NCBI GenBank assembly: GCA_035221665.1
Contig: CM069163.1
Location: 16,554,001-16,618,000, forward strand
Length of the DNA stretch: 64,000 nt
Source: Okamejei kenojei
Lineage: Eukaryota
Direction: 5' to 3'
Both the position numbers and the translations under genes were made by a program. The notes beneath the pieces were generated by a model that ran no database searches, was not told where the DNA came from, and was given only the letters and a program-made list of their open reading frames with translations. Positions within the stretch are counted from its first letter, which is position 1. The number at the start of each line of letters is the position of its first letter. This document shows, piece after piece, positions 1 to 64,000 of the stretch.

Positions 1-380
1 CGCAGTCCCTTGTGTCCCCATTGTCGTTACCCGGAGCTGTTGCTCGGTTTGAACTCGTCTCCAATTTGCATCCCCCCCCCCCCACCCCCACCCACCCTCC
101 ACCCCACTCTCCGCAGTCCGCAACTGAGAACGCGGTCGCATGTAATACCGGTTTTAACAGTTCCAAGTAACATTGGGGGATTTTAATAATCCGTTCGTTT
201 GCTAATCCGGTGCGATGTGTGGAGCATGGATGGATTTTATCTTTTTATCATGTACCAGACTCTTAGCGTCCATTCCAAATAACCGCGTGTCCATTAGCCA
301 GCTGTTTATTAAGCTGAACCGATGGCATTCGCTCTCAGCTGAATTATTTATGCCCTGGACCGCGCACTGAATCCGAGTTT

Positions 381-455
381 AGCGAGCCACACTGAGTGAA
401 TTACCAGCGACCCACACTGAGTGAATTACCAGCGACCCACACTGAGTGAATTACC
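381..455 (+). repeat. 25-bp minisatellite x3
   Basis: agcga(g/c)ccacactgagtgaattacc at 381-405, 406-430 and 431-455. Confidence 0.95.
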
Positions 456-458
456 AAA

Positions 459-530
459 ATCCCGCTGAGTTACTCCAGCATTTTCGTGTCTCTCTTCGGT
501 GTAAACTAACATCTGCAGTTCCTTCCGCCA
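459..530 (+). mobile_element. Penelope-like pLTR/3' fragment
   Basis: cccgctgagttactccagcattttcgtgtc...catctgcagttcctt matches the tail of the Penelope fragment at about 31550-31615. Confidence 0.65.
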
Positions 531-1087
531 CAATTACCTGTAGTGTTTCCTGCCTGTACTCGCACACGGTGGACTATCCAGCTTGCCCCTGCACATTCCG
601 GAGCCGAGTCCAGGGCCAGCGATGTAGCGAGCAAATGTAGCGAGCGGATGATGCATTGGTGCTCGCACCGCCCGCTGCTGAGCGCGGACAGTCACAACCA
701 TCTATTAAAGCGCGGCCCGACACGCAACTACTTGGAGTTTCTAAGCTTTGTTTTAAGGGTATCCCGTCAACCGCTGCTGGACCACGGAGAGAATCTAGAC
801 AGACCGTCCTCTCTCGAGGTCCAAGTAGAAGGGCTGATAGGTGGCAGGCAGCAAGGTTGGGTGGAAGATTATGATGGGAATGGATCAACCTCCTAGTTGC
901 GTGTCCCGGAGAGAAAGTCGCCGTTTGCCGCCGACTCTTCGCCCTCTTACCCCTCCCCACTTTGTGAAAGTCTAGGCATCGGCTTTCCCACGCCGTTACC
1001 CCCGGCTCTATGGAGCTGCACACCATTTCGGAGCCGGCTGCTGTTCACAACTCGCGTACAGGAGCAGTCGCAGCACGGGGCAGAGAC

Positions 1088-1268
1088 GTGTAGTTTAGTT
1101 TAGAGATACAGCACGGAAACAGGCCCTTCGGCCCAGCGAGTCCGCGCCGCCCAGCGGACCCCCCCCCCCCCCCCCCCCCACACACACACTAACACTACCC
1201 TACACACACAAGGGATAATTTACAGTTATACCAAGCCAGTTAACCCTAAAACCTGTATGTTCTTGGAC
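1088..1268 (-). mobile_element. 3' half of a tRNA-derived SINE (HE1/V-SINE-like)
   Basis: gtttagtttagagatacagc...gaaacaggcccttcggccc is the reverse complement of the (taaac)n-tailed SINE seen at about 41225-41510 and 59550-59815. Confidence 0.75.
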
Positions 1269-1372
1269 ATGTCGGAAAGTTTACTCGCATGAAATATAAA
1301 CCATTAGACACGAGGTACAGATGGAAACAGCGTCTCCCCGCTACTCCCCGCCCGCCCCCCTTCGCCACTCAC

Positions 1373-1582
1373 CAGGGCACAGAAGCGCTCGGGCGGGTCC
1401 CCACAAGTCACCACCGCCGGCTCCACCTTCACTTTCAGGTAGGGCTTCATGGACACGGGTCTGGGTTGACACGCGTAAAACTCCCAGGAAGGGCCGTCAT
1501 CGGTGTTGACCAGCGACTTGCAGCTGTCGTACTGTGTCCTGGCCGGCAGCAGAGAGTAGATGAGGGCGGCCAGCTGTAGCAT
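1373..1582 (-). CDS. NTNG2: Netrin-G2, first coding exon (signal peptide and start of laminin N-terminal domain)
   Basis: Translates [70 protein letters not shown], closely resembling vertebrate NTNG2 ([23 protein letters not shown]...[10 protein letters not shown]). Ends at a phase-0 GTGAGT donor (actcac at 1367-1372). Adjacency to MED27 favours G2 over G1. In-frame ATGs at 1588 and 1603 are alternative starts. Confidence 0.93.
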
Positions 1583-2120
1583 GGGCATGGAGCCGGAGCG
1601 CATGGTCCCCGGGCGGAGCTCACACGCAGGCTCGGGTCGGGTGGCGAGGCGCGCCGGGCACGGGCTCACTTCAGCACGGGTAGCAAGCACACAGCAGCCC
1701 CTCACCGCCGCACCCCGGGCGCTCCATAGTTCCCGAGAGAACTCAAGCCCCCCGCCAGCTGAACCTCATAGATCCAACCCCTTCAGATGTCCGTGCAGAG
1801 GGAGCGGGTCGATCTGGGCGCTGTCCAAGTGTAAACCCGCCGCTGTAAAATCTCCCAAATCCAGCCGGGGATTACTGCGAGCCCATCTGGACGGCCTGAG
1901 CTCTACGCCTCTCCAATCCTCTCCTGATTCGCGTGAACATTCTCGGCAACTAAGTGAGAGAGAAACATAGGCGTGAGCTGACACGGGCGCATGACTTACA
2001 CGAGCTGGAGAGGCGCCTGCTTTGCGCCACTGGCAGGGGGGGTTCCCACAGCGCGGCCAAGCGCACACGCCCCTCTGCTCCAGTTTGGCAGCGCCGTTGT
2101 GGAGGGCGGCCGCCAGTTGA
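1583..2120 (-). other. NTNG2: Probable 5' UTR part of the NTNG2 coding exon
   Basis: Minus-strand pyrimidine tract (cctttctctct, about 2150-2180) followed by ...ttcgcgcAG acceptor at 2121-2122; GC-rich leader. Boundary is inferred. Confidence 0.4.
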
Positions 2121-3574
2121 CTGCGCGAATCAGGGGTCATTACATTGGTAGAGAGAAAGGGCGGCAGGGAGAATAACGAAAGGTGAGACCGACCTGGAGG
2201 AAATGAGCGATCCGCTGCTTTAAACATAACGCGCGCTGGAGGCGGGAGCTGCCTCCACATCAAAGGTTGGTCGCTTCCCGGCCTCGCCTCCTGGCTTCAA
2301 GGGCAGATGGCCGCACACGCCGTGGTCCAACTTAAGGTGGAGACTAAATCCCTCTAACATCACTTTTAATCACTATCTGTGCTTTTATGCCAGAGCAGCA
2401 TCAAGTCTGCGCAACTTCCTCCAGCGCAGCCCCGGGCTCGGCTCTTCCCAATCAGCTTAAAGGGACAGCGCTGAGCCCAAGTGCTCTTAAAGGGGCAGAT
2501 GTGGGAGACGGGCGTTTGATGGGCTGGAGTGGGGCTTCCGGAGTCTGTAAATAACCCATCATAAGGATGGGAAGCGGGAGGGATGACTCCGAATGGACAG
2601 GCCAGCATTTTCTCACGGCGGTGAGGTGGGATGGATGGGGGGGGTCGAGAACCATTCGTTTCTGGGCCACTTTTAAAGGCTTATCCAATCTCCCGATTGG
2701 CTTTCTGAGGAAGGGTGATTCAAAGTCATATAAGTAAATACACGTCTCAATTTTCTTTAGAAGAGAAATCGCAATGTAAAATTAGAACGAGCTAGCTCGA
2801 GAGGAAACGGTCTTAAAGACAAGCGTACTGACATCTCAAGGCTATTAAATCTGTTGAAATGTCATCAGCGCCGTCACTTGGCATCGGGCAGGTGAACTTC
2901 ACAGTGAAAGAAAGTACATGCACGGCACTCTCCCGGGTCCCTGCGTGGAAAGAATGGGCCGCGGTGCGTGATGAACTTTAACCTGGAATCTGTGCAGGAC
3001 TGAGCCTCGCAAAAAAAGCCGGTTACACGGCGCTTAATGCGCTCAAATCCCCCTGCCAGATGGGAGAGGTTCTGCGGAGCTCCGACTGCGAATCGCACCA
3101 CCAGTCTCTCCACGCCCTCACCCACGTTGGTTGGTTGTTTTTTTTATTAAGCAACAGACAATGTAACAGAAAATAGATTATTTTCAGTTAACACTGCATC
3201 TGCTCTGTATGTCCTTTGACTTAATCCGGCCCTGCTCGGCGGCGCTTTGACCCAGTTCCAGTGGTGTGCTGCTGGAGAACAATGTACAACTGAGAGAGCG
3301 AAAACAAAAACTAGCAGATGTTGGAAATCTGAAATAAAATAAAAATAGATAATGTTGCAAATACTCAGCAGGCCAGGCAGCATCTGTGGAAATAGAAAGA
3401 ATCCACGTTCTGGTTCCTGAATCTCTCATCAGAGGAGGGCGAGGTCTGGGAAGAAGAACGTCCCCGATAGGGCGGGATTGCCATGTGGTCGTTAGTGGAG
3501 GTGGGTTGGTGAAGGCTTGTAAGTTTGAAAATCATCTCTGTGGTTGAGATGTAAGGAGGGGGAGAGGCAAAAAA

Positions 3575-3730
3575 AAGTCTTTGGAGTGTGGGAGGAAAAC
3601 GTAGCTCCCGGAGAAAACTCACGCGGTCTCAGGGCGAACGTACAAATCCGGACAAACAACACCCGTAGTCAGGATCGATCCCGGGTCCCCGGCGCTGTCA
3701 GGCAGCAGCTCTACCGCGGTGTCACTGAGC
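3575..3730 (-). mobile_element. 5' half of HE1/V-SINE-like SINE
   Basis: Reverse complement has a tRNA-like head (gcggtagagctgctgcc...gacccgggatcgatcctgac) and the V-domain-like body shared with other copies. Confidence 0.75.
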
Positions 3731-3997
3731 GACTGAACACTGCGGTGCGAGAAATATGAGATCAGAGAACGCTGCAAATACCCACCAGATCAGGTACAGA
3801 CCAGGAGAGAAAGATTCTGAGCTCGTTACCAGTTAATGATCGTTCATCAGAACTGCCCAATTCCACTGGAAAAGCTGTTTCCGCGAAAAAGTTGCGTTCA
3901 GTGTTGATTGCTGAGGTGCCCTGTTGGCACATCGGGTGTTAACCCGTGAGCTTAATTTTGTCTTCAAACAGCAGTGTACAAGGTCAAAGACAGGAAT

Positions 3998-4112
3998 ATG
4001 TAAGAAGGAATTGCAAATGCTGGTTTAAACCGAAAAAGACACAAAAAGCTGGAGTAACTCAGCGGGACAGGCAGCATCTCTAGAGAGATCGGGTCGAGAC
4101 CCTTCTTCAGTC
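3998..4112 (-). mobile_element. Penelope-like pLTR fragment with partial hammerhead core
   Basis: Reverse complement reads CTGAAGAagggtctcgacccg followed by the gagatgctgcctgtcccgctgagttactccagc tail; the GAAA segment is deleted. Confidence 0.7.
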
Positions 4113-4439
4113 AGGACGGTCGTGGTGGAAGAGGGTGGAAGAATTCAAGTGCGAAGCAATTTTCCAGACGGAATGAAAGTTTCCCTCCATGATTTCACTC
4201 AACGTACCTTTGCTTACCTCGTAGAGGAGACCAGTGTCAACATTGGATTGTGGTTCATCAAATGCGATTCGCGTATGCCCTACACAGTTGCGTTAGATTT
4301 GGATCTGATCTTTGGATAAACCAAATGCAGTTTGGGCCACTGCTTTACATAACATCCAACCCACCGCTGTGAACCTGACCTTCCAGTCACCTCTCTCTTC
4401 AGTTCGCCACCCTGGATCCACTCCGGCTTTACCCTCGTA

Positions 4440-5170
4440 CACTAGAACATTGAACGTAGACAGTATAGCACAGAAACAGGCCATTCGGCCTACAATTTCT
4501 GAACCGAACATGACGCCAAGATAAATTAATCAGCTTTGTCTGCAATGACCCACACCCCTCCATTCCCTGCATACCAGGTGCCCATTTAACAAGCCTCTTA
4601 AACGTCACTATTGAATCCGAGTCCACCACCATCCCTGGTAGCGAGATCCACGTGTAAAAACACCTACCCCTTTAAACTTTACACCTCGTACTAGATATGC
4701 CCTCCGGTCTTTGTCATTTCCACGCTGGGACAAAGGTTCCGATGGTCTACCCCTTCCGTGCCTCTCATTGTACACTGTTCCAAGAAATCTTAAAATAATC
4801 TCAAGGAACAACATCTGATCTCCCAGCTGGACGCGTTACCTTTGTCGGGACTCAGCGCTCTCGGGATTAAAGCATCTTTCACTTCCTCAGTCCCGATTAA
4901 TCTCATACATTCATAAATTCTAGGAGCAGAATTAGGCCATTTGGCCCATCAGGTCTACTCCGCTATTCAATCATGACTGATCTATCTTTCTCTCTCAACC
5001 ACGTGCTCATGCTTTCGCCCCATAACCCCTGACACCCTTATTAATCAAGAATCTGTCAACCCCCGCCTTAAAAATATCAATTGACGGCCTCCACAGCAGT
5101 CTGTGGCAATGAGTTCCACCGATTCACCACCCTGTGACCAAATACATTCCTTCCCATCTCCTTTCTAAAG
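4440..5170 (-). mobile_element. Two CR1-like LINE 3' end fragments
   Basis: gaaacaggccattcggcc... and ggagcagaattaggccatttggccc... are reverse complements of the CR1 tails at 15750-16250 and 43492-43877. Confidence 0.7.
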
Positions 5171-8100
5171 GTAATTCAAATCTATTTGAATCTTCACTCA
5201 GTGCTCTCTCAGCGGACACCAACGCAATTTTTACCTCGGTCACTCTTAGATTGAACCCTATAGCTCTTGCTTGTATTCGCCAGTTTCCGATGGAAATCAT
5301 CAACATTAAAACAGTTATCTCCCCACAGACACGGCTCGTCTTGATGAACATTTCCAATATATAAATGGAATATGGTTTGTGTTCGCTCCTGCTAGGGAAA
5401 CAAGGTAAAAACGAGGTAAAAAGAGACACTTTCATAACTTCAATGTAGTGTAAAATGAAAATATAATATATATTCCTGTCGGACAACGACCAATCTAAAA
5501 CCAAGCATGTCCCCTCTCTCATCTTTTGAATCAGGAATCTTCCACAATCTGTCTCCCCGGTAATTAAGGGGTGCGGGTACCGGTACTCACAGGATCTGAC
5601 CATATTCCTTGAAGGTGCAATCTCTTCGCAAAACTTGGCAGGTACCAGCTACAGAACATCGCCTTTCATTGGCGTGTGGGACGCCAGAGCACGACCCTCA
5701 CAATACAGGCCTCTCATGGTTTGCACGCATGAGACAGGGAATTACAGCACATTCTATGTTTCTATCGATAAACTTTATCTCTGAATAGTTTCAGATTTCT
5801 AGCATTTGCAATATTTGGCTTGCTGCTAACATCCAACACTTTTTGTTTTGATTTCAGAATTGCAAGATTCAGGAGTTTTTTTTGTAATTCCTCGAAAGGA
5901 ATCGAGTTAAAATACATTGATTTTTTGGCGGGAGTGATTCGGAACTGAAGTCTCCCAAATTCATATCATCTTGTTAGAGTTTGCAGCCAGGACTTGTATT
6001 CAAGTAGATTCCCAGGGATTAATTTCCAAACCACATGTAATCTCTTTCAACAGTTTGCCAACATCGTTGCATTTGTGCACAATATTAAAACAGAGAAGTA
6101 ATAAAATAAGGATTTGGAACACATACGAAAATGGCTGAGAAGCGGCAAATGAAGCTTATTAATAAGGATCACAAATGTGAAGTACTACACTAGACACGGG
6201 ACAAAGCCACGTGTCACTTGAAGACCAAGTGAACAGAATTGTTAGAGCAAGTTTCTCAAGGGAACACACTTTTGCAAATATGGGTAGACAAAAATGCTGG
6301 AGAAACTCAGCAGGTGAGGCAGCATCTATGGAGCGAAAGAAATAGGCAACGTTTCGGTTTCTTCAGACGGGGTAGGCCTTTGCTGTAATTCAGTCGCCCG
6401 TGTGTTAGCCTCCCTAAAGGCGCTTAGTATCAGAGCCATGCGTATTCAGCACCATCGGACAGGTGGGTGCGTGTTGTATAGATGGCACCTGTCCGGTTTT
6501 GTTAAGTGATAGAGGGGGCACCCAGCTACTTTACCTGGGTGGTGAGCGAACCAGCGGATTCACCGTGACTACCTCTCGTATTTTGCTGCAAGGCTCCCAT
6601 CAGAAAATAACGGCTGCAATGTTCGGGCGTTCGGGTCAAACTGCACCTCCATTGAGAAGACCAGAATCAATTTATCAAGTTAACAAGATACAAATGATGT
6701 CGTGCGGTGTCGGGGCAATGTTTGAATGAAGGCACGCTCAGCTTGTAACTAGGTGCTAGTGTGGTGGCAGAAAAAACAACTTGTAGAGAAGGCTCTGATG
6801 GGGTCAGTAAATTTGACTTCAATGATAGGATGGAGGGGCTTTTTATTTATAATAGAAATTTCGGGATATTGACATTATTAAGCGCATCTGGAGCAACATT
6901 TCTTTGAAGTATAAAATATTAAGCGGCTTAGTTGCTAAATCCAAAATCTTGCTATAGAATATAGAATAGTATATCGTAGATTAAAAATATTGTTTTTGTC
7001 GGGAAGGACAAAATACGTTGAACGGACAGATGACAATTGGAATGTTTAAACAGACTTAAAATTCCGGCCTCTGCAATCCTACTGTGAGCGTAAAGCGTCT
7101 TCCAATACATTGAATGCTGGGCTCAGAGAGATGGGCGAAATGATCTTCTGGCAGTTTACTTTTCTTAGGTTCTCAGCAAAACAAGACATTAATGGACGTT
7201 TGGAAGCACGCAGTTATATTCCTATCTTGAAATAAATGAAATAGGTTGTTATCTCTTTAAATTATATGACAGAAAACCTTTTAACACCGCCGTTGTTTTA
7301 CTGATCATGTCTGCCTGCTTGTCTCTCTATCCAATTGTATCCAGGTATCTATTTATCGATATTACGACCGTTGGACTGGACTGTCACTCAGTTTATCTGA
7401 CTCGAATCGCCGGTGTAATCTATACGAGTTGTCTGTGTGGAGTATGCATACATTTTCGATTATGACAAAGCAATTCATAATCAGGATATATATAGTTCTA
7501 TTTTCCCCTCTCAGTAATCTGCAGTGACCAGTTTCACGACCCGCACGCATCCTCCGGTCGGAGGGTCACTGGTTTTGAACTAATCATCCGCTCTCGCATC
7601 TCATGTTGTCTTTCGAGACAGAATTTCGCAAGGTCGTTGACCGATCAATTGTGTTCCATTATAAATACCTCTGCTGTATATTTCTGTTCCAGTGATATAA
7701 CCCTGGAAGACAATATTTACGTGTCCAAACAATCGCGGTGCTATCATTATGGCCAGCCATATTTATTTGCTCTCGCTGCCGTCTCTTTCTGTCTTCCGGA
7801 TTCCTGTACCGGTGTTATTGGAATTTCAAATCATAATCATAACCCTTTGCTTCGTCTAATCCTGGTGAATTACGTGAAGTTTTGTGATTTAATTGCAACC
7901 CCGGTGTCCCTGACGCGATATTTTATTTGGGCTGGAAAGTTATTAGATTGCCCATGTGACAGCTTGTACCTCCCCGCTGTTAGAGCGTGGGACTCCATCA
8001 TCATCACAGGAACCAGACATCAACGTCTGTCGTCTGACTAAACAACACTATTCTACATACGAACACATCAAGAAAAGGCACTGTCTTCATTATTTACTGC

Positions 8101-9134
8101 TTTTGAAACTCCGGTCATAATCTGGTTACTCATTTTAAAGCTACGACATGTTTTCTATATGACTGTAGTAGCTAAAGCATTGCTCTTGTTCCCAGTCCAC
8201 AGGGCGGAATCGCAGGTCTCGTCAATATTGCGATATTTGCTGAACCGTTTGTGGGTGCCAATAGTTGGGTTTCCTGGCGTGAAGTACGCGAGGTAAGATC
8301 TCCTCGGGCGTGGGGAAAAGTCATTTCATCCCAACAATATCGAGATTCACTGAAACCCGCTGAAATGTCAGCAGGTTTGATCTAAGATTTGTGGCGTTGA
8401 AGTGCTGTAGCTTCTTCAGTCATTATTTCTTACGTTGTCTGCATGTTCTGGAGCAGGCTCCAATTATCACCGGTTATCTCATGGTCAGCTCCCACTCGCT
8501 CCTTCCCCTCCCTCCACCCCGATCTGATCCTGTTTATTTCAGTCTCAGTCACACGAGTATCCTCTTTTTTTTTCATTTCAGAAGCTGCAATGAAGAGATG
8601 CCTCTCCTTTGTTTGACAAGCCCTTGACATCCGTTCCTTTTATGTTCCGCCAAGGTAAAGGGGCAAACCTGACCACAACTTATTTTTTTAAGTGTTTGTG
8701 GGGTTGGCAGCAGGGGATGGAGAGGGGCCCGTAAGGGTTGGGGTGGGGATGAGGGTGGGGGTGGATATGTGGGCTGGCCTGTTCAGGGAGTGACTGAGCA
8801 GGTCGCTGGGAGATTTCAGAGGTGGAACAAGTCCACCTCTATATACCTACAAGGTCAAGCTCACTCCAAACATTTGAGCACGAAGATCTGGATTTTAGTC
8901 CAGGGTAGAGCAGAGGGAGAGATGTGCCTTGGGAGGGTCACATCCAGGGCGCAGTGTTCAAACTGCGGGTGATGGTCACAAACAAAGACGGTCACAAAGG
9001 CCAACAAACTATTTCCCCGAGAAGCATAGGGTGGGTTTCTGCTTTGGAGCTCGAGGTTTCTGGGATTGGTTGGCCTTGATCTTTAACTAAAATGCCAGAG
9101 GAAAAGGAGGGACGTAATTTTTAATTGTGATATC

Positions 9135-9265
9135 AAAGTATTATCTGTCATTGATGTTTGTGGGATCTTGCCGTGTGAAAATCGTCTGCTGTCTTTCAAA
9201 TACGAACATGATGTCTACATTTCAACATCCTCTCATTGCGGATGAGGTACTCGGCGACTTTATAT
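9135..9265 (+). mobile_element. Ancient Deu-domain SINE (SacSINE1-like) 3' fragment
   Basis: gtttgtgggatcttgccgtgtgaaaatcgtctgctg resembles the DeuSINE 3' region; it is the complement of the start of the 32215-32505 element. Confidence 0.45.
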
Positions 9266-10582
9266 TTTAAAGGAATATCTGTCAACCGGCTCAGGTGAAT
9301 TTTCGCTATGATTTTACAGTCCGGGAGGGAACAATGTGCATTGCTAGAAACGTTCTCCAAACCAGGGGTTGGATTCCCAGATGGGATGGGATAAAGGGCG
9401 AGCAATAACTTTCACTTTCTCTTTCCTGATCGGCCCCTGTGGACCGTTAGGTTGGTGTGGATCTGCCGAACAGCCAAGCACAACCTGCAAGTTTTGGTCC
9501 GTGCACGTATTTGTTTTATTTCTTAATCACCTCCGCCTCTTCAAGCCCCACGTACGTCCGGAACAAGATGGCACGGTACTCGTTATACGCGGGCCCAATG
9601 AAAAGTTTACTGGTTCTGACAAGGCCACCAAAACGTGTAAAATTGACCTGTCACGGTTGTACCTGGGTTATTCGACCTATCATTGCTCATAAGAGTCATT
9701 ACTCCTCTCTATCCAAATATTATCTCGTTCCCAAGGGCAGCATATCTCGTTAAAAGACATATATTTCCATTCCCCACGTGGAGTGGGACATTGTGCACAA
9801 TAGAAACGTCATGGATGCACAATAGTATAATTCCACACTGAGAATGATTAGCCTGGGAGCTGTGATTCTTTGGACTTTATCTTCTACTGTGCAATGTAGT
9901 TTGTACAAAAGGATGTGGGGAATCTGGTCAAGGGCAGACTTTTTGTAGAGCTTCAGTTTTCGGTTCTATTGGATTTCAAGTTGGCTTTCAATCAAGTCCT
10001 GTATTTTTTATTTGCTTCAGTTTCCTCTTCAGCTAATCTTTAATTATTATTATTGTATAAGTCTCGAATATGAAACCATGAATTAACAAACATCTGTTTA
10101 TTGTTTCTGATTGTTAGTCCTTCTTTCCTCTTCCTTACATTTTTTATTTCCTCTTCTTCCTTATTTACTTAAACCTACTTGTTTTGAGCCAATCTCTTGA
10201 TTCAAATCTCTTTCAGCTTAAGACTTTGGTTAATAACAATTCTGTGAGTGGGATAATTTATTATTTTACATCAGTTATATAAATGTGAGTTGCTGCTGTT
10301 CGTAGTGGTGGCATCAAGTGGAGTCGGTAACCAGACGTACTCATTCAGAACTTTATCACTTGACATGGTCAAAATCTTATTTGCCTTTTCATTATAAGGG
10401 GAGCGAGGAAGTAAGCTTATTTATCTATGAACACACTTGGGAAGGCCAACATTGAAACACTGAAGATGCATGTGCTGAGAGTGCTAGAATGAGGAACTCC
10501 TGGGGTGATGTTCTGAAACTGCAATAATTAATCTCCAATAGCCTGGTGTCAGTTTTAATAAGGATTCTAATTGCTTGGTTGT

Positions 10583-10765
10583 TGAGGACAGGTACTATCA
10601 CAATGTTTAAGAAACGTTTTGACAGGTTCATGGGTAGGACCGGTTTAAAGGGATATGGGCCATGCACGGGCAGGTGGATCTAGTGTAGATGAGACATGTT
10701 GGGCGGTGTGGGCAAGTTGGGCTGATGGGACTATTTCCACACTCTATGACTATGGCTCTATGATA
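10583..10765 (+). mobile_element. CR1-like LINE 3' end
   Basis: gttgaggacaggtactatcacaatgtttaagaaacgttttgacagg (EAGTI..FK..LDR), CR1 3' UTR and (ctatga)n tail. Confidence 0.8.
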
Positions 10766-11283
10766 GATTCCTCTCTATCCTCCATATCCATGTCTGAATC
10801 AAGGGGGTGAAGAGAGACAGGAGTGAAATCACACCAATGGAGCCTAAAATCATAAAGTTATTCGTGAATCACTCATTTGATGTCATTATCCTCCATTACT
10901 TTGTTGACATAGCTTGGAGAGAAGTTACTACCTGGTTAGACCTATCCAGTCATTGGAGAATGTCGGGAAGATGCTGGTCTTATCATTATACAGTAAAGAC
11001 AGAGATTCCTGAGACTTGATAAAGGTCATAATAGAATGGATTGCACTTACCTATTACCCCTAATTATAATATAAAGTGTTTGGCCAGAAACCAGGTAATC
11101 CTTTACCAGAGCCATGACTTTTATGTATTTGATCTTCAGTTTTATCAAAGGACATTACTAGGTTAACTTTTTGAAAGCAGTAACAGCCGTCTTCATCATC
11201 CTCAGATACAATGGGAGGTTCTACAAAAATACTTTCCTGTTCCCACAAGGTAACAAAAGGATCTTCATGGCTGTAAGTCCATC

Positions 11284-11802
11284 CAATTGGTCCAGAACTC
11301 AGCTGCCCGCATTATCACCAGAACCCCATCCACCGAACACAACACTCCCATCCTCAAACAACTGCACTGGCTCCCTGCCCAATACCGCATTGATTTTAAG
11401 AATCTCCTCCTCACTTTCAAAGCCCTCCACAATCTCGCTCCTCCACACCTCTCTGAACTTCATCGCAAACTCTCCGATCTTCTTCCTCCTCCCTGCTCTC
11501 CGCTCCATCTGCCCGCCTGTCCACAATGGAGTTTAGAGCCTTCAGCCGTTCTGCCCCTCGCCTCTGGAACTCTCTCCCACTATCCATCCGTACCATCGTC
11601 TCTCCCCACCTTTAAAACCTCCCTCAAAACTCACCTATTCAGACTGGCCTAACCCACGTAACTCCACTTTATCAAATTCATGGATATGTTGTTTTTGTTT
11701 CATTTTATTTATAAATTTGTAATTTGCTTGTTTTAACTGTAAGGTATCCTTGAGTGCTCTGAAAGGTGCCCATAAATAAAATGCATTATTATTATTATTA
11801 TT
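11284..11802 (+). mobile_element. L2-clade LINE 3' fragment
   Basis: Translation VQNSAARIITRT...PILKQLHWLP..YRIDFK.LLLTFKALHNLAP...FKTSLKTHLF is the typical L2 ORF2 C-terminus; ends aataaaatgc(att)n. Confidence 0.9.
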
Positions 11803-12549
11803 CTCCATGAAGTCTGAGGCTTCACGATATCCCTGGTGGGATCATGTGATGGGACCTTAACTCTTGCAGAATTATGGTAAGTAATGCTCGAATTATCAGG
11901 TGAGGCACTAATTATGTTTTCTATCTTTGGTAAAAGATAGATTTTATCATACACCAGGACAGTTCAAACTAAAACTAATATTTTCAGGTTGAGAAAAACA
12001 TAGAGGCACAAATAACTGAAAATACATTCCACAATATCAAAAATTGAATTAGTTCCTTAAACACAGACAGACACATTATCAGACTAATGAAGGATCCCAA
12101 CTCAAAACATTGCCTGTCCATTCCCTCCATGGATGGTACCTGACTTATTGAGTTTCTACAATACTTTGTGCTTTGCTCAAGAATTTATCTCCCTCTACCT
12201 CAAAATGATCCAATGACTCAGTTTCCGCCTCCATTAAGCAAAAAAGTTGCAAAGATTCTCGATCCTTTCAAAGAGAATCACCTTCCTGTGTTTTAAATGA
12301 GTCAATCCTTGTTTTGAAAAGTGACCTCTAGTTCTAGAATCTTCTCAACCCCATCAAGACCCTTATATCTTTCAATCAAATCCCCTTTCACTATTCTAAA
12401 CTCTAGCAGATGCAAGCCTGGCCCTTTGAACCTTTCTTCAGAAGACAACCTGCCCATTCCAGGTATTTTCCAGTAATTTTTTTCAAAAATGCTTTCAACA
12501 GATTAACATCTTTCCTTAAATAAGGAGAATAGTTCTGTTCAAAGTACGA

Positions 12550-12670
12550 TGTAGGAAAGAACTGCAGATGCTGATTTAAACAGAAGATAGACGCAAATTG
12601 CTGGAGTAACTAAGCAGGCTGCCTGTCCTGCTGAGTTACTCCAGCATTTTGTGTCTATCTTCTGTTTCAG
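12550..12670. mobile_element. Inverted (hairpin) Penelope pLTR pair
   Basis: aaacagaagatagacgcaaattgctggagtaactaagcagg and cctgctgagttactccagcattttgtgtctatcttctgttt are near-perfect reverse complements. Confidence 0.8.
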
Positions 12671-13149
12671 ATGTGGACTGACTTCAACAGTTTTCCCGCG
12701 ATGTCCTCTGATTTCAGTTGTATCCAGGCTCCTTGATGCCATATTGCAAACAGTATGCAAACAGACAACAGTGTGTTTCATTCAAGGAATGGGATTCATC
12801 AAGTCTATGATCTCATTTAATGGACTAATTTGTCCTATAAATGTAATCATTGCTCATATAATTCGTAATTGATTTAATTTATATATTTGATTGTTCATAC
12901 AAATAAATCCCTGACATCTATTGCTGTGGCTCCTATAGCCCACAGAAATATTTGAATGTTTCCAATTCCAGCTCCTTGATTATACCCACATTTAACCACT
13001 AATAACTTTTCTTGCCATGGGCATGGAATTCTCGTTCAAATCGCCTTTGTATTGTTCTCCTTTTAGAAACTTCTTATAGCCTGTATATCTGTTAATAGTT
13101 TTTGCATTCTGCCCAAATATCCCAGAAATACCTCCACATCAAGTATTGT

Positions 13150-13335
13150 CACAGAATCATGGAGACATACAGCCTGGAAACAGGCCCAGTGGCCCAATTT
13201 GCCCACACAGACCAACACTAGTCCCACCTGCCTGCATTTGGCCCATAACCCTCTAAACCTATCCTATCCATATGTACCTGTCCAAATGAATCCTAAATAT
13301 TGTGATAGTACCTGCCGCAACTACCTCCTCTGGCA
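13150..13335 (-). mobile_element. CR1-like LINE 3' end
   Basis: Reverse complement of the 16485-16745 tail. Confidence 0.75.
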
Positions 13336-14297
13336 GGTTTGTTAAAAACTCCTTCAAAATGTCTTGTGAGTTCTGTGAGGTTGAAGACCAGTTATAGTAA
13401 CACACTATCATTGTTGATTATGCAGCCACATATGTATTGATTAACTTTGTTGCAACAAAGGAACATTTTGAAATCATCTTTATGTTGGCTATATAAAGTC
13501 ATGTATATAGCTTTATATACATAGCTATATGTATATAAATGTTATAGAAATGTTTTTGCTGTTACATCCACTTTTGTGATCAAATATAGAATTCAAAAGC
13601 ACAACACTCTAACATGCCCAACTTTACAGAATTCCTGTTTTAAATACAAAATGTTCCACAGGTTTTCTACTGGAATGTGCACCTTAAAATATTAAACATT
13701 GCTTCCAGACAGCTGGAATGGTTTGCAAGGCATCACATTTGTGTAACTTGTGTTTTCTTTTGGTTTTATTCGATTGAGTTGCAGGATAAAGTATTGTAGA
13801 GGTTGCATGAAGAGTCGCCTGGATACCAGTGATATGTTAACCTGGATTCATCAGAACAATATCTTTGGAATAATCTATTGTTTTTCATACTGCTCAAGTA
13901 AGCATTCTTGCATCATCTGTGTTGTAAATGAACAGTGGAAATTCAAAGCATGTTTCATGAAATCTATTACACACATGAAACGTGCTTTATACAGCAACAG
14001 TAAAACACCCTAGGTATCAAATGCAGCGTTAATTGGTGAAGGCGATACAATAAATACAAAAAGCATTTGAATTAATGCTGATCTGTCTAAAACACGTTGG
14101 TACAGTGAATGGATCATTTTCTATTTCAGGTGTATGGCATTAACATCCAGCACTGCAAGGTCATGCATTTGGCATTGGGCTGCCAGAAAAATGTCGCTCC
14201 AACTTCTGCTTAAGGAAAAAATAGTATATGCCAGACCTAGTCAGCAGGTCAGGCAGCATCTGTGGAACAAGAAAAAGTGACAGCAGTTGGCACTATG

Positions 14298-14540
14298 ACA
14301 GGGTGGCACAGTGACTTACAGTGCCAGGGTTCCTGGTTCAGTCCTGACTGTATTGAGTTGGTGCATTCTCCCTCCGACCACATGGGTTCTCTCCGGGTGC
14401 TCTGGTTTCCTCCCACATTCTAACGACATGCAGATTTGTCGGTTAATTGGCTTCTGTAAATTGCCTCTAGTGCGTTGGATGCAAAACTGGGATAACATAG
14501 AAATTGTGTACGCCTGGTCGTTGGCTGCGGTGGGCACAGT
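14298..14540 (+). mobile_element. HE1/V-SINE-like SINE
   Basis: gggtggcacagtg...ggttcagtcctgac head; gggttctctccgggtgctctggtttcctcccacat core. Confidence 0.75.
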
Positions 14541-14924
14541 GAGACAAAGTGTCAGTCCTCAACAGGGAGTTACTAGGTAAGGGTGCAGAAATAAATTGAG
14601 TTGATATAGAAAGAATTCATGAACCTGAGCAATAACACACTAAAACAATGGGAATATCAAGGTAGCCTTGTTTGTATATATTGGAAAAGAGATAGAAATG
14701 TGAAAAAGTTGCCCCTCAGGTTTCTATTAACTTTTTTTTTGCACCTTTTCATTGACATCCTTCTTATAGAAGGGTGAGCAGAAATAAACATGGAATTCCA
14801 AATGTGGCCTTACCAACACCTTATACATACCATACATTCTTATGGGTGGGGGCATCAGTATTAACTCAACTCAATTGTATCTGTCACAGAGGCTACAAAA
14901 AGAAATTAAAACTGCTAGTGACTC

Positions 14925-15370
14925 ACAAGGTCTCAACTGCATGGGGCCTATTTCACCACACTGCAGCCTAGATTGCCTGATTAGTATGCCATCCACCACT
15001 CAAAAGTATTTATTTCCTCCATTACCCTGTGCACAGAAGCTGCAGTGTGTTCCACCTAGCGTATGGACTCCCGGTATCTGCACCGGCTTTTGCAATAACA
15101 CACTAAACTAGTAACCTTTATTATAAAGAATACCAAGGGCTTCAGGCACATGGGAACTCCATGGCTGCAAGTTTGTTTCCAAGACACACAACATCTTGAA
15201 CTGAAAATATTTTGCTGTTCCATTATCACTGCTGGACCAACTTCTAGAATTTGTTCTCTAACAACATTGAACACACGGACTGCAGCAATTCAAGAAGGCA
15301 TGTCATCATCACCTTCTGAAGAACAATTAAGATGGCCAATTATCCAATGAGGCCCAAATTCTGAAAATTG
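14925..15370 (+). mobile_element. Old LINE 3' fragment (CR1/L2 group)
   Basis: Degenerate tail ggactgcagcaattcaagaaggca...caccttctgaagaacaattaagatggccaat, related to the end of the SINE at 46915-47280. Confidence 0.5.
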
Positions 15371-15747
15371 AATATCCAGAAAAAATATTAAAAGCTGACC
15401 AATTTGCCCTCATCTTTGTATTTGTTCCCTGAAGATTGGAGACTGGTACTATCATTGCTTTCTGCAGCTGGGAATTTTGGGGCTAATAATGGAACATCCC
15501 ATTGACAAGAGTCTGACCTAGATGGGTGGAGAAAAGGAAAGTTGGTTTTCTGGCCTTTTCAATACAGACCAACCAAACCATTTTCTGGTGCACATGTCTC
15601 AATCCCACAATTTGCTGTATTTTAGCATATTGGCAATTACGCTCAGAGGAGTGTGGTTCACTTGCAAAAAGAAAAGTTAACAGTGGTAAAATCTGAAATA
15701 TTTTACTGAGATTGGGATTAATGAAAGCCTAATCATTAAACAGGAAT

Positions 15748-16250
15748 GAGCGCAGAGAAGATCTATGAGGGTGTTGTCAGGACCTGAGGGTCTCAGCCTC
15801 GGGGAGAGATTAGGCAAGCTAGGGCTTTATTCCTTGGCGTGCAGGAGGCCAACGGGTGATCTTATGGAGGTGTGTAAAATCATGAGGGGAATAGATAGAG
15901 TGAATGCACAGAATATTTTACCCAGGCTAGGGGAATCAAGAAACAGAGGACATAGGTTTAAACTGAGAGGGGAAATATTTAACAGGAACCTGAGGGACAA
16001 CTTTTTCACTCAGAATGTGGTGGATACATGGAATGAGCTGTCAGAGGAGGTAGTTCAGGCAGGTACAATAGCAACATTTAAAAGACACTTGGACAGGTAT
16101 ATGGATAGAAAAGGTTCAGAGGAATATGGACCAAATGCGGGCAAATGGGGCAGGCTTCGATGGAGCAGGCATCTTGGCTGCCATGGACAAGTTGGGCTGA
16201 CGTACCCGTTTCCCTGCTGTATAGCTGTATGACTCTCTATGACTCTATAT
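15748..16250 (+). mobile_element. CR1 LINE ORF2 C-terminus and 3' UTR
   Basis: ORF ERLGKLGLYSL..RR..GDLMEVCKIMRGIDRV...RGHRFKL...FFTQNVVDTWNEL...FKRHLDRYM; (ctatga)n tail. Confidence 0.92.
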
Positions 16251-16484
16251 GCATTATCTGGGTAGTAATGGAATTTATACGTAAACAGGAGTTTTGTATA
16301 AGCTAGAACACAAAATATTATAAAATGTTTTATCTATCCTTCAGAATGTTGCGGACAAATTCTTAAAGCGTATTTAAAAGAAGACTCTTACTATTTTGAA
16401 ACACAGTTACCTGCCTACTCATTAAGTGCAACAGATTCTAGTTTTAGACTGCCTGTCCACTGATTTATCAGTGATTGCCAAAAA

Positions 16485-16748
16485 ACTGGAAAGATTTACT
16501 AGGAATCTGAGGGGTAACTTTTTCACACAAAGGGTGGCGGGTGTATGGAACGAGCTGCCAGAGGAGGTAGTTGAGGCAGGGCTTATTGCAATTTTTAAGA
16601 AACAGTTAGACAGGTACATGGATAGGACCGGTTTAGAGGGATTTTGGCCAAATGCAGGCAGGTGGGACTAGTGTAGATGGGACATTAGTCGGTGTGGGCA
16701 AATTTGGCCAAATGGCCTGTTTTCATGCTGTATGACACTATCACTATA
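16485..16748 (+). mobile_element. CR1 LINE 3' end
   Basis: RNLRGNFFTQRVAGVWNELPEEVVEAG..FKKQLDRYMD. Confidence 0.9.
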
Positions 16749-17802
16749 ATTGGCCATACTCATAACCAAGTTGATTTTGTTTAAGAAATCACATTTTACA
16801 GGAATTCAGTGGATATAGTATATATATATATATATATGGATTTTTAATGTGCAAAATATGCTAAAGGGACTTTCAAAAATCAAGCAAGATAGTGATAGTG
16901 AGGAGGTAATTGCATAGAGAGAGATTGCAGGTAGAAAACAGGCAATAATAGGCCAATGGAAGATGTTAGATTGTCAGATTGTTGGTAATAATATCCTCTA
17001 GGGATCAGTCCGGAACTTGTTTTCCACTTAAAAATGATTTGAACATTGGCTCAAGGGAAATCATATTGACGTTTGCCTAATTAAGGGCATGGCAAACTGT
17101 AAGGAAGATTGGAGATCCTAGACAGATTAGCAGCAGAGACAATTAGATAGCAAATGTAATTCAAAACAGAGAAATGTGAATTCACATATGAAGGAAAGTG
17201 TAAGGTAGTATACACAAAAAAAAAAACTATTTCTTAAGCATTGAAGGAGCAGAGTTAAAGATGGCAGCCTAGTCAGGGAAAAGTTCAAGGTTCGCAATCA
17301 CCCAGTGCAAATCATACCGACAATGACAGGTCAATCATCAAAGGTATCAAAGGTAACAAGCAACAAAGGTATCAAAGTCTTCTTTGTGATTTGTGAAATG
17401 GACCATGGCAGAGGGAATATCGAAACCTGCTGATGAGACGGAAGTAGAGCAAAGAGTTCATGGGTTTGGCAAAAGTAAGGTGATATTCCTGCCTTTCCTA
17501 TTTCATTTGTAATTGATTCTGCATTCTTCTATCATTTTGTTCAATTAAAATAAAAATGACCGACTAACTTTTTAAGTCTTTCTTCATAAATTGCACTGTG
17601 TCTAGAGCCTCAATGTTACCGGGGGCCTCTATTTAATCGCGAAAATAAACATTGAAAGCAAAGTCAGTTGTAACAAGCAATTAGAAAGGCAAATATTATG
17701 TGCGCAAAATACAAAGTGCTGGAGAAACTCAGCAGGTCAGGCAGCATTTGTGGAGGGAATGGACAGGTAATATCTTTAAACACAACTAATATTCTTCAGA
17801 TA

Positions 17803-18015
17803 GTTGTCGTAGTGGCTGTCCCTCAAGGTCGAAGATGATGGTCTACATTCTGTTATTTTTATGGACTCTCAGGTGGCTTATGTCCAATCCTAGCTTTGAA
17901 CGTTCTTCGGCATTCAGGCCAGGTAGTTCCAGATGGCAGATCGGGCTTTGGTTATTCCTGCCTCTAATTTTGCGCATCTGTTGGCTTCAAAGGTCGCTGT
18001 TCCTTCTTGGATGAT
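17803..18015 (-). mobile_element. RTE-clade LINE 3' end
   Basis: Reverse complement encodes PSGTT..ECRRTFKARIG(frameshift)ISHLRVHK, the RTE C-terminal C2H2-like motif, followed by a 3' UTR ending gggacagccactacgac. Confidence 0.75.
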
Positions 18016-18689
18016 GGTTCGCCAGAGTTTCCTGACCTAGGCATTGGTTTAATATTGCTACCGAACAACCTTCCTGCTTCTGTCCAAAGTTGAGCGATTG
18101 AACCAAGTATTGACCGCTTTCGTGCCGGTTCTTGACCAGGAGCTTCCAGCCATCACGTGGCCTGCTCCCGTCGTCCTTCCCGATGACCGAAAGTCTTGAG
18201 AAGTTTTGTGCTGCTCACAGAATGAAGACGCCTGTGTGTGTTTGTTTAACGTGTACTTGATGTTGCACTCCAAGAAGCACACGGTCTTTCACAAATCAAT
18301 CAACTCTTTCCAATGGCAAGGGAACCAAGATGATTGGAGCTGATAGATCTGTTGCAGCCTTCATCCGCCTTCACAGCCGTTGAGTTCAAGATAACATTGT
18401 TCGCCTGGTCTGCCGTTGATGTCTTGTAGGTTGGATCGTTCTTAGTCTGACCCTCATCCCCAACCTTATCACGTTTATTATAAGAAGTTTTGAGAACAAA
18501 AACTATAAGCACTTTTGCAATTAAAAAGGGCTTTTGCGATGCTACAGCTAGAATAATGTGTATAGGTCTGGTTATTCTACTGAAGGAAGGATGTAATGAT
18601 GACATGGGGAAAACAATTTAAAGGGTCATTAGATTTATTCTTGAGATTGTGGGAAGTAGTCATTGAATTGTTCTAAAAGGAGTGATTTG

Positions 18690-19092
18690 GAGACTGGGCC
18701 CGTGCGCTCAAGTAATAGGAACAATTAGGGTTGATCTCATTGAAAAATCACAAATTCTTGCAGAGATTGACAAGTTAAATACATTTCCCTTGGGTGTGAC
18801 CTTGAGAATCAGGAGTTAGATATCTCAACCAACAAGTCATCTATTTAAATGTGAAACGAGAGAAAGGGAAACTCAGAGAGTGGTGAATCTTTGGAATTCT
18901 CTGCCCAAGAGAAATGTGGAGCTCAATCTCTGAGTATATTCAATAAAGAGATGAAAACATGTAACTATGTTAAGAGAATCGTTAGTGCAGGAAAGTAGTG
19001 TGGAGATAGGAGATCAGCCATAATCTTATTGAATAGAGGAGTGAGCACAAGGGGAAAATAACGTATGCCTACTATTTCATATTTTCTTATGA
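18690..19092 (+). mobile_element. Degenerate CR1 3' fragment
   Basis: actcagagagtggtgaatctttggaattctctgccc (TQRVVNLWNSLP) plus CR1 3' UTR. Confidence 0.7.
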
Positions 19093-19384
19093 ATACCTCT
19101 ATGCAATTGTAGTATTCCAGGTTTAGCCAGACTGGTGGGGGCATGTGAAGCTATGATGCAGTACCTGTTATGGTGGGCATGATCAGTGCAGAGGGTATTA
19201 TGTCTGAAGTGTTGCCATTTGACTCACAGCAAATGACATACTGAACCTCTGATCTATGTCAGTTCAGAACTGTTTAGCAATAAAATTGTGCCACGAGGAT
19301 GATCGTTTTACATTGAGACAAGGGGTTGATGTAAAGACTGGAGAATAGTTCGCTTGCTTTATGTTCAGTAATTGGCTCAGGAAA

Positions 19385-19655
19385 GTGGGCTGCACAGTGG
19401 CACACCAGTAGAGCTGTTGGCTTACAGCACCAGAAATCCAGGTTCAATCCTGACTATGAGTGGTGTCTGTATGGAGTTTGTATGCCCTTCCTGTGACCGC
19501 ATGTGACTCCTGGGGCTCCAGTTTCCTCCAACATTCCAAAGATGTGCAAGTTCTGTAAATTGTCCTGAATGTGTAAGATAGAACCAGTATATGGGTGATG
19601 CTGATTGGCACAGACTCGGTGGGACCAATGACTCTGTTTCTCTAAACTAAAGTAA
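19385..19655 (+). mobile_element. HE1/V-SINE-like SINE, near full length
   Basis: tRNA-like A box (cagtggcacaccagtagag) and B box (ggttcaatcc), V-like core, tctctaaactaaa tail. Confidence 0.8.
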
Positions 19656-19774
19656 ATAGATTTAAACGAGAATAAAATACAAAAATAATTACATTGCGAA
19701 ATTTAAAGAAAGCATGTTAGGTAGAATTACATAAAATTGTGTAATTGGGGAATCCTCAATAGTTGTTTCTATAT

Positions 19775-19990
19775 AAGTGAGCTGATCAGAAGGTCTTGTG
19801 TTCAATTGGTAGTACGTGCTGAGTTAGCTGACTTTGGCCTCTGCCAGTATGATTGCATCAGTTGGCTTCACTGCCCTTGGCTATGAAGGGCAAGTGTGAC
19901 TCCTGCTGGAAAGTGTGAATATCAGTTAGGCCTTGCTGTGATCTCCCTCCCTGTGGTGTAAGCTGTCAATACTCACACACATAAAATGAA
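19775..19990 (+). mobile_element. Ancient tRNA-derived SINE-like remnant
   Basis: cagaaggtcttgtgttcaat...gtgctgagttagctga...cctgctggaaagtgtg resembles an old chondrichthyan interspersed repeat; family not assigned. Confidence 0.35.
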
Positions 19991-20199
19991 CTGATATATA
20001 ACTGTAAATTATTCTATTCTCCTTATTAAACGGACAGGGAGAAACTGAAGAAAATGTAAAAGAGAATAGAAGATTAGCAGTGTTAATTTTTTGAAAGATT
20101 GAATGGGCTAACTGTTAAAATATCAAGTATGTTTGATAAGGCAGATGTAGAGATGTTTTTATTTGAAAGTGCAGCAGAACTAGGGATCTTCCGTATGAG

Positions 20200-20930
20200 A
20201 CAATCATCCCTGGCTAGAGTAGTAGTGCCAGAGGATTGAAGAACTGCTAATGTGTCTATCTAAAAGCCTCTTAAACACACATCTTCTTTAAACTTTCCCA
20301 TTCTCACCTCAAAGCTATCCCTGTAGTCTTTCACATTTCCACCCATCGGAAAAATTCTAACTATGCCATTGATGGCTTTCATAATTTTACAATCTTCTAT
20401 CAGGTCACTACTTAGCCTCTGACACTCCACGGAAAACAATCCAAGTTTGTCCAACCCCTCCCTAAAGTTAATACCCTCTAATCCAGGCAACAATCTGTTA
20501 AATCTCTCCACATCCTTTCTGCAATGGGGTAACAGAAAAGCACACAATGCTCCAAATGCAGCCTAAACAAAGCTGCAACATGATTTCCTGATTCTTATAC
20601 TCAATATCCCGACCGATGTAGTCAAGCCCACCATAAGCCTTCTATACCACTCTATCCACTTGCACTGTTGCTACTTTCACTGAGCTATGGACTTGGACAC
20701 TAAATTCTCTACTTGAGTTCTTTCCTGCTTTCTTTATATTCTTCAAAGGTCCTGGCCTTTGAGGAATACTTCATCTTCCTAAATCTCTCATATCCTCCCT
20801 TTTTCTTTTTGTCCAAATTTACAACTTCGCTCGTCACCCAAGGCTCCATTATCTTACCCTCCTTGTCCCTCCTCTACACTGGAACATGCCAGCTCTAACT
20901 CTGTTCAGCTGGTCTTTAAACAACTCCCAC
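20200..20930 (-). mobile_element. CR1 LINE fragments
   Basis: Minus-strand ORF PHCRKDVERF.RLLPGLEG...LDKLGLFS.E.QRL..DLIE..KIMK. Confidence 0.8.
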
Positions 20931-20964
20931 ATAAATATGCAGTGAATTGAGGGGCATGAGTACA

Positions 20965-21240
20965 TTGAAAGATACAGCATGGTAAAAGGCCCTTCGAGAC
21001 AGATCATCGATCACCCCTTCAAACTAGTTCTACATGATCCTATTTCCTCATCCAATCTCTACATACTAGGGGCAACTTACAAAGGTCAATTAAGCTACAG
21101 ACCTGCACATCTTTGGATGTGGGAGGAAACCCATGCGGTCACAGGAAGAACATGCGCATTCCATGCAGACAACACCCAAGGTTAGGATTGAACTTGGGCC
21201 TCTGGCATAATGAGACAGTAGCTCTCCCAGAAGCACCACC
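20965..21240 (-). mobile_element. HE1/V-SINE-like SINE
   Basis: Reverse complement of the SINE consensus seen in the other copies. Confidence 0.75.
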
Positions 21241-22974
21241 ATGAGTGATTACGAGGAATAAATAGAAATATAAAACCATATGGAATTTCTCATAAATACA
21301 TTTATATGCTAAGTTTTTTTAATGAAACGCTTGCTATAATTGTTCAATGATAGACCCATGTAGGATTATTTGCAGACAGAATAAATTAGTTTAATTTGAT
21401 ATCATGCTTGGCAAAGACATCATTAGCTGATGCTCTCTTCCAGCTCTGTATTTCCCTATGTTCTAATATGGTACTAATGCTTAAAAACGGAGTCCAAAAT
21501 TGGCTGAGGCACGAAATACAAGTTACGTCTGTGAATGACTGACAAGTGTTTTTGTGATCGGTAGATCACATGGGATTCCACAAAGCTCAATATTCAGTGA
21601 CATTATATATTAGATGCAGGAGATATGTAGAAGAGGTTTGAAGACAATACAAAAAACTGGGCATCTGTCAGGGAGGACAATTACTTTCTCTGCAGGGAGG
21701 ATGTAAATAGTCTGGTCGGCTGGTTATAATCGAGGCAAATGGAATTTAATCCAGATAAGTGTGAGGTATTGCATTTGGGAAGGTGCAACACACAATAAGA
21801 GTTAAAACAAACCAAGCAACGGGCGGCATTTTTAAAGGATTGTGGTTGAACTAGACAGGAGCAGCCTTGGATTTGCATTGAACCTTGGTTAGACTTACAG
21901 CGAGAATACTGCACATATTATCGATTTCAGACTATAAAAAGGAAACAGAGGCATGGGAAGATGCAAAAATGATTACCAAGAATGAAACCAGAACTGTGGA
22001 TATATTTACCAGGAAATTGCTGAACAAGCTGGAATTGCATTTAGAAAAGCGAAATTACAAATGGGCTAAATACTGATAGAGGTCTTCAAAATCCTGAAAG
22101 GGTTTGATATGACAAACAGAAAATGGCCTGAAACTTTGCTCAGAGGTTCTTACTGGCGTGCGCTACCCAGATACCCAATTGCCTCCAAGGCAAGACAACA
22201 CAGAAATCTGGCCATGCATCTGTCAGGGGGGATGATTACTTTCCATGTAGGGAGGAGATAAATGGTTCTGGTCAGCTGGTCATAAAAGAGAGAAATTGAA
22301 TTTTATCCAGAAAGATGTGAGGTATTGCAATTGGGAAGGTGCAACATACAATAAGTGGGAGGACACAGAGGCGCATGGAGGTATAGTGATGTCCAGGAGT
22401 ATACATCAGATGATCACTGAGAAAATCTACAGATCAGAAGGAAAATTAGAAACTCACAAAGAAAAATCATTATACAGTTCACACCACAGTCTTTGAGGTG
22501 AGAGTGCTGGAAATGTGAGGGTTGATTTGTTTGCAGCTCAAGTAATACTTTAATCGCTGCTCAGATTGAAAATATTCCATAATCAAATTGCTAATTAAAT
22601 TAGGTCAGTTATTACTTTGTAGTTTAGTCGTTATCGAATCTGGTTAAATTCTTTGAAAACATTTTGAGTTGTGAAACTATGTTTATTTTTGCACTTTGTG
22701 GATGTCTCCGAGCCTTTCCTTGAGGTGCTGGCTCAGGCTCAGGCTGAGGCAGATATGTGGGTGCTAACTACCTTGCAGTTCCATGGTATTACTCTTTGAA
22801 TGGGCTCTGTGATCAATGAGCTATACCAGTTCAAGGCTTAAATACAGAAAGTAGATCACTAGCTATGAAATCAATGGCAACAGAAAACAAGGAGAGAAAA
22901 TATTTTGAACGAGAATTAAGAATCTCTTAATAGGAAAGAAATTGACAATATTGCAGAACGGGCACGTAATGGTC

Positions 22975-23262
22975 AAACTATGAGCTGTTATCAGGCAACT
23001 AAACCATCCTACCAACAACAAGAGAGCAGTCCTGAGATACTATCTACAGGCATTTCATTGGAGACCCTCATACTATCTTTATTTGGACTTTACTGGACTT
23101 CATCTTGCACTAAACATTATTACCTTTATCATGTATCTGTATACTGCAGGTGGCTCAATTGTAATCATGTATTGTCTTTACACTGACTGGTTAGCACACA
23201 ACAAAAGCTTTTCACTGTACCTCGGTACACGTGACAATACAGTAAACAAAACAAAACTGATT
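22975..23262 (+). mobile_element. Rex1/Babar-like LINE 3' tail
   Basis: gctgttatcaggcaactaaac (AVIRQLN) then 3' UTR ending cactgtacctcggtacacgtgacaatac..aaac. Confidence 0.6.
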
Positions 23263-23770
23263 TAACATTAATTAAATGTGACATGGTGTATCTGGGTAGG
23301 TAGAATATAATAATTATAGATAATATGAATATAAATAAGGTAGAGAAGCAAACAGAACACTTTGCATTTATAAATCACTGACAATAGAGATACGGGTTAA
23401 CAAGGTTATACAAAAGCAAACCAAGCAGCAGGGGTCATTTTTAAAGGATTGTGGTTGAAATAGACAGAGCATTCTTAGATTAGTATTGAACCTTGGTTAG
23501 ACCACACCAAGAATATAGCACACGTTATGGATTACAGAGTATAAAAAGGAAACAGAGGCATTGGAAGATGTAAAAAGGATTCACATGAATGAAACCAGAA
23601 CTGTGGATATATTTACCAGGAAATTGCTGATCAAGCTGGAACTGCATCTAGAAAAGCAAAATTAGAAATGAGTTAAGTGCTGATAGAGGTCTTCAAAATC
23701 CTGAAAGGGTTTGATATGACAAACTGAGAAAACGGCCTGAAATTTGCTCAGTGATTCTTACCGGCATGCA

Positions 23771-23881
23771 CTTCTTCTCCATCTTGAGTAGGACAACTTG
23801 TTCTATTCGATTGTGCATGCCAGGTTGATTGCATTTATCGAAACAGGGCAGATCACGTGAAGGTTGTAATCTCCCACCCAA
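23771..23881 (-). mobile_element. Short (AAG)n-tailed retroposon
   Basis: Same family as 50179-50314; absent from the paralogous duplicate site at about 22160. Confidence 0.75.
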
Positions 23882-26800
23882 TCCAGATACCCAATTGCCT
23901 CCAAGGCACATCTAGGAAGAAAAGTGTTAAGTATAAGCCTTCTGAAGTTGATCAACACGATAATGTGGTGGCAGGTCCTTGCACGATATAATTGTCTTAT
24001 GTGGGCAGATCAGATTAAATCCTTCTCAAGAAAGATCTGAGAAATGTTTTGATAAACGGCAAGGTCATAAGGCATGCCCAGCTTTGTCAGCTATCAGAGC
24101 TGTTGAGATTCCCTAATGCCTCTGAATGATCCTACCATAAATAATCTTCAAAACTTTAAAGCTACTAAAATTATGAATAATGTAAAATTGTCACCTCATG
24201 ACCATTAAAATATACAAATAATTTGAAAATAGTACAGCAAACCCTGAAAATTGAGCAAGTATAATATCCGTTTCTCTTACTTTCCTTCCTCCCAGCCGGA
24301 ACCTCTGCATTGAGATGCATGGGCTTAAGCTTTCAATCCCAGGATTAACCTGGGACAGATGCCATAAACAGATATCTCAGTTTAAATAATAGAAAATTCC
24401 AATCACTTTGTGCACCTCCGTTTTGTCTAAATAGACTCCCAGGGCAAAGGGCAGTGTCAGATTTACCAGCATTGCCTGTCGCCATGGGTGGGAAGTACAT
24501 GTTCGGATACACAAGGGCCAAAGTCCAAAACTCACTAGCTTCAATGAGTATTAGTGCTAAGAGTTCACTGTGAACCAGCTGTAAAAGCCAGCAGGTTCTG
24601 AGTCTGTGTTTCTATACTTAGGATAAGTTAAATCCAGCGTTCATAAAAATAAGATGGTCCCTAATGAAGCCAAAAGCAAATTCAGGAAAAAACGTCTTGG
24701 GTCGTAGACTCGGTTGAATGTGGAAGTGCCACAACATGATGCAGCAGAGACCAATAGTTCAGATGCATATAAATAAAAGCCTGACAAGTATAAGGAGGAG
24801 AGAGGTAAGTGGACAGGGTGGGAGGAGGCTAGTATGGAGTATGAACTCTGGACATGGCCAATGGGGTTGAATAACCTCTTGATGTTATAGACTCAATGTG
24901 AATTAAAAATTGCTAATGTCAATGTTATCAAGTACCAATTTTCAATCGATGCATGTGCTCCAGAAATCAGGATCCGTTCAAGAGTGGTTAACCTTTACTT
25001 TGTTATATTATTTTAATGTCAAGAATGGTGTCTATGGAGCTTCCAGGTCCCGAGTAGCAAGGGGATTACACAAATGTGGCACAGAATAACTTAGCTTTCG
25101 TTTTGTGACTTTGCATTCCTGATATGGAGCTTTGATTTCTGATTTGCAAGGTTTCTGCCGGAACAGCAAGGATGGGACATTATTTCCTAAAGGTAATATA
25201 GATTAAAAGCAAGGATAAAGCTGCTGTAATGCTGGCCACATGTCACTCTAATAATTACTGCTGGACAAAATCAGAAGCGGATGAGTAATTATATTTGTTA
25301 TTCTCAGGGCAGTGTACTAACAGGAAGAGGGTTAAATAAGATAGGAAAAATGTTTTATAAATTACATAAACTGTTTGATAAATATGTCATATACAGCAAG
25401 AGGCACAAGAATACAATGTTCTATCACAGAAGTTTCACAATTTGACGTGGTTACACTTTTGGCCACAGTTTACACTATCACTTTACCTTTATAAACAAAT
25501 CAGAAGATGGACAGACAACAACTTCTATGAAGATATTGTCCATTTGGAATGCAGCATGGATATGTACTTATCAATGGAAAAATGTACAGTAACCACAAAG
25601 GAATCAGGATGTTCAGCATTAATGCTACAATTACAGATTTACCTTCTGCACTGTTTATAACGGATTGTAAATATGTCCTTTTTACACTGTAATACAATTA
25701 AATGAAGCTTCCATCACTTATTTTTTGCTGTTTTGTTTGTCATGAATAAAAACTGTATTGCTCTTGTTTGTCAATGTCAATGTCAATGCCAACGGAAAAC
25801 CTTCATAGGTCAGTTGGTGCAAATTTACATTGTTTAACTCGTGGGGCAAGTGAGTCTTTCAGTCATTGAACCCACCACTGTCTGAACTGCATGCAAACTC
25901 TACCGTATGTGTTAATGCTGCTGCTGCTGAAGATTCACTCAAAGCCACGTCTTCCATTGGCACACACTGCCTCAGGTGAAGTTTGTTACCAGGGGTATGT
26001 CAGCTGCAAATGTATGGTACGGCATGCCAAGGTGGGTGGCCATGCTGTTTTTGCACAAAGCATATTTTTTCCAATATAAATGCAGTTTGAAAATGATATT
26101 GCTAAACTATCACTTTAATTTATGTTAAATCTCCCTTCCACACCAAATAATTTGGCAGTTACTTTCACGTTAATAATGCAATTTCCTTTCAAATACTTGC
26201 CATTATTAAATGTGCTCAGGAATACTCAACATTAAGATTGAATTTTGAGAAAAGCTGAAACAATTGTGATGTTAAAAAGTACACGGCCCAAGTATGCAAA
26301 CAGGGGTTCAACCAATCTAGATAGGACCACACCTACAGTCTATTTGGTTGATCTGCTACCTCTGGTTACTGCACAGTGCAGCAATTAAAGAGTGGTTGCT
26401 TCATTAAATGTAATAGGTCTGAATGAATCAGCGTACGACAAAGCCCGGTGTGATGCAGAAGAAAGCATGGGACTAATCCATGCCCTGAATGAAAATCGTT
26501 AATTTGATGGTTTAGTTATGGTTTGCTGACAGGGTAGTAATAGGGACACCACAATTGAATACGGACACCTCAGGCTCTCAAGGTTGGACAGTGGGACATG
26601 AATAAAGTAGGCCAAGAGGTCTGAAGAGATGATTGGAGGGGGACAGTGTTAAGGAGATGAAATGGTTGGGGAAATGCTGAAGGGAGTGGGAGATGGCAAG
26701 AAATCTAAGGTGCCAAGAGGACATCGGATGTAAGAGCTGGAAATGGGATGCTCACTTGGTACTAGCGTACATATGGACCAAAGCTTAGCACAGACTGACT

Positions 26801-27040
26801 CCTTGGACTTGCCAGTGCAGCAGTAGGTTTGTCCATTTAACAAAGTACTAGACGAAGTGGAACCTGTTGGGTCCCACTCACACGGGAGGGCTGGTCCCCC
26901 AACGCAATATTCTACCTCTCCACCAATTCCAATATTGGTGGCCAGTGGGGGGCATTTTGGAGCACTAGTGTGGGTATTGTGGGCCGAAGGGACAGGTTTC
27001 CAGAGGGCTTGTATGGGCGTAGTGGGCTGAATGGATTCTT

Positions 27041-27166
27041 GGACTCACAGTTCAGTCAGTCACGGCTGGTGGGCTCACAGTTCAGTCACTCATGGCTGGT
27101 GGACTCGCAGTTCACTCACTCACGGTTGGTGGGCTCGCAGTTCACTCACTCACGGCTGGTGGGCTC
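27041..27166 (+). repeat. 30-bp minisatellite (about 4 copies) inside the Helitron
   Basis: ggactcacagttcagtcactcacggctggt unit. Confidence 0.9.
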
Positions 27167-27169
27167 AAA

Positions 27170-27752
27170 CAGATACACACACATACACCCTCCATCACAC
27201 ACACACACACAATCCATCACAGACACACACCCTCCATCACAAACACACTCCATCTCTCACACACACCCCTCCATCTCACACACACCCTCCATCTCACACA
27301 CACACCCTCCATCTCACACACACTCACACCCACACACACACACACCATCACACACACGCTCCATCTCTCACACACACACCCTCCATCTCACACACACACA
27401 CCCTCCATCTCACACACACACCCTCCATCTCACACACACACACACCCTCCATCTCATACACACTCACACCCACACACACACACACACACACCCTCCATCT
27501 CACACACACACACCCTCCATCTCACACACACACCCTCCATCTCACACACACACACACACACACACACCCTCCATCTCACATACACTCACACCCACACACA
27601 CACACCCACACACACACACACACCCTCCATCACACACACCCTCCATCACACACACTCACACACCCTCCATCACACACACACCCTCCATCACACACCCTCC
27701 ATCACACACACCCTCCATCTATCACACACTCACACCCTCCATTACACACACA
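27170..27752 (+). repeat. Compound (CA)n/ccctccatct minisatellite inside the Helitron
   Basis: Repeated ccctccatc(t)cacacaca units; source of the spurious His/Thr-rich ORFs. Confidence 0.95.
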
Positions 27753-27801
27753 TCTGGGACATATATATTACAGTACAAATTTTGTGAATCTACTCACGTC
27801 C

Positions 27802-28130
27802 GACTTCTGGAATGAGCGCGACCTCTGTACTGAGCGGGACTTCAGGAATGAGTGGGACCTCTGTACTGAGCAGGACTTCCAGAATACGCGTGACCTCTGG
27901 ACTTGGCGGGACTTCTGGAATGAGCGTGACCTCTGGACTCAGCGGGACTTCCGGAATGAGTGTGACCTCTGGACAGCAGGACTTCTGGAATGAGCGCGAC
28001 CTCTGGACTCAGCCACGGCTGGTGGACTCACAGATCAGTCAGCACGGCATAGACTCACAGTTCAGTCAGCACGGATTAGACTCACAGTTCAGTCAGCATG
28101 GACGGCCTGTAGACTCACAGTTCTGGACTC
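27802..28130 (+). repeat. 36-bp minisatellite (about 6 copies) followed by roughly 27-bp units, inside the Helitron
   Basis: gacttctggaatgagcgcgacctctggactcagcgg, then gactcacagttcagtcagcacgg(c/a)ta. Confidence 0.9.
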
Positions 28131-28404
28131 AACTCTCACTCACTGCTTCCGGGGTGACTGACTCATGACCGGCCACTGGGGCTTTACTCTCCTGGCCCCT
28201 GGAAGGGGTGTTACCTTCATGGTGACAGACAGGCGAGAAGACCAATCTGCCGATCTCATGATTATTTTAAATCTTCATAACATTTCTATTATTTCACCGA
28301 TCTGAACAAAACGGGGCGCTTGAAGCGAAGGGGAACGGTGAGTAAGGTGGCGAATAAAATCATAGCAATATAGGGTAGCATTTTTGTGAAAACTTATTTA
28401 CAGC

Positions 28405-28812
28405 ATAGACCTCATAGCATAGAGGTGATCTATCACAGTCGCTGCCTCAAAAAGGCTGGCAGCATCATCAAGGACCCACACCATCCTGGCCACACACTCA
28501 TCTCCCTGCTACCTTCAGGTAGAAGGTACAGGAGCCTGAGGACTGCAAAGACCAGGTTCAGGAACAGCTACTTCCCCCCAGCCATCAGGCTATTAAACTT
28601 GGCTCAGACAAAACTCTGAACATTAATACCCCTTTATCTGTTATTTGCACTTTATCAATTTAATTTATTCATTCACGTGTGTATTTACGTATATAATGGT
28701 ATATGGGCACACTGATCTGTTTTGTAGTCAATGCCAACTGTTGTGCTAAGCAAATACATAATTTCATTGTCCTGTCAGCGACACATGACAATAAACTCTT
28801 TTGACTTGACTT
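28405..28812 (+). mobile_element. Rex1/Babar LINE 3' fragment nested in the Helitron
   Basis: YHSRCLKKAGSIIKDPHHPGHTLISLLPSGRRYRSL...RFRNSYFPPAIRLLN; ends gacaataaactc...(ttgac)n. Confidence 0.88.
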
Positions 28813-29358
28813 TGAGTTTTTTTGACCGGAAAATGAGAGTTTTAGTAATAGTATAGATATAGATTTCCTTGTGTCATTTAACCAATGGTTTCATCCAGTG
28901 GCAGCAGTTGGCTTGTGCCACATAACAAATTAATCAACCCAATGTCATTTGCAAGTCTCATAGGCAAAGCAGAACTTTTGACTAATGTCCTCAGTTGAGT
29001 ATCATACTATTTGATACCACTGCTCATGGCTCCTGTCAAGCACTCAGGGAAAATATCCTGATGCAGTCAGTCTGTATGAAGTACATAGTGTAATTAGATA
29101 TTTCATATAATTCAACAATGCTGCACATAATATCAATATACTTCACAAGAGAATTTCTTACAATTGTAGATATATAAAATCACTAATTTCAGTCCCTTTC
29201 CTACTAAACTAGGAAATGCAGCAAAAATTTATAAAAGAATGAAGACAAAACTACTAGATCACGGAAGTAAATTAAATCAATGACTGTACTTCAAATGATG
29301 ATTTGATGCTCTCTTACCATTCAACATGGTCTAATCTGGTTCTCATACTGATGATGTT

Positions 29359-29415
29359 AATCTCAAATATGTATGACAAATCTCAAATATGTATGACAAA
29401 TCTCAAATATGTATG
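29359..29415 (+). repeat. 20-bp tandem repeat, nearly 3 copies
   Basis: aatctcaaatatgtatgaca repeated exactly. Confidence 0.95.
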
Positions 29416-30777
29416 TCTGTTGCTCAGACATCAGCCTAGATCTCCAAGGTACAATAGTATTCAAAAATTGATAGCTAACATACACAAAGATAAAGAATGG
29501 AAGAGGAGTCACTCAGCCACTCACATGATTCTCCTAAATTGCTGTGATTAAATTTGCACCTAGTTCATTATTGCATTCAGAAAAAATTATCTCTAGAAAA
29601 GTAAAGAATAAGGAAATGTGCAGGACGTACATATCCGACCCAATGTTTTGATTCAACTAGGAAGAAGAGGCTCAGAGGAGATTTAGTTCTGGGTGAGAAC
29701 ATGGTCTGAGAACAAGGGATGTCTGAAGAAGGGTCAAAGATTTAAAGTAGGGCCTGAAAAAAGTTCCTGACCCCTAACATCTTCCGTCCAGTCCCTCCAT
29801 AGATGCTGCCTGACATGCTAAGTTCCTCCAGTTCAAAATTGTGTATTTAGAGCATGAATGATAACCTGCTCTCTCCTGAAAACTGGGAGTACTTACCCAG
29901 GACTGCTTCTACCAATCATCCAGATCTTCATGGCCTACATCTTTTCAGGCATCAAAGGACATAGGAGTCCAATATTTTACTTTTCATAAGAAACAATTTT
30001 TGATGGTTGCCAAGTCCGTTCAGAGTACAATAGATCATAGTCAGTAACGGACAAGCCCTTTAACAGACAGAATTCTATATTTAGATTTGAAAAATGGCTT
30101 TAGATGCCGTTAACCTAGATTTCCGATATGATAGAAAATATATCTATGTGTTTAAAACTTAATTCATACTAATCTAGCAGTCTGAAATTACAAAATCAAA
30201 GCAGATGCAATGGATTCTAAAATATGTCAAGAATAAACAGAGGAAAGGTTGATCAAAGGTTTGTCACAGCTGACAGAAATCTGTTTTACTGAGAGCCTTT
30301 GCGTGACCAAAACTGGCACTCAGTCGATCTCTTTCCAAATAAAGCACCGATCAATGGACAGAGAGGTAAAATGACAAATGTTCCTGCTGTGTGGACTAGT
30401 TCTGGGAAAACAAAAACTGCTTCTTTTGTTAGACCTCGTTCCAGTCAGTTAATGGTGCTGCAATTTGAAGAAACAATGTTGTTAACTTTGGATCAGCTGC
30501 TAGCACTCTCACCCGTGAGTCTGAAAGTTTTCAGTTTAAGTCCCTCTCCAGTGAATTAAGCACAAGAAGTTGACCTGTTGTTCGGTTGACAGAGGTGTGG
30601 CCTTTTAACTGAGATGTTATATTGAGATGTTATATGGAATCCATTTATAACTGTTATACACAACAGGTATTCCTATGTTCCTGTGGAAACAGTGGCTGTA
30701 TTTGAGAATTCATACTGTTGTTCATACCGGTTGGGTTGCAAGGCTGTATAGTTTTCCGAGCCATCGGATGAGATCAT

Positions 30778-31070
30778 AGTTTATTTTAGTTTAGAGATGC
30801 AGTGCGGAAACAGGCCCTTTGGTCCACCGAGTCTGCTCCGACCAGCGATCCCCGTACGTTAACACAATCCTACACACATTGGGGACAATTTACCAAGGGG
30901 ACTTATACCAAGTATACAAACTCAAGCCAATTAATCTACAAACCTGTATGCCTTGGAGTGTAGGAGGAAACCAAAAATCTCGGAGCAAACCCATGCGTTC
31001 ACGGAGAGAACATTCAAACTCCGTATAGACAGCACCCAGAGTCGGGATCAAACCCGGGTCTCTGGTGCTG
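30778..31070 (-). mobile_element. HE1/V-SINE-like SINE
   Basis: tttagtttagagatgcag...gaaacaggccc tail through gggatcaaacccgggtctctggtgctg head. Confidence 0.8.
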
Positions 31071-31071
31071 C

Positions 31072-31617
31072 AAGCACAGGCAAACTGGAAAAACAACACC
31101 TCATATTTCACTTGAATAACTTACAACCCAATGGTGTGAACAACGGTATGAATTCTCGAATTTTGGGTAACTACATAACTCTGCTCCTCTCCCTTCTTCT
31201 CCCACCTAAAACCCCCACTTTCCCCCCTCCACCGTGACCCACCTGGACTCGCAACTATTTTCCCCTCCCCCTCCCCCTCCCCCTCCCCCTACATTCCTTT
31301 CCCTTGCTTCACAATTCACAACCTTCAATCCCTTTGTCTCACATCTTCTGTCTTTTCATCTCCAGCCTTTGTCCAACCATCTGCCTATCAAAAACCCCTC
31401 CTCACCTGTATCAGCTTGTTACCTGCCAAGCTTTGTCCTGCCCCTCATCACTTCCAGCTCTCTCTCCGCCCCCCCCCCCCCCCCGCTACAATCAGTCTGA
31501 AGAAGGGACCTGACCTGAAACTTCCCCTATCCATTTTCTCCAGAGATACTGCCTTATCCGCTGAGTTACTCCAGCACTTTTGTTTATAATCCAGCAACTG
31601 CAGTTCCTTGTTTCTAC
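31072..31617 (+). mobile_element. Penelope-like retroelement 3' end (GIY-YIG C-terminus plus pLTR with degenerate hammerhead)
   Basis: KLEKQHLIFHLNNLQPNGVN resembles the KLEEQHLIFRLG.LQP.G.N C-terminus of Penelope-type endonucleases; C-rich UTR; CTGAAGA...GAAA at 31497-31520; gctgagttactccagc tail. Confidence 0.8.
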
Positions 31618-32214
31618 TCGCTTTCTGCACTCAGGCAGCTGATTTCATTTGTTTTCATTGCGAAACATATCAATAGGCCTGGAGAAGTGTGCTAGCTTGT
31701 TTTGAAGGATGAGAACAAACTTGTGCAAGACCATCTTAAACACTCTTCAGCCCTCCTAGGAATTCACTCAATCCCTTTAAAAGCATAGGAAGGCTCCCGC
31801 TAAGTTTGAAAATTGCCATTGGAACCAGACAGCGAGTGTAAATAGAATACTCCTTGCCTTGTTCCTATAAAGCATTAATACATTGATTTTATGCTGTCTA
31901 AAAGGCTTTATAATCAATGCAATTCTCCTGAAGTCTAGCAAATGTTGCAATGTTAGAAAGGCTACATGTGGTGCCAACCATATAGGTAGAGTGAAGATAA
32001 TTAGATAATTCCTCAGCTCTGAGCAGCTGCCTAAGAAGAAAACTATTCCACACAAACTGCATTTTTTCTAGAGAAATTACCTGTCTTTCATTAGGAGGTT
32101 GCTACAAATTGTATTTCTTCTGCTCTTTAAAACAACTTTGTTTTCTGGGAAAACTAAATTGGTTTGCTGCGGATCCAACTCAAGGCTGAATGGTGTCATC
32201 AACTCACTGTGGGG

Positions 32215-32505
32215 AAAATCACAGCAGCCAATTTACACACATAAAGTACCCAAAACAACAATTCCATAATGATTATATCACCTGCTCTTGCTGATGTAGG
32301 CTGAGGGATTAGTATTGACCAAGCCAGAGAAATTCTGCTATTCTATTTGAACAGTGGCACAAGATTTTTTACATCCACTTGAGAGGAGACGTGAAGACTT
32401 GGTGTAAAAGCTCTTTTGAAAATCAACACCTTTGGCAGTGCACCAGTTCTTTAGCACTAAAGAGAATTTATGCACTCAAGACTGGAATGAAGCATATACC
32501 TGAAG
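32215..32505 (-). mobile_element. Deu-domain SINE (SacSINE1/AmnSINE1-related), old
   Basis: cagcagccaatttacacac...gctgagggattagtattgacc...gattttttacatccacttgagagg...cacctttggcagtgca follows the reverse complement of the Deu domain as recalled. Confidence 0.6.
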
Positions 32506-33169
32506 CCTTTTGTCGAGCACTACAGTGGACCACAGCCAAAAGTCAAATGCAGCATTCTGTCCCCGATTCATAGTTTGCATACACCTGTATAGGCAACAGA
32601 AACATAATAAGCAGAGACAACAGCATTTTCACAGCTTGCCTCTGCCATTCAGCAATATACCCGTGGGGCAAAGATTACAAATTAGCCTGACTTTAAGCTC
32701 CACTGATTGGTTTTAAGTGAATGGAGAAGATTAATGTTTGCTTCATCAATAGTTTTGAGCTACAAAATATCAATAAAAATAAAATTTGAAAAAAATCAAT
32801 AGTATTTCATGTAGGACAAACGTAGGACAGACAGTTCCCAAAATACTGAGCTAATAAATCTCACCTATTTTAAGTATGACAGCTCGGTTTCTGACAATGA
32901 CTGTATTACTTTGAATAATTTTTTTAAAACTCCTCTGGCTTACTTGCCCCTCATGAAATGTTTTTGGCTGCAGTGGTCCTATCTGTCCTTGGTTGGGTTA
33001 CAAGTTGTAAGTTAGAATCTCAGCACATATAGCCAAGTCACTTCCATTATTTAAAGACACCCAATACAAGATTTGTTGGACAACCCCACAAAGAAAATCT
33101 GGCTTCGAGTTTACAGGAAGTTATGTGTCTTGGCTGATGAAAAATTCCATCCCAGTGTGGGTTGGCTGA

Positions 33170-33358
33170 ACAGTCTGAAAAAGGGACCTGTCCTGAAACG
33201 TCATTTGTCCATTCCCTTCACAGATGTTGTCTGACCCGCTGAGTTTGTCCAGCAGTTTGTGTTCTACTCAAGATTGCAGCATCAGCAGTCTGTTGCATGC
33301 TTGCATGCTCCATGACTCTATCCCAAGATTCCAGCATCTGCAGCCTCTCGTGTCTCTG
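33170..33358 (+). mobile_element. Penelope pLTR fragment with degenerate hammerhead motif
   Basis: agtCTGAAAAagggacctgtcctGAAACGTC followed by the pLTR tail. Confidence 0.7.
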
Positions 33359-36300
33359 TTTCCTTCACACAGCTGAGGGAGTCTGTGTGGTGTGTAACTT
33401 TTGGGGCCTGTGACTTTGAGTTTTGAATGGCTATGAAGCTAGGACATTCAAAAAGAAATATTAAGCAGCAGTCTCTTGAAGGTGGAATCTGCCTTTGTTA
33501 ACCTTTTCATGGGAATCTTAATACATGAAAGGAACGTCATTCAGAAAGATGCTTCAAGGCAATACTGAGGGATTGCTTTACCATCAAAGATATCATGGTT
33601 TAGATTAAATGTTAAATTAGAGATTATGTAAATAAGTGGTTGGTGGTCAATCCAGGTCGAAGGACATGCTTCATGCTGCACATCTCAATCCCAAGCCATT
33701 ATCTTAAAGAGTTCACCCAGTGTTCTGATGTTTATCTATCATCCAAGGTTATTTGACAAATTGATTCTCTATGTGAAACAATTAGAGACCTAGCCAAATA
33801 TATATTAGGTAAGATAGAAAGCGTTTTGCCCAAGGAGATAGATTTTAAGGAATCCTATAAAAGAGTCATGAGAGCTGCACTGTCAGAGCTCTGGAGCTTG
33901 GAAGAAATAAAATCTTGGATGTTTGAGAAGCCAGAATTAAAGGATAATAGGCCTGGAAGAGCAAGGGTAGATATAGGAAAGATAAAGAGGGCCATGAAAA
34001 CAAGGAAAATTATTTTAAAATTGAGAAAATGCTTATTTAGATGCTAACATTGGACCATGCATTAAATTATTTTCCTCAACTGAAAATTTAATACACATAT
34101 ACATTTTAATTCTTGTTCTCATTAATTTTAATATATTTTAAATTTTCACTACTAACAGGTTTAGCACCCTCATTTATGAAATAAATTTCATAATGGACCA
34201 TGTTGCAAGTGAAAAATGTTAACACAAATAAGATTAAGTTGTCTACGCTTCAAAGGCAATATTGCCATGATTAGAGGCACTTTTTGCCATGATTTATACG
34301 TCACACATCAGATGTATCATGTGGATTGGATATTACTACATGAAACAATTTCCTATATTTTCTGAAATTTAAAAAAAACTGCAGATACTGAAAAACTGAA
34401 ATAAAAATAATGCCTGAAAACCACAGCAGGTCAGAAACATCAGTGAAAAGAGAAACTGTTAATGTTTCAGGGCTGGGACCCTTTGATAGAATTGGGGACG
34501 AGAGAAACAAGCTGGTCCAGGTAGCATGTGTGCAAACACTCAAGCATATTTACTTGTCATTCTGGAACTTAGTTGAGTTCTTGCAATTAAGGCTTGCTTC
34601 TTGAATAATAGAAATTATTGATCAGGATGATCAATTTTCTTCCTCGTGTCTGGCCATCTTCTATATCATGTCTTTCCAGTGGTTGGCGCAGGTGAGCGCA
34701 GCGGCATTTGGTTCAGCCAGGTCATCTTCGGTACATTGTGGAGCAGGATGATAAATCAATAAGTAGATACTCAGGTTCAGTAATACTGTTTGTCTGAATG
34801 AGTACATTCAGTTCTGAGCTCATGGGAAGTTATTTTAAAGGTTTCTTTGCAAATTGGATCAAAGGTTGGTCTGTTGGATTGATGGAACATTTTGCCAAGA
34901 TTAAAATCTATACACTACGCTAAGTGTATACGTTATTTCTCAAACTGTAGTAATCATGCCCTCAAACACACTGAGTGGATAATTTTAAACTAACTCATTG
35001 GGTGGTATTAGCCGGCTCCCTGCCAAGACTGACCCAGACTGGTCAATGCAGTATGTATCAACTACAGGATGCAATGTAGTGATTCGCCAAATGATATTTC
35101 CACAGTGCAATCTCCTTTGCCAATTTCTCCTCTCCCAACTCCATCTCTACATTGAAATAAGCAAGAAGAGTGTTAGCTTGGGACCAACAGCTATCTCATA
35201 CACATCAGCCTTGACCTGGACAAATATCATTGCACCTTTGGTGTTGCCGAGAGTTTTGTCCATGTCTTGAAATGTCTAATCTAATTTTATTGTACAAGCA
35301 TTGTAATTCAAAATAAAAAGCCTACCCACCTGCCTTTCTGGGATGGTAAGGGAGAGAAAAGGGCTAAAGCTTCCTTACCAGAACTTACAGTAATTGGAGA
35401 ATAAATGCAAGTAATTGCCAAGGTCACGATAGATTATTTTTGTCAGGAGGGTGTCTGAACTGAAGCATTGGCTCTGTTACACTTTCCACAGATGCTGCCT
35501 AACCTGCCGGGTGTTTACAGCGTTTACTAATTTTGGTTTAAATTTCTAGTATCTGCTGGTTTTTTTAATTTTCATCTTGTAATCTTTAATCTAATTGGCT
35601 TGTAAATGATTAATTAATGAAGGCCAGGAACAAATTAATCAGACTGTTTAGAGACATTTTAATTTTTACATGATATATTGGTTATCATATTCTGAAAGTT
35701 TAAATCAAACTAACGACAAATAAGTGCAGTCAAGAATAACCCGTTAACAGGGAAATAGACTGCAGTGTAAATATATATGAGAAATGATAGGGCATCAACA
35801 CGAGTGCCTGACCTAAATTCTTGTCATTTTGATTTTATTCTGGCATCATAACTTCACTAATCTGTTATCCTTGCCATGTGTGATCAACTTAGAAGAAGTA
35901 AAGAGAACAAAAAGATTAGTACTTTAAATAAAGTAAACAATGGTCTGTGTAAAACAAACAGATCCAGGTTGTTTCTGTCATACAGCTGTTCCATTCTTGG
36001 AAATAAACACATTAAAACCGCATGAATATTTGCAGTTTTTAAGGCTAGGCTGGGACAGTAGTAATGGTAGACTACGTTCAGAGGAATGATCACAAATTAG
36101 TCTGGTTTCAGTAGGTGGCCGAATGCATGGGAGGGTGTGATTAATTCTAAATCTCACTTCCAACTAGTTCAAAAGATAGAGGACAGTTGTAAGAAAGCCA
36201 GATTATAACAGTAATGTATTCTGACTATATGCATATTTTGTAGCTCCAGATAAAAAGTTGAAAATACTAGCAGAGTGGTTGCAAAATATAATTCTCAACT

Positions 36301-36744
36301 TTATTACGAAGTTATGATGAAACAATTATGAACATTGAAACACAGTGGTGATGCACACATTACTTATTTGCATATACTAAAAATGACATGATATAAATAA
36401 AATTCTGATAATCTGCCATCCGATTCTTTGGAAATCCGGATGGTTTGCCATCTGGATCACCAGGTGATGTTTGCCTGCTCCCTTTCCACTCTCTGGGACC
36501 TCATTTCCCAGTGTGTCTCTTCTTACACACAGAGTGTGCAGTTCCCATGTTTCCTGTGCTGGTTCCCATGCTCCCTTTGCTCTCATTGGGCTCACTAGCA
36601 TCATACCGTGTAAAATCTAAATATAATTAATTTAAGGTTTGTTGATTTATTAATAGAAATAACACCTAATGTTCCAGAAAATCTGCGAGTCCATTTATCG
36701 CTCAAGTTGACTGGAGCAGGTTATTAGAGGGAAAAGGGACATCG

Positions 36745-37265
36745 GCCAAGTGGGATGTTTTTAAACATGTACTGAAGCAAGCTCAGGATGCGTACGTTCC
36801 CGTTAGAGTGAAGGGCCAAGCAGGCAAACGCAAGGAAGCTTGGCTGACGAGGGAAATTGAGACGTTAGTCAAAAACAAGAAGGATGCATGGGACAGGTAT
36901 AGGCAGCTGGGATAAAGTGCATCCATGGAGAAGTTTTGGAAACTAAGGAGTAAACTAAAAAAAGGAAATGAGAAGGGCAAAAAGGGGCCAGGAGATAGAT
37001 CTGGCGGGTAGCATTAAGGATAATCCCAAAAGGTTTTATAAATACATAAGGGGGAACAGGCACGGAAATCGCTCTCAAAATATGGGGGGGGGGGGGGGAC
37101 ACACAATTTCTTGGCGGCCGCAACATCGGGAGCCTCGATCGCCTCGTCGCAGCAATTTGACCGCGAGTGGGACTAATGTAGCTGGGACATTGTTGGCGGG
37201 AGTGGGCGAGTTGGGGGAGTTGGGCCGAAAGGGCCTGTTTCCACACTTTCACTCTATGATTCTAT
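36745..37265 (+). mobile_element. Chimeric CR1 remnant (ORF2 linker region, G-run, CpG-rich piece, CR1 3' tail)
   Basis: RRAKRGQEIDLAGSIKDNPKRFYKYIRG is the CR1 ORF2 linker; gggccgaaagggcctgtttccacac..ctctatga tail. Confidence 0.75.
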
Positions 37266-37477
37266 GGCCAAAGTCCTGGCACACTAGATTATCAGTTTGA
37301 TTGTAACAACAGTAAAACCTGTTATTGTGAATGGGGGTTAAACATATTTGCTAATAAATAGTAACTATTTCTTTGGGATAATAAAATGCGATCTTTTGAT
37401 TAGACTTCAGAGAACAAATGGAGACTGAGCTGATTGGTTCATTTCAATAGTACTACAGATAGTATGTGCTATGTACA

Positions 37478-37650
37478 GGAAAGAACTGCAGATGCTGGTT
37501 TAAATGGAAGGTAGACTCAAATTGCTGGAGTAACTCAGCAGGGCAGGCAGCATCTCTGGAAAGAAGGAATGTGCGACGTTTCGGACAGAGACCCTTCTCT
37601 CCAGAGATGCTGCCTGTTCCGCTGAGCTACTCCAGCATTTTGTGTCCACC
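37478..37650. mobile_element. Penelope-derived inverted pLTR insertion flanked by a 15-bp TSD
   Basis: tatgtgctatgtaca at 37463-37477 and 37651-37665; internal inverted repeat of about 50 bp. Confidence 0.85.
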
Positions 37651-38289
37651 TATGTGCTATGTACATATGTACTATGGTGCTATGGTAAGAGATTTAGGAC
37701 TGTGGTTCTATGGTAAACGATTTTGGAGATTGTTTTCTCCCCATGGGGAACTTGGAGTCAGGAACGCACTGCCGGAGGGGGTCATGTGGCAGGATCTCTC
37801 ACATTTAAGAAGTATTTAGATGGGCACCAATTACTAAGGCATGGAAAACTAGGGATCAAATGCTAATGAATGGGAATAATATGTGGGCGTTGGTGGTCAG
37901 CAAGATTTTGGTTCTGAAATGTTTGCCTCTATAACACACCCAGAAATGTGATCTGAGGTTTCGCCCCGTGGTTTTGCTCAGGTACAGACAAACTACAATT
38001 GCATTCCAAATTCAGACTCCCATCTTGATAATATCACCATGAACGTCAAGGACATTACATCAGAGAGGGCTCTTAATCACAATTAATCATGTCTGGAGGA
38101 TGCCCATCCACATGAAAGGAATATTCGGAGAGTGTCTGTCTGACCTACTGAACATTTCCAACATTTTCTTTTTTGTTTTTGTAGATATGCCGGTGTTTAT
38201 TCTCACCTCCAATGTACAACAGAATAATGTAGATTAGCATTTGCCACTTGTCTCTGTGACACTATCAGTAAAACATGTCCAGGCTGCTG

Positions 38290-38423
38290 TCTCTCCAGTA
38301 TGCGCGCAAGGAACCCTGGGAGTTGTAGTTCGCGCAGCCACGTCGTCCAATTATTCCGCTCGACAAAGCTCCGTCATCAGCCTGCGCAGGAGCCGTCTCT
38401 AGGCAGCGGGGGAAATGGCGGAC
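38290..38423 (+). promoter_or_regulatory. MED27 core promoter / small CpG island
   Basis: TGCGCGCA (38301-38308, NRF1-like); TGGGAGTTGTAGT (38317-38329), which is the ACTACAnnTCCCA ZNF143/THAP11 motif on the minus strand; CGTCA half-CRE; gcctgcgca; AAATGGCGG YY1-like motif spanning the ATG; no TATA box. Confidence 0.8.
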
Positions 38424-38617
38424 TCTTTGAGTGTTGGGATCAATCTGGATGCTTTTGCTCACGCGATTAACGCTATTCAACAACTTCGCTCCAGTGTCAC
38501 CCGCGTTTTTGACACTCTCAAGGATGGGATGAAGAACAAAGAGACTTTGGAAGGCAGGGAGAAAGCATTCATCAGTGACTTTCAGGACAACCTGCATGCT
38601 GTCAACAGGGATCTGAA
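38415..38617 (+). CDS. MED27: Mediator complex subunit 27, coding exon 1
   Basis: MADSLSVGINLDAFAHAINAIQQLRSSVTRVFDTLKDGMKNKETLEGREKAFISDFQDNLHAVNRDL matches the MED27 N-terminus; 203 nt, phase-2 donor AA|GTAAGT. Confidence 0.96.
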
Positions 38618-40140
38618 GTAAGTTGGAGGCTGAAGAGTGGAAGCGAGGGCTTTTCTCTGGCTTTCATTACGAGTAGAAGCATTTTGATCCAAGGAGTTTT
38701 AATAACTGTAATATTGATGTAGAGTATTTAAGGTAGTAAGTCATTCAAGTCATTTAACAGTGAACAAATGTAAAGCCAAGACATGGGGATATTTGGGAAT
38801 GGTTATTCAGTGCTGGATAGTTTCCTGAAAAGGTGTTGGATGCAGAAAACATTCTGTATTTAAAATGTATATGGATGTGCGCATTAATGGTTATAACCTA
38901 CAAGCTGACATAGATTATAAATGGCCATGACACCAAAACATCATCATCTACTTTTTATGTCTGAGATAAATTGATCCTTACTTGAGCATTGAAAATTGTG
39001 CCTTTTGGGTTTTGTGTCACTTACTGTCGAATGGAAACATGTCTAGATTATTCTCAATTACTTTTTTCTCTTGTCCCTTGTTTCTTTACATGTTCTGTTT
39101 ACCACTCTAACTCATCTTGTATATCATTCCTTTTTGGCATTTAATTATTTAAACTATCTTGAACACACAAACTTAATTGCACATACTATGTGTTTCTATG
39201 ATTTAATTTGTCCTGCCTTCTCATCTATCATAGATCTTTGTCTTTGTTTTCTCCTCCCTTCCCATATTTTCTCTTTTCTGCACAGATGCTATCTGACCTG
39301 CTGACTATTTCCAGCATTTTTTTGCCTGTTATTTTCTATTTCTAGCATCCCCAGTATTTTGCTTTGTAAGTGTGCACCATCTGTCACAATATATGATTGC
39401 ACATCAATGTGGCACAGGCAGCTGATTGATAAAGTACTCAGGCCAGCATCTGAATTTGCACTGAGGTAAAGCCTTTTCTTGTTGTGGTTCTTTGTACGAC
39501 AGATAATTTAATCAAATAGTTTGAATTGATTATAATTGCAGGCATAATATGATTTTGGTGGCCGTTCACACTTCATGCAAAAAAATACTGGGTATTTTCT
39601 ACATTTCTGAGTAGAAACCTCATACTTCATTCACATTAATATGCCATAGACTGATTCTAGCTTCTACCTGTTGACCTGCAAAAAAATGTTGATTATTATC
39701 ACATTTTCTGACGAGGAGAGAGGCTTGAGCAAGTTTGTTGCTGCTCGGTCTAGGAATATCCGGTGTTGTTCTGCATGCTGGAAAGCTGCCAATGAGTTAT
39801 TTTATTAAATCAAATCTCCTGGGCAAAACGGCACTGCCCTGACCATTCATATTTGTTTTTGTTTTCTTCCAGCGCAATTATTTTTGCCTTCTTTCAATTC
39901 TGCATCCATTTTCTTCCCTCTCTATTCTCATAGCTCCTTTCATGTTACCAGGTGATGTTTGTTCTTTTCGTCCCCTGTGTACTCGCACAAAACAAATCTT
40001 GATTTTTTAAGAATTCTGTACTTGAAGGATATTCTTCACCTGCTTAATTGGTTAGAATGTAACCATTTTTTCTATGGAAATAAGTATTAAAATATAAGAT
40101 ATCCTTTGCACTGATCACTGTGGTTGCTTTTGATTTTCAG

Positions 40141-40285
40141 TGAGTTGGAACGTTTGAGTAACTTGGTGGGACGACCATCGGAGAGTCACCCACTCCATAA
40201 CAGTGGCTTGTTGAGTCTTGATCCAGTGCAGGATAAAACTCCCCTCTACAGCCAACTTTTGCAGGCTTACAAATGGTCTAACAAG
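40141..40285 (+). CDS. MED27: Mediator complex subunit 27, coding exon 2 (missed by the ORF track)
   Basis: Acceptor tgattttcAG| completes codon AAT (N), then ELERLSNLVGRPSESHPLHNSGLLSLDPVQDKTPLYSQLLQAYKWSNK; donor AAG|GTAGGT; 145 nt, in frame with exon 1. Confidence 0.96.
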
Positions 40286-40529
40286 GTAGGTTACTGATTA
40301 TTATGAACACAATGTGTTTTTTTGGTCAATGTGGTTACCAACCAGAACTGCAAGCATTTTGATATCAAATATTTACATTTTGAATATCCCCAAAAAACTA
40401 TTACATCATTTCACTCTTTATGGAAAGAGACCAAATTCATTGTTTAGAACACAACATAGTCAAGCTTTTTCTTTGAAAGGCCATATTGGTTTATAGGCAA
40501 TATAATCCCCATAAATGATAGGAGCCTAG

Positions 40530-41220
40530 AAATTGCTTATGTCCCTGTCTAAAGGTCTTTTAAATGTTACAATTCTACCCGCCTCTACCACTTCTTCTGG
40601 CAATTTTTTCATTTTACATACCATCCTCTTGGTGAAATATTTGCCCTTCAGTTCTTTTTTTAAATCTTTCCCCTCTCATCTTAAACCCACAATCTCTAGT
40701 TTTAGATCCCATTATCCTGAGTAAACGACTGCGGCTTATCAATATTCCTCATGATTTTATAAACTATATAAGGTCACCTTTCAGTCTCCTATGCTTTTTT
40801 TTTTTAACCCTTTTGATATAAATATACAGAATACTTGCTTTAATTAGCTAGATAATATCAGAAGGGCAGGCTATACCTGCAGGTATTAGTTCTGGTTGCC
40901 ATGATACAGAAATAACGTGATTGCACTGAAAGGGTGCAGAGGAGATTCACCAGGATGTTTCCTGTGATAGAGTATTTCATCAATGAGGAGAGACTGGGTA
41001 GACAGGGTTTGTTTTCCTCGGAGCAGAGAAGTCTCTGAGGGGGTGGAGGTGGGTGGGGACATCTGATTAAGGTGTATACAATTAGAAGTGGCATAGGTAG
41101 GGTAGACAATGGGAAAAGTGGAGGAATGCATTTAAAAAGTACTTAGATAAGCACGTGAAACAATTTAGCATCAAGGCGACAGGCTGAGTGCCAGAAAATG
41201 GGATTATTATTGATGGGTAC
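40530..41220. mobile_element. Two CR1 fragments in opposite orientations
   Basis: Minus-strand tail at about 40530-40795; plus-strand gggtgcagaggagattcaccaggatg (VQRRFTRM) at about 40885-41220. Confidence 0.7.
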
Positions 41221-41224
41221 TCAA

Positions 41225-41511
41225 TAGTTACACTGCCAGAGACCTGAGTTAAATCCTGACTGCAGGTGCTGTCCATACAGAGTTTGTATGTTCTCCCTGT
41301 GACTGTGTGGGTTTCTCCCTGTGACTCTGCGCTCTGGTTTCCTCTCACAGAAGTGCACGTTTGTAATTAACTGGCTTCTGTAAATTGTCCCTGGTATGTA
41401 GGATACAAAACTGGAATAATATAGAACTAGTGCATGGGTGATCGTTGGTTGACATGGATTCGGTGGGCTAAAGGGCGAGTTTCCATGCTATATCTCTAAA
41501 CTAAACTAAAT
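41225..41511 (+). mobile_element. HE1/V-SINE-like SINE
   Basis: Core plus ggctaaagggcgagtttccatgctatatctc(taaac)n tail. Confidence 0.8.
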
Positions 41512-43491
41512 AGACTGATTTAATCACTAATTAACCGACACATTGCAATCTGACTTGGTTTTAGAGATCACAAGCTTTGTGTAGATTATTAGTCTACCAA
41601 ACTGAAATTTAAAATACAAAGTGTAATTGCTAATTTGTAAATAATTGGAATGTGAAAGTAAAGAGATCCATGGGGTTCAATAGTTATGTACGGTGAAGCA
41701 CTAGATACAATAGCATTTTGGTTCACTGATCTCCCACTGATTTTAGGTTGGTTACAGAATGAGGATGCTTTTCTATAGAATATGTAGATGTCTCTCCCTC
41801 TGAAAGGGAACACATACCCATCCCGGTCTAAAATATAGCACGATTATGGGGGATGTGATTTCAAATAGAGAATGGGAGAAGTGCCTGTAGTAATCCATTT
41901 GCTACTGAAATATTGACTGTAAAGTCTACCAAATTGACTTTTCACCATTGTCAAAAACTCTCCTTAGAACCCAGTCAATTTCAGCAGAAATTCCCACGCA
42001 ATTATTTTTGTTCAAATCAATAGTACTTACTATCCTAAGTAGCTGTTGCATTATGCATATGAGCTTAAACTTTACCTCTGATTTATCTTAAATCCAATTT
42101 ATTTTTGATCCATTGAAATATAACGTTTATTGAAATTCACTGAAGTTTATAAAGTATTTCCAACAGTTTGATGTGTATTTGGGATAAACACGGTGACATT
42201 TTTGTAAGATAAAGCTAGTGAATCTCAACATTTGTTTTTAAGGGTTTGTGTGTATAGTATAACGCAGAAAAAAACAGAGTGTCATGTATTTTGTTATTTC
42301 CTCATTTGCTGTGACCGATTAATTCAAATTCTCATCATTGCAATCCATTCTGGGATTCTTGGGATGGTTTGAAGATTATATGAGATAACTGACCATATTT
42401 CAGTATATAGAAAACATAAAATTAGAAACATGAATTATTTTCTTATCTCTGAATTTTTGATTTCAGACATTTTAACAATATTTTTAAGCATATGTTCTGG
42501 TGGGTGGTGTTGCTACTTCTAAAGGCTTCTGAAAATACTACGAATACATTGATTTGGCAAAGTGGATGATTGTCAGACAAATATAACCCAATTTTATTTT
42601 TAAAACTTTGTAACAATATTGGCTGTTATACCTGGAGTTCCTCGGGTATTTTGCTGGCAATCATGATGTTAGCATTTATTTCCATGCAACCGGGTTTTAT
42701 AACACTGCTTATAAATGAAATAAAATCTAATTTAAGTATGTAATTGTACAATGGATAATATCATTAGGGGATTAAAATTATGTAGTTTAGCTAAAGTCAA
42801 GCTGAAAATAAATATGTATAAGCACACTGGAAATATGGATACAAAATTTATATTTAATATAGTTTTCTTTAAGTAGTTATATACCTTTGCATAAAATGTA
42901 ATTTACTTGATTGCAATATTGAGGTACTTAAATACACTATATTTCTTTCTTTAGAATCCAGTGTGTAATTATATAGATTATTTTTATCTCCAACTCTGGG
43001 GCAATCAATAAGTAATTGACTATGGGAAAAGCTCGAGATTAAGGCTAACTATTTTTAATGTTTGTCCTTGCATTTTACGTATGTTTATAGCAAAACTAAC
43101 TGCAGTTGCTTGAATTGAAAAGGTAAATCAAATGGGTTAATATCTGAAAGATGAATACATTTTTTCCACTAGCATTGCCAGTCATTATTGTAGCCTCAAT
43201 TACATGTAGTAGTCATTTTTGAACTGATAATCCTGTGGGATTCAAATTCTCAGTTAGTATGATTGGATCTCTTCCATTTAGTTCAGGATTAGATGATGGC
43301 GCACCATGAGGTGAAAGACTTAAAAAAAAAAAAAAATAAGAGAAGAATGTACAGCCTCATCAGTCCGTCACACTTGTGCTGGTTGTCTGAGAAACTCTGA
43401 AAGTTATTTATTCATGTCTTGATCTGTGTCATTTTCTGGGTGCTAAAATTGCACTTTAAAGCAACCATTGATTAGTCAAATAGTGTTGAAT

Positions 43492-43877
43492 TACATATAA
43501 AATTATTAAGGGATTGGACATGCTAGATGCAGGAAACATGTTCCTGATGTTGGGGGAGTCCAAAACCAGGGACCACAGTTTAAGAATAAAGGATAGGCCA
43601 TTTAGAACTGAGACGAGGAAAAACTTTTTCACCCAGAGAGTTGTGAATTTGTGGAATTCTCTGCCTCAGAAGGCAGTGGAGGCCAATTCACTGGATGCAT
43701 TCAAAAGCGAGTTAGATAGAGCTCTTAGGGCTAGTGGAATTAAGGGGTATCGGGAGAAGGCAGGAACAGGGTACTGATTGTGGATGATCAGCCACGATCA
43801 CATTGAATGGCGGTGCTGGCTCAAAGGGCCGAATGGCCTACACCTGCACCTATTGTCTATGCATCTATGTATCTATG
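43492..43877 (+). mobile_element. CR1 LINE 3' end (young)
   Basis: GESKTRDHSLRIK.RPFRTE.RKNFFTQRVVNLWNSLPQKAVEA.SLD.FK.ELDR; (tctatg)-type tail. Confidence 0.92.
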
Positions 43878-44637
43878 GGTAAACAACTTGCACCATATCA
43901 TGAAGTGATATAACAATTTGTCCCAAGTTTTTCATCAAAATCATACCTGTTGAATCTTCGTGTTTAAATTTGCGATTTCCTAATTTAAGTAAACTTGAAA
44001 CAGACTCTTGCAGATGGACCACTTTGCAAAGGCACTTGCAAATTAGTTTAAGTATAATTATTAACATATTCCCAAGTATATAATGCTTTAATACATGCTT
44101 TCAATTCATCTGCTGTACTACCTTGTGGAATTACTGGTAGTATTTAATGAAAATCTCCAGCCAGCACTAACATAACACATCCCATTAGTTTATTATTGTG
44201 TCCGAGATCTTGCAACATTTGATCTAATGGTTCAGTGGCTGCTTTGTGTATCATATTACAATCATCACCCACAACAAGTTTGTGATCTTTTACAAAATTT
44301 TCCTTATTTGCCAGATATAAAGGGAGGTTTAAAAACTGAATGTGCAGTTTTTTTCCCCATCAAAAATATTGAACCTATGCCTAATGATATCACGATCAGG
44401 GAAATCATGTTTTGCCTTTGACGTTTAGATAAAAGTAGATGAACATTTCTTTGGTATCTCATCAAATGTGGTTCTCTCTCTCTTATTCACGTAACAAGTT
44501 TAAATCATTCCACAGGAACAGTGCATACATTTTCAGTTTCTCATTGGGGAACTGGTAGACCGCAATGAGAATTTGGGTCAGGTCCACCCAAATATTTAGT
44601 GCCTCAAAAAATCTGGGGGGGAAAAGTCATACATTTT

Positions 44638-44745
44638 CAAGTTGTAGGTCAACTTTTTCTATTTGATCTATTTGTTTGTGTACGTCGGGTTGATTGCATT
44701 AGTCGAAACAGTGTGGACCATGTGAAGGTTGCCATCTTCCCCCAG
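44638..44745 (-). mobile_element. Short retroposon of the 50179-50314 family
   Basis: gggttgattgcattagtcgaaacag..ggaccatgtgaaggttgccatcttcccc. Confidence 0.75.
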
Positions 44746-46914
44746 TGATCTGATGGTGCATATTGATAGAAATAAACCCAATTTCAAAACAACCAACTCA
44801 AAATAAATCACGGTATGATTCAGCAGATGTTTACTGAATGAAAGAGTTTTTGGTTATATAGATTGAATTTTAGGTCCAAATTATTGATTTCCAGGTTGCT
44901 TGTGGTCGTCCATTGATAGAGTATGGTTCACAATGTAGAAAAGTGGATAAAGAAGTTGCATTCCATTGCCTGCAAAAGATAGATGTGCTATCATAGTAAA
45001 AGTCTTGTTTGTTTCCATATCAATAAAATAAAGAATTAATTTCATTTTTAACATAATTGACTTTAATATGATAGCTGAGCAGGATACAACATTGCATCTA
45101 AAACGCATTAGAGGTTTGTAGGCTGGCTTTTTCACGGGTGTGGGTGGGAACATTTTAACAGTCAGGATTGTTGACACCTATATGTAGTGCTGTGATTATC
45201 ATTCACATTGGTAATTGTCTGTCACAGGAAAGTTGGAAACAAAGCCTGTCACTGTTATTGTCTGGCAGTTGGAGTAGATGTACAGTTCCATTGCAGAGGC
45301 AGTGGATGGCAGTGTAGAAAATCTAAGAAATGTGCGTTGGATTGTTGTACAACAGCTTCTGACCATCTGCCGTAGAAAATGAATAATGCCGTGTCATATC
45401 AGCATGTATCAGATTTTTAATGTATCTAAAAATTGTTTTTTATTCTATCAAAAAATCTGGAAAAAAACACTAACGAGGTTTTAAACGTAGTTTCTTTGAG
45501 CCCATTCCCTCTCCACATGTTCATTGCTATTATTTCATTACTGGAACCAGTGCATTGTATTTCTCTGAAACAGCCATTAATACACAATGACACAAAAGTG
45601 TAAACTGTAGTCCTATTGATTTAAGTTCTTCATATGGTCTTGACATTCTAGCCAATCTATTTCATTGTTTATATGAAAATTATTCATCCTATTAATAATC
45701 TTACGATGCACTTCCATTGTGACACATACCTGAAGTGTAATCTGAGCTTTAGAAGCATTACTCCAAACTAGGTTTGTGACGAAGGAGAGAGCATGAATAA
45801 TTACAAACCCAGAATGGACATTTAATAGTTCAGTTTGTTGAAAGCATTATGTTTCAGGATTGATAACGGACCCTTTGTGTGCCCATGACGTATTTAAATT
45901 CATACAGTGTCTATATAAATATGTTAATGGAATTTTACAGTTTGATTAGGATTATGTTCATGTATTTTCAGTTTTATCAGGATTATGTAATCAGAGCAGC
46001 ATTCAAAATAAGCTAAAATTAATTTCAATGTCTTGAAATCTTTCATTTACTGTATGATTCTTTACTATGGAGGAATTGTACACATGAATTAAAATGATTA
46101 TTTTGCCAAATGATATCTGAACCAAGTGCGGAGAGGTGAAATATGTAGAGAACCACATATTTTTGCGTGAAATTCTTCTCGTTACGTATTTGTAGTTCTC
46201 CAATTCTCTGTGGGATGAATCTGAGATGTAGAATTTAAGCTTATTGTTTGTAGTAGAATTTTTGTTTTTAATTTAATAAAGGTCCTGTAGTTATATTACC
46301 CCAAAAAACCTAATGGCCTATTACACATATCAGCCCAGAGAGCAAATCAGTCAGCAATTTTATTTTCAGAGATGAGAGGATTATTTCAGCCGAGTACATT
46401 CCAAACCTCACTTGCATATTACATTTGTGAAGGACCCTCACTTACCTATTTCTGGGGTATGAGAAATTTGATATGTGGTGGGGTGATAAGGGCTGAGTTG
46501 TGTAGAATGTTTAGGTGAGTATCCCTATTATTCTCAAACTTACTATAATCGTTATCTACATTTATGCGACATCATTATCTTTTGCTTGTTCAGTCATTAG
46601 TAATGTGCTTTTGCTGGTGTCACTTGAATCCTTGAAACATTATTTTAATGACTTATTGAGCAGTCTTAGCCAGAAAATAATTGACTCTGCATTACTGTAT
46701 ACAAGTTACAAGTAATAAGAGCGAGTTCATGAGTAACGGTACAATTTAAAAGATTGCCACAACCAACCACAGAATACATTGGTGATGCAGGGAATTGCTC
46801 CCAGCCCCTCCAAACCCTCCCTCCACTGTCAATCAGTGATGGTGTCTTATGGCTATTTCAGGTTATTTTGTATCTTGTTGAATCAGCTTCAGGTACAATT
46901 GGCAAACAGCAACA

Positions 46915-47280
46915 ACATTGTCGTGGTTAAGTTATTGAATTGACGGCTAAAGTCTGAACCATAGATCTGGAGATGCAGGCTGAAGTCTTGACATGGCAAA
47001 TGGGAAATTTAAATTCAAGTAATTTAACAAATCTGGAAATTTACAACAAAAAAATTTAGTGCCAGTAATAATTGTCATGAATCCATTTGATCATTGTTAA
47101 AAACACAATTTGCTCACAACTGTTCTTTAGCAATGGGAATCTGCTATCCTTTATTGCTCTGGGCTGTATGTGATTCCAGACTTAACTATGTAGGTTGATT
47201 CTTAACAGCTTCCACAGCTCACATGCCATGAGGGATGGACAATAAATGTTGGCATGACTATTTGCATTTTGTGAATAAAT
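46915..47280 (+). mobile_element. Old chondrichthyan tRNA-SINE
   Basis: catggcaaatgggaaatttaaattc...ttctttagcaatgggaatctgctatcctt...gggatggacaataaatgttggc. Confidence 0.5.
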
Positions 47281-47459
47281 ACTTGAAATATTTGCTAAAT
47301 ATTTAAAACACATGTTTGTTTTGCACATCTCTCCCTACTTTCTCTACTAGCTACAATTAACTTGTTTTGTCTCTTTCCCAATGCTGACAAGGAGTTCTGA
47401 ACTTGATATTTTGACTGTTTCTCTTTCAGTCAGTTGCTGCTTGACCTAAAGAAGGCACA

Positions 47460-47735
47460 TGGTACATTTGCCTCCACTGGTTGGGGCTTTGAGTATAAGA
47501 GTCTGGAAGTCAGGTTGCAGGTTTATTAAAATTTGGTTAAGCCACAATTGTAATGTTGCGTGAAGTTCTGGTTGCCCTATTACAGGGAGGATGTAGAGGA
47601 TTTGGTGAGGATGCAGAAGAGGTTTACCAAAATTTTAAGCAAGAAACACAAAGTGCTGGAGTAACTCAGCGGGTCAGGTAGCATCTCTGGAGAACATGGT
47701 GGCTGATATTTTGGGCCGGGACCCTTCTTCATTCT
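47460..47735. mobile_element. CR1 fragment followed by a minus-strand Penelope pLTR fragment
   Basis: gagtataagagtctggaagtc...gaggatgcagaagaggtttacc, then acacaaagtgctggagtaactcagc...gggacccttcttca. Confidence 0.65.
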
Positions 47736-47936
47736 TGAGTAATTAACTACAAATATTGTCATTGTTGTGGAGTATATGTCCTAACTTGCTCAAATTCTGT
47801 TAAAAGTTGTAAGTGGTAGTGACTTCTTATATTATGATGTTTCCAGGCAAATATTATTCAAATAGTTTATCTACAGAGTAAGGGTTAAAGGCAGTGACAT
47901 GATCTAGTAGGTAGAAGTAAAATATTCCACAGATAT

Positions 47937-48258
47937 TGGTGACACAGTGATGCAGCTGGTAAAGCTGCAGCCTTGCAGCACCAGAGACCTGGGTTCAATC
48001 CTGACCTAAGATGGTGTATGTGGAATAAGCACGTTCTCCCTGTGACTGTGTGTTTTTCCACCGGGTGCTCCGGTTTCTTCCCTCATCTGAAAGACTTGTG
48101 GGTTTGTAGGATAATTGGCCTCTGTAAATTGCCCCTTGTGTGTAAGAAGTGGGTGTAAAAGCGTGATAACATAAAACTAATGTGAACAATTGATCGATGG
48201 TTGGTGTTGACTCGGTGGGCTGAAGGGCCAGTTTCCATGCTGTATTTTTCAATCAATC
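47937..48258 (+). mobile_element. HE1/V-SINE-like SINE, near full length
   Basis: ggtgacacagtgatgcagctggta A box, gggttcaatcc B box, (tcaa)n tail. Confidence 0.82.
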
Positions 48259-50178
48259 TTAACTTCCGTAATCATTTTTTTCACACTTTGTACATTGGGA
48301 TTGGAAACACAGTTTAAAAAGTTGCTATTGCCCCCAAAGTCATGAGCAAGGATACGCTAGATGAGGGGAAAGGCGTAATAGGACATGCAATTGCATAAAG
48401 TATTGTGAGAGCAAGTTGGTGTGTGGTATGTATGCATACCTGCACTGCAATATACCTCCTCCAGTGTTATTACTTCTATTTTCAAGCACTTTATATTACG
48501 CTGCATATAGTTTTCTCTGTTGCTGAATGAGCAATAAATCAACCAACATTACCATTTAGTGCACAGTATTACATGTTAACGAGTTGCAGTGCAAAACCAC
48601 TTTGGCTGATGAGCAGTACAAACATTTTTCAATCAACAGCAGAATATATAGGTGGGGGAAAATCAATGGAGCGAATATTCGTTTCATCATGCAGACATTT
48701 TTGATAATTTGGAATAATATTCACCTTGGGATTCTTTTTGGCTTTTCATTAGAGACTGTTATCATTACACCATAGTACAATCACAGCTTCAGCTAGGTTA
48801 ACAGTCAACCATTTTCTCAAGCTGAAAGCTGTTAATATTAACTTTCTAATTTTTATTAAATTGCTCTTCCTAATAACCTTGTTTCCAGGTCAGATGCTTT
48901 CTTCTTTTCGTTGGTATTAATTTGTGTTGATGTTTGAAAGCACTTTGCCCAGCAAAGTCTTTAATTTTTAATTTCAGCCCAGCATGGCTTGCCTTATATA
49001 TATTTGATGAGCTGAGATAAGGGCATTTCCCCCTCTCTGATTGTTCACATGTTAGTGAACACATGAGTAAATGCACAAAACCTTGCTCAGAAATTATTCA
49101 TGTGTGGTCTAAAGCTTCCTGTTCTTGAGCAGTGAAATCGAGTTTATTGAGTCAGCCCAGAAGGACACATTCCAAGGACACATTTAATTTGGCTGCTCTT
49201 CTTCCTGTTGAAAAGCACTAAGATTTTTAAAGGAGAAATTGGATATCGTGCTTCCAACAGGGAATTTATGTTCAAAATATACAAGCTAAATATGGGAATG
49301 ACCATCATTGGCTGGACCATGGGAAGTTGAAGTGGCGGGGGAGTATGTTGGTAGAGGGAGGTTGGCGTGAGTGGTATGTTGCTATGTCGGTGTCAACACC
49401 AAAATAACCTTTATTTGGTGTGTGTTTGTTACATCGGCAGTAAGTGTTAGTTGAAATTTATTTTAAAATTGCAGATGCTGAAAATCTGAAATAAAGTGAG
49501 GTCAGGTAGCATTTTCATCAGATCTCGGACCCTTTATCAGAAATGAAAAATGAGAAAACATGTTAGTTTTAAAATGCAGAGAGGGTGGAGCAGGAGTGGA
49601 TATAGCAAAGGGAATATATGATGGTGCCAGGGTGCTGAGGTCCTGTTGTTTAAGCGATTGTTTGGTTAATGGACTATTGAAGGAAGTTAGAAAAAGAAAA
49701 CATTAAGAAATTTAGTTTGCAGATGCTGATAAACCTGAAGCCAAGAAGAATGCCCCTACAAATTAGGAGAAGGGAAATTAATATTGCAGTTGGATAATGT
49801 TATAGCAGAACTGGCCAGTTTTGATGGAAACAGAAAGTATATTATTTGAAATTGCAACGAGTCCAGAAGGAAGATGATGTGCTGCTCCTCAAGCTTGCAC
49901 CTTGAGTTGGACTGAAGCATGGACGTATCCTACAAAAAAAGTCAACTACCCACAGTTGATTTGGACAAAGTGAATGGAATTTAAGAAGTTATTCAGTCAG
50001 GTGAATAATGGAGCTGAATTGTTTGCCCTCTGCTCAAAACAAAAGAAGAGGACCCTCCACCCATATCTGGCTTGATTGGATTGAAAGTATGGAGTCAATT
50101 TGGAAGCAATAAGTTTGATGGGGCAAGAGCATGTTGTGGCAATGGGTTTGCTTATTAGCACTCATACTGGTTTAACTG

Positions 50179-50314
50179 GGGTGGAAGATTGCAACCTTCA
50201 CGTGGTCCCCCTGTTTTGACGAATGCAATCAAATAAGATCAAATACAACAAATTGTCCTACAACTTTAGGCTGTGCACACCATACGCAAGAAGAAGAAGA
50301 AGAAGAAGAAGAAG
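50179..50314 (+). mobile_element. 136-bp (AAG)n-tailed retroposon with a 13-bp TSD
   Basis: actggtttaactg at 50166-50178 and 50315-50327 flank the element, which ends in an aag triplet run. Confidence 0.9.
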
Positions 50315-50583
50315 ACTGGTTTAACTGTTGTTTGTCCGATGCTAGTATAGCAGTAACAATGGAGAGCTTGAACTTAGTGGGGGTAGATATAGATCCTGAG
50401 ACACCAGTAGAGCATAACAGTTACATTTATAAAAAATAATTGTAAAATAGGTTATCTATTCCCAGTGGTATGTTGGCACCTTGGTGAATCAGTTGAACCA
50501 AAGGCCAATAACATTTTAAAAGATATACCTGATATAAGGGGTTTGGCTATCTGAAGTTGGGAAATCACAGATCATTCAATCCA

Positions 50584-50738
50584 AATCAGTCTGAAGAAGC
50601 GTCTCGACCCAAAACATAACCCAATCCTTTTCTTAAGAGATGCTGTCTGACCTGCTAAGTTACTCCAGCTTTTTGTGTCAATCTTCATACAATTCTTACA
50701 CATTTATACAGTATAAATCAGCATCTGCATTTCCTTGA
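50584..50738 (+). mobile_element. Penelope pLTR fragment with mutated hammerhead core
   Basis: agtCTGAAGAagcgtctcgacccAAAAcat (GAAA lost), then the pLTR tail. Confidence 0.75.
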
Positions 50739-51297
50739 AATTAGAAATTGTGTATAGATTAGCTTTTCTTGGCTATTTGTTTATTAATGGAATGTATTCA
50801 ACTTTTTAAACTATCTTGTAGATGGTGCAATATATTAATTAAATTATATTAAGAGATTGCAAAAATAAAGTTGAGTTGTTGTGCAGTGGGTTACGGTTCT
50901 ATACAGTTCATTGGTAATAATGCCTTTGTGAGTGAAAATGTATGTGAATGGTGCCAATGTCACTGTTGCAGTTGAATCTCATACCCTTTACTGCCATCAT
51001 TTTATATTACTCCTATCTCCCTTGTGTTTTCTAGTCAAGTGAGTTCCAAATTCTAGCCACTCTCCAGGGTAAGAGGTTTCTCCTGAATTTCATTTTGAAT
51101 TTATTGATTAGTGATTCCCATAATGAATCAACCATTTTAGAATTTTAAAGGTCTTATCCAGGTCATCCCACATTTTTTTTCCAGAGAAAGGAGTCAATGC
51201 ATCTTCAGTCGTTTCTGACAAGTGTAACTCTGTGTTCTTACATTTGTAAATATTTATGCATTATTTCCAGTGCTGCTCCATACTTTACATAATAAAA

Positions 51298-51423
51298 GGG
51301 TACACAAAAAGCTGGAGAAACTCAGCGGGTGCAGCAGCATCTAAGGAGCGAAGGAGATAGGCGACGTTTCGGGTCGAGACCCTTCTTCAGACCGACGTTT
51401 CGGGTCGAGACCCTTCTTCAGAC
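51298..51423 (-). mobile_element. 126-bp Penelope-derived insertion with a 12-bp TSD
   Basis: tacataataaaa at 51286-51297 and 51424-51435; inserted into an old minus-strand CR1 remnant. Confidence 0.88.
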
Positions 51424-51426
51424 TAC
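51358..51426 (-). ncRNA. Tandem pair of minimal type-I hammerhead ribozyme motifs
   Basis: Minus strand: gtCTGAAGA-a-GGGT(CTCG)ACCC-GAAA-CGTC, repeated exactly with a 31-nt period (51362-51392 and 51393-51423). Activity is not shown. Confidence 0.65.
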
Positions 51427-52466
51427 ATAATAAAATACTGCTAACTGTACTCTGGTGTGGGTTTATAAGGTTAACATAAGGACTTTTTTTGAAATGTGAC
51501 CTCTCCAGAAATGAATCCCATTCCAATATTCCATTGCTTTTCCTTATTTTGAAACAGAATGCAATGACCTCATTCAGTTCATCAAAGTTTGTAGTTTTAC
51601 CTTTGCCAATTAAGTGATGGATGAACTGGCCATTAATATTTTCCTAATCTTTGTCAATATACTTCTCTTTCTCATACTGCATGTGCATTGAAGACCTAGT
51701 CTTGATGCAATTTAAATGTGCCTTCAGATCTGTTCAGAACATTTGACATTTACCTGCAAATTCCTGGCCTGATTTCTTGAGTTATTGTTGATGGGTCACA
51801 ATCAATTAATGTTACAGCATATAAGGGAAGAGCTGAAAGTGCCAATAATTGAATGTTTTATTAGTTTCCAAAATAATGATATTGAAAAAAGCCACTTGAG
51901 AGGGCTCCTTTTCCGCACGATTTTTGTTTCGACTTTTAAAAATGTTGTCCTTATAGAAACTTTCTGTGCAAATGTATTGTTTGAAATTGTCTTTGGACTC
52001 TTTTATCAAACTAAGTTAGTTGATTACATGCTGTTTTCTTGATGTTTAAGTGGTTGTCTCCTGAAAGGAACACCAATCATATAATTTAATTCCCATCTCT
52101 AATGGTCAAGTGCCACGCTTTAAATGAAACATTAATGCAGCAGTAAAGCAAACGGATTAAAATTTGTTGTCATCATTATTGGCAGAATTGCATCAATTGG
52201 CATTGTTCTATTTGTTGTACTTCTAACTTTGTTATTTGTTTTATACCAGGAAGTACTAACATAGTGGTAGAATGATATTTTTTGTTGTTGTTCAAAATTG
52301 GATTTTATATTTTGGGAAAATGGGATGTACAGTTGCATATCAGTTCAACGATTGAAATGGAGCTGTAGAAGACTCCAAACTCATCAAATTTGCACAACAG
52401 AGTCCGAGACATTGGTTATGGCAAATCAGCATTCCAATGAATTATTAGAAAATAAGGCCTCCTCAG

Positions 52467-53040
52467 GTCTCTGCCCCTCTCTCTCTGTCTCTGCCCCTCT
52501 CTCTCTGTCTCTGCCCCTCTCTCTCTGTCTCTGCCCCTCTCTCTCTGTCTCTGCCCCTCTCTCTCTGTCTCAGCCCCTCTCTCTCTGTCCTCAGCCCCTC
52601 TCTCTGTCTCTGCCCCTCTCTCTCTGTCTCTGCCCCTCTCTCTGTCTCTGCCCCTCTCTCTCTGTCTCTGCCCCTCTCTCTCTGTCTCTGCCCCTCTCTC
52701 TCTGTCTCTGCCTCTCTGTCTCTGCCCTCTCTCTCTGTCTCTGCCCCTGCCTCTCTCTGTCTCTGTCTCTGCCCCTGCCTCTCTCTCTCCCTGTCTCTGC
52801 CCCTGCCTCTCTCTGTCTCTCTCTCTGCCCCTGCCTCTCTCTCTCCGTCTCTGCCCCTGCCTCTCTCTCTCCGTGTCTCTGCCCCTGCCTCTCTCTCTCT
52901 CCCTTTCTCTGCCCTGCCCTCTCTCTCCCTGTCTCTGCCCCTGCCTCTCTCTCCCCTGTCTCTGCCCCTGCCTTCTCTCTCTATCCCTGTCTCTGCCCCT
53001 GCCTCTCTCTCTCTCCTGTTCTCTGCCCCTGCCTCCCTCA
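52467..53040 (+). repeat. Polypyrimidine minisatellite (about 20-bp gtctctgcccctctctctct unit)
   Basis: Direct reading; runs into the gap. Confidence 0.95.
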
Positions 53041-53041
53041 T

Positions 53042-53330
53042 NNNNNNNNNNNNNNNNNNNNNNNNNNNNNNNNNNNNNNNNNNNNNNNNNNNNNNNNNNN
53101 NNNNNNNNNNNNNNNNNNNNNNNNNNNNNNNNNNNNNNNNNNNNNNNNNNNNNNNNNNNNNNNNNNNNNNNNNNNNNNNNNNNNNNNNNNNNNNNNNNNN
53201 NNNNNNNNNNNNNNNNNNNNNNNNNNNNNNNNNNNNNNNNNNNNNNNNNNNNNNNNNNNNNNNNNNNNNNNNNNNNNNNNNNNNNNNNNNNNNNNNNNNN
53301 NNNNNNNNNNNNNNNNNNNNNNNNNNNNNN
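53042..53330. other. Assembly gap (N run)
   Basis: Run of n characters. Confidence 1.
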
Positions 53331-53478
53331 GGGGAAGGGGTAAAAGAAGCCAATGAATAATATAATATCAAGGGGGGTGGTTAGTGTGTGTGTGTGACGC
53401 TGCAGTCCAGCCCACTTCCCCCCCGCCCCGCAACCGCGCTTTGATGGGATGGGACCCAACAGGTCCCACTTGGTCTAG
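53331..53478 (+). mobile_element. Helitron 3' end
   Basis: Hairpin tgggacc-caaca-ggtccca followed by cttggtCTAG|T; near-identical to the terminus at 26848. Confidence 0.78.
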
Positions 53479-53951
53479 TTAAACTTAAAACTAGGCGTCG
53501 ACGCCACTGGTCTGCTCCAGGGAGCCCTTATTCAACAGTTGACGTGTCTATTGTTGCGGCTCATGCTGCAGCCCCTGGCCGTCAAGGTTTTCTTCAGGCT
53601 GCTGCCAAAGACAAATGCTCTCTGTCACTGTGGATCCCCCTCCACTCTCACCTACTGCTGCTTCCAAGGTGGAGTGTGTCAGCGACACCGTAGGAGGAGG
53701 AGCGAGCAGACAAAGTGGATTAATGCTTATCACCATATCCATTCCAAACTTTTTGCCTATTTAATCAAATTCCATTTGCCTGCAATTGGATCATATCCTT
53801 CCATGCCGTGCCGATTTAAGTGTCAATCCAAATGCCTCTTAAATGTAGTAATTGAATGTGATTTCACAATGTCATCTGGGAACTGGTTCTAGACATACCC
53901 CACTCTATGTGCAAACAAAACGTATTCCTCGGGTCCCATTAAAATGCCTAC

Positions 53952-54042
53952 AGGGGCTGTCCCACGAGCATGCGACCTGCATGCGTCAAGCGCGACCAAA
54001 ACTGGAAGTGGGGGCCGCGCGGAGGTCGAGTGATCCCCGTAC
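53952..54042 (+). mobile_element. Single terminus of a Harbinger-like element
   Basis: ggggctgtcccac resembles the TIR gggc(c/t)tgtcccac of 62488-63257; CpG-rich; interrupts a CR1 remnant. Confidence 0.45.
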
Positions 54043-55084
54043 TTCCTTAACCTCTGCCCTTTAGTTTTCGATACCCAAAACAAGTCAAATCTCTCCCCAG
54101 AACTCCAACTCTCTAAGACCTCCAATCAGGTGAATTTTCTGGTGAAGTTCCTCTGCACCCTCTCCAGTTTATTTCAGATTTCCAACACATGCAGCTTTTG
54201 ATATTTTGTTTTCAACGTGTTGTAGCATATCCTCAAGATGTTGGAGTACCGGGAGTTCATCTGACTGAAGTTTCATCAGCTCCCTCAGTAAGAGACTTCC
54301 GTTTAGCTGCTTTTCCCTCTTGAGTAACACAACTGACATGGAGCAAAGGTGCCATATTTAGCCATTAAAATTTATTGTGGGCAGCAATTCTAAATCGATG
54401 GCCTCGGGGACCAAATAACAAGCTACAAAATACTCGAGGCATGCTCGGCTGTGTAGTATTGATCAGGCCAAAATATTAGATTAGCAGCAGTAAAATACCA
54501 TTCAATGCCTAGCATAATAGCAGTGGAATGCTATTACGGTGGGTTTTGATTGCACTGATGCAATTGTTTTGTCAATTTTGTTAGGATTGATGTTGAGTGC
54601 TGGTGAAAGATAATTGTGTTTCATACTTTGTATATGAATGGGCAGAGGGATAAAGGACAAAGACTGCTGTATTTTTGCAGTGCCATTGAGAATTCTACCT
54701 CCCGAGTTTGAATGGATGAACGGATATGTAAGCTTCATTCTGAGGTTGACATTGGAACACTGCACTGCTTTTATGATTTGTGGACCTTGCAGCGAGTCCT
54801 CTTTTTCAACTCTGACCCTTGTTGACTTCTTTATAAGGTCATTTTGCAAAATCGGCAAATATTCTCTTCATCTTTACATTTTTGCAATGATACATAGTTG
54901 CACTTCAACTATTGCTGGCAGATACTTTCTCATTTGTGCAGACAATTGGGCATTTACAGAACTATTGCTTAGAATTGGGGCAGATCAGATAAGATTCACT
55001 ATATCATATTTCTACCAATTATGCTTCTGTACCTTGCTGTTATCCAGGCTTTATTCTACTCAGTGATCTCTATAATAACTGACA

Positions 55085-55870
55085 GACCTCACTTAGTTAG
55101 AATTGGTCATAACCTTGTCCCGCAACACTAGTATCCCTCAGGATTGTGTGCTCAGCCCCATGCTCTAGTCCGTGTATAGCCATGATTGTGGAGCCAAGTA
55201 CAGCATCAATTCGATCTTTGAGTTCATTGATCAAAGCCATACTGTAGGCCTGATCAATAACAATAAGATGGAATACAGGAAAGAGACTGGGAACCTTGTG
55301 TCGTAGTCTCAGAACAACAAGCTGGCTCTTAACTTCAGCAAGAAGAAAGAGTTAGTTGTTGACCTAAGGAAGGGGGGACCAGGGGTGAATGCAGCCCTGT
55401 CCTCATCAACACGTTGATATAGAGATGATCAACAGGCATTCATATCACCAGCAACTTAATCTGAGCAGTTCATGCTAGTGTGATCAAGAATATATATCAA
55501 CATATTTACTTTCCTTGGTGTCTGAGAAGATTCAGCATGTCCACCACTATTTTCTTGAATTTCCACAGATGCATTATAAAAAGTATTCTTAGAGAATGCA
55601 TTTCCACCTGGCACGACAACTGCTCTGCTCTTGACCGCTTGAATCTGAAGAAAGTGGTGAACACAGCCCAGTCCATTACAGGTTTGCCATTTCCAACAAG
55701 TCCATCTTCACTGTGCATTGCATCAGGAAGGCTAGAGGTATCATCAAGCATGCCTCTCCCCCTGGCCATTCCCTTTTCTTTAGAAGATACAAGAGCTTAA
55801 AAGCCCGGATGTCCAGACATAAGAACAGCTTCTTTTCCACTGCCATCAAACTCCTGAATCAATCACCTAT
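55085..55870 (+). mobile_element. Rex1/Babar LINE RT fragment (degenerate)
   Basis: LRRFSMS...NFHRCIIKSIL..CISTW..NCS...L.KVVNTAQSITG; RYKSLKARMSRHKNSFFSTAIKLLN. Confidence 0.85.
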
Positions 55871-56164
55871 TTCATACCCTCTTCCTCTTACTATTAACTC
55901 TACTGCCATTGGTTATTCCATTTGGATATTTTTTTTTGCACCTCTTCAGATTGCACTAATTTTCTACTCCTTGATTGTCCTGGTATTTTAACAGAAAATC
56001 AACCAAGATTAAGTTCCTCATCATGGTAACATTCAATTGACATCAGATTGAAAATGTAATAATTTACAAGTAAAAATTGGATTAATTCTTATTTGAACTA
56101 TGATGCAGTGTGATCATCATGGCTTGTTAGCTATTAAAATATACTAACATTGCAGTATTAAAAG

Positions 56165-57475
56165 TGTAGGAGTACACGTAAGAAGGCAATCAGGAGGGTA
56201 AAAACGGGACAAAATGAGTCTGGCAGACAAGGGAAAGGAAAGGTCTAAGTGATTCCACAAATATAATAAGAGTAAGAGGATGATTAGGGAAAGAACAGGT
56301 CCCCTCAAAGATAAGCACAGCTCTCTTTGTTTGGAGCCACAGAGATGTTGGAGATATTAAATTACTATTTTTAGTGAGATTATGGAAGCTAAGAAGATAT
56401 GAATTCTGATGTCTAGTGATGTTAAAAAAAAGTGATTATTAATGTTTGTGTGATATTTCTCGCTGTGATTAATGAAAATTCATAGCACATAGTAGTTATT
56501 AAAATAACAATTGTCACTATTTAGTTAACATGCAGTTGTTTTGTTTTCTTCTCAATTGCAATTTCTAAATTTTGTATCTTTCCTTCTTCCTATTCCACAA
56601 GTCATCTGCCCTTTGCCTTCAGCAAATATATGGGGTGAGAAAGATTGATGATCATAAACGCCTGTTACCATTTTAACATGATTGTTGGTCATCTATATAT
56701 GAATATATGGATATATAAAATTATGAGAGGTGGATTGCCATCATCCTTTTTCACCAAGGTAAGGGAGTCTAAAACTAGTGGGCAAAACTTTAAGGTTAGA
56801 GGGGAAGCATTTAAAAGAGATCTGACTTTTCGCAGAGGATGATGGGTAAATGGAAGGGGCTGCCAGAGAAAGGTGCAGAGGCAAATACAATTACAACTTT
56901 TATAGGACATCTAGACAGGTAAATGGATAGGAAAGGTTTAGACGAATATGGACCGAACAACATCAATGGTAAGGGTGTGGAAATGGTTGGGAGCTTTAAG
57001 TTCCTTGCCATTAATATTACCAACGATTCGCCATGAACCAGCCACATTGATGTGACAGTTTAGAAGGCACACCAATGCCTCTACTTCCCGAAGAGACTGA
57101 GGAAATTCAGCATGTCTCCAATAACTCTTACAGACTTCTATAGCCTCACCATAGAAAGCATACTGTTAAGTGGCATTGCAGCTTGGATTCAGAAAAAATG
57201 CATAAGACTGTAAAGAAAAATTGCAGAGAATTGTGGATGTACCCTAGTCCATCACACATACCAGGCATCCCGCCATTGACACCATCTACACTTCATGTTG
57301 CCTCGGAAAAGCAGCCAACATAATCAAGACTTGCCCCACCTCATCATTCCTTCTTCTCCCTGCTCCTGTCCTGCAGACGGTACAGAAGCTTGAAAACGTG
57401 CACCACCTGACTTGGGATCAGCTTCTTCCCTTCCTTTATCAAGCTTCTGAACGGTCCTTCCATAAGATAAAGTAC
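56165..57475 (+). mobile_element. Cluster of a CR1 linker fragment, a CR1 3' end and a Rex1 fragment
   Basis: CR1 motifs at about 56170-56370 and 56710-56955; Rex1 at about 56960-57470 (gaaggcacaccaatgcctctacttc..., cagacggtacagaagcttg). Confidence 0.75.
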
Positions 57476-57759
57476 TGTTTGATTAAAGTCTACCTGATTA
57501 AGGACATTTTACACTTTCTAAGGAACTGGAGGGGGAACCAATATCCTTTCCCTCCCTAGTGCTACTAAGCAGGGAGCAGTGAAAGTGTGTTTGTTTCCAT
57601 GCAAGGAGTATTGTGGAGAAAGCCAATGAGCCTGGATCAGTACTTTGGACAATGGTGTTGTAGCTATTGCGGAAATGTGGATGCGAGGTATACGACTGGC
57701 ATCTCAATGTTCCGGCATTTTGATGTTTCGAAAGGGAGGCAAAAGAGGTGGAGAAGTTG

Positions 57760-58390
57760 CGCTACTAATCTTACTAACTTGATAGAATTTTTTGTGGAGA
57801 TAATGATGGTGATTGATGAGGGTAGTGCGATGGGTGCTGTCTAGGGCATTTGTTAAGGTTCCCCATGGTTGGCTGTTCCAAAAGATTATGATGCATGGGA
57901 TTGACAGTGACTTGGTCATATGGATTCAGAACTGGCTTACTGATAGAAGACAGGGTTGTGATGGAAAGACAATATTCTAGCTGGAGATCTGTGACCTGTG
58001 GAGTTCCACAGGGATCTGTGCTGTGTTTGAAATGTGTATATATATAAATTACTTTGACGTAAATGTGGACGTGTTGATTAGTGAGTTTGCAGATGCCACC
58101 AAGATTGTTAGGGTTATGAACTGTGATGAAGGCTGTCAAGATATACGTGGGGGTATAGATCAGCCACAGAAATGGGCAGAGAAATAGCAAATGGAATTTA
58201 ATCTGAGGTGTTAAACTATGTGTGAGGTATTATACTTTGGGAGGTTACATTTAAGGAGAAAATATACATTTAATGGCATGACCCTTAACAGCATTGAGGT
58301 ACAGAGTTAACTTTGGGTCCAAGTCCATGACACCCTGAAGTGGCAACACAAGTAGATAGTCTGGTCAAGAAGGCATAGGGTATGCAGCTT
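57760..58390 (+). mobile_element. CR1 reverse-transcriptase fragment (pseudogenised)
   Basis: TNLIEFF..., gtggagttccacagggatctgtgctg (GVPQGSVL), gagtttgcagatgccaccaagatt (FAD.TKI). Confidence 0.85.
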
Positions 58391-58394
58391 TTGA

Positions 58395-58696
58395 AGACTT
58401 TGGTTGGGCCTCTTATACCTGCATGAAGGAGGCAATTAAACACACCTGAGCAGTTACAAACCCCTGTGAAACCATGTGTCCCAAACATTATGGTGTCCTG
58501 AAATGGGGGGAACTATGTATAAACACTGCTGTAATTTCTACATGGTGAAACCAAAATGTATAAAAATGGCCTTTATTAAAATCTGACAATGTGCACTTTA
58601 AATGTGATTTTTTTCTATTACAAATCTCAAATTGTGGAGTACAGAGGCAAATAAATAAATTATTGGTCTTTGTCCCAAACATTATGGAGGGCACTG
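58395..58696 (+). mobile_element. Tc1-like transposon right end with IR/DR structure
   Basis: Ends ...ggagggcactg|TA; the direct repeat tgtcccaaacattatgg occurs at about 58477 and 58671. Confidence 0.85.
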
Positions 58697-59547
58697 TAAA
58701 ATAAACCATCCTCCAATGCTTCCAATATCTTTTACCCAGTATTTTAAATCTATTCTTGAACCATCTGATAATGAAACTAACTTTATTTATTTACCCAATT
58801 TAAACCTGTCAAAGTTTTGTGCACCTCAATAACATTTTTTTCTGAGGAATACAAGGGTCACATTCCCAACATTTGCATTTTAATCTTGTATCCAAATCCT
58901 TTATTCCTGTAACTGAGAGTTTCCACTGCTGATAAATGGTACAGCTGATCATACTTTAATTAGGTGATGACTGGAGAGTCCTATAGAGCTGAACTGTACA
59001 GTATTAATTTAGTCACTGAGGGATTCCAGATGGACTGTACTGCACCTGTTTTGTTTTCTCTTCTACTACTTTAATTATAATGGTGGTATGTAGAGACTGT
59101 TACTGCTTTCAGCCACCTGAGAAGCCAAGCAGGTTTGGCTATTAGAGGATAGAAGATTTGCAGTGAGAAGAATCCACATTGAGTAGCACACTATGCCAGC
59201 AGAGAGAGATACTGGTGCTGTTTTATTGCCATCATACTTGCTCTCTGTGGAGGCCCCATGCTGTTGGTGTTGCCACAAATTCCATTTGGTATCGCACCAC
59301 AATGTAGCTGCACATCAAGAGTAAATCTTCACAGTTTGTATTCTAGAAAAATAGGCAGTGATTGATCTTTCATCATATTCTTTATATGACATGCACATTG
59401 GGTTTGAACTGAGAATTACTGTCAGTCCGGTTAAATCTTTGATAAAATTGGAAAGTAGTGGATACGTTTTCAGTTTTAGTTTGTCACATATAATTGTTTA
59501 ACAGAGAAATTAATCATATTTTAAATTATTAATCTAAATACTAATTA

Positions 59548-59816
59548 AGTACGGTGACGCAGCAGTAGAGATCCCCGTGTTCGATGCTAACCACGGTTGC
59601 TATTTCTACCGAGTTTGTACGTTCTCCCCGTGACCTCCGAGGGTTTTCTCCGGGTGCTCCGGTTTCCTCTCACACTCCAAAGACGTATAGGTTTGTAGTT
59701 GAATTGGCTTCGGTAAAATTGTAAATTGTCCCTAGTGTGCGTAGGATAGTGTTAGTGTGCGGGGATCGAGGTTGGCACAGACTCAGTGGGCCGCATTGTA
59801 TCTCTAAACTAAACTA
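59548..59816 (+). mobile_element. HE1/V-SINE-like SINE
   Basis: gagtttgtacgttctccccgtgacc...gggttttctccgggtgctccggtttcc core; (taaac)n tail. Confidence 0.82.
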
Positions 59817-61250
59817 GATCTGGTTTCATTACTGTGCACTGTTCCAATGATTATCTTAATGTCTCCACTTAGATTTCAAATGTCAATTACTTAATCTATA
59901 TATGAAACAAAGTTAGAAATGAACATGAGGTAGTCTTTTCCATAAATGTTTAGGCCAAAAGGTTCATTACTTGCTAACTGCACTGAAACCAATACACGCA
60001 AAATCTGCATTCAAAATGTGTACTCATTTTACAGATGTTAATTATATTTTTCCATAAGTATTTTCAATAGTTTCAATTTTTTTCCAGTTTATTTCTGAAA
60101 ATATCTGTATTTAATTAGAATATTTCATTTGCAGGCATGGAATAGTTTTTGGCCAATTGGAACAATCAATAAATGGCTCCTAATTTGAATAGGTTTAGGA
60201 AGCTTCAAAGAATCATTAGGTAGTGACATGCTTAACGAGTATGGCAGTTTGTATGCTGCTAACTGATCGGCTGCCTAGTCTAGTTATCTGTCAGTTCAAT
60301 TGTTGTGTTGCATCTTGGTTCAATGCTTTTATCACCTAGCAGAAGAAGGTTTTTTTTGATGTGTTGACAGTATAAGTATCAAAAGGCATGAGCGAGCACT
60401 GTTACCTGAAGCATGTGCATTTAGAATTGACACAATTGCAAAAGCACTAGGATTCTAATTTACTTAACATTTGTCAACATATGTTTCATATTTTACTCTC
60501 TAGTAGCTCAATTAGTAAATAGATTGCCAATATTAAACTGAATAGTACTAACTAGAAATATTCCAGATTCAATCCTATCCTCTTAGTTAATCTTATCCCA
60601 GTATGCAAGATTTTAATCTAACACAAGGTAAATGTGCACATCTTATTTCTGCTTTGTTGTCTATATTTAAAAAAAAACACAAAAGGCAACCACAGGGGCG
60701 AAATACAGAAGATTTCTGGTGCTCCTGCCATTGTATTCCAGTATGAATTTTGTGGGTGGGGTATCTTCTGCCATTTTATTTCTTCAGTCATGGGTAACGT
60801 TTTCAAGAAATTTTATTATTAACACAATTATGATGCTTAATTTATAGTTATTTTTGCCTGCCAGCTTCCACAACCCACAACTGACCAAATTAAATTATTA
60901 GGTTTTATTATGGTCAGCATCAAAGGTAGCTCAAAACACAAAATGCGGGAGTAACTCAGTTGGTCAGCCTGCATCTGGGAATGGATAAGCGATGTTTTGG
61001 GTTAAAAACCTTCTGAGGTTTTCTAGGTTTTAGCACCTGCTTTCTGTATAATTCTGGTCTGTACAAAATACAGTAATACCTCAATTTGAACTTGCAAATT
61101 TTGACCAGTTTTATGGGTTTTATTATTAGCCAAAGCAGCACTATGTGGGGTAACGTTAAAAATTGTACATGCACTGATCCTATATACTTGTGTGCATTTT
61201 CCTGTGGAAATCACAGTTTAGTTTTCACAAGTGGAAACTCTAGTCAGGTA

Positions 61251-61320
61251 CAGTGCCCTCCATAATGTTTGGGACAAAGACCCATCATTTATGTATTTGC
61301 CTCTGTACGCCACAATTTGG
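61251..61320 (+). mobile_element. Tc1-like left TIR fragment
   Basis: TA|cagtgccctccataatgtttgggacaaagacc is the reverse complement of the 58696 end. Confidence 0.85.
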
Positions 61321-62365
61321 ATGACATCCATGAGGTATTGTCATCCAATACTTCATGGATGACAATTGATCCTGATTTCAGAACACTCCCTGCTAAGCTA
61401 TTTGTAAATTATGACAGAGCTACTACTTATGCCTCATAATAATCTATTTAATTGCAACAAATTAATCATGCACGTTAGTCAGGTTTCTTTTGCTAGATTA
61501 ATTGCTCGCAGCAATCACGAGTTGATCAAAATGCATGCAGGATAACACCACATTATTTGTACATCGCTTGTAATTTTGACGCAATATATTGTGCATGGAC
61601 AGTGCCCAATTACTCACGAGTTCTTTGCCAACAATTAATGGAGACTGGAGACCTGAGTTATCATTTTAATTCAGGATAATGGTACTTATATTAAGCTCAC
61701 AAAATCTGGGGTAATCACAATGGTCTGGAGTTACAGAGGTTATTGTTCATTTTCAGAATAATCAATCCTAGAAATATAGGTAGAGAAAAGAACAATTTCA
61801 CTTTATTCTTCTGTTAGGCATGCATTGTTTAGTTGCAATTTTCTGTTTTTAAATGATCAAGCAATGTAAAATAAAATAGGAGAGGATTAGGTGTAAATGT
61901 GGAAATGCTAATAATGAGTGCTGCATGATGTTCAATTGCACAGAGGAATGTTACTCACCATTTCCTACTAGCTGCAGAGACACTTGGAAGTTTTCCTAGA
62001 TTTTCCCACAGTCAGAAGAGTGTGGTATGTGGCCACTGGAGGATTAAGCTGAATTAGCAAACCTCTGCTCAGCCTGAATATGCTTTAGTAAGTATTGATG
62101 TTGTCCTTTCAAACAAATGCAAACTGCTGACCCTTGCATATTGCATGACCGTGCTGTCCGAGTGAATAAAATCAATTGTTTGAATTTCAAATGTTGTATA
62201 TTATGCTGAGAATAAGATGTGTTTTCTGGAGCTGTGTCCTTGTTAAAGGTGAGCACAATGGGTTCTGAAGTGGAAGGTTCACTTTCTAGAAGTTCTTTAA
62301 AATAGATTATAAAAATAAATTTTATAATTATGTATAGTTAAAGTATTGAGGTCATTTTGTCAACT

Positions 62366-63410
62366 GGAGGCCATTTAAAACTGAGATGCGAAAAAACGTT
62401 TTCACCCAGAGAGTTGTGAATTTGTGGAATGCTCTGCCACAGAAGGCAGTAGAGGCCAATTCACTGGATGAATTTAAAAGAGAGTTATGGGCTTGTCCCA
62501 CTTAGGTGACTGCAGGAAACTATGCAATCGTCACATGGTTGCCACATGTTCATGGGTGGTTGCCGGGGAGTTGCCTTCATGGTCGTGAGTAGTTTCCGCA
62601 TTCTGGGAACTAGTCGCGGCCTCATTATGGTCGCCGCAAATTCTTCAACACATTGAAAAATTGGCGGTGACTAGAATGAAGCCGCCAAGGAGAATAGCAC
62701 GAATTCTCGTGCCACAGGTGGGTCGCCAGGAGGTCCTAGTGGGTTGCCAGGAGGTGGAAGGTTCTCGTAGATTGTAGCCGCTGCTGACTGGTTGGCTCAT
62801 TGGGGAAAAAAAAATAAAGAGCAGTTTTCAGAACCAAGGATAACCGACTGGTAATGTTAATGTCCGCCGAGCGTCACAGCCGTGTATCTCTGGCTTCTTA
62901 AAAGTCATTTCCACTCCATTCCTCCTCCACCCATTCTCCCCCCCTTATCCCCCCCTCTTTTAAAGGACTTACTGTAAACTGTGCTTTTTAGCTTCTTAAT
63001 TACAGCACCAACCTTCTTGTTCATCGTGGTGTGTGTCTGTATCACATTGGCTTTGCACCGTGTGAATTGCACTCAGACAGCGCTCCCCCCGCTTGCCCTG
63101 ACCTCCCCCTGCATAACGGGCTGGTGAAGGAAGTGATGCGTTTGTGTGTGCTCCACTCTGACAGTCGCCGTACCAGTTGTCGTTTTTGCAGGCGACTGCC
63201 GGCAACTTGGCTGTCACCGGCAGTCGCCTGAAAAATCACCTAAGTGGGACAGGCCCATTGGATAGAGCTCTAGGGGCTAGCGGAATTAAAGGATATGGGG
63301 AGAAGGCAGGCACGGGTTACTGATTGTGGATGATCAACCATGATCACAGTGAATGGCGGTGCAGGCTTGAAGGGCCAAATGGCCTCCTCCTGCACCTATT
63401 TTCTATGTAT
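62366..63410 (+). mobile_element. CR1 3' end split by a MITE insertion
   Basis: 62366-62487 and 63258-63410 join to reproduce the uninterrupted 43597-43877 sequence (gagtta|gatagagctc). Confidence 0.9.
62488..63257. mobile_element. 770-bp non-autonomous PIF/Harbinger-type DNA transposon (MITE)
   Basis: 22-bp TIRs tgggcttgtcccacttaggtga / tcacctaagtgggacaggccca (1 mismatch); flanked by TTA and TTG (3-bp TSD with one change). Confidence 0.85.
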
Positions 63411-64000
63411 TTAAACATAAAATCATTGTAAAGAATTTTCTTTTTTTTCAAAAAGAGAAAAAAAAATGTGTGAATGAGGTTTTTGTATTTTTGTTATTAT
63501 CAGAGTGATACTGGGCCGGCATAATGCTAAAGCTGGAGTAATTTTGATGGATGCAATCTCGTTCCTCATAAGTGAAAGTAGCTAGGGTACTTTCTGAATA
63601 TTGCAGATTTGGCAATATGGCTTTGATTTGCTGTTATCAGTGCGATTTTATAAGACTTTGCAATTATAGGTATGGGTAAAAGTTCCATGTACTGAATCTG
63701 CACTGGTGCAAGGAATAAAACTCTTACCACTAAGTTCCTTCTGGCTGTTTTAAAGTCCCAATGAAAACCGCAGAAGAAAATATTTGCCTCTGCTTGCTCT
63801 TTCTTCCCACTGGGATATTTTGTATAACTAGTTCAAGAATGATTGAAGCAGGCACGTGCCGTGAGTAATTACTCAGGGTAGGCAGTCAGTCGGCTTTAAA
63901 AAAAAATTTAAACCGCGCATGCGCAGATTGTTCACTCCGTAAAAATTAAAATAAAAACAGTAACAATTCAATTTGCCCATGGCTTCCAAGTCTCCTTTAT

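Follow-up and report, generated by a model that had tools for sequence, protein, structure and literature searches.

This locus raises the question of whether a hammerhead ribozyme core that stands twice in immediate succession, in a short insert within MED27, constitutes a self-cleaving RNA. An initial annotation of the window (the whole 64-kb stretch of DNA that was analysed) had proposed that the duplication yields a self-sufficient unit that cleaves in cis. We read the locus as a real, young insertion in which the tail of a Penelope-like element (PLE) carries its minimal hammerhead twice, and we consider it probable that the pair is inert. The doubling was likely caused by a recurrent copying slip, and the predicted inability to complete a working self-cutting RNA suggests that the insert is likely ordinary retroelement debris.

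The insertion site in MED27

The insert and the neighbouring exons comprise the following features.

38415..38617, plus strand: MED27 coding exon 1 (PDB MED27 match, E 6e-30)
about 40141-40285, plus strand: MED27 coding exon 2 (PDB MED27 match, E 4e-26)
51286..51297, plus strand: target-site duplication copy 1, 12 bp, AT-rich (exact repeat; organisms B and D have the empty site with only one copy)
51298..51361, minus strand: 3' body of the PLE terminal repeat, 64 nt, 3' of the hammerhead (alignment with other window copies)
51362..51392, minus strand: hammerhead unit 2 (core starts at 51390; would-be cleavage after 51363)
51393..51423, minus strand: hammerhead unit 1, an exact copy, at the 5' end of the insert (core starts at 51421; would-be cleavage after 51394)
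51424..51435, plus strand: target-site duplication copy 2 (exact repeat and empty sites)

The exact 31-nt direct repeat (51362-51392 and 51393-51423, spanning 51362-51423) is flanked by an exact 12-nt repeat (51286-51297 and 51424-51435) that encloses 126 bp. In organisms B and D, one contig each joined 51285 directly to 51424, the insert and one repeat copy being absent (records 24 and 9). These empty sites prove that the 12-bp repeat is a target-site duplication (TSD), a call independent of the chance control, in which 18 of 2000 random window pairs shared a word of at least 12 letters. Flank substitutions in the empty-site species B and D numbered 21/762 and 34/729 (2.8% and 4.7%), and both insertion junctions were present in both organism A individuals sampled (records 1, 8, 16 and 23, among the matches listed, a scope that leaves room for an empty allele in organism A). 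The empty site in two related species, together with the low flank divergence, indicated that the insertion is real and young, and it postdates the split from those two species. TSD copy 2 (51424..51435) also forms the host-derived 5' side of helix I, and the minus-strand insert ends at 51298..51361 without the optional 30-40 nt tail.

The insert lies downstream of MED27 exon 2, with the hammerhead strand antisense to MED27. The minus-strand duplication and the TSD around a 126-bp insert were as first annotated, and the placement antisense in MED27 intron 2 was borne out as far as exons 1 and 2, both on the plus strand; the intron number is provisional and rests on the finding of no exon-3 motif in the 64-kb window. 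A 289-base N gap at 53042-53330 adjoins a CT-rich tandem array.

The Penelope-like element family

The insert is the 5'-truncated end of a very abundant PLE family of a cartilaginous fish. A profile search of the window returned 22 matches that cover 1,732 bases at 19 places; the reversed window gave none, and the profile had been built from 11 of those window copies. Across four runs, 57,128-75,980 contigs per run aligned on a 901-base stretch with depth concentrated on the insert, summed contig depth not being treated as copy number. Most of the aligned family copies start within a few bases of the hammerhead core. Two other window loci document the origin and layout of the family.

31079..31625, plus strand: longer family copy that shows the PLE origin (C-terminal endonuclease remnant, pyrimidine-rich 3' region, decayed hammerhead and tail)
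37463..37665, both orientations: two family copies in inverted arrangement, just one arm of which bears a tail, with a 15-bp TSD (alignment and repeat search)

The copy at 31492 is preceded by the pyrimidine-rich region and a 30-codon endonuclease remnant. The link to the endonuclease end runs through this sister copy (31079-31586) and not through the insert itself. A profile made from two remnants (the one upstream of the 31492 copy and an older one at 49850-49915) retrieved 21 proteins at E<=0.001. Nineteen of these were non-repetitive and shared the remnant's motif, and P0002 and P0011 were dropped as repetitive matches. Some of the 19 also carried, by eye, GIY-YIG-like, RT-like or cysteine-linker stretches; the motif was likewise read by eye, and Pfam named no GIY-YIG, RT or linker family on the retrieved proteins. 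The cysteine linker seen in the family's relatives (P0008, by eye) is suggestive of the Neptune clade. Seven retrieved proteins were looked up and proved to be five whale-shark gene models, one skate model and one unnamed entry; the search back against the window is partly circular. The host is accordingly a cartilaginous fish, probably a skate or ray. One retrieved protein, the skate gene model P0017 for neuromedin-U receptor 1 (XP_078266213.1), has a PLE endonuclease remnant at its end, through either exonisation or an annotation error.

A word-indexed protein search with the endonuclease remnant gave no match, the ESM Atlas search no usable match, and Pfam on 6 window pieces nothing relevant. 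The unit pattern had 0 matches in metagenome, viral and prokaryote collections. Five loci obtained with a looser junction pattern resembled bacterial coding DNA and had no family-profile match, and were therefore attributed to chance.

The layout of the copies is also that of a PLE. Published PLE insertions show an inverted partner, a one-sided tail and a TSD (PMC8557442, PMC3846280), with TSD examples of 8-10 bp (PMC3846280). The pair at 37.5 kb matches this layout, which supports the PLE origin. The copies at 37.5 kb and 12.6 kb display 5' truncation, inverted or partial-tandem partners and the optional 30-40 nt tail, opposite-strand and back-going contig joints fit the same layout, and the 12-bp TSD of the insert, with its empty sites, falls within the range of about 8-15 bp at AT-rich targets.

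Further family remnants occur throughout the window. A 28-nt imperfect tandem (37671-37727) follows the inverted pair at 37463-37665, and a second, shorter inverted pair lies at 12565-12665. The 5'-truncated PLE near 31 kb (locus 30700-31625) has an inverted piece of the ORF end at 30700-30742, set apart by another repeat, at about 30780-31075, which resembles a later insertion. An older PLE remnant within the MED27 intron (49480-49930, minus strand) retains an endonuclease end and a decayed hammerhead-like stretch, and a weak third endonuclease-end remnant lies at 4743-4856 (plus strand, E 0.001). At about 29720-29850 (plus strand) a family copy has, some 33 nt upstream, 15 additional nt from the 5' half of the hammerhead, which makes another partial tandem, and a near-perfect 25-nt triple repeat (381-456) immediately precedes a truncated family copy. 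In close relatives of the insert, at 6282-6370 and 4010-4112 (minus strand), 9-17 nt are deleted within the hammerhead or right behind it, indicating that this region is often rearranged.

Hammerhead cores and predicted folds of the tandem

Each minus-strand unit reads CUGAAGA-A, a stem II of GGGU/ACCC with the loop CUCG, and GAAA-C-G-U-C; both have a 4-bp stem II and a GUC site and lack a helix III. A scan of the 64 kb with the published core of the minimal hammerhead (min-HHR) found 3 cores, 2 of which are these units, compared with 0.1 per shuffled window (60 dinucleotide shuffles of the window). Both units contain the core boxes, a stem II within the 3-7 bp range, the palindromic 15.2/16.2 positions and an NUH site. 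Of all sites in the window, unit 2 alone matches the published descriptor in full, thanks to a helix I of 3 possible pairs (U.G, G-C, G-C) supplied by the duplication, the third pair coming from the junction base, and this could help a dimer in trans. Helix I is 1 bp in unit 1 and 2 bp in the hybrid core that would form in cis. Non-LTR retrozymes are defined by at least two consecutive complete hammerheads; here two cores are consecutive and only unit 2 passes the full descriptor. The Rfam scan of 50000-53000 returned no hammerhead family and 2 chance matches at E>1. The initial annotation had correctly recognised the two cores (CUGANGA, GAAA, 4-bp stem II and GUC site), their minimal type-I architecture and their Penelope origin, to which the family copy with its endonuclease remnant and the PLE insertion layout attest. 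Its caution over a weak stem I was likewise apt.

The gap from site 1 to core 2 is 3 nt. In the core for site 1, helix I would have to join the base after C17 of unit 1 to the base before CUGA of unit 2, and the single base between positions 1.1 and 2.1 makes this helix impossible in cis. The core for site 2 would combine the boxes of unit 1 with a 4-bp ACGU/ACGU stem III that spans a loop of 27 nt. Its helix I consists of U.G and G-C followed by mismatches. In constrained partition functions, the probability of the active site-2 fold was 4.7e-8 to 4.5e-10 depending on flank length (5/5 constructs). The active fold of the natural tandem lay 11.3 kcal/mol above the ensemble, compared with 12.0 kcal/mol for two monomers in trans (without a concentration term), which is about the same. 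The value was also 11.3 kcal/mol for a whole-element tandem, and the family-type context was no better (13.6-16.0 kcal/mol).

Engineered controls located the deficit. With cross-pairing removed (control B), the active fold still lay 10.9 kcal/mol above the ensemble; a hairpin stem III brought this to 7.0 kcal/mol, and the well-formed control, with the engineered stem III and a 5-bp helix I, to 1.5 kcal/mol. The last value indicated that the energy model accepts a proper hammerhead, and the series as a whole that the main deficits lie in the weakness of helix I and the size of the stem III loop. In the lowest-energy fold, the two stem-II regions paired together as a 10-bp duplex, which had a probability of 0.26-0.86 in the ensembles of 5/5 minus-strand pieces and forms once the stem II of unit 2 is made. 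Cross-copy pairing alone was ruled out as the cause of the predicted loss of activity, given the 10.9 kcal/mol that remain without this duplex. The nearest-neighbour model has no tertiary, Mg2+ or protein terms, and a PLE hammerhead of Anolis depends on protein, which leaves room for assisted cleavage.

These results indicated that cis self-cleavage of the pair is predicted not to occur: the two cores did not both form helices I, II and III in one molecule, as a cis double hammerhead would. The proposal that the two ACGU palindromes pair to give a self-sufficient ribozyme of roughly 70 nt that cleaves site 2 is thus very doubtful. In its favour, topology permits a 4-bp stem III in cis, cleavage as an intramolecular dimer is established for type-I hammerheads in tandem, and min-HHR dimer constructs cleaved weakly (PMC4209133). 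The published dimer was weak, however, despite full helices I and a 20-nt linker (PMC4209133), and 8/9 Xenopus dimer elements did not cleave (10.64898/2026.07.22.740005), whereas here site 1 has no helix I, the site-2 core has only U.G and G-C before mismatches, and the probability of the active fold was at most 5e-8 at all five construct lengths. The motif is, moreover, antisense to MED27. In the folding model, the motif behaves like a min-HHR that requires a partner.

Origin of the tandem and comparison with known systems

The tandem is not confined to this locus. An alternative base at junction position 51393, with 31 letters to the nearer piece end, was found in all 4 runs; the 31-letter column was read as a span after calibration on three single-contig rows (50981, 51201 and 51454), and it implies that each run contains at least one contig whose alignment covers both units. 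Contigs that span both units with a changed junction base indicate that the same tandem exists at other loci, and this recurrent form, with one differing junction base, was also found in both species that have the empty site here. The initial annotation had noted neither this recurrence nor the great abundance of the repeat. The alternative junction base was shown by 108-117 contigs per run, many of which may extend only a few letters. Other loci also showed inversions in head-to-head arrangement, with their centres a short way upstream of the hammerhead (two main rows, each run having 16-34 contigs), as well as head-to-tail tandems of the whole unit (2-21 contigs in each run). These whole-unit tandems are more natural candidates for cis dimers than the 31-nt tandem.

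In the family, one 3-nt word occurs both in the native upstream sequence and at the unit end, at a distance of exactly 31 nt, and could readily cause slippage. The insert locus itself lacks such microhomology, and its duplication begins right at the 5' junction, which suggests that the tandem probably came with the insertion. Fourteen mapped joints ended 6-67 nt past the cleavage site (4 back-going joints among 15 of 66 rows listed and 10 from 12 of 205 rows listed, the latter set judged back-going from coordinates; one duplicate and one core-less row were dropped). This spread indicated that partial tandems form a continuum in the family, and a joint exactly at the cleavage site would match the reference and so cannot appear in such joint listings. 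Two skip joints ending at the cleavage site were rejected as a cleavage signature, since a short microhomology in a family variant probably explains them.

An assembly error, with a true insert that holds one unit, is highly improbable. The number 31 is a common assembly word length, the window contains the 289-N gap, and none of the 32 pieces listed (249,214 others being outside the listing) carries the locus's own junction 51392/51393 with the reference base; yet the tandem with one base changed is present in read-derived contigs of all 4 runs, and among the 10 perfect tandem repeats listed in the window, with periods of 13-31, only this one has a period of 30-31. It is unlikely that the junction instead records ribozyme chemistry, in which an RNA self-cleaved at C17 was ligated to, or reverse-transcribed by a jump onto, another copy that starts just upstream of the core, giving rise to a 31-nt retrozyme-like subfamily. 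The junction lies at the cleavage site or one base past it, such that the upstream unit ends at the site plus 0-1 base, and a slip does not require this placement; the 31-nt period recurs at other loci in three species, helix I of the folded motif would bring both breakpoints side by side, some partial-tandem joints have the depth of several single-copy units, and contigs built from 31-letter words cannot separate dimers from longer 31-nt arrays. Against this, the family form requires no catalysis, given the 3-nt microhomology at a distance of 31 nt, and the 14 other joints end away from the site, although joints on it would not be listed. Internal sites of an array would also lack helix I (predicted trimer ddG 16-22), and PMC11167929 records no RNA ends at the cleavage site for the Anolis element.

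Under the preferred reading, a young PLE tail with a slipped tandem, target-primed reverse transcription would have begun at the element's 3' end and halted just upstream of the hammerhead core, where many family copies stop. The tandem may have been carried in from a source copy in which slippage at the 3-nt microhomology of the family had already taken place; alternatively, a reverse transcriptase jump may have made it during insertion. If the insert is transcribed, the quasi-palindromic stem-II regions of both units are predicted to pair mutually. This would leave a single minimal hammerhead, its stem II lengthened, which would still depend on a trans partner and probably also on the element's protein. 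So read, the insert matters little, being a single young copy, on the non-coding strand of the intron, from a huge repeat family.

Two points about the family are of some value to specialists. Its minimal hammerhead, in a cartilaginous fish, was absent from the literature searched, and no paper there described a 31-nt core-only tandem (most subscription papers and Repbase lay outside the search). Tandem junctions of a large family, set against the cleavage site, offer a purely computational test of whether minimal PLE hammerheads cleave in vivo. It is improbable that a skate/ray Penelope family of the order of 10^5 copies spawned a 31-nt core-only tandem from self-cleaved RNA that now spreads as a subfamily, and similarly improbable that ligation or a reverse transcriptase jump across helix I placed its junction at the cleavage site. 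If true, the core-only tandem would be smaller than any retrozyme-like unit described and would document in the genome that minimal PLE hammerheads cleave in vivo.

Tandem minimal PLE hammerheads are already published, axolotl PLEs among them (PMC7229834). The closest system is the min-HHR of the pseudo-LTRs of metazoan PLEs (Cervera & de la Pena 2014, PMC4209133), for which dimer action was proposed, the monomer being inactive and dimer activity low. The family of the insert shares with it CUGANGA plus one extra base, G10.1-C11.1, stem II, GAAA, the palindromic 15.2/16.2 positions and the lack of helix III, along with thousands of solo truncated copies, the proposed dimer action and a low activity, here predicted. 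It differs in a helix I of only 2 bp before mismatches, under the paper's 3-bp descriptor, and in a core spacing of 3 nt as opposed to 20 nt to 3 kb; the alignment and supplement of PMC4209133 contain no shark or skate entry.

Animal non-LTR retrozymes likewise consist of two consecutive type-I hammerhead units from PLE terminal repeats (PMC7229834; 10.64898/2026.07.22.740005). Li, Clavereau & Pollet (2026, 10.64898/2026.07.22.740005) described such PLE-repeat tandems of 51-972 bp, found in the one chondrichthyan sampled, and 1/9 dimers was active. In contrast, the unit here is 31 nt and thus below that range, only the core is repeated and not the whole unit, helix I is incomplete, and the tandem is known from DNA sequence.

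The Poseidon element PAc of Anolis carolinensis (Frangieh et al. 2024, PMC11167929) resembles the family of the insert in a hammerhead about 100-120 nt upstream of the reverse-transcription start, an optional 30-40 nt tail and an AT-rich target. Its hammerhead cleaves only with protein, and cleavage is dispensable for insertion in vitro; PAc is autonomous and biochemically tested, whereas the insert is a non-coding fragment. The double hammerheads of newt satellite 2 and ASBVd offer a parallel, in that pairing between two palindromes of the same molecule rescues an unstable helix III (PMC6155905), but they possess full helices I and long spacers, whereas in the MED27 insert one core is unable to form helix I.
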